A DNA stretch of 64,000 nt from Alphaproteobacteria bacterium (GTDB taxonomy: Bacteria > Pseudomonadota > Alphaproteobacteria > JAAXGF01): the NCBI GenBank assembly GCA_963555825.3, contig CAUVXB020000001.1, positions 224,001 through 288,000 of the forward strand, in the 5' to 3' direction. Position 1 is the stretch's first letter. Each line of letters begins with the position of its first letter. A model generated the notes under the pieces. The model had not been told where the DNA came from and ran no database searches. It worked only from the letters and a program-made list of their open reading frames with translations. A program made the position numbers and the translations under genes. Of this stretch, positions 1 to 64,000 are shown in pieces.

Positions 1-860
1 ACATTCGGCCGGGTCCTCTGCCGTCGGCGCCGCGTCAACGCTCGCAAGGTTCTCCTTGGCCGTCTCCAACGTTTTGGGAAGCGTCGTCGTGTCGCCCTCG
101 TCGGCCGGGTGCAGCTCGGCGGCCACCACCGCGCCGGTGTCCAGATCCACCGCGTGCTCGGGCTTGTAGGCCAGATGCGTCGTGCCGTCCTTCATCTTGG
201 CGATCTTGGCCTCGGGGTCGCTCTTCGAACCCAGTCCTCGTTGGAAAGCTTCTTGCCCTTGCGCTTGCGGTCCAGACGCGCCAGGTCCTCGGCCGTGGGC
301 GTCTCGATGCCGCTCTCCCGGGCCAGGTGCTCCAGCATCTCCCGGTAGCCTTCACCCGTGTCGCGCCGCACGATGTTGCGCAGCGCCGCGTTGGCCTCCA
401 TGGTCGAGGCATCCACCCCGATGCGCTCGCCCTTCACCAGACCCGCCTCGCCGATCAAGGCCAGAACCCAGTCGAAGACCGCCGCGTGGACTTCATGGGG
501 CAGGCGCGCGCGGGTCTTCGACAGCCAGGAATGGTCCGGCACCCGCTCACGGCTCCCCAGTCGCAGGAACTCCCGCAGCGACAGGGAATCCGAGCAACGC
601 CACTCCAGACCGCGCTCTGAGTCGATGCCCTCGAAGTAGCCCACCAGGTGCATGCGGAAATAGCGCCCGGGCGGCACCGAGGGCGCGCCCATCCTGGCCG
701 CGTAATAGGGCCGGCAGCTCGCCTCGGCAAAGGCGTCGAAGCCGCCCTCGATCAGCACCGACTGCAGGCGGTCGTAAAACACATGACCCGGCGAGCGCGG
801 CATCTCCGCCCAGCCCACCATCAAGTCCCCCTGACGATCCTTCTGCTGTCCCATCGCCAT
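1..860 (-). pseudogene. IS1182-family transposase, frameshifted
   Basis: GAPSVPPGRYFRM, PDHSWLSKTR and GVDASTMEANA motifs. The frame breaks at ~228-232 (EDWV) and continues in another frame as KSDPEAKIAKMKDGTTHLAYKPEHAVDLDTG. Confidence 0.8.
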
Positions 861-942
861 CGGCGAATCCTCCGGTCAAATCAGAACATCAAAGAATCAG
901 ACCAGGCCGCTTGCGTCCAGTGCCGACTTCGTCAACGGGCTG
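1..942 (-). mobile_element. IS1182-family element (left part; runs off window start), inserted into an IS66 transposase gene
   Basis: Transposase ORF starts at 860; terminus-like CAGCCCGTTGACGAAGTC ends at ~942; IS66 tnpC sequence resumes at 943. Confidence 0.75.
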
Positions 943-1176
943 ATAGGGCGACGGCTGTCGTTCGGTTCCGACAGCGAGGACGGCGCCAGGTTCACGGCGA
1001 TCATGTACTCGGTGGTGGGCACGCTCTCGATGAATGGCATCGACATCCTGAGCTGGCTGGACACGTGGCTCGCAGCGTGCGCGGAGAACGATCGCAAACC
1101 ACCGGACGACCTGTCGCCGTGGCTGCCATGGTCGATGAGCGAGGAGCGCAGGCGCGAACTCATGGCGCCGGCGTGA
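943..1176 (+). pseudogene. IS66 transposase (TnpC) C-terminal fragment
   Basis: My translation IGRRLSFGSDSEDGARFTAIMYSVVGTLSMNGIDILSWLD...LSPWLPWSM* resembles the IS66 TnpC C-terminus. Confidence 0.75.
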
Positions 1177-2054
1177 CCGGCGCGATCGAGTGCCGTTATT
1201 ACGGCCGCGACTTCACCGCCGGGGAAATGGCGCTGCTGCGCGCGCTGATCGCCGGGCCGCCGCCGTTGAACCGCCATATGCTGTCGAAGGAGTTCTGCCG
1301 GCGCATCGGCTGGTTCAAGCCCGACGGCGGCCTCAAGGACATGATGGCCAGGGTCGCCATGCTGGCCATGCACAGGGACGGCCTGATCGCCCTGCCGGCG
1401 CCGCAGGGACGGCAGAACCGGCCCGGGCCGATCGTCTTCGGGCCGGACACCGAAGCGCCGCTGTTCCCGGCCCCGACGACCCTCGACAAGGTCCGTCCGC
1501 TCGACCTGCGCCCCGTCGTGCGCGGCACCCGGGAGAGCAAGCTCTGGAACGAGTTCGTCGCCCGCTACCACTATCTCGGATACAAGACCCTGGTCGGCGC
1601 CCAGATGCGCTACGCCGTCCACGACCGCGACGGCTGGCCGCTCGCCATGCTCGGCTTCTCCACCGCCGCGTGGAAGCTCGCCCCGCGCGACAACTTCATC
1701 GGATGGACACGGCAGAAGCGCGAGAAGAACCTTCCCTTCGTGGTCGACAACCCGAGATTCCTGATCCTGCCCTGGATCAATATCCCCAACCTGGGTTCGC
1801 ACATCCTGGCCATCATCCGCCGGCGCCTGCCCGATGACTGGACCGAGCGCTACAACACCACGCCCGTGCTCATCGAGACCTTCGTCGAGACCCCGCGCTA
1901 CACCGGCGCCGTTTACAGGGCCTCCGGCTGGACCCGCGTCGGGACCACCCAGGGGCGCGGGCGCTACGACCGGGACAGGCAGTCCGACAAGCCTAAAAAG
2001 GATGTCTGGCTCCGGCCCCTGCGACGGGATTGGAAACGCACCCTCAATCGCTAA
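1173..2054 (+). CDS. DUF4338 (DruA-like) domain protein
   Basis: GTG overlaps the tnpC stop (GTGA). Motifs WNEFVARYHYLGY, RDNFIGW, NPRFLILPW, NLGSHIL, ETFVE and GAVYRASGW..VG.TQGRG. Confidence 0.8.
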   Translation: MTGAIECRYYGRDFTAGEMALLRALIAGPPPLNRHMLSKEFCRRIGWFKPDGGLKDMMARVAMLAMHRDGLIALPAPQGRQNRPGPIVFGPDTEAPLFPAPTTLDKVRPLDLRPVVRGTRESKLWNEFVARYHYLGYKTLVGAQMRYAVHDRDGWPLAMLGFSTAAWKLAPRDNFIGWTRQKREKNLPFVVDNPRFLILPWINIPNLGSHILAIIRRRLPDDWTERYNTTPVLIETFVETPRYTGAVYRASGWTRVGTTQGRGRYDRDRQSDKPKKDVWLRPLRRDWKRTLNR

Positions 2055-2113
2055 AATCGGCCGGGGCGAATGGAAACGCCCGCGCTGATTCCACGGCCTG
2101 AACGAACGCTTAC

Positions 2114-2990
2114 GTCCTCCCCCGCTTGATTGCCTGGTTTGGCCTCCTCGCCACACTCATCATCAACGATCTCGAACTGATCGCGCAGAACCCTCTCCAG
2201 GATCGCAAAACTGGAAAGCTTTGCCGCCGCCGTGTCACGGAATTGCAGCACCAGGGCTAGGAGATACTGACCCGCTTCGCCGAGGCGCCGTTTTGAAACA
2301 CTCGGCGCCGTATTCGCGAACGCGCCATTACCCTCGCGATCGACATAGCGGCGGATCACCTCCTTGCTGATCTGCTCGTGCAGACCGGGATGATATCGCT
2401 CAAGCTCACGGGCAAACTTCGAGATGCTCTCAACAACGATACCAAGTCGTGTCAGCGCCCGCATTGCCGAACGAAGGGCCGTCGAATCCATGCGTTGGTG
2501 GCTGGTATCGACAGAGAACCCCTGCACCAGCCGATCCGTCAAACACCGGAACAGCAATTCATCGAGACCTTGTTCGATAAACAGACGGCGATAGTTGCGC
2601 AGGGTTTTCTCACAGAAATAGCTGTCCGCTTCGCTGCGCACGTCCAAGGCATAGTGCCACGCCATATTGAAGGCCAGGGCCTCGACGGTCTCTGCATCGC
2701 TCAGATCGTGCAGCTGCTGCAAAAGCAAGACCCCGATGACAACGTGTAGATCCTTCGATGGTCGGCCCATGCGTTCATCAAGGTGACGGCAAAGATCGTC
2801 AACCGGAAGTTCGACAAGCAGATGGTTCCGAAAAACCCCGGCCCAGGATTGCTCCATCAGGCGCCGACGTTTGTCCCCGAAATCGGACCAGCGATCAAAC
2901 AATTCCCCAGTCCGTCGGTCGCGTAAAGTAAACATGCACAATTATAATCCAGCCGACTCTCATGAGGAATCGACTTTTTACCGCCCCGTC
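2114..2990 (-). pseudogene. Truncated copy of the IS1182-family element at 41258-43058 (left IR plus 5' half of transposase)
   Basis: Matches the full copy from IR GACGGGGCGGTAAAAAGT down to ~2157, then diverges and abuts the IS66 end. Confidence 0.9.
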
Positions 2991-4354
2991 AAAAGTTGTG
3001 TATGGGCTGATCATGCGGCGGCGCGATCCTGGCGTTCTCCATCTACGAATTTGACGCCGCGAATGATCTCGGCGAGATGGTTCGATCCATCGAGTTTTCT
3101 CCATTTTCTCTGAGCGCACTGGCATAGTTTGAAGACCATGGCCATCGCCGTCTTGCGCGACAGGCAGCCCTTGGTCCGGTAGGTGCGCAGACGAACCGTG
3201 GCGAACGTGCTCTCGATGGGGTTGGTCGTGCGTACATGCTTCCAGTGCTCGGCGGGGAAGTCGTAGAACGTCAGCAGGACGTCGCGGTCCTTGGCCAGGC
3301 AGGCCGCGGCCTTGTCGTACTTCGGCCCGTAGGCTTCCAGGAAGAAGTCGAAGGCGCTCTCGGCATCCTTCCTGGTTTCGGCCATCCAGATGTCTTGCAG
3401 GCGCCCCTTGGCTTTCTTTTGCAGACCCTTGGGCAGCTTGTTCAAGACGTTGCCCGTCTTGTGAACCCAGCAGCGTTGCTCGCGGGCGCCTGGGTAGACT
3501 TGGCGGAGCGCCTTCCAGAAGCCGAGCGCGCCGTCGCCGAGCGCCAGTTGCGGACCCATTTCAAGGCCGCGCCGCTTGAGATCGAGCAGAACTTCGAGCC
3601 AGGACTGCTCACTTTCGCGATAGCCGTCGGCGATGGCGATCAGTTCCTTCTGTCCCTTGTCCGTGGCCCCGACGATCACCAGGATGCACTGCTTCTCTTC
3701 CTCCATGCGGGCGCTGAAATAGATGCCGTCCACCCAGAAATAGACGTAGCGCTTGGCCGTGAGGTCGCGCCGTTGCCAGCGCTCCGCCTCAACCCCCCAG
3801 ACCTCTTTCAGCCGGGTGATCGTGGAGGCCGAAAGCCCCGGCGCGGAGCTCCCCAGGAGCGCCGCCAAGGCTTCCCCGAAGTCGCCGGTGGAAATGCCCT
3901 TCAGATACAGCCATGGCAAAAGGTCTTCCAGGCTCTTGGCGCGGCGCAGATAGCGCGGCAGGATCGCCGACGTGAAGCGGATGGCGCCGTCCCCCCGGTC
4001 CCGCACACGGGGTTGGCGCACGCTCACCGGGCCGATCCCGGTCTGGATGAAGCGTTCCGGCAGATATCCATTGCGGACAACCCGGCGGCGGCCGGCGGCG
4101 TCAACAAGCGCCGCATGGCTACCCAAAAACACGGAGACCTCGGCCTCAACGGCTTGGGCCAACAACTCGCGAGCTCCAGCTTGTAGGACTTCCGTCAACG
4201 GATCTTTCTGAAAATCAGATGGGTTTTGAAAAGCAACAACGGTATTCTCTTTCATGGCGTATCCTTCCTTGGCTTAGCTCAAGTGGTGACATCAACAATC
4301 ACCAGGATACGCCGCCTTCATTTCAACGCCGTACACAAGATTCGGTTATAGCTC
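2991..4354 (-). mobile_element. IS256-family element, copy 1 (outer 11 bp of right IR missing)
   Basis: IRL GAGCTATAACCGAATCTTGTGTA ends at 4354; the right IR is interrupted by the IS1182 element at 2990; same transposase as 43147-44391. Confidence 0.9.
3011..4255 (-). CDS. IS256-family (Mutator-like) transposase
   Basis: RNGY, YFWVDGIYF, GDGALGFW, QRCWVHK and RTTNPIES motifs; 414 aa. Confidence 0.95.
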   Translation of the reverse strand: MKENTVVAFQNPSDFQKDPLTEVLQAGARELLAQAVEAEVSVFLGSHAALVDAAGRRRVVRNGYLPERFIQTGIGPVSVRQPRVRDRGDGAIRFTSAILPRYLRRAKSLEDLLPWLYLKGISTGDFGEALAALLGSSAPGLSASTITRLKEVWGVEAERWQRRDLTAKRYVYFWVDGIYFSARMEEEKQCILVIVGATDKGQKELIAIADGYRESEQSWLEVLLDLKRRGLEMGPQLALGDGALGFWKALRQVYPGAREQRCWVHKTGNVLNKLPKGLQKKAKGRLQDIWMAETRKDAESAFDFFLEAYGPKYDKAAACLAKDRDVLLTFYDFPAEHWKHVRTTNPIESTFATVRLRTYRTKGCLSRKTAMAMVFKLCQCAQRKWRKLDGSNHLAEIIRGVKFVDGERQDRAAA

Positions 4355-4650
4355 GGAAAAGTGGAGGCGCCCTACACCGTTTGCATTGCTTCTGCCTCGA
4401 ATTTGACGGGGCTTGTGAAGTCCAGCGTCGAGTGCCGACGGACTGGATTATAGAACCCATCGATGTATCCGGCTATGGCAGTTTCAGCTTGGCTTCTTGA
4501 CATGAACACAGTCCTCCAGATCAGTTCTGACTTGATGGTTTTGAAGAAGGTCTCGACGACGGCGTTATCATAGCAATTTCCCTTACCGCTCATTGAGGCG
4601 AGGAAACCGAGTTCACCGAGGCGCGCCTGGTATGCGTCTGAGCAGTACTG

Positions 4651-6122
4651 GGCGGATTCAACCGGTCGTCGCAACACATTCAGTTTGACTGGCCTGCAAG
4701 CACTGGTCCAGAGCTTCGGCGGGAGTTCTCCATCCGAGGGTCTTGCGGGGCCGTGTATTGAGCGCGTCAGCAACAACTGCGAGTACGTCCGGACTGTGTA
4801 CGCTCAGATCGGTTCCTTTCGGGAAGTACTGTCGAAGCAGTCCATTGGTGTTCTCGTTCGTTCCGCGTTGCCAAGGGCTGTGCGGTTCGCAGAAGTAGAC
4901 GGGAAGGCCGGTTGCGATCCGAAGATCCGCATGCCTGGCCATCTCTGCTCCCTGGTCCCAGGTCAGCGAGCGGCGAAGCTGCGCTGGCAATGTCGTGATC
5001 GTCCGGGCGATGGCATCGCGAACCGCTTCAGCCCCATGACCGGCAAGCGCAGGCCCGTTCTTCACGCGCGGGACGGTGCCGTGGCCTTCCATTCGGGGAA
5101 GATGCAGCAGCATTGTGAACCGCGTGGTGCGTTCCACCAGAGTGCCGATCGCCGATCTGCCCAAGCCGATGATCAGGTCACCTTCCCAGTGTCCGGGTAC
5201 GGCCCGATCAGCTGCTTCCGCCGATCGTTCACTGATCATGATCTCAGGCGTGACGAAGGATTTGCCCCGCCGGCGGCTACGTGCCCGAGGCACGCGCAGT
5301 GCCCTTCCCGTGCGAAGGCAGGCGGTCAGCTCACGACGGAGTGCGCCGCGGCCCTGTACGTAGAGCGCCTGATAGATCGCCTCATGACTGATCCGCATCG
5401 CTTGATCCTCGGGCCCGTCCCCAGGATAGTCGATCCGAAGACGGTGCGCGATCTGCTCAGGACTCCAGGCCCTGGCCCATCGCCTGTGCTGCCGCGGCCC
5501 ATGCCGACGACCGTTCCAGACGACGCGTGGCCCCTCGATCACCGTTCCATCCGGTGCCGAGATCCGACCCGCAAGCCGATCCTGCACATAGCGCCGCAGC
5601 GCCTCATTCGTTGCCAGCTTAGCTGGCTTCGGCCTTTTGGCGGATCGATCAGCATGCCACTGCGCCGTCGTTGCTCGGTAGTCCAGGCCACCGCTTCGGG
5701 TCGCCGCGTTGCGCCGCACCTCGCGGGAGATCGTCGACGGTGCTCGCTCCAGCCGGCAAGCAATATGACGTATGCCTCTTCCCTGGGCGCGCAGAAGAGC
5801 AATCTCCTCACGTTCCTCGAAAGACAGGTAACGTCCTGACAGCGGCTTGGCCGATTGCGATAAATGTGATGGTGGCATGCCGCCCGACCTCCGGAACCAC
5901 CTCGAGCCTACCGGAGGGGATACACCGGCATCTCGGGCCGCGTCCTCGCTCGAACGCCCCGTCGCAATCGCTGCCCAGAACCGAACAAGCTCCTCACGCC
6001 GTGCCGAGTCCGGTCGACCTGGCGAATGCAACTTGCTCCGTCCAGACCGATCCGACCGCCGTCTGCGTACCGTCATAGTAACCTCCTATGCCAGAGTGTT
6101 GCGACGACCGATTGAACTCGCC
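4651..6122 (-). mobile_element. IS30-family element
   Basis: IRs GGCGGATTCAACCGGTCGTCGCAACA / TGTTGCGACGACCGATTGAACTCGCC; 3-bp duplication CTG on both sides. Confidence 0.9.
4658..6076 (-). CDS. IS30-family transposase
   Basis: WSPEQI, ISHEAIY, GHWEGDLI, TWDQGAEM and SPWQRGTNENTNGLLRQYFPKG motifs. Confidence 0.95.
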   Translation of the reverse strand: MTVRRRRSDRSGRSKLHSPGRPDSARREELVRFWAAIATGRSSEDAARDAGVSPPVGSRWFRRSGGMPPSHLSQSAKPLSGRYLSFEEREEIALLRAQGRGIRHIACRLERAPSTISREVRRNAATRSGGLDYRATTAQWHADRSAKRPKPAKLATNEALRRYVQDRLAGRISAPDGTVIEGPRVVWNGRRHGPRQHRRWARAWSPEQIAHRLRIDYPGDGPEDQAMRISHEAIYQALYVQGRGALRRELTACLRTGRALRVPRARSRRRGKSFVTPEIMISERSAEAADRAVPGHWEGDLIIGLGRSAIGTLVERTTRFTMLLHLPRMEGHGTVPRVKNGPALAGHGAEAVRDAIARTITTLPAQLRRSLTWDQGAEMARHADLRIATGLPVYFCEPHSPWQRGTNENTNGLLRQYFPKGTDLSVHSPDVLAVVADALNTRPRKTLGWRTPAEALDQCLQASQTECVATTG

Positions 6123-6150
6123 CTGGCTTCCCCTGACGCTCTCATGTTTG

Positions 6151-7206
6151 TCAAGCACTCGATGGGGCGGTGAGTACGCGGTAGATCTCGCGGGCCACGT
6201 AACGCTTCAGGCCGCGCATGATCTCGCGTTTGGACAGCCCCTCCAGGGTCCTGCGAGCGACATAGGCTCGGGTCCGCTCGTCGGTTCGCATTCGGCACAC
6301 GACGACCATGTGCAGGGCGGAGTTGGCTTGGCGGTTGCCTCCGCGGTTGAGACGGTGGCGTTGCGTCTTCCCACTCGATGCGGGGATCGGGCAGACGCCG
6401 CACATCATGGCGAAGCTCGCCTCGGAGCGGAGCCGATCCGGGTTATCCCCAACGGCGACCATTACTGCGCCTGCGTTCTCGGTGCCCACGCCTTCGAGCT
6501 CAAGCAGACTGGGGGCGAGCTCCTCGACCAAGGGGACGATGAACCGGTCGAGTTCAGCGATCTCGTCGTTGATGTCGAGGATTCTGCGGGCGAGGGACTT
6601 CAGGGAGAGCTTGGTCGCGACCACCGGGTCTCGATAGCCGACCGTGTCCGGCCTCCAGGCCGCACAGGTACGCAGGCGCTGCATGCGGGTGAGGTTGCGG
6701 ACCTGGTCACGCACTTCCTCCGGTGCGGCAACGATGGTGTTGTGGAGTTGCTGCAGGGCCGCGCGGCGGCACTTGATTGCCGTCTTTCGCGTTGTTCGCA
6801 GCACCCGCAGGGCTTCCACGGTGCCGGAACGGTCTTTGGCCACCTGGACCCGGCGTCTTGTGCGCGCCGCCTCGGCCGCGGAGATCGCATCCAGGGCGTC
6901 GTCCTTGCCCTTGGCTCTTCGGCTGGCTGGGTCCGGCCCGGTCACCTCGAGCACGGGGATACCCGAGAGTGCCAGGTGCCGGGTGATGCCGGCTCCGTAG
7001 GTACCGGTGGATTCCACTCCTACACGAAGCAGCTCGCCATGAGAGCGGAACCAGCGAAGCATCGCCCGGTAGCCGGCTCGGGTGGTGGAGAACGATTCGG
7101 TACCAAGCACCGTTCCGTCGTGGCTCACGACGGCGGCGGTGTGCAGGTCCTGGTGGGTGTCGACGCCACCGATGATCTGGATGTTGTCGGCTGTTGCAGT
7201 CGCCAT
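6151..7206 (-). CDS. IS110-family DEDD transposase/recombinase
   Basis: GGVDTH, GVESTGTYG, GKDDALDA and PASSG..RHRLNRGGNRQAN motifs; ATG at 7206 preceded by AGGGGG. Confidence 0.93.
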   Translation of the reverse strand: MATATADNIQIIGGVDTHQDLHTAAVVSHDGTVLGTESFSTTRAGYRAMLRWFRSHGELLRVGVESTGTYGAGITRHLALSGIPVLEVTGPDPASRRAKGKDDALDAISAAEAARTRRRVQVAKDRSGTVEALRVLRTTRKTAIKCRRAALQQLHNTIVAAPEEVRDQVRNLTRMQRLRTCAAWRPDTVGYRDPVVATKLSLKSLARRILDINDEIAELDRFIVPLVEELAPSLLELEGVGTENAGAVMVAVGDNPDRLRSEASFAMMCGVCPIPASSGKTQRHRLNRGGNRQANSALHMVVVCRMRTDERTRAYVARRTLEGLSKREIMRGLKRYVAREIYRVLTAPSSA

Positions 7207-7493
7207 GTCCGCCCCCTGGTCTATGATGGGTGGAGGGGTTGGCTCCGAACTCAGCCGATGTCGGACACGACAGTGACGGGGCGCCCAAGGCCGGGCTCTC
7301 ATCAGGTCACGATGTCGGTCGAGGTCGGAACCTCAACCGGTTGCCCCCGGGTGGCCGACATGTCCGGGGAATGACATCTCGGTCGATCTGAGTGTGGGTC
7401 AAGCCACCCAAGGGCGGCCGGCCCTATCAGTCTAGATGCGTCTATCGCTGTGCGGGTCAGGTCACTCCGAGGGAACCGGCCCGCAGATACTCA
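7207..7493 (-). ncRNA. Candidate IS110 bridge RNA (non-coding left end)
   Basis: ~290-nt non-coding end upstream of the IS110 recombinase, with short matches to donor and target sequences (see findings). Exact boundaries unknown. Confidence 0.55.
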
Positions 7494-8076
7494 CTATCGC
7501 TATGGTGGATCACACCGGCGCCAGGTTGGCGCAGCCCGATAGCACGGTTAAGCGCCCTGAGCGGCAGGTCGCTGGTCATGCGAGCGCCCACGGCCCAGCC
7601 GATGACGCGCCGGGAGTAGAGGTCGAGCATGACGGCCAGGTACCGCCAGCCCTGTGCCGTCCAGATATAGCTGATGTCGGCAGCCCATTTCTCGTTGGGT
7701 GCCTCGGCGGAGAAGTTCTGGTCGAGAAGGTTCGATGCGACGGCCTTGTTGTGCTGGCTGTCCGTCGTCTTTTTGAACTTCTGTTTCCGTTTTGGAGACA
7801 ACCCATTTCCCCGCATCAGCCGAGCCACCCTATGGCGTCCAACCTCGATCCCATTCTCGGCAAGCTCGTGATGGACCCGCTCTGCACCGTAGCTCTCGCG
7901 GCTGCGCCGAAAGGCTGCCCGGACATGGGCGAGTAGAACCATGTCATCGAGCTGTCGCTGGCTTGGGCCGCGATTGCGCCAAGCGTAGAAGCCTGAGACG
8001 CTGACCTGCAGCAGTCTGCACAGGCGGAATATCGGCATCGCCAACCCGGCCCTCTCCGCGTCGATGAACCGGAACC

Positions 8077-8373
8077 TCATCGACTTTCCCTGGCGAAGAA
8101 GGCCAGCGCTTTTTTTAGCAGATCACGTTCCTGACGGGCCAGATCACGCTCTCGGCGTAGGCGGGTAATCTCCTTCGCTGCATCCTCATGCGGACCGGAA
8201 AGCAAATCCTCCTCACGCAATTCTGTGACCCAGCGGCCGAGCGCGCTGACGCTGATCCCAAGATCTCCTGCTATCTGCCGCTGCCTGCGCCCGCTCGTCT
8301 GTAAAAGACGGACGGCTTCTTCCTTGAAGGCCCGATCAAACCGCCGGCCCTTGTTCCCATTCTGCTTCGACAT
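8077..8373 (-). CDS. IS3 OrfA
   Basis: RRFDRAFKEEAVRL...IAGDLGISVSALGRW...ERDLLKKALAFF; ATGA overlap with orfB. Confidence 0.9.
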   Translation of the reverse strand: MSKQNGNKGRRFDRAFKEEAVRLLQTSGRRQRQIAGDLGISVSALGRWVTELREEDLLSGPHEDAAKEITRLRRERDLARQERDLLKKALAFFARESR

Positions 8374-8434
8374 TTGCACCTCCTGCGATCAAAATCCTAT
8401 CGCAGGACGTCTCCACTTTCGTCAGCAGGGTCCA

Positions 8435-9171
8435 CAGCGAGGAGTGCAGGTGACAGCTGTTGCCGGCGAACTCGTAGTCCCACTTGGCCATGAAGGTGAC
8501 GCTCTTGCCCTGCTGAAATGCGATCTCCTTTACCGCATTCTTGTAAATGACGTGGCGATCCGCCATCTCGAGCGCCTCCGCGTAGCGTAGATTGATCTCT
8601 TCCTGGCCGGGCCCGAATTCGCCCTTGGAGAACTCAACCGGGACCCCCGCCTCGTCCAGAGCGTTGCGGATCGCCCGGATGAGCTCCTCCTCCTTGCTGG
8701 TCTGGAAGATGTGGTAGTCCTCGATGTACCAGCCCGCGGTCCTGGCGCCGCGGTAGCGCTTCTCCCGCAATGCCTCGAACGACTCGTCGAAGACGTAGAA
8801 CTCGAGCTCGGAGCCCATGTTGGCGACATAGCCCTGTGCGCGGGCCCGCTCGATCTGGCGCTTGAGGATGGTTCGGGGCGCATGGGGCACCTCCTCGCCG
8901 TGATGATCCACGCAATCGCCGAGCACCAGCGCTGTGGCGGGCAGCCACGGGATGCGGCGAAGAGTTGAGAAATCCGACTTCACCACGAAGTTCCCGTAGC
9001 CGGATACATCGATGGGTTCTATAATCCAGTCCGTCGGCACTCGACGCTGGACTTCACAAGCCCCGTCAAATTCGAGGCAGAAGCAATGCAAACGGTGTAG
9101 GGCGCCTCCACTTTTCCTGGATGGGTCCAGACTGCATCGCGCAAGGTGTCGATATCTAGATTGGCTTTCAT
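8435..9171 (-). pseudogene. Glutamine synthetase-family gene, interrupted, internally deleted and 3'-truncated
   Basis: N-terminus MKANLDIDTLRDAV at 9130-9171; internal GSELEFY, GEFGPGQEE, TFMAK and GNSCHLHSSL; cut at the IS3 IRL. Confidence 0.85.
8997..9129 (+). mobile_element. IS3 right-end remnant
   Basis: Inverted match to 4355-4475 plus a complete IRR ending GGATGGGTCCA at 9129. Confidence 0.88.
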
Positions 9172-9236
9172 CGGCGGTTGCTCCGGGTGGGGTGGCCGCG
9201 CACAGCGTGGTGCGCGATGTTGTCTCGTGCTCTGCT

Positions 9237-9535
9237 GCTCCGGGGTCACGTAGGCCGCCGTGATGATGCCGTCGGCCAGATAGGCCGCGCCGGTCACGTA
9301 GGAGGACTCGTCCGAGGCGAGGAACAGCGCCACGGCTGCTACCTCCGACATCCGGCCGAGTCGTCCGAGCGGCATGTGGATGCGGCGGCGTTCGAAGCTC
9401 TGCGGCGAGTCGAACAGCCTATCGACCATTCCCGTGTCGACCGGGCCGGGACACAGCGCGTTGGCGCGGATGATTTGACGTGCGTACTGGATCGCGATCT
9501 CCCGGGTCATGGCCACCACCCCGCCCTTGGACGCG
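9237..9535 (-). pseudogene. Short-chain dehydrogenase (SDR) C-terminal fragment
   Basis: ASKGGVVAMTRE, RANALCPGPVDT and FLASDESSYVTG; no N-terminal TGxxxGIG and no stop before the glutamine synthetase start. Confidence 0.8.
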
Positions 9536-9743
9536 CAGTCGCACGACGGGCTGCAACATGTCCGGTGCCCCGAGAGGCAGGCGGTCTCATCTCGACGCCC
9601 GCGCACGATGGCGCACTCTTACCCCAACTGCTAAGATATCCGCGAACCGAAAGCGGCAGGGCAGGGACTCGGATCCGCGTTCCTACCCCGCCGTGTAACA
9701 ACAACCGTGTGAACAACGCTCGACAAACTCAAGGGAGTGCACC

Positions 9744-11075
9744 ATGGCACCAATCGATCAGGCTTCGGCGCTACTCAAGGAGCTCAAGGGGAAAAAGATT
9801 CGCTACGTGCGCTTCGAGCTACCGGATATCCACGGCACGAGCCGCACCAAGGTGATTCCGATCGACAGTGTCGAGGGATATGCGCGGAACGGCCTGAACT
9901 TCTACGGCGGAACCATCGCGCTCGACTCCGCCTCCAACGTGGTGGGCGGCACGGGCATGGCCGAGGAGGTGAGTTACCGAGATCTGCAACTTGTGCCAGA
10001 TCCGAACACGGTGAGGATCGTGCCCTGGCTCGAGGACACCGCGAAGGTGATCTGTGACGCCCGCTGGGGGCCGGGCGAGCCCATCGAGGCCGCTCCCCGC
10101 TACGTGCTGAAAAGGCTCCTGAACGAGGCCGAAACGATGGGCTACGTGGTGCTCATGGGTCACGAGTTCGAGTTCTACCTGCTCGATCGCGAGACCCACG
10201 AGCCGCTCTTCGGCGGGGTGCACATCTTCAACAGCGTGCGCAACCAGTATGTGCCCTTCCTCGACAGCCTTCTCGATCAACTCCAGAGGATCGGCGTCGA
10301 CGTCATCACTCACAACTGCGAGTACTCACCCTCGCAGTTCGAAATCAACTTCGGTCCCAGCTGGGGCATCGAGGGCGCGGACAAGGCGTTCACCTTCAAA
10401 AATAGCATCAAGGAGCTCGCCCACCGCGCAGGCTATCTAGCGACTTTCATGTCCAAGCCCGCGAGCGACATGGCTGGCAGCGGATGCCACGTGCACATAA
10501 GCCTCGCAAAAAAGCGCGGCCGCAGGAATGCGTTCAACGATCCCAAGGCCCGCGACGGGATGCCCAACGTGATGCGCGCCTTCACCTGCGGCATCCTCGA
10601 TCACGCCGATGCCTTGATGCCGCTGATCGGCCCGACGCCAAATTGCTACCGGCGCCTGAAGCCCCACACCTTCGCCCCCTCCAACATAAGCTGGGGCGTC
10701 GAGGACCGCACGGCGCTGGTGCGCATCCTGCATCCGGGCACCAAGGCGGCGCACATCGAGATGCGTGCGGGCTCGGGGCTGAGCAACCCTTACCTGAGCG
10801 CCGCCGGCGTGCTCGCCGCGGGACTCCTGGGCGTGAAGGCCAAGGGCCGGTTGCCGCGACCGAGCAAGGGGCCAAGCGAGGAGAATCCCGATCTACCTAA
10901 GCTGCCGCCCAACCTCGGCGTCGCGCTCGACGGGCTCGAGGCGGACAAGGACATGCGGCGCATGCTCGGCGAGGACCTCGTGAAGGTATTCACGACCGTA
11001 AAGCGCTTCGAGCTCGCGCGCTTCAACGACCACGTCACTGACTGGGAGCGCAACGAGTACCTGGAGGTGTACTAG
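9744..11075 (+). CDS. Glutamine synthetase-like protein (gamma-glutamylamine ligase, PuuA-like)
   Basis: GHEFEFYL, SQFEIN, ATFMSKP, GSGCHVHIS, ISWGVEDRT and TDWERNEY; SD AAGGGAG upstream. Confidence 0.9.
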   Translation: MAPIDQASALLKELKGKKIRYVRFELPDIHGTSRTKVIPIDSVEGYARNGLNFYGGTIALDSASNVVGGTGMAEEVSYRDLQLVPDPNTVRIVPWLEDTAKVICDARWGPGEPIEAAPRYVLKRLLNEAETMGYVVLMGHEFEFYLLDRETHEPLFGGVHIFNSVRNQYVPFLDSLLDQLQRIGVDVITHNCEYSPSQFEINFGPSWGIEGADKAFTFKNSIKELAHRAGYLATFMSKPASDMAGSGCHVHISLAKKRGRRNAFNDPKARDGMPNVMRAFTCGILDHADALMPLIGPTPNCYRRLKPHTFAPSNISWGVEDRTALVRILHPGTKAAHIEMRAGSGLSNPYLSAAGVLAAGLLGVKAKGRLPRPSKGPSEENPDLPKLPPNLGVALDGLEADKDMRRMLGEDLVKVFTTVKRFELARFNDHVTDWERNEYLEVY

Positions 11076-11308
11076 CGCCCGGATATTTCACTAGACCGGG
11101 CTCACGCGAGCTCGCGAATACGCCCGGGCGAGCCGACGCTACCGGCGACGATCAGATAGCCGATAGCGCCTCGTGAGCGGCTTCCATGAGCAACACCGGG
11201 TCGACTTTGGTGGTGCGATAGGTGTGAGGGAAAGCGATTGGATCAACGCTAGTGTCCTGATCGATAAATTGATATGATTATGTCTCTATTTGTTTTTAGG
11301 AGGCGCGA

Positions 11309-12433
11309 TTGATGGCGAGAGTGGCGGTGACGATCTCTTTGAGCGATGACGAGCGCGCCGAATTGGAGGCGCTGTCTCGTCGTCGCAAGACGTCGCAGGG
11401 GCTTGCGCGGCGGGCTCGGATCGTCTTGGCGGCGGCGGAAGGGTTGGAGAACAAGGAGATCGCCGTTCGTCTCGAGGCGAGCGCGGACACCGTGGGCAAG
11501 TGGCGTCGCCGCTATGCGGCGGAGGGCCTCGACGGTCTGTACGACGAACCCCGCCCCGGCGCGCCGCGTCAAATCGGCGATGACGCCATCGCGGAAGCGG
11601 TCCGGCTGACGCTGGAAGAGACGCCGCCGGACGCGACCCATTGGAGCCTTCGCTCGATGGCGCGGGCGAGCGGCCACGCGCCCTCGACCATTCATCGCAT
11701 CTGGCGGGCCTTCGGCTTGCAGCCGCATCGCTCGGAGACCTTCAAGCTGTCGAGCGATCCCTTCTTCGTGGAGAAGGTCCGCGACATCGTCGGTCTGTAT
11801 TTGGCGCCGCCGGATCGTGCCCTGGTTCTCTGTGTCGACGAAAAGAGCCAGATCCAGGCCCTGGACCGTTCCCAGCCCCTCTTGCCGATGCGCCCCGGGC
11901 AGGCGGAGCGGCGCAGCCACGACTACAAGCGCCACGGCACGACCTCTCTCTTCGCGGCCCTCGACATCGCCACGGGAGAGATCATCGGCAAATGTTTCCC
12001 GCGCCATCGGGCCCGAGAGTTCCGCAAATTCCTCGACCTCGTCGAGGCGAACGTCCCTGCTGATCTCGACATCCACATCGTCATGGACAACTACGGGACC
12101 CACAAGACCAAGGCGATCCGCGACTGGTTCGCCAAACGGCCGCGCTGGCAGGCCCATTTCACACCCACCAGCGCCTCCTGGCTGAACCAGGTCGAGCGCT
12201 GGTTCGGGCTGCTGACCGACAAGCAGATCAGGCGCGGCGTCCATCGCTCCACCAAGGAGTTGGAGCGCACCATCCTCGACTACATCGACACGACAAACCA
12301 GAACCCCAAACCCTTCAAATGGACCAAATCCGCCGATGACATCCTCGGCGCCATCCAGCGCTTCTGCCTCCGAACAATCGAAATCGCTGAACAGCAGGCG
12401 AAAATCATGCGAACTTCGGAATCGGGACACTAG
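11309..12433 (+). CDS. IS630-family transposase (copy 1)
   Basis: [28 protein letters not shown] and [12 protein letters not shown] motifs. Confidence 0.95.
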
Positions 12434-12489
12434 TGTCCTGATCGATAAATTGATATGATTATGTCTCTATTTGTTTTTAGGAGGCGCGA

Positions 12490-13614
12490 TTGATGGCGAG
12501 AGTGGCGGTGACGATCTCTTTGAGCGATGACGAGCGCGCCGAATTGGAGGCGCTGTCTCGTCGTCGCAAGACGTCGCAGGGGCTTGCGCGGCGGGCTCGG
12601 ATCGTCTTGGCGGCGGCGGAAGGGTTGGAGAACAAGGAGATCGCCGTTCGTCTCGAGGCGAGCGCGGACACCGTGGGCAAGTGGCGTCGCCGCTATGCGG
12701 CGGAGGGCCTCGACGGTCTGTACGACGAACCCCGCCCCGGCGCGCCGCGTCAAATCGGCGATGACGCCATCGCGGAAGCGGTCCGGCTGACGCTGGAAGA
12801 GACGCCGCCGGACGCGACCCATTGGAGCCTTCGCTCGATGGCGCGGGCGAGCGGCCACGCGCCCTCGACCATTCATCGCATCTGGCGGGCCTTCGGCTTG
12901 CAGCCGCATCGCTCGGAGACCTTCAAGCTGTCGAGCGATCCCTTCTTCGTGGAGAAGGTCCGCGACATCGTCGGTCTGTATTTGGCGCCGCCGGATCGTG
13001 CCCTGGTTCTCTGTGTCGACGAAAAGAGCCAGATCCAGGCCCTGGACCGTTCCCAGCCCCTCTTGCCGATGCGCCCCGGGCAGGCGGAGCGGCGCAGCCA
13101 CGACTACAAGCGCCACGGCACGACCTCTCTCTTCGCGGCCCTCGACATCGCCACGGGAGAGATCATCGGCAAATGTTTCCCGCGCCATCGGGCCCGAGAG
13201 TTCCGCAAATTCCTCGACCTCGTCGAGGCGAACGTCCCTGCTGATCTCGACATCCACATCGTCATGGACAACTACGGGACCCACAAGACCAAGGCGATCC
13301 GCGACTGGTTCGCCAAACGGCCGCGCTGGCAGGCCCATTTCACACCCACCAGCGCCTCCTGGCTGAACCAGGTCGAGCGCTGGTTCGGGCTGCTGACCGA
13401 CAAGCAGATCAGGCGCGGCGTCCATCGCTCCACCAAGGAGTTGGAGCGCACCATCCTCGACTACATCGACACGACAAACCAGAACCCCAAACCCTTCAAA
13501 TGGACCAAATCCGCCGATGACATCCTCGGCGCCATCCAGCGCTTCTGCCTCCGAACAATCGAAATCGCTGAACAGCAGGCGAAAATCATGCGAACTTCGG
13601 AATCGGGACACTAG
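12490..13614 (+). CDS. IS630-family transposase (copy 2)
   Basis: Translation identical to copy 1. Confidence 0.95.
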
Positions 13615-13670
13615 TGTCCTGATCGATAAATTGATATGATTATGTCTCTATTTGTTTTTAGGAGGCGCGA

Positions 13671-14795
13671 TTGATGGCGAGAGTGGCGGTGACGATCTCT
13701 TTGAGCGATGACGAGCGCGCCGAATTGGAGGCGCTGTCTCGTCGTCGCAAGACGTCGCAGGGGCTTGCGCGGCGGGCTCGGATCGTCTTGGCGGCGGCGG
13801 AAGGGTTGGAGAACAAGGAGATCGCCGTTCGTCTCGAGGCGAGCGCGGACACCGTGGGCAAGTGGCGTCGCCGCTATGCGGCGGAGGGCCTCGACGGTCT
13901 GTACGACGAACCCCGCCCCGGCGCGCCGCGTCAAATCGGCGATGACGCCATCGCGGAAGCGGTCCGGCTGACGCTGGAAGAGACGCCGCCGGACGCGACC
14001 CATTGGAGCCTTCGCTCGATGGCGCGGGCGAGCGGCCACGCGCCCTCGACCATTCATCGCATCTGGCGGGCCTTCGGCTTGCAGCCGCATCGCTCGGAGA
14101 CCTTCAAGCTGTCGAGCGATCCCTTCTTCGTGGAGAAGGTCCGCGACATCGTCGGTCTGTATTTGGCGCCGCCGGATCGTGCCCTGGTTCTCTGTGTCGA
14201 CGAAAAGAGCCAGATCCAGGCCCTGGACCGTTCCCAGCCCCTCTTGCCGATGCGCCCCGGGCAGGCGGAGCGGCGCAGCCACGACTACAAGCGCCACGGC
14301 ACGACCTCTCTCTTCGCGGCCCTCGACATCGCCACGGGAGAGATCATCGGCAAATGTTTCCCGCGCCATCGGGCCCGAGAGTTCCGCAAATTCCTCGACC
14401 TCGTCGAGGCGAACGTCCCTGCTGATCTCGACATCCACATCGTCATGGACAACTACGGGACCCACAAGACCAAGGCGATCCGCGACTGGTTCGCCAAACG
14501 GCCGCGCTGGCAGGCCCATTTCACACCCACCAGCGCCTCCTGGCTGAACCAGGTCGAGCGCTGGTTCGGGCTGCTGACCGACAAGCAGATCAGGCGCGGC
14601 GTCCATCGCTCCACCAAGGAGTTGGAGCGCACCATCCTCGACTACATCGACACGACAAACCAGAACCCCAAACCCTTCAAATGGACCAAATCCGCCGATG
14701 ACATCCTCGGCGCCATCCAGCGCTTCTGCCTCCGAACAATCGAAATCGCTGAACAGCAGGCGAAAATCATGCGAACTTCGGAATCGGGACACTAG
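13671..14795 (+). CDS. IS630-family transposase (copy 3)
   Basis: Translation identical to copy 1. Confidence 0.95.
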
Positions 14796-14851
14796 TGTCC
14801 TGATCGATAAATTGATATGATTATGTCTCTATTTGTTTTTAGGAGGCGCGA

Positions 14852-15976
14852 TTGATGGCGAGAGTGGCGGTGACGATCTCTTTGAGCGATGACGAGCGCG
14901 CCGAATTGGAGGCGCTGTCTCGTCGTCGCAAGACGTCGCAGGGGCTTGCGCGGCGGGCTCGGATCGTCTTGGCGGCGGCGGAAGGGTTGGAGAACAAGGA
15001 GATCGCCGTTCGTCTCGAGGCGAGCGCGGACACCGTGGGCAAGTGGCGTCGCCGCTATGCGGCGGAGGGCCTCGACGGTCTGTACGACGAACCCCGCCCC
15101 GGCGCGCCGCGTCAAATCGGCGATGACGCCATCGCGGAAGCGGTCCGGCTGACGCTGGAAGAGACGCCGCCGGACGCGACCCATTGGAGCCTTCGCTCGA
15201 TGGCGCGGGCGAGCGGCCACGCGCCCTCGACCATTCATCGCATCTGGCGGGCCTTCGGCTTGCAGCCGCATCGCTCGGAGACCTTCAAGCTGTCGAGCGA
15301 TCCCTTCTTCGTGGAGAAGGTCCGCGACATCGTCGGTCTGTATTTGGCGCCGCCGGATCGTGCCCTGGTTCTCTGTGTCGACGAAAAGAGCCAGATCCAG
15401 GCCCTGGACCGTTCCCAGCCCCTCTTGCCGATGCGCCCCGGGCAGGCGGAGCGGCGCAGCCACGACTACAAGCGCCACGGCACGACCTCTCTCTTCGCGG
15501 CCCTCGACATCGCCACGGGAGAGATCATCGGCAAATGTTTCCCGCGCCATCGGGCCCGAGAGTTCCGCAAATTCCTCGACCTCGTCGAGGCGAACGTCCC
15601 TGCTGATCTCGACATCCACATCGTCATGGACAACTACGGGACCCACAAGACCAAGGCGATCCGCGACTGGTTCGCCAAACGGCCGCGCTGGCAGGCCCAT
15701 TTCACACCCACCAGCGCCTCCTGGCTGAACCAGGTCGAGCGCTGGTTCGGGCTGCTGACCGACAAGCAGATCAGGCGCGGCGTCCATCGCTCCACCAAGG
15801 AGTTGGAGCGCACCATCCTCGACTACATCGACACGACAAACCAGAACCCCAAACCCTTCAAATGGACCAAATCCGCCGATGACATCCTCGGCGCCATCCA
15901 GCGCTTCTGCCTCCGAACAATCGAAATCGCTGAACAGCAGGCGAAAATCATGCGAACTTCGGAATCGGGACACTAG
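14852..15976 (+). CDS. IS630-family transposase (copy 4)
   Basis: Translation identical to copy 1. Confidence 0.95.
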
Positions 15977-17028
15977 AGCCGATTCAATTTATTCCGGTTC
16001 ATAACCTGCTGCGGTGAAGTAGTTTCGACAGTCGATGTGTGTGAAGTCGTCGATGGCTTTTGCGATGACCTGCCAGAGGTCGTGGATGGTTCGGACGGCG
16101 GCCTTTCTGAGGGTTGCCTTGAGCTTGGAGAAAGCCATTTCGATGGGATTGAGGTCGGGCGAATAAGGCGGCAGATAGAGCAGGGTTGCGCCGGCCTGTT
16201 CGATGGTGGCACGAACGCCGGTGACCTTGTGGGCGGGCAGGTTATCCATGACGACGATGTCGCCCGGCGCCAACTCGGGCACCAGCACGTGGGTCACATA
16301 GGCGCGGAAGGCGTCCCCGTCCATCGGCCCATCGAGCAGCATGGGCGCGCTCAGGCCGCCCAAGCGCAGGCCGGCGGTGAAGGTCGTGGTCTTCCAATGG
16401 CCATGGGGGACGGCGGCCCGGCAGCGCTCTCCGCGCTTGGCCCGGCCCCGCAAGCGGGCCATTTTGGTCGAGGCGCCGGTCTCATCGATGAAGATGAGTT
16501 TTTCGGGATCAAGATCGGGTTGAGCGTCGAACCAAGCCTGGCGGCGAGCGGCGACGTCAGGCCGCTCTTGCTCGGCGGCGTGCGCGGTTTTTTTTGAAGC
16601 TGATCCCGCGCCGATCAAAGAAATACCAGATCGTCGCCGGACAAGCCGACACGGCCTGTTTCTCCGCTAGGCGCTCGGCGATCTCCGCCAGGCTGATGTC
16701 CGGCCGCTCCCTCACCAGCGCCAGAATGAAGGCCGCATGGGCATCCAGCTTCGAGCCGCCCGGCTGACCTTGCTTGCGTGCCGAAACCTCGCCCGTCTCG
16801 CGATAGCGCCGATACCAAGTCACCGCCGTCGAAACCCCGATCCCAAATCGAGCCGCCGCCTGGCGTGTCGAAAGCCCACCTGAAATCGCCTCAATCACCC
16901 GAATCCGAAGATCTGTACTGTAGCTCCGTGACATCGAACCCTCCTCTTTGAACCAGAGAGGACCGAATCACAGATCAAGCCTCAGGGGAATCCTTAAAAT
17001 GATTCCGCGTTCATTGAAACCGCTCTAG
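15973..17028 (-). mobile_element. Second, unrelated IS630-family element (two-ORF type)
   Basis: Flanked by CTAG at 15973-15976 and 17025-17028; imperfect IRs TAGAGCCGATTCAAT / ATTGAAACCGCTCTA. Confidence 0.92.
15989..16934 (-). CDS. IS630 transposase expressed via a probable -1 programmed frameshift
   Basis: HTH ORF 16557-16934 and DDE ORF (FIDETG, MDNLPAHK, LPPYSPDLNPIE) overlap at an A8 tract (T8 on +, 16588-16595). Confidence 0.88.
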
Positions 17029-17042
17029 GTCTATGCTACCCT
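17014..17042 (+). promoter_or_regulatory. Putative hybrid sigma70 promoter: IS-derived -35 plus native -10
   Basis: TTGAAA (17014-17019)-17 nt-TACCCT (17037-17042), with TG one base upstream of the -10. Confidence 0.45.
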
Positions 17043-17111
17043 GCCGCGGTTTGCGGGCCGGTCACTCGGCGCGCCGATCTTCAGTCAAAAATAAAGGGAG
17101 TGATCACCATC

Positions 17112-18257
17112 ATGAACAAGCTTAGTCGTCGCCGTTTCTTCAAGGTCTCCGGGGGTGCAGCCGCCGTGGTCGCAGCGCCGGCTCTCATTTCGAGGCGGGC
17201 CCTCGCGGCTCGCGAGAAAGAGCTCAACATCCTTTGCTGGGAGGGCTACAACTCCGACGAAGTGCTCGATCCGTTCCGCAAGATGTCCGGCGCCAAGGTG
17301 CGAGCCGAGAGCGGCACCTCGGATCCCGACATGATCAACAAGCTGCGTGCCGGCGAGATCAACGTGTGGGACGTGATCAACGTCAACCAACCATGGGCGC
17401 GCGAACACATGTATCCGGAAAAGCTGATCAAGCCGATCCCGAGGGATACGTTCGAGCCTTACATGGAAAACATGATGGAGGCGTTCCATCCGCCCTACAA
17501 GTGGGCGTTGTCCCTCGACGGCAAAGATCTCCTCGGCATGACGCAGCGCTTCGGCCCGTTCAACTTTGTAGTGAACACCGAGAAGATTTCCCGCGCTACC
17601 GCCGAGGACGAGGGCTTCGATCTCTTCAACGAGGCGAGCAACGCGGGCAAATACGGCATCCTCACTTACGACAACTGGAACATCTTCCACATGTGCCTCG
17701 GCGCGGGCGTCAACCCGTTCCAGAAGCACACCCAGGCCGACATCGATGCCTTCGAGAAGACCGCGCGCAAGTGGTTCAAGGGCGCCAAGCTGCTGACCGA
17801 CGACCTGGTGCAGATGAATCTGGCCCTCATCAACGGCGAGATCGATCTCTACTGCACCGGCGGCACCTACACCGCTTCGTCGGCGCGCCTGGATGGCGCG
17901 ACCAACGTGCGCGGCATCACGCCGAAGCGCGGTCCCATGGGCGGCAAGGGTGGTATCGTCTGGGTGGAGATCACCTCGGTGGTCAATAACCCGCAAGTCT
18001 CGCCGCTCGCCGAGGAGTTTTTGCACTATGTGCAGCGTCCGGACGTGTGCCACAGTGTGGCCTTCTCCGAGGGCACCTACAATCCCATCACCCAGATGGC
18101 GCAGCCGGAAGTGTTCAACCAGTTCACCAAGCAGGAGCTCGACGCCATCCAATGGGATACCCTCGAGGAGGATCTGTCGAACTGCTCGGACTACGACATC
18201 AATCCGGATTACGACGCCATGGATACGCTCTACAACGCGGCCAAGCGGGAGGCCTGA
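17112..18257 (+). CDS. Polyamine-type (PotD/PotF-like) ABC substrate-binding protein with Tat signal
   Basis: SRRRFFK twin-arginine signal; LNILCWEGY; SD GGGAG upstream; followed by ATPase and two permeases. Confidence 0.85.
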   Translation: MNKLSRRRFFKVSGGAAAVVAAPALISRRALAAREKELNILCWEGYNSDEVLDPFRKMSGAKVRAESGTSDPDMINKLRAGEINVWDVINVNQPWAREHMYPEKLIKPIPRDTFEPYMENMMEAFHPPYKWALSLDGKDLLGMTQRFGPFNFVVNTEKISRATAEDEGFDLFNEASNAGKYGILTYDNWNIFHMCLGAGVNPFQKHTQADIDAFEKTARKWFKGAKLLTDDLVQMNLALINGEIDLYCTGGTYTASSARLDGATNVRGITPKRGPMGGKGGIVWVEITSVVNNPQVSPLAEEFLHYVQRPDVCHSVAFSEGTYNPITQMAQPEVFNQFTKQELDAIQWDTLEEDLSNCSDYDINPDYDAMDTLYNAAKREA

Positions 18258-18297
18258 GGCTTCGCGTTCCAGGGACCAATCCGGGAGCCCGGGAGGG

Positions 18298-19371
18298 ATG
18301 CCGGACATGAGCGACGGCGTCATCCTGCGGCTCGCGGACCTGTCCAAGCACTTCGGCGCGCTCAAGGCCGTCGACTCCGTCAGCCTCGACATCAATGACG
18401 GTGAGCTGTTCACCGTCGTGGGCCCGTCGGGCAGCGGCAAGACCACGCTGCTGCGCATGCTCGCGGGCATGGAGCGGCCCACGCGGGGCGACATCCTGCT
18501 GCGCGGGGAGCGGATCAACGACATACCCACCAACCACCGCCCCACCTGCATGGTGTTCCAGTCGCTCGCGTTGTTTCCGCATCGCACGGTGGGCCAGAAC
18601 ATCGAGTTTTCGCTCAAAGTCAAGGGCGTTTCATCCGCCAATCGCCGCGAGCGCGCCGAGCAGCTAATGGCGCAGCTGCACTTGCCGCTCGACTTCTACG
18701 CCAAGCGCGTCACTGAGTGCTCCGGCGGTGAGCGCCAACGCGTGGCGCTTGCCCGCGCGCTCGCCTACGACCCGGAGATACTGTTCTTCGATGAGCCGCT
18801 GTCGGCCATCGACTATCGATTGCGCAAGACGCTCGAGAAGGAGCTCAAGGACATTCACCGGGAGACCGCCAAGACCTTCGTCTACGTCACCCACTCGCTC
18901 GAGGAGGCGATGGTGATGAGCGATCGCATCGGGATCATGCGCGCGGGCCGTCTCGTGCAGGTCGGGACCCCGGACGAGATCTACAACCGACCGATCAACA
19001 AGTTCGTCTCCGAGTTCATGGGAGAGGTGAACGTGCTCGAGGTGACTCACTCCGTGGGCAATAGGCTCGCCTGCCCGAGCCTCGACGCCGAGTTCAGCGC
19101 GCCGGCGATGCCGAACGGCTTCACCTCGGGGCACCTCGTCATCCGGCCCGAATCGGTACGCTTCCTCTCGGATCCGAGCGAGGCCGAGAACGCCGTGCAA
19201 GGCACCGTCTACAACATGTACGCGCTCGGCTCGCGCATTCAGTATCAAGTACAGGTGGGCACTCACGTCTTCACGGTGGAGAAGCTGAGAGAGCAGCGTT
19301 ACGAGGGCAATCTGGACGACGTCGTGACCGTCGGCTGGGATGCGGCCGACAGCATCCTGGTGAGCGACTGA
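18298..19371 (+). CDS. PotA-like ABC ATP-binding protein
   Basis: Walker A GPSGSGKT, signature CSGGERQR, Walker B FFDEP, TOBE-like C-terminus; start 18298 or 18307. Confidence 0.92.
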   Translation: MPDMSDGVILRLADLSKHFGALKAVDSVSLDINDGELFTVVGPSGSGKTTLLRMLAGMERPTRGDILLRGERINDIPTNHRPTCMVFQSLALFPHRTVGQNIEFSLKVKGVSSANRRERAEQLMAQLHLPLDFYAKRVTECSGGERQRVALARALAYDPEILFFDEPLSAIDYRLRKTLEKELKDIHRETAKTFVYVTHSLEEAMVMSDRIGIMRAGRLVQVGTPDEIYNRPINKFVSEFMGEVNVLEVTHSVGNRLACPSLDAEFSAPAMPNGFTSGHLVIRPESVRFLSDPSEAENAVQGTVYNMYALGSRIQYQVQVGTHVFTVEKLREQRYEGNLDDVVTVGWDAADSILVSD

Positions 19372-19376
19372 TAGCG

Positions 19377-20285
19377 ATGCCGCGCGAGCAGCTCGCGGCC
19401 GACGGGCTCGAGGTGAGCCGGGGCAGTTGGCGACTTCCCGCCTGGCTCAAGCAGCCGGGGCTTCTCTGCTCGCTGCCGCTGCTGACGCTGCTGCTGCTCG
19501 GATTCCTGGCGCCGCTGACGGTGGTCGTCGGCTACAGCTTCATGCCGCCCAAGACCTTCGGCTTCGCGCATCTGCCGACCCTCGAGAACTTTCACAACAT
19601 CATGAACGAAAGCTACTACCGCTCGTTCCTGTGGTCATTCGGCCTCGCCCTCACCACCGTGGTCATCCTACTCCTCGTCTGCTATCCGCTCGCCTACGGC
19701 ATGGCGAAGCTGTTCGGACGCTGGTCGAACCTGCTCACGCTGCTGCTGGTGATTCCGCTATTCGTCTCGGAGAACATCCGTCTTTACGGCTGGTTGCTGT
19801 TCTTGATAAAGGGGGGCGTTGTGCTCGGCGCGCTCCAGAGCTGGTTCGGCGTCTCGCCCGACAGCGTGATTTACACGGTGCCTGTCATCGTGCTCGGGCT
19901 GGTCTATGTGTACGTGCCCTTCACGCTGTTTCCCATGGTGCTCGGCATCTCGATGGTGCCGCGCGAAGTGACGGACGCGGCCGCCGATCTAGGTGCCAGC
20001 CGCTGGCAGGTGTTTCTCGAGGTGGAGCTCCCTCTCGCCATGCCCGGCTACCTCATCGGCGCCATGCTCACCTTCGTGCTCGCGCTCGGCTCGCTTGCGG
20101 AGTCGAAGATCCTCGGCGGCCAGACGGTGATCATGATTGCCGACGACATCGAGACCGCCTTCACCTTCAGTCAGAACTGGCCACTCGGCTCGGCGCTATC
20201 GGTGCTGCTGATCGCGCTCGTCGGAGCGATGCTGCTGTACTTGCTCAAGCGCCTCGACCTCGACGCCATCCTCGGGCGGCGGTGA
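19377..20285 (+). CDS. ABC permease (PotB-like)
   Basis: Multiple TM segments, EAA-like loop DAAADLGA, NWPLGSA. Confidence 0.9.
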   Translation: MPREQLAADGLEVSRGSWRLPAWLKQPGLLCSLPLLTLLLLGFLAPLTVVVGYSFMPPKTFGFAHLPTLENFHNIMNESYYRSFLWSFGLALTTVVILLLVCYPLAYGMAKLFGRWSNLLTLLLVIPLFVSENIRLYGWLLFLIKGGVVLGALQSWFGVSPDSVIYTVPVIVLGLVYVYVPFTLFPMVLGISMVPREVTDAAADLGASRWQVFLEVELPLAMPGYLIGAMLTFVLALGSLAESKILGGQTVIMIADDIETAFTFSQNWPLGSALSVLLIALVGAMLLYLLKRLDLDAILGRR

Positions 20286-20290
20286 CCGGC

Positions 20291-21106
20291 ATGGAGGAAC
20301 GGAGCAAGCGCATCGCGCGCAACCTGATCGCCCTTTGGGCGGCCTGCATGCTGGTGTTCATGTACCTGCCGATTGCCTGCGTCACCCTCGCCTCGCTCTC
20401 CAAGAATCGGTACTTCCGCTTCCCCATCGCCAACTACGACACCGTGTGGTACAGCAAGGCCTTCACCTCGCTTACGGTGCGCGGCTTGTTCGAGACCTCA
20501 CTGTCCATTGCGGTGCTGGTGACCGCCATCTCGGTGGTGCTCGCCTTCTTCGGCGCGCTCGCCTTCGCGCGCTTCGAGTGGCGGGGGCGCAAGCACTACC
20601 AGCGCGTCGTGCTGTTGCCCATCTTCTTTCCGCAGGCGGTGCTCGGCCTCGCGTTGCTGGTGTGGCTTAGCACGCTTGGGATCATCCCCGATTGGCGCAC
20701 CGCGGTGTTCGCGCACCTCATCTGGGTGGTGCCCATCGCCACCCTGGTGATGGCCATTCAAGCCTACAGCCTTGACCCGGCCCTCGAGGAGGCAGCCTTC
20801 GACCTCGGGGCTAGCCGCTTTCAGGTGCTCAAGGAGATAACCATCCCCATGCTCTGGCCGGGGATCTTCTCGGGGGCGTTGTTCTCCTTTTTGCTCTCTT
20901 GGAGCAACTTTCCGCTGTCGATGTTCACGACCGGTGCGGATCAGACGATTCCCGAGTGGTTGTATGCAAAAATGGTGGCGGGCTACACGCCGCTGGTGCC
21001 CACGCTGGGGGCGCTCACCACCCTTGGCGCGGCCGTGATGCTGCTGGGAGGTTACGCGGTCATCATGCTCACGCGACGGGCCCGGTCGCGGTCGGCAAAC
21101 GAATAG
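20291..21106 (+). CDS. ABC permease (PotC-like)
   Basis: ATG at 20291; FMYLPI; EAA loop LEEAAFDLGAS. Confidence 0.9.
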   Translation: MEERSKRIARNLIALWAACMLVFMYLPIACVTLASLSKNRYFRFPIANYDTVWYSKAFTSLTVRGLFETSLSIAVLVTAISVVLAFFGALAFARFEWRGRKHYQRVVLLPIFFPQAVLGLALLVWLSTLGIIPDWRTAVFAHLIWVVPIATLVMAIQAYSLDPALEEAAFDLGASRFQVLKEITIPMLWPGIFSGALFSFLLSWSNFPLSMFTTGADQTIPEWLYAKMVAGYTPLVPTLGALTTLGAAVMLLGGYAVIMLTRRARSRSANE

Positions 21107-21117
21107 CGAGCTGACGG

Positions 21118-21801
21118 ATGTCGGGAGAACAGGAGTCGACCACGCTCACCCGCGATCTTCCCTTCGAGCCGGGGCGCTCCGGGCTCCTCGTGGTGGACAT
21201 GCAGAACCTTTGCGCGGCGCGCGGGCGCGGCGAAGACGCGGACGGCAAGGCGCCGCCCGACGACGACTACTATTCGCTTCTCGAGCGGACCGTGGTCCCC
21301 AACTGCAAGCTCCTGATAGAGGCGTTTCGCGCCCGCGGCCTCGAAGTCGTCTATACGGTTATCGAGAGCCTGACCCTCGACGGACGCGATCGGAGCCTCG
21401 ATCACAAGCTCTCCGGCTACCACGTTCCGAAGGGCTCGGAGGACGCGCGGGTGGTAGAGCCGCTTGCGCCCGCCGGTGACGAGATCGTGCTACCGAAAAC
21501 CGCCTCGGGTGTCTTCAACGCCACCAACATCGAGTACGTACTGCGCAACATCGGCATCGATCGGATCGCCATCTGCGGCGTCTACACCAATCAGTGCGTG
21601 GAGTCCGCCGTTCGCGACGCGGCGGATCGGGGCTTTTTAGTCACACTGGTCGAGGACGCCTGCGCGGCCATCAACCAGGACGCCCACAATGCTGCTTTGA
21701 AGACACTCGCGGGCTACGCCCGAGTACTCACGACCGCCGAGCTGCTCTCGGAACTCGACGCGGTCAAGACTGCGCATTACCAATCCCCCATGGGTGTGTA
21801 A
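21118..21801 (+). CDS. Isochorismatase-family cysteine hydrolase
   Basis: LLVVDMQN (Asp), LPKTASGVF (Lys) and TNQCVESAVRDA (Cys) triad. Confidence 0.92.
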   Translation: MSGEQESTTLTRDLPFEPGRSGLLVVDMQNLCAARGRGEDADGKAPPDDDYYSLLERTVVPNCKLLIEAFRARGLEVVYTVIESLTLDGRDRSLDHKLSGYHVPKGSEDARVVEPLAPAGDEIVLPKTASGVFNATNIEYVLRNIGIDRIAICGVYTNQCVESAVRDAADRGFLVTLVEDACAAINQDAHNAALKTLAGYARVLTTAELLSELDAVKTAHYQSPMGV

Positions 21802-22014
21802 TCCGCTGCTCTACCGATTTTTGACGACTCGGAATCGTCTGGTAGGTTCAACAGCGTGACTCGCGCGCGAGGACCATCCATCGAATTCGAGACTAGGCCA
21901 GCCTTCATGAGTAAACGCAAGAGGAGCAAGACGGTGAGACGGCGTCGTGTCCGCTTGTCCGATCGCCGCGAGTGGGTCGGCGGAAGTCGGACCATGCCCG
22001 CGTGGTCAAAAGAC

Positions 22015-22086
22015 TCATGCAGCTTCATGATAGTAGCACTTGAGCAGCCCACCGAGCCGTTCCCGGCAGACAACTTCTCCAGCGTC
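22015..22086 (-). pseudogene. C-terminal remnant of an integrase-core transposase
   Basis: My translation GEVVCRERLGGLLKCYYHEAA* resembles the LGGLL..Y tail of rve-type transposases. Confidence 0.55.
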
Positions 22087-22185
22087 TGATCGCACGATTG
22101 ATGTTGATCAATCTGCCGGGGCCCTCACAGCACTCGCATGTCTGCTCGCCCGTCAGGCGGCGCGCGAGTTCCTTGCACCTCCTCT

Positions 22186-22250
22186 ACCCGCCTACGCCGA
22201 GAGCGTGATCTGGCCCGTCAGGAACGTGATCTGCTAAAAAAAGCGCTGGC
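22186..22250 (+). mobile_element. IS3 orfA internal fragment
   Basis: Matches the reverse complement of ~8102-8166 (RLRRERDLARQERDLLKKAL); cut by IS21. Confidence 0.8.
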
Positions 22251-22441
22251 TGTCAATGGCGGAGCAAAAAGGGACCACCGAGGCGGTGTAAGAAGGGACC
22301 ACTTGGCGGCTGCGGGCTTGTCCCCGTAGTCCACGGGAGGGCCCCGCGCGCGACGCGGCGTGCCCTCAACAGGCTGACGCGGCGGCGCGCGCGGGAGGGA
22401 CCTGTGGGCCCACGGGGTCAAGCGTGGGTTGGGTGGTCGGT

Positions 22442-23206
22442 TCAGTTCGCCGTCGGGGTTTGACGCCTGCGGCTCTGGTTGAGCCTGTAGCTGTCACCGT
22501 TCATCTCGAGGATGTTGACGTGGTGGGTGAGGCGGTCGAGGAGAGCGCCGGTGAGGCGCTCGGAGCCGAACACCTCGGTCCATTCGTCGAAGGGCAGATT
22601 GGTGGTGACCAGGGTCGAGCCCCGCTCGTAGCGTTGGCTGAACACCTCGAACAACAGCTCGGCGCCGGTCTTCGACAGCGGCACGAAGCCGAGTTCGTCG
22701 ACGATCAGAAGCTTGTAGGTGGCGAGCTTCTTCTGGAACCTCAGCAGCTGCTTGTCATCGCGGGCCTCGATGAGTTCGTGGACCAGCGCGGCGGCGGTGA
22801 TGAAGCCGACCGAGAGGCCCTTCTGGCAGGCCGCCAGGCCGAGACCGAGGGCGATGTGGGTCTTGCCGGTCCCACTGTTGCCGAGCGCGATGAGGTTCTC
22901 GCGGCGCTCGATGTACTCGCAGCGGGCCAGCTCCAGGACCAGCGCCTTGTTGAGCGAGGGGATGACCTTGAAGTCGAAGCTGTCGAGGCTCTTGACCACG
23001 GGGAAGCGCGCCGCCTTGATGCGCCGCTCGACCATGCGGCGCTCGCGGTCGATCAGCTCGAGCTCGGCGAGTCTCAACAGGTAGCGGACGTGATCGACGC
23101 CTTCCGAGGCGCACTGCCGGGCGATCTTGTCGTACTCGCGCAGGAAGGTCGGCAGCTTCAGCGTCTTGAGGTGGTGGGCGAGCAGCACTTGCGGTGTGTC
23201 GGTCAT
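22442..23206 (-). CDS. istB: IS21 ATP-binding helper
   Basis: GNSGTGKTH, LLIVDELG, TTNLPF and LLDRLTHH motifs. Confidence 0.95.
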   Translation of the reverse strand: MTDTPQVLLAHHLKTLKLPTFLREYDKIARQCASEGVDHVRYLLRLAELELIDRERRMVERRIKAARFPVVKSLDSFDFKVIPSLNKALVLELARCEYIERRENLIALGNSGTGKTHIALGLGLAACQKGLSVGFITAAALVHELIEARDDKQLLRFQKKLATYKLLIVDELGFVPLSKTGAELLFEVFSQRYERGSTLVTTNLPFDEWTEVFGSERLTGALLDRLTHHVNILEMNGDSYRLNQSRRRQTPTAN

Positions 23207-24702
23207 GCGCCGAGCCCCGACAGCAGGCTCATGTACGACTTGGCGGACGTCATCGCGACCCGGGCGCGCGGCAGATACGGATAGACGTCGAGGTTGAGCC
23301 TGGGCGGCCGCCGCTCGATGCGGCACAGTACCAGGTGCTTCACCGCATCAAAGCCGATTGCGCCGAGCCGCAGGGCGTCGCCGACCGCACCCTCGACCTC
23401 CTCGAGCCGGAAGGTCTCCAGTAGACGGAGCACCTGGACGTACTCGCGCTTGCCTGCCTTGCCCATACGAGCTTCGAGGAGCCGCCGCAGAGTGATGAAG
23501 GCCTCGGGCAGGTCCCAGCCCGCCAATGGCGCGGCCTGGTCGAGGGCGCCGATCTTCTGCTCGATCAAGGGCAGGTAATGCAGCGGGTCGAAGATCAGGT
23601 CCTCGCTGTCGTAGGACCGGCGGTGCCGGGCGATCACCTCGGCCCCGCAGCTGATCACCACCTCATCGACGTAGCCCCGGATGAGCACCTCACGGTGGCC
23701 GTAGGCCACGGGCACGGAATAGTCGTTGCTGCGGTAACGCACCAGCGACAGCGAACTCGCCCGTCCAGGGCGCTTATCGCAGGCATCATAGGGAGCAGGC
23801 GGCAATGGCAAGAGAACTTGACGATCCCGCTCGAGACGCTCGCCGATGGTCTCCTTGTGGCCCCGCAGCCGCGCCGCCTGGCGCCGGCGGCACTGTTCGG
23901 CGAGAGCATCGTTGAGGGCCGCGAAGCTCTCGGCACGCGGGACGGGGACCAGGAAGTTCCGCCGGATGAAGCCGACCAGTCCCTCGACCTTGCCCTTGTC
24001 GTTGCCCTTGCCCGGCCGGCCGAACCTGTCCTCGAACAGATAGTGGGACTGAAGCTCCGTGAAGACGCGCGTTCGCTGCCGCTTCCCATCGCCCAGGATC
24101 CGGGCAACCGCCAGCTTGGTGTTGTCGTACAGGATGGATCGGGGGACGCCGCCGAAGAAGGCAAACGCCGCGTTGTGGCCATCGCAGAATGCTTCGGTCG
24201 TCTCCGCCGGATAGGCCGCAACAAAGCAACCATCACTGTGGGGAAGGTCGAAGGCAAGGAAGTGGATCTTCCGTAACGCGCCGCCGATCACCGCCATCGC
24301 TTCGCCGAAGTCCGCCTGGGCGTGACCGGGGGAATGGGAGAGTGGCACGAACACCTCACGCGACCGAAGCCCCTGCTCACGAACGTAGTCCTTCACGATG
24401 GTGTAGCCGCCCGTGAAACCGTACTCGTCCCGGAGGCGGTCGAAGATGCGCTTCGCAGTGTGCCGTTGCTTGCGGTGGCTGGTCCGATCGTCTTCCAAGA
24501 TCCGATCGATGATTCCCGTGAACGGACCCAGCTTTGGCCGCCTCGGCGGCGCGCTTCGGCGATACCCTGGCGGCACCGAGAACGACAGCATCTTACGGAC
24601 CGTCTTGCGGTCTACACCAAACACCCGCGAGGCCTCGCGGGTGCTCATCCCCTCGACATGACACGCCCGCCGAACCCGTGCGTACAACTCCACCCGATAC
24701 AT
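23203..24702 (-). CDS. istA: IS21 transposase
   Basis: AQADFG, GGVPRSILYDN and KGKVEG motifs; ATGA overlap with istB. Confidence 0.95.
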   Translation of the reverse strand: MYRVELYARVRRACHVEGMSTREASRVFGVDRKTVRKMLSFSVPPGYRRSAPPRRPKLGPFTGIIDRILEDDRTSHRKQRHTAKRIFDRLRDEYGFTGGYTIVKDYVREQGLRSREVFVPLSHSPGHAQADFGEAMAVIGGALRKIHFLAFDLPHSDGCFVAAYPAETTEAFCDGHNAAFAFFGGVPRSILYDNTKLAVARILGDGKRQRTRVFTELQSHYLFEDRFGRPGKGNDKGKVEGLVGFIRRNFLVPVPRAESFAALNDALAEQCRRRQAARLRGHKETIGERLERDRQVLLPLPPAPYDACDKRPGRASSLSLVRYRSNDYSVPVAYGHREVLIRGYVDEVVISCGAEVIARHRRSYDSEDLIFDPLHYLPLIEQKIGALDQAAPLAGWDLPEAFITLRRLLEARMGKAGKREYVQVLRLLETFRLEEVEGAVGDALRLGAIGFDAVKHLVLCRIERRPPRLNLDVYPYLPRARVAMTSAKSYMSLLSGLGA

Positions 24703-24820
24703 CCCCCCCGCCTTCCAGTCAGAGCAACCCTGACAGAAGGCTATACGCGGTCCCATTTTGGTCCGCCGCAGCCGGATCGACCGGCCGCTTCAGTGGGGGA
24801 TTATTGCTCTGCCGTTCTCA

Positions 24821-25271
24821 CTTCGACGGCTATTTCTCCTGGGGCGTGTTCGAGCACTTCGAGGAGGGGCTCGGGCGCTGCGTCGGCGAGGCGTACCGCC
24901 TGCTCAGGCCGGGCGGCCTGCTGTTCGTGACGGTGCCGTTCGACAACCTGCGGCTCGGCCTGCGCGCGGCCTGCGATTGGCGGCGCACGGGGCCGCCGGC
25001 CGGGACGCCGCGGCGCTTCTACCAGTGGCGGCTGACGCGCGCCGAGCTGCGCGAGGAACTCACCGGCGGCGGCTTCGAGGTGCTCGATCTGCGGCCGATC
25101 CACAAGCGCCAGGGCATCCTGCGCAGCCTGCATCACGAGTTCGGCCTCGACTATCGCTGGTTCGTCACGCGAGGCCTCAGCGTCGTGCTGCAGCCCTTTC
25201 TGCCCAGCGGGCTGGTCGCCCACATGCTGATGGCCGTGGCGCGCAAACCCGAGCGGCCCGGGGCCGACTGA
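24821..25271 (+). pseudogene. Class I SAM methyltransferase, 5'-truncated by IS21
   Basis: FDGYFSWGVFEHF...EAYRLLRPGGLLFVTVP begins right at the IS21 end. Confidence 0.8.
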
Positions 25272-25277
25272 GGAGCG

Positions 25278-26252
25278 ATGACCAAGCGGGCGTTGATTTT
25301 CGGTATCTCGGGTCAGGACGGCGCGTATTTGAGCCGCCTCCTGCTGGACAAGGGTTACGAGGTGTTCGGCACGTCGCGCGACGCCGAGCTCGCGTCATTC
25401 GCGGGGCTGACGCTGCTCGGGGTGCGCGAGCGCGTGACGGTCATGTCCGCCGCGCCCAAGGAGTTCCGCAGCGTGCTCCAGACGGTCGAGCGCGTCGCGC
25501 CGAGCGAGGTTTACAACTTAGGCGGGCAAAGTTCGGTCGGCCTGTCGTTCGAGCAACCGATCGCGACCCATGAGAGCATCACCACCAGCACGCTCAACAT
25601 CCTCGAGGCGGTGCGCGAGCTGGACCCCTCGATTCGCATCTACAGCGCGGCGAGCGGCGAGAGCTTCGGCGATACCGAAGGCGCCAACGAGGACACGCCG
25701 TTCAGGCCGTGCAGCCCCTATGCGGTGGCCAAGGCGGCGGCGTTCTGGCAGGTCGCCAACTACCGCGACGCATACGGACTGTTTGCATGCTCGGGCATCC
25801 TGTTCAACCACGAATCGCCCTTGCGGCCACAGCGTTTCGTCACCCGCAAGGTCGTCGCCGCGGCGGCACGCATCGCGGCGGGCAGCGAAGAGCGCCTCTT
25901 GCTCGGCGACCTCTCGATCTGCCGCGACTGGGGCTGGGCGCCCGAATACGTCGACGCCATGTGGCGCATGCTGCAACCGAACGTGCCCGACGATTACGTC
26001 ATCGCGACCGGCGCGGCATGCTCGCTCGAGGTCTTCGTCGCTGCCGCCTACGCCTACTTCGAGCTCGACTGGCGCGACCACGTCGACGTCGACGAGCGGC
26101 TGTTCCGCCCGGCCGAGATCGCCCGCGGCTTCGGCGACGCGGGCAAGGCGCGCGACGTGCTCGGCTGGCAGGCGGCGACGCGCATGCCCGAGGTGGTTCA
26201 CCGCATGGCCGAGGCCGAGGCCTCGGGGGCGGCATTGGGGGTGGCGCGATGA
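25278..26252 (+). CDS. gmd: GDP-mannose 4,6-dehydratase
   Basis: GISGQDGAYL, SPYAVAK, GILFNHESPLR and FVTRK motifs. Confidence 0.92.
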   Translation: MTKRALIFGISGQDGAYLSRLLLDKGYEVFGTSRDAELASFAGLTLLGVRERVTVMSAAPKEFRSVLQTVERVAPSEVYNLGGQSSVGLSFEQPIATHESITTSTLNILEAVRELDPSIRIYSAASGESFGDTEGANEDTPFRPCSPYAVAKAAAFWQVANYRDAYGLFACSGILFNHESPLRPQRFVTRKVVAAAARIAAGSEERLLLGDLSICRDWGWAPEYVDAMWRMLQPNVPDDYVIATGAACSLEVFVAAAYAYFELDWRDHVDVDERLFRPAEIARGFGDAGKARDVLGWQAATRMPEVVHRMAEAEASGAALGVAR

Positions 26253-27361
26253 ACGGGCTCAAGCCGCTCGCCCGCGCGGCGCGCTCGCACGTCATGTGTC
26301 TGCCCTGGCGCGTGCTCTCGGCGGTTGGCGCGGTGGGCCCGGCCACGCCGCCCGTCGCCTTCGTCATCGAACGCGCCGACTGGGTGATTCGCCGGGTCGG
26401 CGAGTACGTCTGCGCCGAGGTCGAGCGCCTGGCACCGGGCACTGCCGCGGTGTCGGTCAATCCCGAGCGTCTCCAGGGGCGCGTCGTGCATTTCGGTTCG
26501 CAGTACATGTGGCTTGCCTGGGGCGGCGCCATGGGCCGCTCGAACCGCTATGTCACCTCGTTCTTCCACGGCAAGCCCGAGGACGGCCCCGACGTCGCGC
26601 GGCACATCGAGGCGATGCTCGCGAGCGTGCCGCGGCTCGACCGCATTGTCACTGCGGCGAGCCTCGTCGAACGTCGGCTGCTGGACTGGGGCGTGCCGCG
26701 CGACAAGGTCGTGCGTATCCCGATTGGCGTCGACACGACGCTGTTCACGCCGCCCGACGCCGCACGCAAGGCGGCGGCGCGCGCGGCCTTCGGCGTCGGC
26801 GAGGACCGCGTCGTCGTCGGCTCGTTCCAGAAGGACGGTGTTGGCTGGGGCGAGGGGTTCGAGCCCAAGTTGATCAAGGGTCCCGACGTGCTGCTCGCGG
26901 TGATCGACCAGTTGCGCCGCGAGCTGCCGCTGTTCGTGCTGGTGACCGGACCGGCGCGCGGCTACGTCAAGCGCGGGCTCGAACGCATGGGCGTGCCCTA
27001 TGCCCATACTTATGTCAACAGCCTCGCCGAACTGGTGCCCTGCTACCACGCGCTCGACATCTATCTTATGACCTCGCGTGAGGAGGGCGGGCCGATGGGG
27101 CTGATGGAGAGCATGGCGTGCGGCGTGCCGGTCGTCTCGACTGCGGTTGGCATGGCGCCCGATCTGATCGTACCCGGCGAGACCGGCGGGCTGGTCGAGC
27201 CCGAGGACGTCGATGGGCTGTGCGCGGCGACGCTGAAGTTGCTCGATGCCGAGGACGGCGGCGCGGCGCAGTGCGGTGCGGCGCGCGAAGCGGTCATGGC
27301 CTGTGACTGGCGCGTCGTCTGTCGCGACCACCTGGAAAAAGTTTACGCGCCGCTGCTGTGA
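26249..27361 (+). CDS. GT4 glycosyltransferase
   Basis: GSFQKDG, KGPD and SREEGGPMGLMESMACGVPVV; ATGA overlap with gmd. Confidence 0.88.
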   Translation: MNGLKPLARAARSHVMCLPWRVLSAVGAVGPATPPVAFVIERADWVIRRVGEYVCAEVERLAPGTAAVSVNPERLQGRVVHFGSQYMWLAWGGAMGRSNRYVTSFFHGKPEDGPDVARHIEAMLASVPRLDRIVTAASLVERRLLDWGVPRDKVVRIPIGVDTTLFTPPDAARKAAARAAFGVGEDRVVVGSFQKDGVGWGEGFEPKLIKGPDVLLAVIDQLRRELPLFVLVTGPARGYVKRGLERMGVPYAHTYVNSLAELVPCYHALDIYLMTSREEGGPMGLMESMACGVPVVSTAVGMAPDLIVPGETGGLVEPEDVDGLCAATLKLLDAEDGGAAQCGAAREAVMACDWRVVCRDHLEKVYAPLL

Positions 27362-28461
27362 GCGCTATCTTCGAAGACCCGCCGGCGAAGCGGCTGTTGC
27401 GCGCTGGTTACCGCCTGCGACTCGGCCTCTATGTCGCTGCGACGCCGATCGGCGGCGGACCCGAGCCGCGCGTCTTCTATGGCGGCGCACGTGCCGGCGA
27501 CCGCGGCGGGCCGCTGGTCAAGGTCAAGCGTCTGCGGGCATACTTTCCGGAGCGCCGCTGGGGCTTCAACCTCGTCTATACGCTGAGCAACGCACCCTAT
27601 CTGCCGCGGTATGCGCTCGAGCGAATCAAGACACGTGGCGTGCCGATCGTGAGCAACCAGAACGGCGTCTTCTACCCGGCCTGGTATGCCGGAGACTGGC
27701 GCGGGAAGAACGCTGAGATGGCGCATGCCTTCCACCTCGCCGACCACGTCTTCTGGCAGAGCGAGTTCTGCCGGCGCGCGACCGATCGGTTCCTCGGACC
27801 GCGCCAGGGCGCGGGGGAAGTACTCTACAATGCTGTCGACACCGGTCGGTTTCGCCCCGCCGACGCGGCCCCAGGCGCGCGGCAATTCACGTTCCTGGTC
27901 TCGGGCAAGATCGATGGTCACCTGTTCTATCGCATCGAGGCCAGCCGGCGCGGGCTGGCGCTCGCCCGCGCCGGTGGCCTCGACGCGAGGCTCATGCTTG
28001 CCGGTGTGATCTCGGACGAGGAGCAGGCTCGGTGGCGAAGCCTCGTCGACAAACTCGATCTCGTCAACGCGGCCTTCTACGTCGGACCCTACACACAGGA
28101 GACCGCGCCGCTCGTCTACCAATCGGCTGACGCCTTCCTGATGCTCAAGCACAACGATCCATGCCCCAACACTGTGCTTGAGGCGATGGCCTGCGGCCTG
28201 CCCGTTCTCTATTCGGCGTCGGGCGGTTTGCCCGAACTGGTCGGCGACGACGCAGGCGTCGGCCTGGCCTGCGACGAAGACTGGGAGCGGCCGCACTGGC
28301 CCGAGCCCGAGGCCGTCGCCGGCGGCATGGCGTCGATCGTTGCGGCGCACGGCAGCCAGAGTGCGGCAGCCCGACGGAGCGCCGTCGAGCGCTTCGACAT
28401 CGCGCCCTGGATCGAGCGGCATCGCCTTGTTTCCGCCGACCTCATCGGGACGCGTCGATGA
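27358..28461 (+). CDS. GT4 glycosyltransferase
   Basis: LYNAVDT and DPCPNTVLEAMACGLPV..S..GGLPELV motifs. Confidence 0.88.
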   Translation: MSAIFEDPPAKRLLRAGYRLRLGLYVAATPIGGGPEPRVFYGGARAGDRGGPLVKVKRLRAYFPERRWGFNLVYTLSNAPYLPRYALERIKTRGVPIVSNQNGVFYPAWYAGDWRGKNAEMAHAFHLADHVFWQSEFCRRATDRFLGPRQGAGEVLYNAVDTGRFRPADAAPGARQFTFLVSGKIDGHLFYRIEASRRGLALARAGGLDARLMLAGVISDEEQARWRSLVDKLDLVNAAFYVGPYTQETAPLVYQSADAFLMLKHNDPCPNTVLEAMACGLPVLYSASGGLPELVGDDAGVGLACDEDWERPHWPEPEAVAGGMASIVAAHGSQSAAARRSAVERFDIAPWIERHRLVSADLIGTRR

Positions 28462-29177
28462 AGCGCATCGCCAAGCGAATGACATTGGCGTTGGCCGTGG
28501 CGCTGTCATGGTTGTACCGCTTGATCCCGGTCGGCGCACTCAAGCGGCTGTTCCGCGTACAGGACGACGTCCAGCTCATAATCAACGAGCGCGCCCTGGC
28601 GTTCGGCGGCGGCGAGCATCCTAAACATCGGCTGATGCGCTACCACGACTTCTTCGTCACGCGCATCCCGCCCGGCGCGCGGGTACTCGACATCGGCTGC
28701 GGTTACGGCGCCGTCGCGCGCAGCGTGGCGCGCGGCGTCGAGGGTGCCGAGGTGACCGGCATCGACAACAACCCCGAGCGCATCCGCGAGGCGCGTGCGG
28801 CCGACAACCCGGCAAACCTCGCCTTCGTCGAGGGTGACGCGCTCGTCGATCTGCCGGTGGGCGACTGGCACACGATCGTGCTGTCAAACGTCCTCGAGCA
28901 CATCGATCTGCGCGTCGAATTCCTCAGGCGGCTCCGCGACGTGCTCGCGCCCGCGCAGATCCTCGTCCGCGTCCCGCTGTTCGAACGCGACTGGCAGATT
29001 CCCATGCGCCGCGAGCTCGGCGTCGGCTATTTCTCCGACCCGACGCATTTCATCGAGCATACGCTCGACGAGTTCGACGCCGAGATGGCGGCGGCGAACC
29101 TCGTCGTCGTCGAACGCGTCACCATGTGGGGCGAGATCTGGGCCGCCTGCCGGCCGCGCGTGCACGCCGAGCGATGA
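28458..29177 (+). CDS. Class I SAM-dependent methyltransferase
   Basis: VLDIGCGYG, SNVLEHI and DPTH motifs. Confidence 0.88.
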   Translation: MKRIAKRMTLALAVALSWLYRLIPVGALKRLFRVQDDVQLIINERALAFGGGEHPKHRLMRYHDFFVTRIPPGARVLDIGCGYGAVARSVARGVEGAEVTGIDNNPERIREARAADNPANLAFVEGDALVDLPVGDWHTIVLSNVLEHIDLRVEFLRRLRDVLAPAQILVRVPLFERDWQIPMRRELGVGYFSDPTHFIEHTLDEFDAEMAAANLVVVERVTMWGEIWAACRPRVHAER

Positions 29178-30034
29178 GTGATCGGCGGGTCAGCGTCATC
29201 CTGCCCTGTTACAACGCCCATCGCGATCTCGGCAGGGCGCTCGATAGCGTGCGCGCTCAGACCGTGGCGGCCGACGAGATCATCGTCGTCGACGACGGGT
29301 CGACCGACCCCGCATGCGTCGCCTATCTCGACGCGCTGCCCGGCGACGTACGGGTGGTGCGCCAGGCCAACAAGGGCCTGCCCGGCGCGCGCAACGCCGG
29401 GTTTCGTGAGGCGACGGGTGATTGCGTCGTGCCGCTCGATTGCGACGACGTCCTCGATCCGCGCTTCGTCGAGAAGCTGCTCGCGGCGCTGACCGCCAGC
29501 GAGGACGCGGGTTACGCCTTCTGCCACATGACGCTGCGCGGCGAGAAATCGGGCACGCTTTGCTCGAACTTCAACCTCTTCGAGCAGTTGTTCCTGGATC
29601 ACGTGCCCTATTGCATCCTGATCGAAAAGCGGGTGTGGCAAGAGATCGGCGGCTATGATGAATCGATGCGCGATGGCAAGGAAGACTGGGAATTCAACCT
29701 CAGCCTGGCGACCCATGGTTATTACGGCGTGCTAGTCGACGAACCGCTGTTCCACTACAACGTGAGTGGCCAGGGCATGCTGCAGAGCACCAGCAACCGC
29801 TCACATGCCCAGCTGGCGAAATACATCCGCACCAAGCACGCAGGGCTCTTTGGGCTCAACTCGGTGCTGCGCATTTGGCAGCGCTGGAAGACGCAAGCCT
29901 TCACCTACCCGAAATCGGTCTCCATCGTTCTTTTCCTGATGTACAAAATTTTGCCGGACTGGCTGGTCAATCGCCTGTTCCGCGCCCTGTTGTCCTATTC
30001 GCAGTCGAACCGTCCACGGCGAGCCCCACCGTGA
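29174..30034 (+). CDS. GT2 glycosyltransferase
   Basis: VSVILPCYN, VVDDGSTD, NKGLPGARNAG, LDCDD and EDW motifs. Confidence 0.9.
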   Translation: MSDRRVSVILPCYNAHRDLGRALDSVRAQTVAADEIIVVDDGSTDPACVAYLDALPGDVRVVRQANKGLPGARNAGFREATGDCVVPLDCDDVLDPRFVEKLLAALTASEDAGYAFCHMTLRGEKSGTLCSNFNLFEQLFLDHVPYCILIEKRVWQEIGGYDESMRDGKEDWEFNLSLATHGYYGVLVDEPLFHYNVSGQGMLQSTSNRSHAQLAKYIRTKHAGLFGLNSVLRIWQRWKTQAFTYPKSVSIVLFLMYKILPDWLVNRLFRALLSYSQSNRPRRAPP

Positions 30035-30468
30035 CGCTGGGCGATATCGGCTAGGGCGCCCCCAGGCGCATCCCCGGTGTTCCCATCGGACGGCAGTTGT
30101 TGCCGGCTGCCATACCGAACCTCAATCATTGGCAACAGCAATCTCCATCATTTAGGGCGGTTTCGTGCTGCCTTTTTGCGGCCAGCCGTAGCCTGGTCTT
30201 CAAACGCGTTCGCGAGCAACCGCCGCACGGCACAGGAGCGATCAGCTGAATGTTCTCGTCATCCGCCGCCCAAAACCGAGCTCGAGGTAGCCTGATGTTG
30301 ACGGTTGTGCGATGGCCGCGGCTGATCCTACCTTGACATCGATTGCAGTTTCAGGCGATGGCCTGTGGTCGGGGTCGTGTCGCTTTTTGATTTGGTGCAG
30401 CGCTCACGCGGCGATGCCGACGGTCGAGAGAATGCAGCGAAAGTTCGAGTCTCAACGAGGTGCTGACG

Positions 30469-31467
30469 ATGCCCGCTGACGGAACGATTTTAGTCACGGG
30501 CGGCGCGGGATACGTTGGCAGTCACGTTGTTTTGGCCCTGATCGACGCGGACTATCGTGTGGTCGTGCTCGATGATCTTTCGACGGGGTTCCGTGACGCC
30601 GTCGCCGCCGATGCAACTTTCGTCGAGGGGGACGCCGGCGATTTGACGCTTACCGATGTGCTAATCGGCGAGCACGGAATCGATGCGGTCATTCATCTGG
30701 CCGCGTCTTCCCTTGTGGAAGAATCGATGGTGCGGCCGCTCGATTACTATCTCAACAATGTCGTCAAGACGCGCGAGCTCATCGCCTCCTGCCTTGCGCA
30801 TGGTATCCGCCATTTCGTGTTTTCGTCGAGCGCGGCGGTTTACGGCGCGCCGGCCGAACAGCCGATCTCCGAGGACGCGCCAAAAGTGCCCGTCAACCCC
30901 TATGGTCGCTCGAAGCTGATATGCGAGTGGATGCTTCGAGACGTCGATGCAACGTCGGCTTTGCGCTACGTGGCGATACGTTACTTCAACGTCGCCGGCG
31001 CCGACCCCTCGGGGCGTACCGGCGAAAGCACGACGCACGCCACCCACCTCATCAAGGTGGCGAGCCAAGCCGTCGTCGGCATTCGGGACCACATCGAAAT
31101 CTACGGCGAGGATTACCCGACGCCGGATGGCACCTGTTTGCGCGACTACATCCACGCGAGCGACGTCGCAGATGCCCATGTCGCCGCGCTGACCCACCTG
31201 CGCCGCGGCGGCGAGAGCCTAACCCTCAATTGCGGCTACCAGCGCGGCTATTCGGTACGCGAGGTATTGGCCGCCGTCGAATACGTCGCCGGCCATAGCC
31301 TCGATATTCGGGGCGGCCCGCGTCGCCCAGGCGATCCGCCCGAACTGATCGCGGCGACCGCGCGGATCGCCGAGACGCTGGGCTGGTGCCCGCGTCACGA
31401 CGATCTCGACGTCATCGTGCGGAGCGCGATCGGTTGGGAGAAGAAGCTGGCCACGAAAGTAGGATAA
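30469..31467 (+). CDS. galE: UDP-glucose 4-epimerase
   Basis: TGGAGYVGSH, NPYGRSK, RYFNVAGA, TPDGTCLRDYIH and RRPGDP motifs. Confidence 0.95.
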   Translation: MPADGTILVTGGAGYVGSHVVLALIDADYRVVVLDDLSTGFRDAVAADATFVEGDAGDLTLTDVLIGEHGIDAVIHLAASSLVEESMVRPLDYYLNNVVKTRELIASCLAHGIRHFVFSSSAAVYGAPAEQPISEDAPKVPVNPYGRSKLICEWMLRDVDATSALRYVAIRYFNVAGADPSGRTGESTTHATHLIKVASQAVVGIRDHIEIYGEDYPTPDGTCLRDYIHASDVADAHVAALTHLRRGGESLTLNCGYQRGYSVREVLAAVEYVAGHSLDIRGGPRRPGDPPELIAATARIAETLGWCPRHDDLDVIVRSAIGWEKKLATKVG

Positions 31468-31680
31468 GCCACCGTCCAGCCCGTTGTATTATCGAGCACG
31501 GAATGCGGCCAGCCGGAAGTCTGATGCGGCGTCGCGTGCTGTGCCTTAGCGGCCACTGTTTTCAATGGACGTCGCATCGGGTCACGGTGCGGGCAGCATC
31601 GCATCACTTGACCGAAGTTCTGCCGCCAGCATCGCGCGCTATAATCTGCCGTTGATGTCGGCCTTTGGATTGGCGATGGC

Positions 31681-33264
31681 CTATGTCGTCGACATTCTTG
31701 CGCGACGGTCGATGTCGACGGGCTCGTGACCGCGCCATTGAGCCTGCCGTTGCTTCGGGGCGCCCCCGGCGAACCAGTCGTCGAGCGCCGATGCGGTCTC
31801 TTCGGGGCAGATGAGGCCGAGTTTGCTCCGGCGCCACAGGATGTCCTCGGCCGAGCGCGCCCATTCAGTGTCGGCGAGATAGCTGACCTCGCGCTCGAAG
31901 AGGCCGCCGCCAAAATCGCGGCCGAGGCCGTCGGCCCCGTCCGCGCCGTCGAGCAGTGTGGTCGTCCGCGTGCCATAGGCATTGACGTAACGCGCCGCGA
32001 GCCCGGCGGACAACCACGGGTACGCGGCCTCGACGTCGTGCAGGAACCGGGCGACATCGGCGTCGTCGATGTCGCCGCCGGGCAGCGGGCTGGACGCCGT
32101 CCATGGCCCGCCGACGCCCGGCGTATAGGGTGCGAGCTTCGCCAGCGCCTGTTCGGCGAGCCGGCGGTAGGTCGTGATCTTGCCGCCGAACACCGAGAGC
32201 AGCGGCGCGCCATCCTCGGGCGCCTCGATCTCGAGCCGGTAGTCGCGCGTCACCGCGGCCGGGTCGCCCGCGCCGTCGTCGAGCAACGGCCGCACCCCTG
32301 CGTACGACCAGACGACGTCGTCCGCGCCGATCGGCCGCTCGAAGTATCGATTGACCGCCGCGCAAAGATAATCGATCTCGTCACTGTCGATATGTATGCC
32401 GTTGGGGTCGCCGGCATAGGGCACGTCGGTCGTGCCGATCAGCGTGAAGTTTCCTTCGAAGGGCAGCGCAAAGGCCACCCGGCCGTCATCGTTCTGCAAG
32501 ATATAGGCGTGATCGCCATCGTACAGCCGGGCGACCACGATATGGCTGCCCTTGACCAGGCGGGCCCGTAGCGCCGTCTCGGACGCGATCGACGAGTCGA
32601 GAACCTTGTTGACCCACGGCCCCGCCGCGTTGACGAGGGTTCGCGCGCGCATGCTGCTTTCCTGACCCGTGATCGCGTCGCGCAGCACGACGATCCAGGC
32701 ACCGCCGTCGCGCCGCGCTTGCGCGCAGCATGTGCGTGTCAGGATCATCGCGCCATGTTCGGCGGCGCCCAGCGCGTTGAGCACCACGAGGCGGCTGTCG
32801 TCGACCCGGCAGTCGGTGTAGACGAAGCCCTTGCGCCGCTCATCCCGAAGCGGTTCGCCGGCCGGGTCGACCGTGAGATCGAGCCCGTGCGAGCCAGCAA
32901 GGCGCCGCCGGCCGCCCAGACGGTCGTACAGGAACAGGCCTGCTCGAATCATCCACGCCGGGCGCAGCGACGCATCGTGCGGCAGGACGAACCGCAATGG
33001 GTGGACCAGATGCGGCGCGTTCTCGAGCAACACTTCGCGCTCGGCGAGTGCCTCGCGGACCAGCCGGAACTCGTAATGCTCGAGATAGCGCAGGCCGCCG
33101 TGGATCATCTTGCTGCTTGCCGATGAGGTGCCGCCGGCGAGGTCGCCCTGCTCGCACAGCACGACCGAAAGGCCGCGGCCGGCGGCGTCACGCGCGATGC
33201 CGGCGCCGTTGATGCCGCCGCCGATGACGAGCAGGTCGACGGTGTCGGGTGTCGCGTTATTCAT
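31681..33264 (-). CDS. glpD: FAD-dependent glycerol-3-phosphate dehydrogenase
   Basis: [34 protein letters not shown] and LWRRSKLG motifs. Confidence 0.95.
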
Positions 33265-34033
33265 CGATGCCGTCCGCCGTCGCCGCGACGTGGCAGGCGA
33301 CGCCTTGCGTCCTCATCAGCTCGTCGATCGCCCGCGGCACCGGCTGGTCGGTGAACAGTGCGTCGAGCTGGGCGAGGCTGCCGAGCTGGACCATGGCGTT
33401 ACGGCCGAACTTGCTGTGGTCGGTGGCCAGGAAGACGCGCCGCGAATGGGCGATGATCGCCTGCGCGACGCGCACCTCGCGGTAGTCGAAGTCGAGCAGC
33501 GTGCCGTCCGCGTCGATGCCCGAGATTCCGATGACGCCGATGTCGACGCGGAACTGGCTGACGAAGTCGATGGTCGCCTCGCCGATGATGCCGCCGTCCC
33601 GGCTGCGCACGGCGCCGCCCGCGACGATCACCTCGAAGTCGGGATTGGCGCCCAGGATCGACGCGACGTGGAGGTTGTTGGTGATGACCCGGAGGCCCTT
33701 GTGGCGGATAAGCGCCCGGGCGACCGCTTCGTTGGTCGTGCCGATGTTGATGAACAGCGAGGCGTTGTCGGGCACGTGACGGGCGAGCAGGCGGGCGATG
33801 CGCCGCTTGGCCTCGGGCCGCATGACCTTGCGTGTCGTGTAGTCGATGTTCTCGACGCTCGACGGCAGGCCGGCGCCGCCGTGAAAACGCGCCAGCAGGT
33901 TGCGCTCGCACAGCGCCTTGATGTCGCGCCGGATGGTCTGCGGCGAGACGTCGAAGCGCCGCGCCAGCGCGTCGATCGACGCGAAACCACGGCGCCGGAC
34001 GAGTTCGTGAATCTGTTCCTGGCGATCTTGCAT
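33257..34033 (-). CDS. glpR: DeoR/GlpR transcriptional repressor
   Basis: [24 protein letters not shown]; adjacent to glpD. Confidence 0.9.
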
Positions 34034-34228
34034 GCCGGCACGACTTGCAAATTACGACATAATCTATGGATTATATGGTCGAATATGATCATCATACCAG
34101 TCAATGCTGATCGTAAACGAATACATTTTCCATGTTCGTCGTGCATGGACATGGCATGGTGATTGCGCGATTATCGGACGAGCGTCTGCCCCGCGAAGAT
34201 GGCGCAGCATGACGTACGAGGCGGCGTG

Positions 34229-35284
34229 ATGATATTTCGGCAGTTTTTCGAACCGGTGTCGTCCAGCTATACGTACCTGCTCGCCGCGCGAAAGGGCGGC
34301 GAGGCGCTGCTCGTCGATCCGGTGCTCGAGCGCGTCGACCGCTACATCCGACTTCTCGACGAACTCGATCTCAAACTGGTCAAGGTGTTCGACACCCACG
34401 TTCACGCCGACCACATCACCGGCATGGGCGCGTTGCGCGACCGCACCAAATGCATCACGATCATGGGCGAGCAGAGCCCGGTCGACGTCGTCTCGGTGCG
34501 TGTCGGGGACGGCGATACGATCGAAATCGAAGGGCTCTCGCTCGAAGCCATGTACACACCGGGCCACACCATGGACTCCTACTGCCTGCGCATGGCCGAT
34601 CGGGTGTTCACCGGCGACACGCTTTTCATTCGCGGCACCGGGCGCACCGACTTCCAGGGCGGCAGCTCGCGCGACGCCTATGATTCGCTGTTCAACAAGC
34701 TCTTGACGCTGCCCGACGAGACGCTGGTCTACCCGGGGCACGACTACAAGGGCGACACGGTCAGCACTATCGGCGAGGAGCGGGCGCACAATCCGCGCCT
34801 TCAAGTCGGCTCGGCCGACGAATACGCCGCGATCATGGACAACTTGAACCTGCCGGACCCGAAGATGATGGACGTCGCAGTGCCGGCGAACGTCGCCATC
34901 GGCCGTGGCCAGGGCGTCGCGCGACACGCCGCCTGGGCCCTGACCGCCGATCAGGTCATGGACCAGTGCAACGGCGCCGATGTCGCTCTGGTCGATCTCC
35001 GTGACGCGTCCGAGCGTGTGGCTCACGGCGTCATCCCGGGCTCCGTCCACGCGCCCTATCCCGGGCTCGAACCGCTCATCAAGCCGGGCGGCATGCTGCG
35101 CGAGATGGTCGGAACGACGGGCCGCCGGCTGATCTATTACTGCGCCTTCGGCGAGCGCTCGGCGATGGCGGTCGAGAGTTCCCAGGAATGCGGTCTCGAC
35201 AACGTCTGCCACCTGATCGGCGGCATCGATGCCTGGCGCAAAGCGGGCGGGCCGATCGAGCAGCCCGGCGACGGCGCCGTCTGA
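34229..35284 (+). CDS. Persulfide dioxygenase (ETHE1-like MBL fold)-rhodanese fusion
   Basis: THVHADHITG, TPGHT, GTGRTDFQ and YPGHDYKG; C-terminal YCAFGERS rhodanese loop. Confidence 0.9.
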   Translation: MIFRQFFEPVSSSYTYLLAARKGGEALLVDPVLERVDRYIRLLDELDLKLVKVFDTHVHADHITGMGALRDRTKCITIMGEQSPVDVVSVRVGDGDTIEIEGLSLEAMYTPGHTMDSYCLRMADRVFTGDTLFIRGTGRTDFQGGSSRDAYDSLFNKLLTLPDETLVYPGHDYKGDTVSTIGEERAHNPRLQVGSADEYAAIMDNLNLPDPKMMDVAVPANVAIGRGQGVARHAAWALTADQVMDQCNGADVALVDLRDASERVAHGVIPGSVHAPYPGLEPLIKPGGMLREMVGTTGRRLIYYCAFGERSAMAVESSQECGLDNVCHLIGGIDAWRKAGGPIEQPGDGAV

Positions 35285-35309
35285 TCCTCGGTATGGTCGG
35301 CCTTCGCGG

Positions 35310-36689
35310 TTAGCTCACCACGATGAAGACCTGCGAATTGCCGCGCTGGATCTTGAGAACCAACCGTTTGCCGCCCGAGCCGAGGGCCTTCTTGAAGGAT
35401 TCGATGTCGCGGACGGCGTTGTGGTTGACTTCGACGATAACGTCGTTCTTACGCAGCCCAGTACGCCACGCAGGGCTGTTGGGCGCGACCTTGACGACCG
35501 CGACACCTTCGATCTTGCCGTAGAGTTTCGAAGTTTCCTGGATGGGTCCAAGCGTGGCGCCGGCGAGACGTTTGGCCACGCCTTCGCCCGAGACCCGCAA
35601 CTCCGGCGGCACCGCCGGTTCGAGTGATATTTTGCGCAGCAAGCCGTCGCGAAGTACGGTCAACTCGATCGTCTCGCCGGCCCGCATCAGGCCGACCACA
35701 TTACGCAGATGCGAGACATCGCGCACCGGATCGCCGTTGACGCTGACGACGATGTCGCCGGCCTCGAGGCCCGCCTTGCCGGCCGGCCCGTCGGGCGCGA
35801 CGCGGGTGATGATGGCGCCGGCGGTTTGCGCGACACCGAGCGCCTCGGCGAGGGCGGGGGTCATGTCCTGCCCCTGCACGCCGAGCCCACCGCGGCGCAC
35901 CTCGCCGTAGGTGACCAACTGGTCCATTATCTGCAGCGCCATGTTGGTTGGGATCGCGAAGCCGATGCCGACGTTGCCGCCGCTCGGCCCGATAATCGCC
36001 GTGTTGATGCCGATCAACTGGCCGTCGAGGGTGACCAGGGCGCCGCCCGAGTTGCCCGGATTGATCGATGCGTCGGTCTGGATGAAGTCCTCGATGCCCT
36101 CGATACCAAGCCCGCTGCGCCTCAGCGCGCTGACGATTCCCGAGGTGACTGTCTGGCCGATGCCGAAGGGATTGCCGATCGCCACCACGAAATCACCGAC
36201 CTCGAGGGCGTCCGAATCGCCCAAAGTCAGTGCGGTCAAGTTTTCGGCGGGAATTCTGAGCACCGCGATGTCGGTCGCCGGATCGGTGCCGACCAGTTCG
36301 GCAGTCAACTGGCGCCGGTCGCGCAGGGTGACGACGATCTGGTCCGCGTTGGCGATGACATGGTTGTTGGTCAGGACGTAGCCTTCCAGGGCATCGACGA
36401 TGACGCCCGAGCCGACGCTCTGTACCTTCTTTTCGCGCTGCAAGGGCGGCAGGTTGAAGAAACGGCGGAAGAAGGGGTCGGCCATCAGCGGGTTCTGCTT
36501 GACGCGCACCCGGCCGCGTGTCGCGATATTGACGACCGCCGGCGTGACCTGCTTGATCATCGGCGCGAGCGAGGGTAGCGGCTGTCCGTCGACGGCGATT
36601 GGCAGGCCGCCTTCCGCGCCGAACGGGGTGACGAAGCCGGCCACGGCGATAATACCCAGGACGATGACCGTCCTCAACGCCTGCAACAT
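35310..36689 (-). CDS. degQ: Do/DegQ-family serine endoprotease with two PDZ domains
   Basis: SLAPM, GSGVI, TNNHVI and QTDASINPGNSGGAL; N-terminal signal; SD AAAGGAG. Confidence 0.85.
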   Translation of the reverse strand: MLQALRTVIVLGIIAVAGFVTPFGAEGGLPIAVDGQPLPSLAPMIKQVTPAVVNIATRGRVRVKQNPLMADPFFRRFFNLPPLQREKKVQSVGSGVIVDALEGYVLTNNHVIANADQIVVTLRDRRQLTAELVGTDPATDIAVLRIPAENLTALTLGDSDALEVGDFVVAIGNPFGIGQTVTSGIVSALRRSGLGIEGIEDFIQTDASINPGNSGGALVTLDGQLIGINTAIIGPSGGNVGIGFAIPTNMALQIMDQLVTYGEVRRGGLGVQGQDMTPALAEALGVAQTAGAIITRVAPDGPAGKAGLEAGDIVVSVNGDPVRDVSHLRNVVGLMRAGETIELTVLRDGLLRKISLEPAVPPELRVSGEGVAKRLAGATLGPIQETSKLYGKIEGVAVVKVAPNSPAWRTGLRKNDVIVEVNHNAVRDIESFKKALGSGGKRLVLKIQRGNSQVFIVVS

Positions 36690-36858
36690 ACCGGATGCTC
36701 CTTTACGCGCTTGGCCCCGATAGTGACGGGTTCGTGTCAGGGCCGATGATTGGGTCTGCTGTCTCCGCCCTTGCCGTGCCGGCATCTATAGATGAGTCGG
36801 ACCCGATTTCCTTGGACACAGAATTGGCTTAATCGAAGTGTCCAAGGAGGACCGGAAC

Positions 36859-37269
36859 ATGACCGACAATTTTGAGAACAAAGTTGCTGTTGATGGGCCT
36901 GTGGTAAACGAGGGCGAGCTTGGCTCGTCCACGTTTTCCCCGGGCCAGGTTTCGCCGGCAGGCCCGCTGGGACTTGGCCAGCGGTGGACGGTGACGCGCA
37001 AGCGTGAGGTTGCCCTGCGGCTTTTGCGTGGCGAGCCGGTGGAACTTTTGTCGCGGCAGTTGGGCGTGGAGATTTTCCGGCTCGAGCAGTGGCGTGAGAA
37101 GGCGATCGCCGGGATCGATGCCTCGCTCAAGGAACGCAAGGGCGATCCGGTGAAGGCGGAACTGGACATCGCCATGAAGCGGATCGGGGAGTTGATCATG
37201 CAGGTGGAACTGCTGGAGGCCAAGACGGAGACGTCCGGCCCTTTGGGGCGGCGGAGGTCGCGGCGATGA
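36859..37269 (+). CDS. IS OrfA (HTH)
   Basis: RWTVTRKREVALRLLRGE...LSRQLGV...LEQWR; SD AAGGAGG. Confidence 0.8.
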   Translation: MTDNFENKVAVDGPVVNEGELGSSTFSPGQVSPAGPLGLGQRWTVTRKREVALRLLRGEPVELLSRQLGVEIFRLEQWREKAIAGIDASLKERKGDPVKAELDIAMKRIGELIMQVELLEAKTETSGPLGRRRSRR

Positions 37270-38177
37270 GTGCCGCCACCTCTCCCGGCACGGGTTTGGC
37301 CTACGGCCTCCAGCGGGTCTGTGCGGCCTGGGGTTTTGCCCGTTCCTCGTTCTACGCCATGAAATCCCGGCAGCAGGCCACCGCTGAGCGCCCACCAGCA
37401 AAGCGCCGGGGACCGAAGCCCTCGATCTCGGACGAGGCTCTGCTGGTGGCCATCGAGGCCGACCTGGAGGCATCCCCCTGGGAGGGCGAGGGACACCGCA
37501 AGGTCTGGGCTCGGCTTCGGGTCTGTCGTGGCATCCGTGTTTCCCGCAAGCGGGGGCTCCGGGTGATGCGCGAGAACAACCTGCTCTCGCCCCATCGCTG
37601 CCGCCGCCGTGGCGGAAATCCCCATGTCGGTGAGATCATCACCCATGCCCCCAACCTCATGTGGGGCACGGACGGCGTTCGGGTGTTCACGGTGGACGAC
37701 GGCTGGGGCTGGATATTCACCGCCATCGAGCATTGGAACGCCGAGTGCGTCGGCTGGCATGTGTGCAAGCGAGGCGACCGCTTCGCCGCCCTTCAGCCGA
37801 TCTCCATGGGGCTTGCGAGGCTGTATGCCTCGACCTCCGCCGGTGCGGCGCGGGGGCTGGCCTTGCGGATGGATCACGGCTCCCAGTATCTGTCGGACCA
37901 CTTCACCAACCAGATCAAGTTCTGGGGCATCCAGCCGTCCTACGCCTTCGTCGAACAGCCCCAGACCAACGGCGTCGCCGAGAGGTTCAATCGCACGCTC
38001 AAGGAACAGATCATCCATGGCCGCATCTACCGCAACATCGCGGAGCTGCGGAACGCCGTCCGCGGGTTCGTCGAACAGTACAATGCCCAGTGGATCGTGG
38101 AGAAGAACGGCTACCTGAGCCCCGCTCAAGCTCGTCAGGCGTGGCACACCGCGATGTCACTCAGGCCCGCCGCATGA
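37266..38177 (+). CDS. IS OrfB, rve DDE transposase
   Basis: WGTD, RMDHGSQY and PQTNGVAERFNRTLKE motifs. Confidence 0.9.
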   Translation: MSAATSPGTGLAYGLQRVCAAWGFARSSFYAMKSRQQATAERPPAKRRGPKPSISDEALLVAIEADLEASPWEGEGHRKVWARLRVCRGIRVSRKRGLRVMRENNLLSPHRCRRRGGNPHVGEIITHAPNLMWGTDGVRVFTVDDGWGWIFTAIEHWNAECVGWHVCKRGDRFAALQPISMGLARLYASTSAGAARGLALRMDHGSQYLSDHFTNQIKFWGIQPSYAFVEQPQTNGVAERFNRTLKEQIIHGRIYRNIAELRNAVRGFVEQYNAQWIVEKNGYLSPAQARQAWHTAMSLRPAA

Positions 38178-38219
38178 GACAAACTTGTGTCCAAGGAACC
38201 GGGTGCGATACACCGGCAT

Positions 38220-38672
38220 CTATAGATAGACCCGGTGCAACGCATCGGCCAGCCTGGGCGTGGTGTCGAGCTGGTCGATTTCCGCTGGCCATGCCCAACG
38301 GCGCGCGACACGCGTGTGGTCGAGCGTCAAACGCCCGGCGTCGTGGAGGTCGAACAATATCGGGCTGAGGCGGCGATAATTCTCTCGACCAGGCCGGCCG
38401 ACGTATAGGAAATCGCCCTGGATTGGCGGCCCGACGTCGTCCCGCGTCAATCCGAATGCCTCATTGATCATGGCATAGGCCTGTGCCGTGGACGCGCCAT
38501 CGCGCTCGCGGCGAAGTCCGTCCCACGGCGCGGTGTCCGCGTCCGCCGGCCGGAGCAAAAGGACTCGCCGATCATGCCTTATGAAGACCATCACGCTGTC
38601 GTTCTCCGCCAAGTTCCGCCTCCGGTTGACGCGCCCGTCCGCGGAGGGGCGGCGCGACGTCAACCCAATCAC
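38220..38672 (-). CDS. Hypothetical protein, degenerate NUDIX-like fold
   Basis: VFIRHDRRVLLLR...QAYAMINEAFGL...RWAWPAEI..LDTTPRL resembles NUDIX proteins but lacks the REUxEE glutamates; start uncertain. Confidence 0.5.
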   Translation of the reverse strand: MIGLTSRRPSADGRVNRRRNLAENDSVMVFIRHDRRVLLLRPADADTAPWDGLRRERDGASTAQAYAMINEAFGLTRDDVGPPIQGDFLYVGRPGRENYRRLSPILFDLHDAGRLTLDHTRVARRWAWPAEIDQLDTTPRLADALHRVYL

Positions 38673-38681
38673 TTCGGCGCG

Positions 38682-39107
38682 CTAGGTGCGCGGCCGTCGC
38701 TCCACGCCGCTCCGGCGCTGTTCGTCGCCGCGCCGCTCGCCCGCCGTTGGTTCATCGATTTGTCGGCGATCGATGCCTTCGCGACGATCGAGCACCAGCC
38801 CGCGACGCCGGCCGTTGCACTTGGGGAACCGATGATACTTGCGGGCATGGCGCTGCAGGAGCTCGCGGTAGCGCAGCGCGACATTCGTCGTCGCTTCACG
38901 CGTGTAGTGATCGAAGCGCTGCGTACACCGCCCTACACGCCCTTCCTTGTGATCCAAGACGACACTCCTGAGTGTATGCCCGCTGCCATCGGCGCGGCCG
39001 ATGAAGATCATCTGACCTTCCTCGTAGAGCGTGAAGACTCCCGATTGTTCGGGCAGGCTCTCGAGGTTCGCATGCGTGGCGCTGAACAGTTTTTCGCCAA
39101 GTGCCAT
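38682..39107 (-). CDS. Hypothetical protein with GIY-YIG-like N-terminus and ERR/DRR-rich tail
   Basis: LPEQSGVFTL...IFIGRA...LR..H...PKCN; SD GGGAG before ATG at 39107. Confidence 0.55.
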   Translation of the reverse strand: MALGEKLFSATHANLESLPEQSGVFTLYEEGQMIFIGRADGSGHTLRSVVLDHKEGRVGRCTQRFDHYTREATTNVALRYRELLQRHARKYHRFPKCNGRRRGLVLDRREGIDRRQIDEPTAGERRGDEQRRSGVERRPRT

Positions 39108-39249
39108 GAATCGCGCTCCCACATTTCCCACATTGTTACCCGCCGAACACCTAGCATAGGTGCGCGGTCAATTTAAAGCCCGACTTCGGCTCCGGCACAT
39201 GGCGCTCGTGGCGTCGCAGGGCAAGGCCGGGAAACGCCGCCGATTCGGT

Positions 39250-39277
39250 TTGACAAGCTAGGCCGCGCCCGTATATT
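39250..39277 (+). promoter_or_regulatory. Putative sigma70 promoter of rpsD
   Basis: TTGACA-16 nt-TATATT about 50 nt upstream of the ATG. Confidence 0.6.
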
Positions 39278-39327
39278 ACGCGCTTCCGCGCGAGCACCGT
39301 ATTACCACTGTTTGGGACCGGTCCCGA

Positions 39328-39948
39328 ATGACCAAGCGTCTGTCGTCGAAGTACAAGATCTGCCGCCGCCTCAAGGTCAATCTTTGGGGGCGGCCGAAGA
39401 GCCCGACCAACCGCCGCGACTACGGTCCTGGCGAGCACGGCCAGCGGCGTGGCCGCAAGCCGTCGGATTTCGGTATCCAGCTGGCCGCCAAGCAGAAGCT
39501 GCGCGGCTACTACGGTAATATCACGGAACGTCAGTTCCGCCGCGTTTACGGTGAAGCGGTGCAGCGCCGCGGCGACACTGGCGAGAACCTGGTCGGTCTC
39601 CTGGAGCGCCGGCTCGACGCCGTGATCTACCGCATGAAGTTCGTCGCCACGGTGTTCGCGGCGCGCCAGTTCGTCAATCACGGCCATATTCTGGTCAATG
39701 GCAAGCGCGTCAATATTCCGAGCTACCGGGTCAGCGAGGGCGATGTCATCGAGATTCGCCCGCGGTCGCGCGAGCTTTCGTTCGTGCTCGAGGCAATCGA
39801 ACTGCCCGAGCGCGACGTGCCGGATTATATCGAGGTCGATTACGGCAAGATGCGCGGCACCTTCCTGCGCACGCCAGAGATCGCCGACGTGCCGTACCCG
39901 GTGCAGATGGAACCCAACCTGGTCATCGAGTACTACTCGTCACACTAA
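39328..39948 (+). CDS. rpsD: 30S ribosomal protein S4
   Basis: [28 protein letters not shown] and [11 protein letters not shown] motifs. Confidence 0.98.
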
Positions 39949-40049
39949 ATTCGGCTCGTCACACTAAATTCGGCTCGTCACACTAAATTCGGCTCGTCAC
40001 ACTGAATTCGGCTCGTCACACTGAATTCGGCTCGTCACACTAGGATCGG
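39936..40049 (+). repeat. Tandem repeat, 6 x 19 bp, overlapping the rpsD stop codon
   Basis: CTCGTCACAC-TAA-ATTCGG x3, CTCGTCACAC-TGA-ATTCGG x2, CTCGTCACAC-TAG-GATCGG x1. Confidence 0.95.
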
Positions 40050-40125
40050 CCGCTTCCGCCCGCCGGCGCATCAGGTTCAAGCATAAAGAAACTCCCGAAC
40101 CCGCTGGCAGCGGGCACTGTCGTCG

Positions 40126-40983
40126 TCAATCACCGCAGGATTTCAGTTCCCGGTTCGACGGCCTGAACGGTATGCGCTCGGCGGTCGAGATGATGTCGTC
40201 CGACGAAAGGCTGTCGACCGGAAAGTTGACCGCCTCGATGCATACCCGCGGGTGCAGAACGCCGTCCTCGACAATTACCGAAATGCCGTCGACCTGCGCC
40301 GATATCCGTTCGGCGAGCGGCGCGCATTCAGCCCATTGGGTGTCGTGGAGAATCAGGCAGAAGTCGTCGTCGGACAGGCGTGCCATGAGATCCGCGTCGC
40401 GCATAGTACGGCCCAAAATATTGGTAATTTCGCCAATCATTCGCTGCCGAGACTCGTAGCCTTGTGAGGCAGGAGTCCGCCCATTCTCTTCGACGTGTAT
40501 GAACAAAAGAGCGCCGGGCCGGTCGGCGCGTCGCGACCCGGCAAGCACTATGCGGAAGAAGTATCTGAAGCACGCTTCGTTGATCGATCCTGTCGCTTCG
40601 TCGAACCTGGGCCCTTCGAGCAGCTCGTCCTCGCGATTGAGCAGCCGTTTTGCGCTGCGCAGCCGGAGCTGGAGCTCGTATGCGTTGAACGGACGGGTGA
40701 GGTATTCGTCGGCGCCCGCCTCCAGCCCGGTCATCAGATGTTCCCTGTCGAATTTCGATGATGCCGCCTCGCCGTCGTTGTTCTCGTAGATGATCAGGTA
40801 GGTATAACGGTTGCGCTTGAGGTCGCGAATTCTGCGGCACAGTTCGGGACCCGATATGCCCGCGATGTTCCAGTCGGATATGACGACGCGAAATGGCTCG
40901 TCGCACACGCGCGCGAACGCCTCGGTGCCGGTCGACGCCGAAACCGTTCGGTGACCCCAGTTCGTAAGCTTTTTGGTCACCAC
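40126..40983 (-). CDS. REC plus degenerate GGDEF protein (possibly 5'-truncated)
   Basis: VISDWNIAGISG, GADEYLTRPF and ARLSDDDF in place of GGDEF; the first REC strand is absent and an in-frame stop lies 12 codons upstream. Confidence 0.75.
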   Translation of the reverse strand: MVTKKLTNWGHRTVSASTGTEAFARVCDEPFRVVISDWNIAGISGPELCRRIRDLKRNRYTYLIIYENNDGEAASSKFDREHLMTGLEAGADEYLTRPFNAYELQLRLRSAKRLLNREDELLEGPRFDEATGSINEACFRYFFRIVLAGSRRADRPGALLFIHVEENGRTPASQGYESRQRMIGEITNILGRTMRDADLMARLSDDDFCLILHDTQWAECAPLAERISAQVDGISVIVEDGVLHPRVCIEAVNFPVDSLSSDDIISTAERIPFRPSNRELKSCGD

Positions 40984-41038
40984 CGCGATCGTGCTGGCCG
41001 ACCGCTTCGACCGGCGCTAGCGCCGTGCCCGGGAAGGC

Positions 41039-41191
41039 CTAAATCAGCCCCATCGCGGCGAGCGAGACGTGGCCCTTGCGGGCGACGATGAGGTGATCGT
41101 GCAGGCGCACGCCGAGCGCCTTGCCGGCGTCGCGGATTTCCTTGGTCATGTCGATGTCGGCTTGCGACGGCGCCGGATCGCCGCTCGGGTG
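41039..41191 (-). pseudogene. radC: radC 3' fragment
   Basis: [16 protein letters not shown]...[11 protein letters not shown]...SLAAMGLI*. Confidence 0.92.
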
Positions 41192-41257
41192 TACGCAAAC
41201 CACCGTGTCGCGGCCCTTCACAAAATTCTAGCCTTGTCGGAGCTATAACCGAATCTT

Positions 41258-43058
41258 GACGGGGCGGTAAAAAGTCGATTCCTCATGAGAGTCGGCTGGA
41301 TTATAATTGTGCATGTTTACTTTACGCGACCGACGGACTGGGGAATTGTTTGATCGCTGGTCCGATTTCGGGGACAAACGTCGGCGCCTGATGGAGCAAT
41401 CCTGGGCCGGGGTTTTTCGGAACCATCTGCTTGTCGAACTTCCGGTTGACGATCTTTGCCGTCACCTTGATGAACGCATGGGCCGACCATCGAAGGATCT
41501 ACACGTTGTCATCGGGGTCTTGCTTTTGCAGCAGCTGCACGATCTGAGCGATGCAGAGACCGTCGAGGCCCTGGCCTTCAATATGGCGTGGCACTATGCC
41601 TTGGACGTGCGCAGCGAAGCGGACAGCTATTTCTGTGAGAAAACCCTGCGCAACTATCGCCGTCTGTTTATCGAACAAGGTCTCGATGAATTGCTGTTCC
41701 GGTGTTTGACGGATCGGCTGGTGCAGGGGTTCTCTGTCGATACCAGCCACCAACGCATGGATTCGACGGCCCTTCGTTCGGCAATGCGGGCGCTGACACG
41801 ACTTGGTATCGTTGTTGAGAGCATCTCGAAGTTTGCCCGTGAGCTTGAGCGATATCATCCCGGTCTGCACGAGCAGATCAGCAAGGAGGTGATCCGCCGC
41901 TATGTCGATCGCGAGGGTAATGGCGCGTTCGCGAATACGGCGCCGAGTGTTTCAAAACGGCGCCTCGGCGAAGCGGGTCAGTATCTCCTAGCCCTGGTGC
42001 TGCAATTCCGTGACACGGCGGCGGCAAAGCTTTCCAGTTTTGCGATCCTGGAGAGGGTTCTGCGCGATCAGTTCGAGATCGTTGATGATGAGTATGGCGA
42101 TCGTGACGCAACGCGCGCCGCGATTCGAGATCCAAAGGATGTGCCGTGCGATACCGTCGGCAATCCGGCCGACCCGGACGCGAGCTACAACGCGCACAAG
42201 GGTCAAGGATACATGGCGCAGATCGTCGAAACCTATTGTGAAGATGTCAGTAACGAGGCGGTTGCCGCGACACCGGACCTCATCACCCACGTGGAGGTCC
42301 ACAAGATGACGGTGCATGACGGCCATCGCTTAGCCGATGCGCTGGATGATCTGAGCGAGCGCGCGCTGACGCCGGCGGTGATGCTGGGTGATTCACATTA
42401 CGGTTCCAGTGACAACATGGCTCTGACGCGCGAACAGAACATCAATCTCGTGGCGCCCGCACGACCGCCGAAAGGCGCCGTCTCGGGACGGTTGACGTTG
42501 GAGGATTTCACTCTCAACGAAGAAGGCTTGGTCTTGCGCTGTCCCAATAACGTCGAACCGGTTTCAGCCTCGCTCGCCAAAGCCAAGCTGCAGGCCCGTT
42601 TCGACCTCTCCATCTGCCAAAAATGTCCCGATATACTGCGATGTCCCGTGCAGGCGGCCAAGCGTGACGGCCAATTTTCCCGCTTTCAATATACCCCGGC
42701 CAGGGCTGCCAACCAAAAGCGCCGGCTTTATGAACAAAGCGATGCCTTCCGCAACGTCTACAGATGGCGGGCCGGCATAGAAGCGACCATGTCGCGATTA
42801 AAGTACCAGATGAACCTGGCTCACCTACGCATTCGCGGCATGCCGGCCATGCGCTACGTGGTCAATCTGCGTGCCCTCGGCCTCAATATCCGACGCTGCG
42901 CGGCAATCGCACCATAAAAAACGAAGCCAAGGAGAAGCCAAGGGTAGGTAATATCAGGTTTTATCCACCAGCAACGCGGAGACAGGCAAATATTCTTCAC
43001 CGAACCGCAAAGACCTGTACAAGCACGCCATCGGCCAACAACTTTTTACCGCCCCGTC
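41258..43058 (+). mobile_element. IS1182-family element, complete
   Basis: 18-bp perfect IRs GACGGGGCGGTAAAAAGT; 7-bp duplication GAATCTT at 41251-41257 and 43059-43065. Confidence 0.92.
41313..42917 (+). CDS. IS1182-family transposase
   Basis: GRPSK, MDST, DPDASY, DSHYGS, CP..CxxC..CP insertion and YRWRAGIEATMS motifs. Confidence 0.85.
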   Translation: MFTLRDRRTGELFDRWSDFGDKRRRLMEQSWAGVFRNHLLVELPVDDLCRHLDERMGRPSKDLHVVIGVLLLQQLHDLSDAETVEALAFNMAWHYALDVRSEADSYFCEKTLRNYRRLFIEQGLDELLFRCLTDRLVQGFSVDTSHQRMDSTALRSAMRALTRLGIVVESISKFARELERYHPGLHEQISKEVIRRYVDREGNGAFANTAPSVSKRRLGEAGQYLLALVLQFRDTAAAKLSSFAILERVLRDQFEIVDDEYGDRDATRAAIRDPKDVPCDTVGNPADPDASYNAHKGQGYMAQIVETYCEDVSNEAVAATPDLITHVEVHKMTVHDGHRLADALDDLSERALTPAVMLGDSHYGSSDNMALTREQNINLVAPARPPKGAVSGRLTLEDFTLNEEGLVLRCPNNVEPVSASLAKAKLQARFDLSICQKCPDILRCPVQAAKRDGQFSRFQYTPARAANQKRRLYEQSDAFRNVYRWRAGIEATMSRLKYQMNLAHLRIRGMPAMRYVVNLRALGLNIRRCAAIAP

Positions 43059-43146
43059 GAATCTTGTGTACGGCGTTGAAATGAAGGCGGCGTATCCTGG
43101 TGATTGTTGATGTCACCACTTGAGCTAAGCCAAGGAAGGATACGCC

Positions 43147-44391
43147 ATGAAAGAGAATACCGTTGTTGCTTTTCAAAACCCATCTGATTTTCAGAAAGAT
43201 CCGTTGACGGAAGTCCTACAAGCTGGAGCTCGCGAGTTGTTGGCCCAAGCCGTTGAGGCCGAGGTCTCCGTGTTTTTGGGTAGCCATGCGGCGCTTGTTG
43301 ACGCCGCCGGCCGCCGCCGGGTTGTCCGCAATGGATATCTGCCGGAACGCTTCATCCAGACCGGGATCGGCCCGGTGAGCGTGCGCCAACCCCGTGTGCG
43401 GGACCGGGGGGACGGCGCCATCCGCTTCACGTCGGCGATCCTGCCGCGCTATCTGCGCCGCGCCAAGAGCCTGGAAGACCTTTTGCCATGGCTGTATCTG
43501 AAGGGCATTTCCACCGGCGACTTCGGGGAAGCCTTGGCGGCGCTCCTGGGGAGCTCCGCGCCGGGGCTTTCGGCCTCCACGATCACCCGGCTGAAAGAGG
43601 TCTGGGGGGTTGAGGCGGAGCGCTGGCAACGGCGCGACCTCACGGCCAAGCGCTACGTCTATTTCTGGGTGGACGGCATCTATTTCAGCGCCCGCATGGA
43701 GGAAGAGAAGCAGTGCATCCTGGTGATCGTCGGGGCCACGGACAAGGGACAGAAGGAACTGATCGCCATCGCCGACGGCTATCGCGAAAGTGAGCAGTCC
43801 TGGCTCGAAGTTCTGCTCGATCTCAAGCGGCGCGGCCTTGAAATGGGTCCGCAACTGGCGCTCGGCGACGGCGCGCTCGGCTTCTGGAAGGCGCTCCGCC
43901 AAGTCTACCCAGGCGCCCGCGAGCAACGCTGCTGGGTTCACAAGACGGGCAACGTCTTGAACAAGCTGCCCAAGGGTCTGCAAAAGAAAGCCAAGGGGCG
44001 CCTGCAAGACATCTGGATGGCCGAAACCAGGAAGGATGCCGAGAGCGCCTTCGACTTCTTCCTGGAAGCCTACGGGCCGAAGTACGACAAGGCCGCGGCC
44101 TGCCTGGCCAAGGACCGCGACGTCCTGCTGACGTTCTACGACTTCCCCGCCGAGCACTGGAAGCATGTACGCACGACCAACCCCATCGAGAGCACGTTCG
44201 CCACGGTTCGTCTGCGCACCTACCGGACCAAGGGCTGCCTGTCGCGCAAGACGGCGATGGCCATGGTCTTCAAACTATGCCAGTGCGCTCAGAGAAAATG
44301 GAGAAAACTCGATGGATCGAACCATCTCGCCGAGATCATTCGCGGCGTCAAATTCGTAGATGGAGAACGCCAGGATCGCGCCGCCGCATGA
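43147..44391 (+). CDS. IS256-family transposase
   Basis: Translation identical to 3011-4255. Confidence 0.95.
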   Translation: MKENTVVAFQNPSDFQKDPLTEVLQAGARELLAQAVEAEVSVFLGSHAALVDAAGRRRVVRNGYLPERFIQTGIGPVSVRQPRVRDRGDGAIRFTSAILPRYLRRAKSLEDLLPWLYLKGISTGDFGEALAALLGSSAPGLSASTITRLKEVWGVEAERWQRRDLTAKRYVYFWVDGIYFSARMEEEKQCILVIVGATDKGQKELIAIADGYRESEQSWLEVLLDLKRRGLEMGPQLALGDGALGFWKALRQVYPGAREQRCWVHKTGNVLNKLPKGLQKKAKGRLQDIWMAETRKDAESAFDFFLEAYGPKYDKAAACLAKDRDVLLTFYDFPAEHWKHVRTTNPIESTFATVRLRTYRTKGCLSRKTAMAMVFKLCQCAQRKWRKLDGSNHLAEIIRGVKFVDGERQDRAAA

Positions 44392-44569
44392 TCAGCCCAT
44401 ACACAACTTTTGACAATAGCTCGCCTTGTCGCACGGATACACTCGTGTGCACTAGTAGCCGCCGACTCTAGGCTTCTCTAAAGAGTGCGATTTGATTAAC
44501 TTCTGTGAACAGAAGTGAATTGCGTGATCATGCGTGAAGCCAGGAACTTGTAACCCGGAATGTAACCCG

Positions 44570-45421
44570 ATGGCCAAGAAAATTCTGAAAACCATGCCAA
44601 AAGTTATGCTGGATGACATGGCGACACACATCGTTCCGTGGGGAAAACTACGGCGAGATTTTCTCGAGGGAGTAGGTTTTGCACAGGGACTAGAGCTAGA
44701 AACTCGCGAAAAAGGAGAAAGGCGGGCTGTCGAAGATGGTGTGAAAATAGGTCGTCGGCGCCGAAGGCAAAAACGAGATGCCAAGAACCTTCAGAAGAAA
44801 CCCGGGCTGTCCAAGCTCGACTTGGCGCAGGGGTCTGATCCCCCTTACACGTATTCCCCGTTTCGCACCCAAATCGATCAAGAATTGCTCTCTCTCGCTT
44901 TGGATTATGTCCGTGATCCTCCCCCCGTGATTCAAGACTCTTTGGAGAAAGAGATCGCTTCCACCACATTTGTCGAAGCTTGGGGGAAGTTCAGTTATGC
45001 GCTCGGGATCATCGACGCCAACTATATGGGTCACGGCGATGGGCTGTACAACGAGCGACGCGGTGGTCTGGGGCGCGGAGAATCGAGTAGTGACTGGCAC
45101 AAACAGTACTTCGTCGATTGGGTTTCAGCCTACATGAGCCGATTGCAGGCAGAGCGCGGGAATCCGCAAGGACACGACAGAGACTGGCGAAAACACGGTG
45201 AACGCGCATTTGTGGATTTTGTTACCAAGGTACTATCTGGCTCTGGCGAACAAGCAGCTCCGGAGGGGGATCCAACCTGGTTTAAGGAATTCATCAAAGT
45301 CGACGCGAAGAAGCCTGGATTGGGACCCGAGCTTAAGAAGACTTACCCCGCATTTCCCAAGTATCGTCGATATTCAGTGCGGCGAGAAGGCGATTCTGCT
45401 ATAAGAATCATGAAGTTGTAG
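44570..45421 (+). CDS. Island cargo hypothetical protein, 3' end replaced by IS1380
   Basis: Long open frame in lower-GC DNA; the last ~25 codons come from the IS1380 left end (from 45347); start uncertain. Confidence 0.55.
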   Translation: MAKKILKTMPKVMLDDMATHIVPWGKLRRDFLEGVGFAQGLELETREKGERRAVEDGVKIGRRRRRQKRDAKNLQKKPGLSKLDLAQGSDPPYTYSPFRTQIDQELLSLALDYVRDPPPVIQDSLEKEIASTTFVEAWGKFSYALGIIDANYMGHGDGLYNERRGGLGRGESSSDWHKQYFVDWVSAYMSRLQAERGNPQGHDRDWRKHGERAFVDFVTKVLSGSGEQAAPEGDPTWFKEFIKVDAKKPGLGPELKKTYPAFPKYRRYSVRREGDSAIRIMKL

Positions 45422-46090
45422 CATACATGGAGCGGCGGATATGGCACACCCGATGGGTGAATCGAAACCGGGGTGCCTTCGGGTCGTTTTTGACCGTCGA
45501 TTGAAGCTTGAATTCCACGGTTCCAAGATCACCTCTGATGCCGGGTTGCTCGCCTACCGGGAGCTTGACGATGCCCTCGGCCTGACTGAGATGGCCGAGG
45601 GTGTTTTCCAGGATAGCCGTACCGGCAAGAACGGATGGCACGGCATGACGGGTCAGTTTCGCCAGTCCGTTTTCGGGCGCCTTGGCGGCTATGACGATGT
45701 GAACGACGCCGACCGTCTGGGACGCGATCCCGCCATGCGCTGGATTGTTGGCGGCAAGGCCATCGAAAGACAGGCCGCTTCCACCAGCCAGATGGGACGC
45801 TTCGAGACGGAGCTATTGGCCACCGACGAGAACGTTGAAGCCTTGGTCGACATGAACGGGGTGTGGATCGACAAGGTTCATGACCGCCATCCGCCGAAGA
45901 TGATCATTCTCGACATGGACAGCAGCGTCAGCCCGACCCATGGCGAACAAGAGGGAACAGCGTACAATGGTCACTTCGGCTGTACCTGCTAGCATCCGCT
46001 ATTCCTGTTCAACCAGTTCGGCGACTTGGAGAGATGTTCCCTGCGCCCCGGTAATGTTCACAGTGCCGACGGATGGCGGAATGTTCTGGA
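45347..46090 (+). pseudogene. Truncated IS1380 copy with nonsense mutation
   Basis: Matches 55871 onward; TAC>TAG at 45990-45992; cut by the IS starting at 46091. Confidence 0.92.
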
Positions 46091-47510
46091 TGAGTCGGAC
46101 CCGATTTCCTTGGACACAGAATTGGCTTAATCGAAGTGTCCAAGGAGGACCGGAACATGACCGACAATTTTGAGAACAAAGTTGCTGTTGATGGGCCTGT
46201 GGTAAACGAGGGCGAGCTTGGCTCGTCCACGTTTTCCCCGGGCCAGGTTTCGCCGGCAGGCCCGCTGGGACTTGGCCAGCGGTGGACGGTGACGCGCAAG
46301 CGTGAGGTTGCCCTGCGGCTTTTGCGTGGCGAGCCGGTGGAACTTTTGTCGCGGCAGTTGGGCGTGGAGATTTTCCGGCTCGAGCAGTGGCGTGAGAAGG
46401 CGATCGCCGGGATCGATGCCTCGCTCAAGGAACGCAAGGGCGATCCGGTGAAGGCGGAACTGGACATCGCCATGAAGCGGATCGGGGAGTTGATCATGCA
46501 GGTGGAACTGCTGGAGGCCAAGACGGAGACGTCCGGCCCTTTGGGGCGGCGGAGGTCGCGGCGATGAGTGCCGCCACCTCTCCCGGCACGGGTTTGGCCT
46601 ACGGCCTCCAGCGGGTCTGTGCGGCCTGGGGTTTTGCCCGTTCCTCGTTCTACGCCATGAAATCCCGGCAGCAGGCCACCGCTGAGCGCCCACCAGCAAA
46701 GCGCCGGGGACCGAAGCCCTCGATCTCGGACGAGGCTCTGCTGGTGGCCATCGAGGCCGACCTGGAGGCATCCCCCTGGGAGGGCGAGGGACACCGCAAG
46801 GTCTGGGCTCGGCTTCGGGTCTGTCGTGGCATCCGTGTTTCCCGCAAGCGGGGGCTCCGGGTGATGCGCGAGAACAACCTGCTCTCGCCCCATCGCTGCC
46901 GCCGCCGTGGCGGAAATCCCCATGTCGGTGAGATCATCACCCATGCCCCCAACCTCATGTGGGGCACGGACGGCGTTCGGGTGTTCACGGTGGACGACGG
47001 CTGGGGCTGGATATTCACCGCCATCGAGCATTGGAACGCCGAGTGCGTCGGCTGGCATGTGTGCAAGCGAGGCGACCGCTTCGCCGCCCTTCAGCCGATC
47101 TCCATGGGGCTTGCGAGGCTGTATGCCTCGACCTCCGCCGGTGCGGCGCGGGGGCTGGCCTTGCGGATGGATCACGGCTCCCAGTATCTGTCGGACCACT
47201 TCACCAACCAGATCAAGTTCTGGGGCATCCAGCCGTCCTACGCCTTCGTCGAACAGCCCCAGACCAACGGCGTCGCCGAGAGGTTCAATCGCACGCTCAA
47301 GGAACAGATCATCCATGGCCGCATCTACCGCAACATCGCGGAGCTGCGGAACGCCGTCCGCGGGTTCGTCGAACAGTACAATGCCCAGTGGATCGTGGAG
47401 AAGAACGGCTACCTGAGCCCCGCTCAAGCTCGTCAGGCGTGGCACACCGCGATGTCACTCAGGCCCGCCGCATGAGACAAACTTGTGTCCAAGGAACCGG
47501 GTGCGATACA
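46091..47510 (+). mobile_element. Two-ORF IS3/IS481-like element, copy 2 (orfA 46157-46567, orfB 46564-47475)
   Basis: Same translations as 36793-38212; no target duplication, consistent with an adjacent deletion. Confidence 0.9.
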
Positions 47511-47760
47511 AAACATCATACGACGAAGAGCTCGGACGCCACTGTTACATCTTTCAGCGTTTTGCCGATTGTCAATGGCGGAGCAAAAAGGGACCACCTC
47601 GGCGGTGTAAGAAGGGACCGCTTGGCGGCTGCGGGCTTGTCCCCGTAGTCCACGGGAGGGCCCCGCGCGCGACGCGGCGTGCCCTCAACAGGCTGACGCG
47701 GCGGCGCGCGCGGGAGGGACCTGTGGGCCCACGGGGTCAAGCGTGGGCTGGGTGGTCGGT

Positions 47761-48525
47761 TCAGTTAGCAGTCGGGGTTTGACGCCTGCGGCTCTGGTTG
47801 AGCCTGTAGCTGTCACCGTTCATCTCGAGGATGTTGACGTGGTGGGTGAGGCGATCGAGGAGCGCGCCGGTGAGGCGCTCGGAGCCGAACACCTCGGTCC
47901 ATTCGTCGAAGGGCAGATTGGTGGTGACCAGGGTCGAGCCCCGCTCGTAGCGTTGGCTGAACACCTCGAACAACAGCTCGGCGCCGGTCTTCGACAGCGG
48001 CACGAAGCCGAGTTCGTCGACGATCAGAAGCTTGTAGGTGGCGAGCTTCTTCTGGAACCTCAGCAGCTGCTTGTCATCGCGGGCCTCGATGAGTTCGTGG
48101 ACCAGCGCGGCGGCGGTGATGAAGCCGACCGAGAGGCCCTTCTGGCAGGCCGCCAGGCCGAGACCGAGGGCGATGTGGGTCTTGCCGGTCCCACTGTTGC
48201 CGAGCGCGATGAGGTTCTCGCGGCGCTCGATGTACTCGCAGCGGGCCAGCTCCAGGACCAGCGCCTTGTTGAGCGAGGGGATGACCTTGAAGTCGAAGCT
48301 GTCGAGGCTCTTGACCACGGGGAAGCGCGCCGCCTTGATGCGCCGCTCGACCATGCGGCGCTCGCGGTCGATCAGCTCGAGCTCGGCGAGTCTCAACAGG
48401 TAGCGGACGTGATCGACGCCTTCCGAGGCGCACTGCCGGGCGATCTTGTCGTACTCGCGCAGGAAGGTCGGCAGCTTCAGCGTCTTGAGGTGGTGGGCGA
48501 GCAGCACTTGCGGTGTGTCGGTCAT
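47761..48525 (-). CDS. istB: IS21 ATP-binding helper
   Basis: Same translation as copy 1. Confidence 0.95.
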   Translation of the reverse strand: MTDTPQVLLAHHLKTLKLPTFLREYDKIARQCASEGVDHVRYLLRLAELELIDRERRMVERRIKAARFPVVKSLDSFDFKVIPSLNKALVLELARCEYIERRENLIALGNSGTGKTHIALGLGLAACQKGLSVGFITAAALVHELIEARDDKQLLRFQKKLATYKLLIVDELGFVPLSKTGAELLFEVFSQRYERGSTLVTTNLPFDEWTEVFGSERLTGALLDRLTHHVNILEMNGDSYRLNQSRRRQTPTAN

Positions 48526-50021
48526 GCGCCGAGCCCCGACAGCAGGCTCATGTACGACTTGGCGGACGTCATCGCGACCCGGGCGCGCGGCAGATACGGA
48601 TAGACGTCGAGGTTGAGCCTGGGCGGCCGCCGCTCGATGCGGCACAGTACCAGGTGCTTCACCGCATCAAAGCCGATTGCGCCGAGCCGCAGGGCGTCGC
48701 CGACCGCACCCTCGACCTCCTCGAGCCGGAAGGTCTCCAGTAGACGGAGCACCTGGACGTACTCGCGCTTGCCTGCCTTGCCCATACGAGCTTCGAGGAG
48801 CCGCCGCAGAGTGATGAAGGCCTCGGGCAGGTCCCAGCCCGCCAATGGCGCGGCCTGGTCGAGGGCGCCGATCTTCTGCTCGATCAAGGGCAGGTAATGC
48901 AGCGGGTCGAAGATCAGGTCCTCGCTGTCGTAGGACCGGCGGTGCCGGGCGATCACCTCGGCCCCGCAGCTGATCACCACCTCATCGACGTAGCCCCGGA
49001 TGAGCACCTCACGGTGGCCGTAGGCCACGGGCACGGAATAGTCGTTGCTGCGGTAACGCACCAGCGACAGCGAACTCGCCCGTCCAGGGCGCTTATCGCA
49101 GGCATCATAGGGAGCAGGCGGCAATGGCAAGAGAACTTGACGATCCCGCTCGAGACGCTCGCCGATGGTCTCCTTGTGGCCCCGCAGCCGCGCCGCCTGG
49201 CGCCGGCGGCACTGTTCGGCGAGAGCATCGTTGAGGGCCGCGAAGCTCTCGGCACGCGGGACGGGGACCAGGAAGTTCCGCCGGATGAAGCCGACCAGTC
49301 CCTCGACCTTGCCCTTGTCGTTGCCCTTGCCCGGCCGGCCGAACCTGTCCTCGAACAGATAGTGGGACTGAAGCTCCGTGAAGACGCGCGTTCGCTGCCG
49401 CTTCCCATCGCCCAGGATCCGGGCAACCGCCAGCTTGGTGTTGTCGTACAGGATGGATCGGGGGACGCCGCCGAAGAAGGCAAACGCCGCGTTGTGGCCA
49501 TCGCAGAATGCTTCGGTCGTCTCCGCCGGATAGGCCGCAACAAAGCAACCATCACTGTGGGGAAGGTCGAAGGCAAGGAAGTGGATCTTCCGTAACGCGC
49601 CGCCGATCACCGCCATCGCTTCGCCGAAGTCCGCCTGGGCGTGACCGGGGGAATGGGAGAGTGGCACGAACACCTCACGCGACCGAAGCCCCTGCTCACG
49701 AACGTAGTCCTTCACGATGGTGTAGCCGCCCGTGAAACCGTACTCGTCCCGGAGGCGGTCGAAGATGCGCTTCGCAGTGTGCCGTTGCTTGCGGTGGCTG
49801 GTCCGATCGTCTTCCAAGATCCGATCGATGATTCCCGTGAACGGACCCAGCTTTGGCCGCCTCGGCGGCGCGCTTCGGCGATACCCTGGCGGCACCGAGA
49901 ACGACAGCATCTTACGGACCGTCTTGCGGTCTACACCAAACACCCGCGAGGCCTCGCGGGTGCTCATCCCCTCGACATGACACGCCCGCCGAACCCGTGC
50001 GTACAACTCCACCCGATACAT
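48522..50021 (-). CDS. istA: IS21 transposase
   Basis: Same translation as copy 1. Confidence 0.95.
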   Translation of the reverse strand: MYRVELYARVRRACHVEGMSTREASRVFGVDRKTVRKMLSFSVPPGYRRSAPPRRPKLGPFTGIIDRILEDDRTSHRKQRHTAKRIFDRLRDEYGFTGGYTIVKDYVREQGLRSREVFVPLSHSPGHAQADFGEAMAVIGGALRKIHFLAFDLPHSDGCFVAAYPAETTEAFCDGHNAAFAFFGGVPRSILYDNTKLAVARILGDGKRQRTRVFTELQSHYLFEDRFGRPGKGNDKGKVEGLVGFIRRNFLVPVPRAESFAALNDALAEQCRRRQAARLRGHKETIGERLERDRQVLLPLPPAPYDACDKRPGRASSLSLVRYRSNDYSVPVAYGHREVLIRGYVDEVVISCGAEVIARHRRSYDSEDLIFDPLHYLPLIEQKIGALDQAAPLAGWDLPEAFITLRRLLEARMGKAGKREYVQVLRLLETFRLEEVEGAVGDALRLGAIGFDAVKHLVLCRIERRPPRLNLDVYPYLPRARVAMTSAKSYMSLLSGLGA

Positions 50022-50139
50022 CCCCCCCGCCTTCCAGTCAGAGCAACCCTGACAGAAGGCTATACGCGGTCCCATTTTGGTCCGCCGCAGCCGGATCGAC
50101 CGGCCGCTTCAGTGGGGGATTATTGCTCTGCCGTTCTCA

Positions 50140-50296
50140 AGTCGGATTGGTGTCGAAACTCGCCGGACACGCTAACGCCAACGTGACGCTCGGGCACTAT
50201 ACGCAAGCCGTGCGCGGGGGTATGGAAGCGGTTGAGGGATTGGCATTGGCGTACGAGGCAGCCGACGGTGCACCGCAACATGTAACCACGGTGTAA
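50140..50296 (+). pseudogene. Tyrosine recombinase C-terminal remnant
   Basis: VSKLAGHANANVTLGHYTQA matches box II (GH-x9-Y); ends ~50 bp from the att core. Confidence 0.8.
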
Positions 50297-50307
50297 CCCG
50301 GCGTATC

Positions 50308-50895
50308 TCACGCGGCCAAAAACAGCGGTTCTTCGGGCTCTGGTTCACCGCTCGGGTGATTGTGCACCATGACGATCGCCGAGGCGCCGAGTTCGAGGGC
50401 GCGCTTGACGACCTCGCGCGGATAGACCGGCGTGTGGTCGACGGTGCCGGTCTGCTGTAGCTCGTCGGCGATCAGGATGTTCTTGTTGTTCAGGAAAAGG
50501 ACGCGGAACTGCTCGGTCTTGCCGTAGCCCATGGTCGCCCGACAGTACGCCAGCACCTTCTCCCAGGAACCCAGGATCGGCTTATCCATGACATCTTCAC
50601 GCATCAGCCTGAGCGCGGCGGCCTGGACCGACTTGAGCGTGACGATCACCGACTCTCCCGCGCCCGCCGTCTCGGCGAGACGTTCGGTGTCGGCGCTGAT
50701 CACCTCGGCGAAGCTGCCGAAGCGGTTCATCAGGGCCTTGGCGAGAGGCTTAACGTCGGCGCGTGGCCGCGCCATGAAGAGCAGAAGCTCGAGCAGTTCG
50801 TAATCCGCCAGGCCGTCGGCGCCGACCTTGAGGAAGCGCTCGCGCAGCCGCTTGCGGTGGCCGGTGTAATGGGGCTTTTCGGGCGCGGCGGCCAT
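50308..50895 (-). pseudogene. radC: radC 5' part, truncated at HNHPSG and given an island-derived tail
   Basis: [32 protein letters not shown] and HNHPSG, then [12 protein letters not shown]. Confidence 0.93.
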
Positions 50896-50905
50896 CGCGG
50901 CGCGC

Positions 50906-51742
50906 TCAGTCGAACGGCGGCTGATGCTTGTCGGCCGGCGACAGGGTGAAGATCTCGTGGCCGGCCGCGGTGACCCCGATCGAATGCTCGAACTGTGCCG
51001 ACAGCGACCGGTCCTTGGTTACCGCCGTCCAGCCGTCGCTCAGAATTTTTACCTCGTAGCGGCCCAGATTGATCATCGGTTCGACGGTGAAAAACATGCC
51101 CTCGCGCAGCATCGGCCCTTCCCCGGGCCGGCCGTAGTGAACGATGTTGGGCGCGTCGTGGAACACGCGGCCCAGGCCGTGGCCACAGAAATCGCGCACC
51201 ACCGAGCAGCGCTCGGCCTCGGCGTAAATCTGGATGGCGTGGCCGATGTCGCCGACCGTGGCGCCGGGCTTGACCACGGCGATGCCGCGCAACATCGCTT
51301 CATAGGTCACGTCGATCAGGCGGCGCGCTTTGCGCGACACGTCGCCGATGTAGAACATACGGCTGGTATCGCCGTGCCAGCCATCGAGGATGACGGTGAC
51401 GTCGATGTTGACGACGTCGCCTTTCTGCAGGCGCTTGTCGCCAGGAATGCCGTGGCAGACGACGTGGTTGACCGACGTGCAGATCGATTTCGGAAAACCG
51501 CGGTAGCCGAGCGGTGCCGGTATCGCGTCGTGATCGAGGATGAATTCGTGGCACAGCCGGTCGAGCTCCCCGGTCGACACGCCGGGCACGACGAACGGAA
51601 TGATGTAGTCGAGCGCTTCGGCGCCAAGCCGCCCGGCGCGCCGCATGCTCTCGAAATCCTCGGGCCCGTACACGCGGATGCCTTCCGCCGTGCGCGTGCC
51701 GCTACCCGGTGCCGTTGCTCGCAGTTGCGACAATGACGTCAT
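50906..51742 (-). CDS. map: Methionine aminopeptidase type I
   Basis: [36 protein letters not shown] and SAQFEHS motifs. Confidence 0.96.
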
Positions 51743-51751
51743 TATTTCGAT

Positions 51752-52468
51752 TTACCCCGCGCCGCCGGCGTTCAACTCGAGAGCGAGCGGCCGGTCGAGC
51801 TCGATTGCCTCGGTGGTCAGTTTACAACAATAACAAATCGCTTCAACGCCGGCTGCCAACGCCGCATCCAGCATTGTCGCGTAATTCGGGTCGATGTCGC
51901 CGGCGATGGCGAAGTCGTCGCAGTCCTCGCGCTGTACCAGATAAAACATCACCGCGCGCGCGCCGGCCGCCACCATGTCGCTCAACTCGACCAAGTGCTT
52001 GGCGCCGCGCGCGGTCACCGAATCGGGGAACTCGGCGCCGGCGGCGCGTTTGAGATGCACGTTCTTGACCTCGACGTAGCAGGGCGGTCGGTCATCGGCC
52101 TCGAGAAGCAAGTCGATGCGCGAGTTCTTGCCGTACTTGACCTCGCGCCGGATCCCGCCGTAGCCGGCCAACTCGCAGACGCGCCCGGCGGCGATCGCAT
52201 CGGCGACGATGCCGTTCGGGTGTGACGTGTTGATACCGACAAGGCCTTCGCCGATGCGTATCAGTTCCCAGCTATAGCGCAGCTTGCGTGCCGGGTTGCG
52301 CGCCGGCGACAGCCAGACCTCCGAGCCCGGCTCGGCGAGGCCGATCATGCTGCCCGGATTGGCGCAGTGGGCGGTCACCAACTCGCCGCCGTCGAGTTCG
52401 ACGTCGCTGAGGAAGCGCTTGTAGCGCCGGACCAGGCGACCGCGCAGCAGTGGATCGGGAAACTTCAT
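51752..52468 (-). CDS. sfsA: Sugar fermentation stimulation protein / nuclease SfsA
   Basis: RYKRFL.D, AHCANPGSM, YVEVKNV and FPDSVTARGAKHL motifs. Confidence 0.95.
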   Translation of the reverse strand: MKFPDPLLRGRLVRRYKRFLSDVELDGGELVTAHCANPGSMIGLAEPGSEVWLSPARNPARKLRYSWELIRIGEGLVGINTSHPNGIVADAIAAGRVCELAGYGGIRREVKYGKNSRIDLLLEADDRPPCYVEVKNVHLKRAAGAEFPDSVTARGAKHLVELSDMVAAGARAVMFYLVQREDCDDFAIAGDIDPNYATMLDAALAAGVEAICYCCKLTTEAIELDRPLALELNAGGAG

Positions 52469-52566
52469 GGCGATTACCTAGGTGGCGCGGCGAAGGCTGT
52501 CAATTGCCATCCGTCGGTCGGGCGGTCGGAATGGCCCGGCTTCGCTGCCGAGACGGCAAGCGTCGC

Positions 52567-53765
52567 CTAGGCCATCGGGACGAAGTCAAGGATGTTTTGC
52601 TGGAAGTAAGTCAGTGGGCTCTCGACATTGGGCGCCATCGGCCCGACGCGATACATTGGCGAGCGCATCGCCTTCTGCATCCGCTCGCAGATCCACATGT
52701 CCTCGATCATGAAATTGCCGGTGTCCATCGGGTGGACGTCGACCGAGCGGATCGTCTGGAACTCCATGTCGGCCGCCGCGTCGGCCTCGTGACCCGGCGT
52801 CGGGAACATCGCCTTGTACGACGTGGCGTGGTCATTCTCGGACGGCATAAGCCAAGAGCGTACGTCGACCCAGATCTTCTCGGGCGCGACCGGAATGATT
52901 CGGAAGGTTGCCCAGTAGACTGAGGTGCCCTGCACGCCCGAGTTGGGGAACAGCAGCCAGACGCTTGGCCCAGGTGACCCAGGGTCGATTCCGTCGATCG
53001 CCTTGAGGCCGCTTTCCCGGCGCGATTCGGGCTCGCCCGGGCCGAGCCAGACCCAGTGGTGTCCGACCCCGCCTCCCAGTCCTGGTTGTCGGGCGCCGGG
53101 CCCTTGAGCGTCTGGTCGTGCAGGTGCATCAGGTGATAGCCGTCCATGGCGTTTTCGGCGAACACCTTCCAATTGCACGCGATCTCGTAGCGCGTCGGCC
53201 GGGCCACGACCAGCTTGTCGACGTCGTGCGGCCAGGCGTGGTCGGGAATTTCGGCGAGCCAGTCGTCGAAGCATTCTTCGGGCTCGGCCTGGGGATTGAC
53301 GAAGACCATGCCACGGAACGTGCCGAGCGCCGCGGGGAAGAGGCAGATTTCGGACATGTCGAGATCGGCGAACAGCGTCTCGTGCTGGGGCACGCCGGCG
53401 AGTTGGCCTTCGAAATCATAGGACCAATGGTGATAGGGGCAGGTCAGCACCGCGCCGCTGCCGCCGTTGCCCTCGAGCAACTGGTTGCCGCGGTGCCGGC
53501 AGATGTTGTGGAACGCGCGCAGCGCACCGTCGCGCCCGCACAGCACGAACAGCGGATAACGCCCGACCTGAACGCAGCGGTAGTCGCCCGCCGACGGCGT
53601 GTCGGCGGTCATGCCGGCGAAGCTCCAGGCGCGGCCGAACAGCTCGGCCTGCTCGCGGTCGAACCAGGCTTGCGACGTGTAGGCCTCGGGCGGCAGAAGC
53701 TGTCGTGCGGTGGCGGGCTTTTCGAAGCGGCCTGCCGCGGGCGTCATCGGCGCCGGTTCGTTCAC
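52567..53765 (-). pseudogene. Rieske ring-hydroxylating oxygenase alpha subunit, frameshifted
   Basis: CRHRG..CPYHHW Rieske motif and NWK..EN..DGYH...LH; the frame shifts in a G4 run at 53067-53070; C-terminal LFPN...EDMWICERMQ is in the other frame. Confidence 0.85.
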
Positions 53766-55870
53766 GCGATTTTCTCCTCCACGGCGTGTACTTGCGGCGA
53801 ATAACCCCTGATGAATTCGGCGAGTTCTTCGGCCTCGATCGGCCGGCTGATCAGGTAGCCCTGCGCCTCCTGGCAATGGCGGATGCGCAGGAATTCCATC
53901 TGCTCCTCGGTCTCGACGCCCTCGGCGATGACTTTGAGGCCAAGGCTGTGGCCGAGCTTGATGATCGCCTTGGTGATCGATCGGTCTTCGACGTTATTCT
54001 CGATACCGCGCATGAACGATTGATCGATCTTGAGCCGGTCGACCGGAAATTTCTTGAGATAGCTCATCGACGAGAAACCAGTACCGAAGTCGTCGATCGC
54101 CAGTTCGACGCCGATGGCGTGGAGCTTGTGGAGCGTCTCGATGACCGCCTCGACGCCCGACATGACCATGCCCTCGGTGATCTCCAGCTCGAGTAAATGG
54201 GGGTCGAAGCCAGTGTCGTCGAGAATGCCCGTTATCATGTCAACGACGTCGTGCCGCTTGAAGTCGGCGGGCGAAAGATTGACCGACATGCGCATGTCGG
54301 GCAGCCCGTCGTCGCGCCACGCCTTGCCTTGGCGGCAGGCTTCGCGCAAGACGATCTCGGTGATCCTGCCGATCAGGCGCGTCTGTTCGGCGACCGGGAT
54401 GAACTCGCCCGGCGAGATCATGCCGCGTTCCGGGTGATGCCAGCGTACCAGCGCCTCGACGCCGGCGATGCGCCCGGTCGCGATCTCGATCTGCGGCTGG
54501 TACGTCAGAAAAATCTGCCCCTCGGACTCGAGCGCTTCGCGGAGGTCGATCTCGAGCGTCTTACGCGCCTGAATCTCGGCGTTCATGTTCGGGTCGAACA
54601 AACGGTATTTGGCGCGGCCTTCCTGCTTCGCGCGGTAGAGCGCCTGATCGGCGTTCTTGAGCAGGTTGTCGGCGACGGTGCCGTCTTGGGGAAACACCGT
54701 AATGCCCACGCTGGTGCCGGTGTGGACCCGCTCATCGCCAAGATCGAAGGGCGTGGTCAGCGCCTCGACCATGCGCTCGGCGAGCACGGTGATGCCGCTG
54801 TCATCGACCAGGTTGGTCTGGATCACGGCGAACTCGTCGCCGCCCAGGCGGGCGACGGTGTCCGATTTGCGCAAGCACGCCTTGAGCCGTTCCGAGACCT
54901 GCTGAAGCAGCAGGTCGCCGGCCGGATGGCCGAGCGTGTCGTTGACGTCCTTGAAATGATCGAGGTCGAGGAAATGGACCGCGACCATGCGGTTGACGCG
55001 GCCGCCGGTATCGAGCGCCTCGGTCAAGCGCTCGTGGAACAGCGCGCGGTTGGGCAGTTGGGTCAAAGGATCGTGATGCGCGAGGTTGCGCAGCGCCTCT
55101 TCGGACTGCTGACGGTTCTCGGCCATGCGGTTGAAGGCGGCGGCGAGCCTGCCGAGTTCGTCGTCGGATTGGATCGCGATGCGGTGCTCGAGATTGCCTT
55201 GGCCGATGGCGTCGGTGCCCTCGGTCAGCGCCTCGATCGGCTTGACGATACCGCGTGTCAGCATGACCGCCGCGCCGGCGCCCATGACGACGCCGACGCC
55301 GGTCATGGCCAGGAGGAACCAGATCGCCGTAAAGGTCGAGAGATTGACCTTGTGGCCCGCCCAGACGCGCGCCGTCTCGATGTGTGGCGTGATGCGCAGC
55401 ACGAGATATCGCTTCAACTCGCTGTGCCGGTCGCTGATGCGCACGAGTAGGTCCTGCTTTCGGTCGATGAGATGCATGACCCCGGCACCTGCTGTCGACA
55501 ATGACGATATCCGGTCTCGAATGCCTTCGGCCCAGTCCCGCTCGTCGACCGTCGGCCCGGCAGCCAGGAATTTATTGATGAATGCGTTGAACTCGGTGCT
55601 GTGGCTCAGCACCTTCTTCCGGACCGCCGCGTCGGGTACGTCGAGATAGTCTTCGAATCCGCTGACGACGCCGTCGAAACTCGTGTCCATGCCAAGGACG
55701 GCAATCAGCTTCTCCTTGCTGACGCCGCCCGTTCGGTCGACCAGGTCGAGAATGCGTTTATCGATCGCGCTCTCGATGGCGCGCTGCGCCGATCTCAATG
55801 CCGCCGTCTCGGCTCGACTCCGATCGCTGACCACGATGATCTCGTCGCTCAACTGGTGCAGGACGGTAAA

Positions 55871-57513
55871 CCCGCATTTCCCAAGTATCGTCGATATTCA
55901 GTGCGGCGAGAAGGCGATTCTGCTATAAGAATCATGAAGTTGTAGCATACATGGAGCGGCGGATATGGCACACCCGATGGGTGAATCGAAACCGGGGTGC
56001 CTTCGGGTCGTTTTTGACCGTCGATTGAAGCTTGAATTCCACGGTTCCAAGATCACCTCTGATGCCGGGTTGCTCGCCTACCGGGAGCTTGACGATGCCC
56101 TCGGCCTGACTGAGATGGCCGAGGGTGTTTTCCAGGATAGCCGTACCGGCAAGAACGGATGGCACGGCATGACGGGTCAGTTTCGCCAGTCCGTTTTCGG
56201 GCGCCTTGGCGGCTATGACGATGTGAACGACGCCGACCGTCTGGGACGCGATCCCGCCATGCGCTGGATTGTTGGCGGCAAGGCCATCGAAAGACAGGCC
56301 GCTTCCACCAGCCAGATGGGACGCTTCGAGACGGAGCTATTGGCCACCGACGAGAACGTTGAAGCCTTGGTCGACATGAACGGGGTGTGGATCGACAAGG
56401 TTCATGACCGCCATCCGCCGAAGATGATCATTCTCGACATGGACAGCAGCGTCAGCCCGACCCATGGCGAACAAGAGGGAACAGCGTACAATGGTCACTT
56501 CGGCTGTACCTGCTACCATCCGCTATTCCTGTTCAACCAGTTCGGCGACTTGGAGAGATGTTCCCTGCGCCCCGGTAATGTTCACAGTGCCGACGGATGG
56601 CGGAATGTTCTGGAGCCGGTGGTGATGCGCTATAAGGAAAGGAAGGTGCGGCTGTATTTTCGTGGCGATGCCGCCTTCGCCTCACCGGAGATATACGAAT
56701 ATCTCGAAGCCGAGGGATTACTCTACGTCATCCGCCTCAAAGCGAACGCGATTCTCCAGCGGAACATTGCCCATCTGCTTACGCGACCTGTCGGTCGCCC
56801 GCCCGACCATGTTCGCCGTTTCCACGCCAGCTTCAGCTATCAGGCCGGATCGTGGAACAAGAAGCGCCGTGTCGTGGCCAAAGTGGAGTGGCACCCCGGC
56901 GAGCTGGTTCCTCGCGTCGGTTTCATCGTCACTAATCTGTCGCGCCCTACCAAGCGGGTGGTGGCGTTCTATAATCACCGTGGCACGGCGGAGCAGCACA
57001 TCAAGGAAGGCAAGAACGCCATCAACTGGACCCGTCTGTCATGTCGCAAGTTCCGCAACAATGCCGTTCGGCTCCAGCTTCACGCCCTGGCCTACAATCT
57101 GGGCAACTTCATGAGGACACTGGCTTTGCCGAAGGAGGTGGAGCACTGGTCGATGACGACGTTGCGCGACAAGCTGGTGAAGATCGGGGCCAAGGTTGTC
57201 CGACATGGCCGCTACGTTACGTTCCAATTGGCTGAGGTGGCGGTGCCGAGGGACCTGTTCCGGAAAATCCTGAGCTTGATTGATGATCTGCGACGAAGAC
57301 CCGCTCCGGCGTAGGCCGAGGGAATCGACGGCGAGGAGAAAGCGACAGGAGAGGTGTGTCTGGATGGCGAGAAAAATGACCGAGTGGCCTTCCAAGCGCG
57401 GGCCGATTACCAAAATCATGCCATCGGATGGCTGCATAGGGGATACAGTTTCCTTGGCGGTGGGAAAGTGGTACGATTTCCACGAATTTGGATGGTATAT
57501 GGGGAATGTCGGG
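55871..57513 (+). mobile_element. IS1380-family element, complete
   Basis: CCCGCATTTCCC / GGGAATGTCGGG ends; TAAA duplication at 55867-55870 and 57514-57517. Confidence 0.92.
55965..57314 (+). CDS. IS1380-family transposase
   Basis: TSDAGLL, LDMDSS, HGEQEG, RGDAAF and YNHRGTAEQHIKEGK motifs. Confidence 0.95.
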   Translation: MAHPMGESKPGCLRVVFDRRLKLEFHGSKITSDAGLLAYRELDDALGLTEMAEGVFQDSRTGKNGWHGMTGQFRQSVFGRLGGYDDVNDADRLGRDPAMRWIVGGKAIERQAASTSQMGRFETELLATDENVEALVDMNGVWIDKVHDRHPPKMIILDMDSSVSPTHGEQEGTAYNGHFGCTCYHPLFLFNQFGDLERCSLRPGNVHSADGWRNVLEPVVMRYKERKVRLYFRGDAAFASPEIYEYLEAEGLLYVIRLKANAILQRNIAHLLTRPVGRPPDHVRRFHASFSYQAGSWNKKRRVVAKVEWHPGELVPRVGFIVTNLSRPTKRVVAFYNHRGTAEQHIKEGKNAINWTRLSCRKFRNNAVRLQLHALAYNLGNFMRTLALPKEVEHWSMTTLRDKLVKIGAKVVRHGRYVTFQLAEVAVPRDLFRKILSLIDDLRRRPAPA

Positions 57514-58041
57514 TAAAGGACTTCAGGGCATCGTTGGCGAGCCGCCGCTGATCGGCGACGGTCGAGAGCCGCATATAGGTCGTCGCCGCGTTGGAGAACT
57601 CGAAGACCAGAGCCTTCAAGTGCTCGCGGTCGACGTCGCCGGCGTTGAGCGCATAGACGGTAGTCGCCCGCACGATTTCTTCCAGCCGCGCGTCCATGGT
57701 GGTGACGGCCTGCAGACTGACGTCGTCGACATACGCCAACTGGTTGACGCTATCCTCGATCCGTTTCGTGAGCATATAGGAGACCGCGCTGGTGCTGAAG
57801 AAAAGGAACAGCAGAAGCGAGATAACGAGCCATACGCGGTGTCCGATTCTAAGCTTCATACCCGGTCTCCCGAACCGTCACGCGCCAGTCGCCGGGCACA
57901 CGCCCGCACCATCTATTGCTCGATCAAAATAGCACGACTTCGACCCATTGAGCCAGACGAAGCCGTTTATGGCAACGGTTTGCGCCGCGGATCGGCGACG
58001 CCGGCCGTCTCGTGGTGGTCGGTTGCGATCGGTGATGATAT

Positions 58042-58094
58042 ATTTCTATAGTTCCGGAATAATCGTTGACACGATTGTCCGCATTGCCTATATC
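58042..58094 (+). promoter_or_regulatory. sigma70 promoter and putative ArsR operator
   Basis: GTTGAC-N17-CTATAT (58065-58093); ATTTCTATAGTTCCGGAAT (58042-58060) recurs inverted at 58450-58468. Confidence 0.6.
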
Positions 58095-58101
58095 GTTGGC
58101 C

Positions 58102-58419
58102 ATGGATGTTGCCCAAGCTGCTCGTTGTCTCGAAAAACTCGGTCACCCGACGCGTCTCGAAATCGTACGTTTGCTGGTTCGCGCGGGGCTCGAAGGGTTG
58201 CCTGTCGGCGACGTGCGGAAGCACTTGGGCATCCCGGCATCGACGCTCTCGCACCATATCCTGCATCTGACCAGCGCCGGGCTGGTGCGCCAGCAGCGCG
58301 AGGGGCGGGTGCTGCGCTGCACGCCGAACTACCAGCTCATGGAGATGCTGGTCGGCATGCTGACCGAGGAATGTTGCGCTGGTATCGATCCGGTGGTGTC
58401 CAAGCGCCGCGCCGGTTGA
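58102..58419 (+). CDS. ArsR/SmtB-family regulator with C-terminal CC
   Basis: LGHPTRLEIVRLLVRAG..GL.VG, STLSHHI and LTEECC motifs. Confidence 0.9.
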   Translation: MDVAQAARCLEKLGHPTRLEIVRLLVRAGLEGLPVGDVRKHLGIPASTLSHHILHLTSAGLVRQQREGRVLRCTPNYQLMEMLVGMLTEECCAGIDPVVSKRRAG

Positions 58420-58504
58420 GAATGGCGGCCGAATTTTTTTGGAGTGATAATTCGATGATTATAGAAATGACGAGCCGGCTCAATGCACGGTGGAGGCCTG
58501 CGCG

Positions 58505-59545
58505 ATGACGGACTTTAGCTTGGCCGTACGGCGGCTCGATGGACGGCTCAGACGCATCGATCGGGTCATGTTGTTCACGGCCGCCAGCGTGGTACTCCTT
58601 GCGCTGGCCGCGCCCGATCAGCTTGTCCCCAGCGTCAATTTCGTCGCCGAGTCGCTGCTGTTCATCGCACCGTTCCTGATCGTTTCTGTCGCCGTTGCGG
58701 CCGGCGCCAAGGCGACCGGCGTGGACCGTCAGATCGCCATCGTGTTCGGCGGCAATCGGGGGACGGTGATCGTCGTTGCGGCCCTGTTCGGGGCGTTGTC
58801 GCCGTTCTGCTCCTGCGGCGTCGTACCGATCATCGCGGGTCTGCTAGGCGCCGGGGTGCCGCTCGCCCCGGTCATGGCGTTTTGGATCAGCTCACCCCTG
58901 ATGGACCCCGAGATGTTCATCTTGATGGCGCCGGTGCTCGGCCTCGAGTTCACGATCGCCAAGACACTGTCGGCAATCGCCATCGGCCTCGCCGCCGGTT
59001 TCGCGACCGAGGCGCTGGTTCGCCGCTCGGCCTTCGCCGACCCGCTCAAGGCCGGCGTCGGCTATGGCGGCTGCGCGACTGCGCCGACGGCGTCTGGCGT
59101 CGACCTCGTCTGGCGCTTCTGGCATCGGCCGGAGCGCCGTGCCCTGTTCGCCGGCGAAGCGCGCGCCACCGGCTGGTTCCTGTTCAAGTGGCTGACGCTG
59201 GCCTTCCTGTTGGAAAGCCTGATGGTCGCCTACATCCCGGCCGGCCACGTCGGCGCCTGGCTCGGTGGCGACAGCTGGTGGGCGATCCCGGCGAGCGTCG
59301 TGGTCGGCGTGCCGGCCTATCTCAACGGCTATGCCGCGATCCCGACCGTCTCGGCGCTGATCGACATGGGCATGGCGCCGGGCGCCGGCCTCGCCTTCAT
59401 GGTCGCCGGCGGCGTCACCAGCATCCCGGCCGCGATGGCCGTCTTCGCGCTGGTCCGCCGCGCCGTCTTCGCGTGGTACATCGCGCTCGGGCTGACCGGT
59501 TCGCTCGCCGTCGGCCTCGCCTATCAGGCGCTCGCCGGCGGCTGA
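58505..59545 (+). CDS. ArsP-like (DUF318) permease
   Basis: SPFCSCGVVP, AFWISSPLMDP and GVPAYLNG; follows the ArsR gene. Confidence 0.85.
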   Translation: MTDFSLAVRRLDGRLRRIDRVMLFTAASVVLLALAAPDQLVPSVNFVAESLLFIAPFLIVSVAVAAGAKATGVDRQIAIVFGGNRGTVIVVAALFGALSPFCSCGVVPIIAGLLGAGVPLAPVMAFWISSPLMDPEMFILMAPVLGLEFTIAKTLSAIAIGLAAGFATEALVRRSAFADPLKAGVGYGGCATAPTASGVDLVWRFWHRPERRALFAGEARATGWFLFKWLTLAFLLESLMVAYIPAGHVGAWLGGDSWWAIPASVVVGVPAYLNGYAAIPTVSALIDMGMAPGAGLAFMVAGGVTSIPAAMAVFALVRRAVFAWYIALGLTGSLAVGLAYQALAGG

Positions 59546-60964
59546 CCCTCGGTCGTCGGTCTGCCGTGCCGGCAGCGCGGCCAGGCGAAACGCCAGGAAA
59601 ATGCCGGCGATCATCACCGGGATGAAGCCGGCTTGGGCCCAGAATGCGACCGCCTCGGCGGTCGCGACGGACAGCGCCTGACCGGCGCCGAGGCCGTTGG
59701 CGACGACGCCGGCGAGCGCCGCGCCGGACGCCATGCCGACCATCTGGACGACCGGTGCGGCGGACGCCGTGACGTCCTCTTCGCCGGGCTCGGCCGCCGC
59801 CATGATGCGGCGCGTGACGAAGGCCCAGCAGGCGCCCATGCCACCGCCCATCAGCATGACGAACAGGGCCAGCAACGGCAGCGGTCCGACCGGCAGGGTG
59901 AACGCCATGCCGGCGACGGCGACCGTCGTCACGATCGGACCGATGCGGATCAGCCGGTCGGCCCAGACTGCCGACAGGTTGGCGACGATGAAGGCGACGG
60001 CGGTCCAGGCGAGTGCGTCGAGCAGCACGAAATAGCCGGTCTCCACCGGCGACGTGCCGTGCAGCGTCTGCATCAACAGCGGGCCGTAGACGAAGAACGA
60101 CATCGTCGAGACCGAGAGGCAGAGGATCAGCGCGAGCCCGGCGCCACGCGGCGTCGCCGGCGAGAACGGCCGGCTCGGCAGCAACCGGCGTGGGCTGCGC
60201 GCGTCGATCCGCAGCACGACGGCGAACAGGATCGCGGCACCGGCGATCAGCGCGCCGGGGAGGATGAGGCCGCCGGTCTGGTTGGCGAGCGCGATCGACA
60301 TGACGCCGGCGCCGATCAAGGCGAGGCGCAGCGCCGGCAGCGCCTCGGGCGTGGCCGGTGGCGGCGCGGCAGGCAGGACGAAGCGGATCGCCGCGATCAG
60401 CAGCGCCGCGGCGGGCACCATGACGACGAACGCCAGACGCCACAGGCCGAGATCGGCCAGCGCGCCGCCGACCATCGGGCCGATGAAGACCGCGATGCCG
60501 TACATCGCCGAGAACGCCGCGAAGACCTTCGGCCAGGTCGCCTGCGGGAACAGCGTTCGCACCATCATGTAGTTGAGCGCGACGATCAGGCCGCTGCCGG
60601 CGCCTTGCGCCGCGCGGCCGGCCAGCAGCACCGGCATGTTGGGCGCCAGCGCGCAGATCAGCGAGCCGGCGATGAAGATGGTGGCGGCCCAGGCGAAACC
60701 GCGCCGCGCGCGGAGATTGGCCTTGAGCGCTGCCGTGCCCGCCGCGCTGACCAGCGAGGCGACGATGTAGACCGTCGACGCCCAGCTGACCAGGGCAAGG
60801 CCGCCGATGTCGGCGACGACGGTCGGTACCGCCGTGGTGAAGATATAGGCGTTGTCGGTATAGAGCGAGACGCCGAGACACAGGAAGGCGAGGCTCGCCG
60901 CGTGGCGCGGCCCGGCGAGCGGATGCCAGCCGTCGATCGGTTTGGTGCTTGCCGCGATCGCCAT
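58892..60964 (-). CDS. DHA2-type MFS transporter; open frame runs ~650 nt antisense into the permease gene
   Basis: About 14 TM segments, GRAAQGAGSG, GPMVGG..LWRLAF; MFS-like sequence ends near 59560 but there is no stop until 58892. Confidence 0.75.
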   Translation of the reverse strand: MAIAASTKPIDGWHPLAGPRHAASLAFLCLGVSLYTDNAYIFTTAVPTVVADIGGLALVSWASTVYIVASLVSAAGTAALKANLRARRGFAWAATIFIAGSLICALAPNMPVLLAGRAAQGAGSGLIVALNYMMVRTLFPQATWPKVFAAFSAMYGIAVFIGPMVGGALADLGLWRLAFVVMVPAAALLIAAIRFVLPAAPPPATPEALPALRLALIGAGVMSIALANQTGGLILPGALIAGAAILFAVVLRIDARSPRRLLPSRPFSPATPRGAGLALILCLSVSTMSFFVYGPLLMQTLHGTSPVETGYFVLLDALAWTAVAFIVANLSAVWADRLIRIGPIVTTVAVAGMAFTLPVGPLPLLALFVMLMGGGMGACWAFVTRRIMAAAEPGEEDVTASAAPVVQMVGMASGAALAGVVANGLGAGQALSVATAEAVAFWAQAGFIPVMIAGIFLAFRLAALPARQTDDRGSAAGERLIGEADGERTGQPERDVPREDGAADQREDGHRGRDAGDAAGDHEGEAGARRHAHVDQRRDGRDRGIAVEIGRHADHDARRDRPPAVATEPGADVAGRDVGDHQAFQQEGQRQPLEQEPAGGARFAGEQGTALRPMPEAPDEVDARRRRRSRAAAIADAGLERVGEGRAANQRLGRETGGEADGDCRQCLGDRELEAEHRRHQDEHLGVHQG

Positions 60965-60996
60965 CGGCGCGCCCTCCTGAGACTTGCGCGTCGGGC

Positions 60997-61332
60997 CTAG
61001 GAGGCGATATCCGCGCGGTTGTCGTTCGCCGCGCCGCCAGCGATCAGTCTGTCAACCACCGAGACGATCTCGCCGCGGTGCAGGCCGATGTCGGCGAGAT
61101 TGCGGTCACTGAGCCGGTCGAGCTCGCGGATCGTATGGCGGCGCCGGTGCGACCGGCGGCGCCAGGCGGCGATCCGGGTGACCAGCCCGTCGACCCGGTC
61201 GACCGTCCGGCAGGCGGCCGCGCCGACCGGATGCTCCGCCGATAGGGGGGCCCCGGGGTCGTTATCGTTGGCGCCGTTGCGCATCCTGTGGGGCGTGACG
61301 GCGATGGTGAGAGCGTCGATGAGTGCATTCAT
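60997..61332 (-). CDS. DUF1127 domain protein
   Basis: RRRHTIRELDRLSDRNLADIGLHRGEI; SD AAGGAG. Confidence 0.88.
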   Translation of the reverse strand: MNALIDALTIAVTPHRMRNGANDNDPGAPLSAEHPVGAAACRTVDRVDGLVTRIAAWRRRSHRRRHTIRELDRLSDRNLADIGLHRGEIVSVVDRLIAGGAANDNRADIAS

Positions 61333-61372
61333 TTTGGTCTCCTTTCGGCGCGGGGCTTGAAACCTTGATTAG

Positions 61373-61424
61373 CAAGTAATTACTTGATATATTATCTCGA
61401 ACCTTTTAGTCAAGTAAAAACTTG
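61373..61424. promoter_or_regulatory. Paired CAAG-N6-CTTG operator-like palindromes
   Basis: CAAGTAATTACTTG (61373-61386) and CAAGTAAAAACTTG (61411-61424) in an AT-rich divergent intergenic region. Confidence 0.7.
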
Positions 61425-61434
61425 GTATATTGCG

Positions 61435-62115
61435 ATGGCACAAGCAACTGACACGAGCGCCGCGATGACCGATGACAGCGCCGAGAAGATTCTGTTCGCA
61501 CTCAAGACGCGCGGGCCGCAAACGGCGGGCGACCTCGCCGGCCGCCTCGGCATGACCGCCGAGGGCGCGCGCCAGCATCTCGCCAAGCTGGCATCGCGCG
61601 GCCTGGTCGACCACAGCGACGAACGCCGGGGTGTCGGCCGGCCGAAGCGTCACTGGGCGCTGACCGGCGCCGGGCACGCGCGTTTTCCCGACACCCATTC
61701 CGACCTCACGGTCGACCTCATCGGCGCGGTCCGCTCGCTGTTCGGCGATGATGGGCTCGACCGCCTGATCGCGCGCCGCGAGGAACGCCAGCTCGACGAC
61801 TACGGCGACGCCCTCGCGGGCGCCCGGAGCTTAAGCGACCGGGTCGCGCGTCTCGCCGAGCTACGCACGCGCGAGGGCTACATGGCGGCGTGGACCGAGG
61901 AGGCCGACGGCAGCTTCCTGCTGGTCGAGAACCACTGCCCGATCTGCGCCGCTGCGACCGTCTGCCAGGGCTTCTGCCGCTCCGAGCTGGATATCTTCCA
62001 GGCCGTCCTGGGCCCCGGTGCGCGCGTCGAACGCTCCGAGCATCTGCTCGCCGGCGCGCGCCGTTGTGCCTATCGCATCGAACCGGTCGGCCGAAACGGC
62101 GAAGCCGCCCGCTGA
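61435..62115 (+). CDS. SufR-like winged-HTH transcriptional regulator
   Basis: ARQHLAKL..GLV, GVGRP, ENHCPI, CQGFCRSE and RRCAY cysteine motifs. Confidence 0.82.
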   Translation: MAQATDTSAAMTDDSAEKILFALKTRGPQTAGDLAGRLGMTAEGARQHLAKLASRGLVDHSDERRGVGRPKRHWALTGAGHARFPDTHSDLTVDLIGAVRSLFGDDGLDRLIARREERQLDDYGDALAGARSLSDRVARLAELRTREGYMAAWTEEADGSFLLVENHCPICAAATVCQGFCRSELDIFQAVLGPGARVERSEHLLAGARRCAYRIEPVGRNGEAAR

Positions 62116-62155
62116 CGCGGACGGCTTGCTCGTGTTTGGCGTATGAGGGAGGGGC

Positions 62156-62560
62156 TTACGCGGCGATATCGGTGACGTTGTCGTTGACCGTGGCGGGTCC
62201 GCCGGCTGACTTGGGTGTACCGCGGACGACACGCTCGGAACGGCGCGGCGTGCCGCCGGCGATCACCTCGTCGACCACCGAGACGATCTCGCCGCGGTGC
62301 AGGCCGATGTCGGCGAGCATGCGGTCGCTGAGCTTGTCGAGCTCGCGGATCGCGCGGCGGCGGGCCCGGTTGGCCCGCAGCTTGTCGAGCCCGTTGGCGA
62401 CCAGCCCGCCGAGGCCGTCGATTACCTTGTAGACGGTCGCGCTGAACGACAGATCGAGCCCCTCGTTGGCGAAGGCGATCATCGCGCGATTATCGTTCGC
62501 GGGGATCCGGCGGGAACGGTGAAGGAGCGTCAGGGCGTAGGCGTCGATGAGCGAGGACAT
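62156..62560 (-). CDS. DUF1127 domain protein (paralog)
   Basis: RRRAIRELDKLSDRMLADIGLHRGEI; SD AAGGAG. Confidence 0.88.
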   Translation of the reverse strand: MSSLIDAYALTLLHRSRRIPANDNRAMIAFANEGLDLSFSATVYKVIDGLGGLVANGLDKLRANRARRRAIRELDKLSDRMLADIGLHRGEIVSVVDEVIAGGTPRRSERVVRGTPKSAGGPATVNDNVTDIAA

Positions 62561-62712
62561 GGTCGTCTCCTTGGTCTCTATGATGAAGCCTGGCTTGAAC
62601 AGGCCTCATCCGGTTTCAATCTCTTTCTGTTTATGTATGTGGGGGTTTGCGCGATTATTGACAAACGACGATTCATCATGCGTTATATGAGAAATTCTAA
62701 GGTATATACGGC

Positions 62713-63612
62713 ATGGCCAGACGCCTTCCTCCGCTCAACGCGCTGCGCGCCTTCGAGGCTGCCGCGCGCCACCTGAGCTTCACCAAGGCGGCCGGCGAGC
62801 TGAGCGTCACGCCGGCCGCGGTGAGCCACCAAGTCAAGGCCCTCGAGGACTATTTCGGCATCCAGCTGTTCCGCCGCCTGACCCGCGCGCTGCTGCTCAC
62901 CGACGCCGGCCAGACGGCATTGCCGGCCTTGCGCGACGGCTTCGACAAGCTCGCCGAGGCGAGCGAGCGGCTGCGCGCGCATGATGCGCGCGGCATGCTC
63001 ACGGTCAGCGTCTCGCCGTCGTTCGCCGCCAAATGGCTGGTGCCGCGGCTCGACGACTTCCGGACCGTTCATCCCGACATCGACCTGCGCCTCGACGCCT
63101 CGGACACCATCGTCGATCTGGCGCGCGGCGAGGCCGATCTGTCGATCCGTTACGGGCCGGGCGGCTATCGCGACCTGCGCGTCGATCTGCTGTTCGAGGC
63201 CGAGGTCTTCCCGGTGTGCGCGCCCGGCCTGTGCGACGGGCAGCACCCCTTGCGCGAGCCCGCCGATCTACACCGGCACACGCTGCTGCACGTCGACTGG
63301 TCGGTGCAGGCGGAGACCTGGCCGGGCTGGCGCATGTGGCTGCTCGCGGCCGGCGCGGAGGGCGTCGACGCGACGCGCGGGCCGCGTTTCTCGCAGGAGA
63401 GCATGGCGGTCCAGTCGGCGGTCGACGGCCACGGCGTCGCGCTGACCTCGAGCGCGCTGGTGACCGACGACATCGCCGCCGGCCGATTGATTCGGCCCTT
63501 CGACCTCAGCCTGCCGCTCAGCTTCGGCTATTACCTGCTCGGCACCGAGGCGACCATCGACCACCCCAAGGTCGCCGCCTTCCGCGACTGGATTTTGGCG
63601 GCGGCGGGTTAG
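62713..63612 (+). CDS. gcvA: GcvA-type LysR regulator
   Basis: RRLPPLNALRAFEAAARHLSFTKAA, FAAKWLVPRL and AVDGHGVAL motifs. Confidence 0.85.
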   Translation: MARRLPPLNALRAFEAAARHLSFTKAAGELSVTPAAVSHQVKALEDYFGIQLFRRLTRALLLTDAGQTALPALRDGFDKLAEASERLRAHDARGMLTVSVSPSFAAKWLVPRLDDFRTVHPDIDLRLDASDTIVDLARGEADLSIRYGPGGYRDLRVDLLFEAEVFPVCAPGLCDGQHPLREPADLHRHTLLHVDWSVQAETWPGWRMWLLAAGAEGVDATRGPRFSQESMAVQSAVDGHGVALTSSALVTDDIAAGRLIRPFDLSLPLSFGYYLLGTEATIDHPKVAAFRDWILAAAG

Positions 63613-63742
63613 TCTGCCGGTTAGGGGTTCTGCCAAGGCGGCGGCCCAAACGCCCGCTCTTCAGCCGATCATGTCGCCTCGACACCCACCGGCAGACATC
63701 GGCGCAAGTCCATCGACGCTTTCGCTGCTTACTCAGAGCGGC

Positions 63743-63846
63743 CATTTATCGGCGACGCATCTGCTGGACGGTGCTACGATATTTGCGCGGTCTAGGAACT
63801 TCTCGGCCATAGCGACGTAAGGACGACCGTGGTCTGCATCCATGGG
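63743..63846 (+). pseudogene. Decayed integron-integrase-like tyrosine recombinase remnant
   Basis: ATHLLDG/(frameshift)[17 protein letters not shown] resembles IntI [31 protein letters not shown]. Confidence 0.65.
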
Positions 63847-64000
63847 GTGCGAGTCTCGCATGGCAGTGATGTCTGCGGCTTGGTTCGTTGAGTTCAGGCA
63901 GCGATTGCCATGGCTGCTGCACGTGGACTGATGTTGTCGTTGGCCGGTGTGTCGGTTGCGCTGATCAGGGCCTTCCATGCCCGCTCGAAGCGGCCGGATT

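Follow-up and report, generated by a model that had tools for sequence, protein, structure and literature searches.

Insertion sequences that move by a DDE transposase are usually loose in their choice of target. IS231A, a member of the IS4 family, prefers the terminal repeats of Tn4430, with a loose consensus and with many other sites used. IS4321 and IS5075 (IS1111 group, IS110 family) insert in the 38-bp terminal repeats of Tn21-type transposons, in a single orientation and without duplication. As outlined in PMC11187229 and PMC11208160, elements of this latter type depend on a DEDD recombinase guided by RNA. Members of the IS1182 family are reported to target palindromes (PMC4923244, citing Siguier et al. 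2015), and the same source describes IS1272 as an element that enters hairpin stems lacking a primary-sequence consensus, makes blunt cuts and deletes part of the target, leaving no duplication. Insertion sequences that target REP/BIME repeats, such as IS1397 and ISPa11-type elements, are described in PMC1525189. Nothing in the literature that we searched describes IS256 ends as the target of an IS1182-like element; entries in ISfinder or TnPedia or the supplements of papers may contain such a description.

The window analysed here is a stretch of 64,000 nucleotides from an alphaproteobacterial genome (contig CAUVXB020000001.1 of assembly GCA_963555825.3). The initial annotation had proposed that an 1801-bp element splits the left terminal repeat of an IS256 copy in this window, with duplication of GAATCTT, and the three segments concerned read exactly so (Table 1). 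The right-hand GAATCTT is followed by GTGTACGG and then by the IS256-family transposase gene, and the uninterrupted arrangement, in which the 18-mer GAGCTATAACC plus GAATCTT is joined directly to GTGTACGG, exists in 25 intact copies in the same genome. A second copy of the element, said to adjoin AAAAGTT at position 2991, was also confirmed: the left end of the element abuts AAAAGTTGTGTA at this position, a sequence that forms the inner half of the right repeat in a minus-strand IS256 copy. This second copy is truncated at its nt 843 by other repeated elements lying to the left of 2148. A repeat search additionally returned an 1181-bp array, which had been missed by Tandem Repeats Finder owing to its period limit.

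Table 1. Features of the inserted elements and their IS256 hosts (window positions).
Feature	Position	Strand	Remarks
Truncated second copy of the element (nt 1-843)	2148..2990	-	99.9% identity; left tip at 2990 adjoins IS256 right repeat
IS256 copy 1	2991..4354	-	without right-repeat nt 1-11; intact left tip 4337-4354; transposase gene 3011-4255
IS256 host, 9-bp target duplication GCCTTGTCG, left copy	41231..41239	+	same 9-mer after right tip, 44423-44431
IS256 left terminal repeat, outer part nt 1-18, GAGCTATAACC + GAATCTT	41240..41257	+	7-bp duplication, left copy, at nt 12-18
IS1182-like insertion sequence, 1801 bp	41258..43058	+	97-100% identity among 25 end-to-end genome copies
Element left terminal inverted repeat GACGGGGCGGTAAAAAGT, 18 bp	41258..41275	+	
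Element transposase ORF, 536 aa from TTG 41307	41307..42917	+	Pfam and NCBIfam profile matches
Element right terminal inverted repeat, 18 bp	43041..43058	-	perfect complement of the left one
GAATCTT, right copy of 7-bp duplication (IS256 repeat nt 12-18)	43059..43065	+	
Remainder of IS256 host, repeat nt 12 inward	43059..44422	+	transposase gene 43147-44391; intact right tip 44405-44422

IS1182-family elements have a total length of ~1.3-2 kb, a single transposase ORF and short terminal inverted repeats. The inserted element fits this layout, with 1801 bp, one ORF of 536 aa and perfect 18-bp repeats; the first ATG of the ORF lies at 41313 and would give 534 aa, and a non-coding right end of 141 nt follows the ORF. 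The translated product has the domain make-up of IS1182 transposases, that is, an N-terminal DUF772 domain (residues 59-130) and C-terminal DDE_Tnp_1_6 and DDE_Tnp_1 domains (residues 325-531), all scoring above the Pfam cut-offs, and a Y-x2-R-x3-E-x6-K signature (YRWRAGIEATMSRLK) can be read in the translation near the C-terminus. Its best NCBIfam match is the IS1182 model NF033551 (E 5.6e-51), aligned over almost the full length (residues 42-533 on model positions 31-487 of 488) with 173.9 bits against a cut-off of 270. Since this score lies below the curated cut-off, we call the element IS1182-like and regard it as belonging to a divergent clade. Annotated IS1182 family transposases, found as more distant tblastn hits on plasmids, are only 26-28% identical to it. 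Contigs from public RNA libraries cover the element, a cover that is by itself no proof of transcription, just as uncovered parts are uninformative.

Elements of the IS256 family measure ~1.3-1.4 kb, carry imperfect terminal repeats and generate target duplications of 8-9 bp. The interrupted host agrees in all three respects: without the insert it measures 1382 bp, its ends read GAGCTATAACC... and GAGCTATTGTC..., and it is flanked by 9-bp duplications (GCCTTGTCG in the window, GTTTCAGAC at another locus). The host transposase matches Transposase_mut (PF00872, E 1.3e-58) and, with 320 bits, exceeds the cut-off of 150 of the IS256 model NF033543.

The genome contains 25 end-to-end copies of the element and 28 partial matches, and the 7-bp target duplication is perfect in 23 of the 24 copies of exact length. 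A search for the 18-bp repeat with up to 2 mismatches gave 76 matches, one of which was set aside as a chance match. Among the 75 genuine termini, 73 adjoin a terminal repeat of IS256 type that has been cut between nt 11/12 and nt 18/19, with 40 next to the tip half and 33 next to the inner half, while the remaining two flank a single insertion that we call site E. The proposed targeting of nt 12-18, which had rested on two insertions, is thus supported by nearly all flanks in this genome and by the same register in two other genomes and in metagenomes, and the concern that most copies might lie in unrelated targets is dispelled. The junction AAAAGTT-GTGTATGG at window position 2990/2991, which had been suspected of arising by recombination, recurs as the same inner-side junction at 10 termini in the genome and is therefore not a one-off recombination product. 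The motif GA[GA]CTAT occurs 551 times on the two strands of the genome; at 39 of these occurrences an element is found precisely 18 nt from the motif's first base, at one the distance is 17 nt, and the remaining offsets between 7 and 34 have no element. Chance is excluded as the source of this register.

Orientation is free. The element had been noted as co-oriented with the IS256 transposase, which holds for both copies in the window but is a coincidence, as the genome-wide count, taken with respect to the repeat tip, is 19 insertions in forward and 20 in reverse orientation. Left ends of the IS256 type that we call host A are occupied in 13 of 38 cases (forward:reverse 7:6), host A right ends in 14 of 43 (6:8) and left ends of hosts B and C in 10 of 15 (4:6). 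Identical element haplotypes were found in different repeat types and orientations, the commonest of them in three configurations, and at least nine independent configurations can be told apart (host A at both ends and in both orientations, hosts B and C in both orientations, and sites D and E). These shared haplotypes, together with the roughly equal use of both orientations and both ends, show that the insertions are independent. One chimeric copy of the element is present in this genome, and remnants of the form tip-element-tip occur elsewhere.

We also looked for the element beyond its own genome. A protein search of 401 genomes of the same class identified three with the transposase, this one included, and a DNA search of 41 relatives detected the element in none beyond its own genome. 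In a genome of another family of the class (G202), the element is 99% identical and all six termini lie in repeats of IS256 elements whose transposase is 74% identical to that of host A. On a plasmid of Microvirga sp. VF16, which encodes a transposase 71% identical to ours, all three termini adjoin GAGCTATGACG or AAGCTATGACG plus 7 nt; when the Microvirga copy served as query, a DNA search matched no other plasmid. No comparable ends were found at the locus of a 37%-identical relative (G040), and a scan of viral contigs for the 18-mer terminal repeat gave no match. In one metagenome scan the exact 18-mer was present in 100 stretches, from which we tallied 58 non-redundant termini that had sufficient flanking sequence and a verified transposase on the inner side. 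The same register was seen at 44 of the 58: 31 are tip-like at the exact position (15 with exact GAGCTAT and 16 with one mismatch, against a chance expectation of 0.13% per terminus) and 13 are inner-like, seven of these with an IS256 transposase gene in the flank. The other 14 do not fit; some are near-misses, with a register of +1 or two mismatches, several come from relatives of 43-58% identity, and a few come from close relatives with unrelated flanks. The targeting behaviour is conserved in relatives down to ~62% transposase identity.

We put at roughly 80% the probability of the following reading, drawn from these sequence comparisons: the element would be an active, divergent IS1182-like insertion sequence whose transposase selects GAGCTAT-type IS256 terminal repeats, reads nt 1-18 and disables the end that it enters. 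The transposase would cut one strand of the IS256 repeat between nt 11/12 and the opposite strand between nt 18/19, and it would itself read the DNA of nt 1-18, with no need for the inner part of the repeat or for the IS256 transposase. IS256 ends would offer the element a harmless, multi-copy and horizontally travelling landing site. A very improbable alternative is that the element has no target preference and that a few chance insertions into IS256 were amplified as composite IS256::element units while others were removed by selection. An insertion that lands in an IS is probably neutral to its host cell, three copies share a rare right-repeat variant whose end adjoins the host A left-repeat inner half in the same orientation, and movement of such a composite is conceivable, as a short recipient end was still integrated in experiments described for ISCth4, another IS256-family member (PMC7780238). 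However, amplification does not account for at least nine distinct configurations at one register, nor for the commonest haplotype in three different ones, nor for the entry of different IS256 species, again at this register, in two further genomes and many metagenomes, and a register held to the single nucleotide cannot come from selection.

A central question is what the transposase recognises in the repeat. Metagenome targets give the consensus G-A-G-y-T-A-T-r-n-C-y followed by R-A-A-a-g-T-T, and positions outside the tip carry no information. IS256-family elements of this genome with other tips (GGTCGTGTCCC and GGGGATGTCCC, ~26 copies) are never targeted. The motif first suggested, GAGCTA-N5-[7]-GTGTA, holds for its tip part at the fixed register, but the inner sequences GGTGA and TCACA are also used, so that GTGTA is not required. 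We considered whether a symmetric core, CC-R-A-N3-T-Y-GG, might be the entire target and rejected this: core-like sites, searched loosely as YYRA-N3-TYGK, number 4873 in the genome, the tip is present at only 75, and only tip-bearing sites are used. Such sites being abundant without the tip, the core alone does not draw insertions. Similarity between the element's own repeat and its target was likewise set aside as a weak explanation; the element right end shares AAAAGTTGT with the host A right repeat, yet relatives of 43-58% identity keep the 18-bp repeat and have unrelated flanks. The nucleotide at position 8 of used targets is always A or T in this genome and in G202, and often G in the metagenome relatives. 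The right end of host B, GAGCTATGTCCGAAAGTTGGTGAC, matches the consensus yet is occupied in none of 16 cases, against 10 of 15 at the host B left end, and something beyond the consensus matters.

Two observations bear on whether DNA or a bound protein is read, a choice that the initial annotation had offered as either a motif or a transposase-bound end. Site E is an insertion with a 7-bp duplication at a single-copy chromosomal site beside an amidohydrolase gene, where GAACTATATCC precedes the duplication at the same register with the motif GAACTAT-N4; no IS256 element lies there, and any likeness to the IS256 repeat stops at nt 13. Moreover, element ends lie exactly 7 bp apart in L033, L057 and run X3, which fits re-insertion into a retained tip-side half-site and may instead represent circle junctions. 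We consider it unlikely that targeting is guided by protein, with the element transposase docking on IS256 transposase bound to the repeat, or on a transposition intermediate, and the register set by the geometry of the complex. Nearly all targets are IS256 ends in a genome that has the transposase gene, and the avoidance of the host B right end despite its consensus match could reflect differential protein occupancy. Against this stand site E, the 7-bp-spaced ends, which imply that a half-site without nt 19 onward is still used, the tip-only remnants that flank the element in Microvirga, and the use of hosts whose transposases differ by 26-30%. On the evidence of site E and the 7-bp-spaced ends, reading of a DNA motif is favoured over recognition of a transposase-bound end.

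Guidance by RNA, as in IS110/IS1111 elements, would have a non-coding RNA of the element base-pair with the repeat of IS256. According to PMC11187229 and PMC11208160, this is how IS4321/IS5075, the closest functional precedent, operate, and the non-coding right end of the element could be a place for such an RNA. This is nevertheless the least probable of the explanations weighed here, as the transposase is of the DDE rather than the DEDD type, and a 7-bp duplication with both orientations is typical of DDE staggered cuts. In addition, the element shares 3, 6 and 7 7-mers with the three main targets, against ~6.6 expected per target, and the sole shared 9-mer lies within and just inside the element's own right terminal repeat.

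For IS256, the consequence of an insertion would be the loss of the entered end as a donor. Among the 52 GAGCTAT-type IS256 copies of this genome whose transposase gene is full-length, at least 23 were scored with an occupied end, and only 21 keep both ends intact; with so many ends occupied, IS256 activity should be lower. In the published account of ISCth4, which has 26-31-bp repeats and makes 8-bp duplications, one domain of the transposase contacts bp 7-11 and another bp 14-25, and ends shorter than 25 bp integrate poorly (PMC7780238). The insertion would place the element between the tip of IS256 and its sub-terminal binding site, and by extrapolation from this different member of the family it probably disables the entered end as a donor (PMC7780238). 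A 14-bp recipient end of ISCth4 still works in junction integration (PMC7780238), so some mobility may be left to an IS256 copy in which one end is interrupted. More tentatively, in a reading that we hold to be less likely than not, a widespread IS1182-like clade could combine protein-encoded asymmetric recognition of ~18 bp without a guide RNA with the life of a hyperparasite that cripples the IS256 donor end, re-enters the half-site to give 7-bp-spaced arrays and is maybe co-carried via the 18-bp tip. Such a clade would act in nature to check the expansion of IS256, and it would exemplify a DDE integrase of high site specificity.

The element holds to a single register of one sequence across distant hosts, and it offers a natural case in which to examine how an enzyme of the DDE type could recognise a long, asymmetric target unaided by RNA or accessory proteins. 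It represents a second route, mechanistically distinct, to the transposon-end targeting known from IS4321/IS5075. Scattered identical 1.8-kb copies also drive recombination, as seen in the chimeric copy and the tip-element-tip remnants. Elements of the IS256 family are of importance in staphylococci and enterococci, so that any natural means of inactivating their ends would be of general interest, with the proviso that the ends seen here are GAGCTAT-type and clinical tips may differ.

Compared with known systems, the element resembles IS231A in that both are DDE insertion sequences with a natural preference for the terminal repeat of a different transposon; the present element differs in having 73 of 75 termini in one genome within the target, and in the families of both transposase and victim. 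With IS1272/TnSha1 it shares, by best profile match, the same broad transposase family and a recorded non-random choice of target, whereas its target is an asymmetric primary sequence, its cuts are staggered by 7 bp and no part of the target is deleted. Like IS1397 and ISPa11-type elements as presented in PMC1525189, it lands in a short, multi-copy, selectively neutral genomic repeat; those elements, however, target a host repeat and not the functional end of a transposable element, and hence have no hyperparasitic consequence. The likeness to IS4321/IS5075 is that the insertion sequence enters the terminal inverted repeat of a different mobile element at a fixed point and so lives as its parasite. 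The victims belong to the IS256 family here and are a Tn3-family transposon there, and in place of the DEDD recombinase with guide RNA, the absent duplication and the one orientation of that type, the present element has a DDE transposase, a 7-bp duplication, both orientations and no guide-like complementarity above chance. Elements that target the ends of other transposons are already known.

Re-reading of the window bore out the initial annotation, which had described an IS256-family copy with its left terminal repeat split by a 1801-bp insert and, at 2990/2991, a junction formed by a second copy of the same element (see table). The inserted element is bounded by perfect 18-bp inverted repeats (GACGGGGCGGTAAAAAGT) and encodes a single protein of 536 aa carrying DUF772 and DDE domains. 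The top NCBIfam match of this protein is the IS1182 family, and since the match is full length yet below the curated cut-off (173.9 bits, cut-off 270), we term the element IS1182-like. The transposase of the host, that is, of the IS256 copy that is entered, clearly belongs to the IS256 family (320 bits, NCBIfam, cut-off 150). The element copy at the second junction is truncated at its nt 843 and adjoins other repeated elements. The mosaic and the added transposase genes listed in the table make the region very rich in insertion sequences. The IS630-type unit of the window has 80 BLAST matches genome-wide, with at least one further run of adjacent copies (three, contig C1 1422093-1425633); tandem arrays of whole insertion sequences are unusual.

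Features of the window discussed in the text
Feature	Position	Description
Mosaic of other repeated elements	1-2147	
Multi-copy element	1-942	DUF772 transposase fragment
Multi-copy element	943-2113	ORF with DruA (Druantia) domain match
Second junction	2990/2991	left tip of the element adjoining AAAAGTT-GTGTA, the inner half of the right repeat in an IS256 copy on the minus strand
Integrase-core transposase gene	4658-6076	
IS630-type element array	11246-15969	four head-to-tail copies (DDE_3 and helix-turn-helix domains), period 1181 bp, 99.9-100% identical
Integrase-core transposase gene	23203-24756	
IS256-type left repeat, nt 1-18	start 41240	GAGCTATAACC-GAATCTT
Inserted IS1182-like element	41258-43058	1801 bp, interrupts the IS256 repeat after nt 18
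Second GAATCTT copy	43059-43065	IS256 repeat then resumes with GTGTACGG, leading into the IS256-family transposase gene
End of interrupted IS256 copy	44422	own 9-bp duplication GCCTTGTCG kept on both sides

The element has 53 BLAST matches in its own genome (6.04 Mb, two contigs), 25 of them end to end. Searching this genome for the 18-bp terminal repeat with at most two mismatches returned 76 places; one, followed by unrelated sequence, is a chance match and was left out. Among the resulting 75 genuine termini, an IS256-type repeat lies with its tip half (GAGCTAT-N4-N7; 1-nt indel in two) against 40 and with its matching inner half, from nt 12 inward, against 33, while the remaining two are both sides of one insertion, site E. 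The proposal that the element targets nt 12-18 of IS256 terminal repeats thus holds for 73 of 75 termini, and the flanks of the copies are nearly all IS256 repeats at the same register, not unrelated targets. From the other direction, the two strands hold 551 GA[GA]CTAT sites in all; the element lies 18 nt from the start of this motif in 39 cases and 17 nt in one (a copy with a deletion), and at no other offset among the 7 to 34 nt scanned at the 551 sites.

The insertions are independent events. Among the GAGCTAT-type IS256 elements of this genome (hosts A, B, and C), the left end of host A is occupied in 13/38 cases (forward:reverse 7:6), its right end in 14/43 (6:8), and the left end of hosts B/C in 10/15 (4:6). 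Both orientations being near-equal genome-wide, the co-orientation with the IS256 transposase that had been remarked upon in the window is a coincidence and no general rule. A perfect 7-bp duplication flanks 23 of the 24 copies of exactly 1801 bp; the other has a right-repeat tip on one side and a left-repeat inner half on the other, and is therefore recombinant. The commonest haplotype, with six identical copies, occupies the right repeat as well as, in both orientations, the left one, so a single master sequence entered different repeats separately. A full-length transposase gene is present in 52 GAGCTAT-type IS256 copies. Of these, 21 are intact at both ends, and in at least 23 the element was scored as occupying an end. 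The element is itself invaded: two different insertion sequences lie at its nt 37-52 (C1 863174-864591 and C2 1792565-1794206), an AT-rich stretch (GGATTATAATTG) just upstream of the start codon, giving three nested levels of elements; in a third copy (C1 1503705) the sequence breaks off at nt 46.

What makes a site a target? In the same genome, IS256-family elements with tips GGTCGTGTCCC or GGGGATGTCCC (about 26 copies) are never hit. Around the duplication a symmetric core is conserved (C10, A13, T17, G19, G20); as a sufficient target it was rejected, as only tip-preceded sites are used among 4873 loose core-like ones (YYRA-N3-TYGK). At site E the element has entered single-copy DNA where an amidohydrolase gene ends, with a 7-bp duplication GATCATC and no IS256 in the vicinity, and GAACTATATCC precedes the duplication in exactly the IS256 register. 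The motif GA[GA]CTAT-N4-[GA]A[AT]NNT[TC], derived after the fact so that its count is circular and of descriptive value only, has 116 matches; besides site E, only two lie outside recurrent IS256-type end sequences. The right end of host B (GAGCTATGTCCGAAAGTTGGTGAC; 16 copies, e.g. C2 near 3270300) fits the consensus and is occupied in 0/16 cases, against 10/15 for the left end of the same element, an observation that the consensus does not explain. Its only consistent difference in this genome is G at nt 8, a position that is A or T in all used targets here and in G202, a genome of another family in the class; among metagenome relatives, targets with G at nt 8 are often used.

By DNA the element was absent from 40 relatives; by protein, among 401 genomes from the class, three had it, its own included. 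In G202 there are three copies at 99% DNA identity, with 6/6 termini in IS256 repeats at the same register (GAGCTATTGTC-AAAAGTT-GGTGAC and GAGCTATACCC-GAAAGTT-GGTGAT), the IS256 transposases there being 74% identical to that of host A. A relative with the same 18-bp repeat and a 71% identical transposase resides on a Microvirga sp. VF16 plasmid (NZ_CP069355.1; L019 2934-4753), between inward-pointing 18-nt IS256 tips from which the IS256 body is gone; outside both tips stands a 9-bp direct repeat, ATGGAGTGG, the duplication of IS256 itself. This arrangement probably arose by deletion, one IS256 having held a copy in each end, both in the same orientation, that then recombined. Several metagenome contigs show it too (L083, L031/L038). 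A second, partial Microvirga copy adjoins AAGCTATGACG-GAATTTA.

In 100 metagenome stretches the exact 18-mer marked 116 termini (108 non-redundant), which we grouped by tblastn match to the window's transposase inside the element. With verified transposase, 58 had enough flank (in two more it was too short) and were tip-like in 31 cases, inner-like in 13, and other in 14; the corresponding numbers were 7, 2, and 12 for the 21 with interiors too short to verify, and 11, 5, and 11 for the 27 where transposase similarity was absent. A terminus was counted as tip-like if positions -18 to -12 read GAGCTAT with no more than one mismatch (chance 0.13% per terminus); 15 of the verified tip-like termini have it exactly, and at 7/13 verified inner-like termini the flank contains a transposase gene of the IS256 family. 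The "other" class comprises near-misses, relatives of only 43-58% identity that have the same repeat but lie in unrelated surroundings, and what are probably chance hits to the 18-mer. In the flanks, nt 1-7, 10, 13, and 17 are strongly conserved, the tip-side set having been selected on its match to nt 1-7, and positions beyond the IS256 tip carry no information. Units of 101 bp (L040 203-303) and 130 bp (L106 535-664), which fall in the group where transposase similarity was absent, are bounded by the element's inverted repeats, lie in IS256-type repeats, and look like candidate miniature non-autonomous derivatives. In two studies, metatranscriptome libraries (runs X15 and X17) gave contigs that span nearly the whole element (window 41224-43086, over 1694 and 1356 nt), no more than a hint of environmental transcription as DNA carry-over is possible.

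Cuts are staggered by 7 bp and lie at a constant distance from an asymmetric motif, whichever way the element points, as would be expected of a symmetric DDE transpososome capturing a target recognised from one side. Because site E is used, some flanks are remnants reduced to the tip, and element ends occur 7 bp apart, we infer that the element's transposase itself reads nt 1-18 of the IS256 repeat. The tip-side junction retains nt 1-18 after insertion, and a second insertion in the same register would give the 7-bp spacing. Termini exactly 7 bp apart occur in L033 (nt 23-65, spacer GACTTTT), L057 (nt 239-281, GAAAGTT), and run X3 aligned to window 43061/41256 (GAAAGTT). Such joints could alternatively be circle or tandem junctions, a circle being the alternative for run X3; the assembled own genome contains no termini at this spacing. 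Target choice by an RNA guide is unlikely, the enzyme being a DDE transposase and complementarity of the element to the target not exceeding chance.

For the IS256-family element ISCth4, PMC7780238 describes transposase contacts to bp 7-11 and 14-25 of the repeat, poor integration of ends shorter than 25 bp, and junction integration still supported by a 14-bp recipient end. By analogy with these contacts, insertion between nt 18 and 19 is predicted to split the transposase contact site; as the 14-bp recipient end works in ISCth4, an IS256 copy interrupted at one end might still move, carrying the element. Three element copies share a rare right-repeat variant, and in all three that end adjoins one and the same half of the repeat, with no difference in orientation, a weak hint of such joint movement.

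We conclude that the observation of IS256-end targeting has good support and the proposed mechanism moderate support. A literature search, with ISfinder notes and paper supplements outside its scope, found no report of an IS1182-like element specific for IS256 ends. IS231A-Tn4430 is a precedent. IS4321/IS5075 in Tn21-type repeats lead a similar lifestyle but differ in enzyme, duplication, and orientation behaviour. Within the IS1182 family, IS1272 is described in PMC4923244 as targeting hairpins with neither sequence consensus nor duplication, unlike the sequence motif and 7-bp duplication of the present element.
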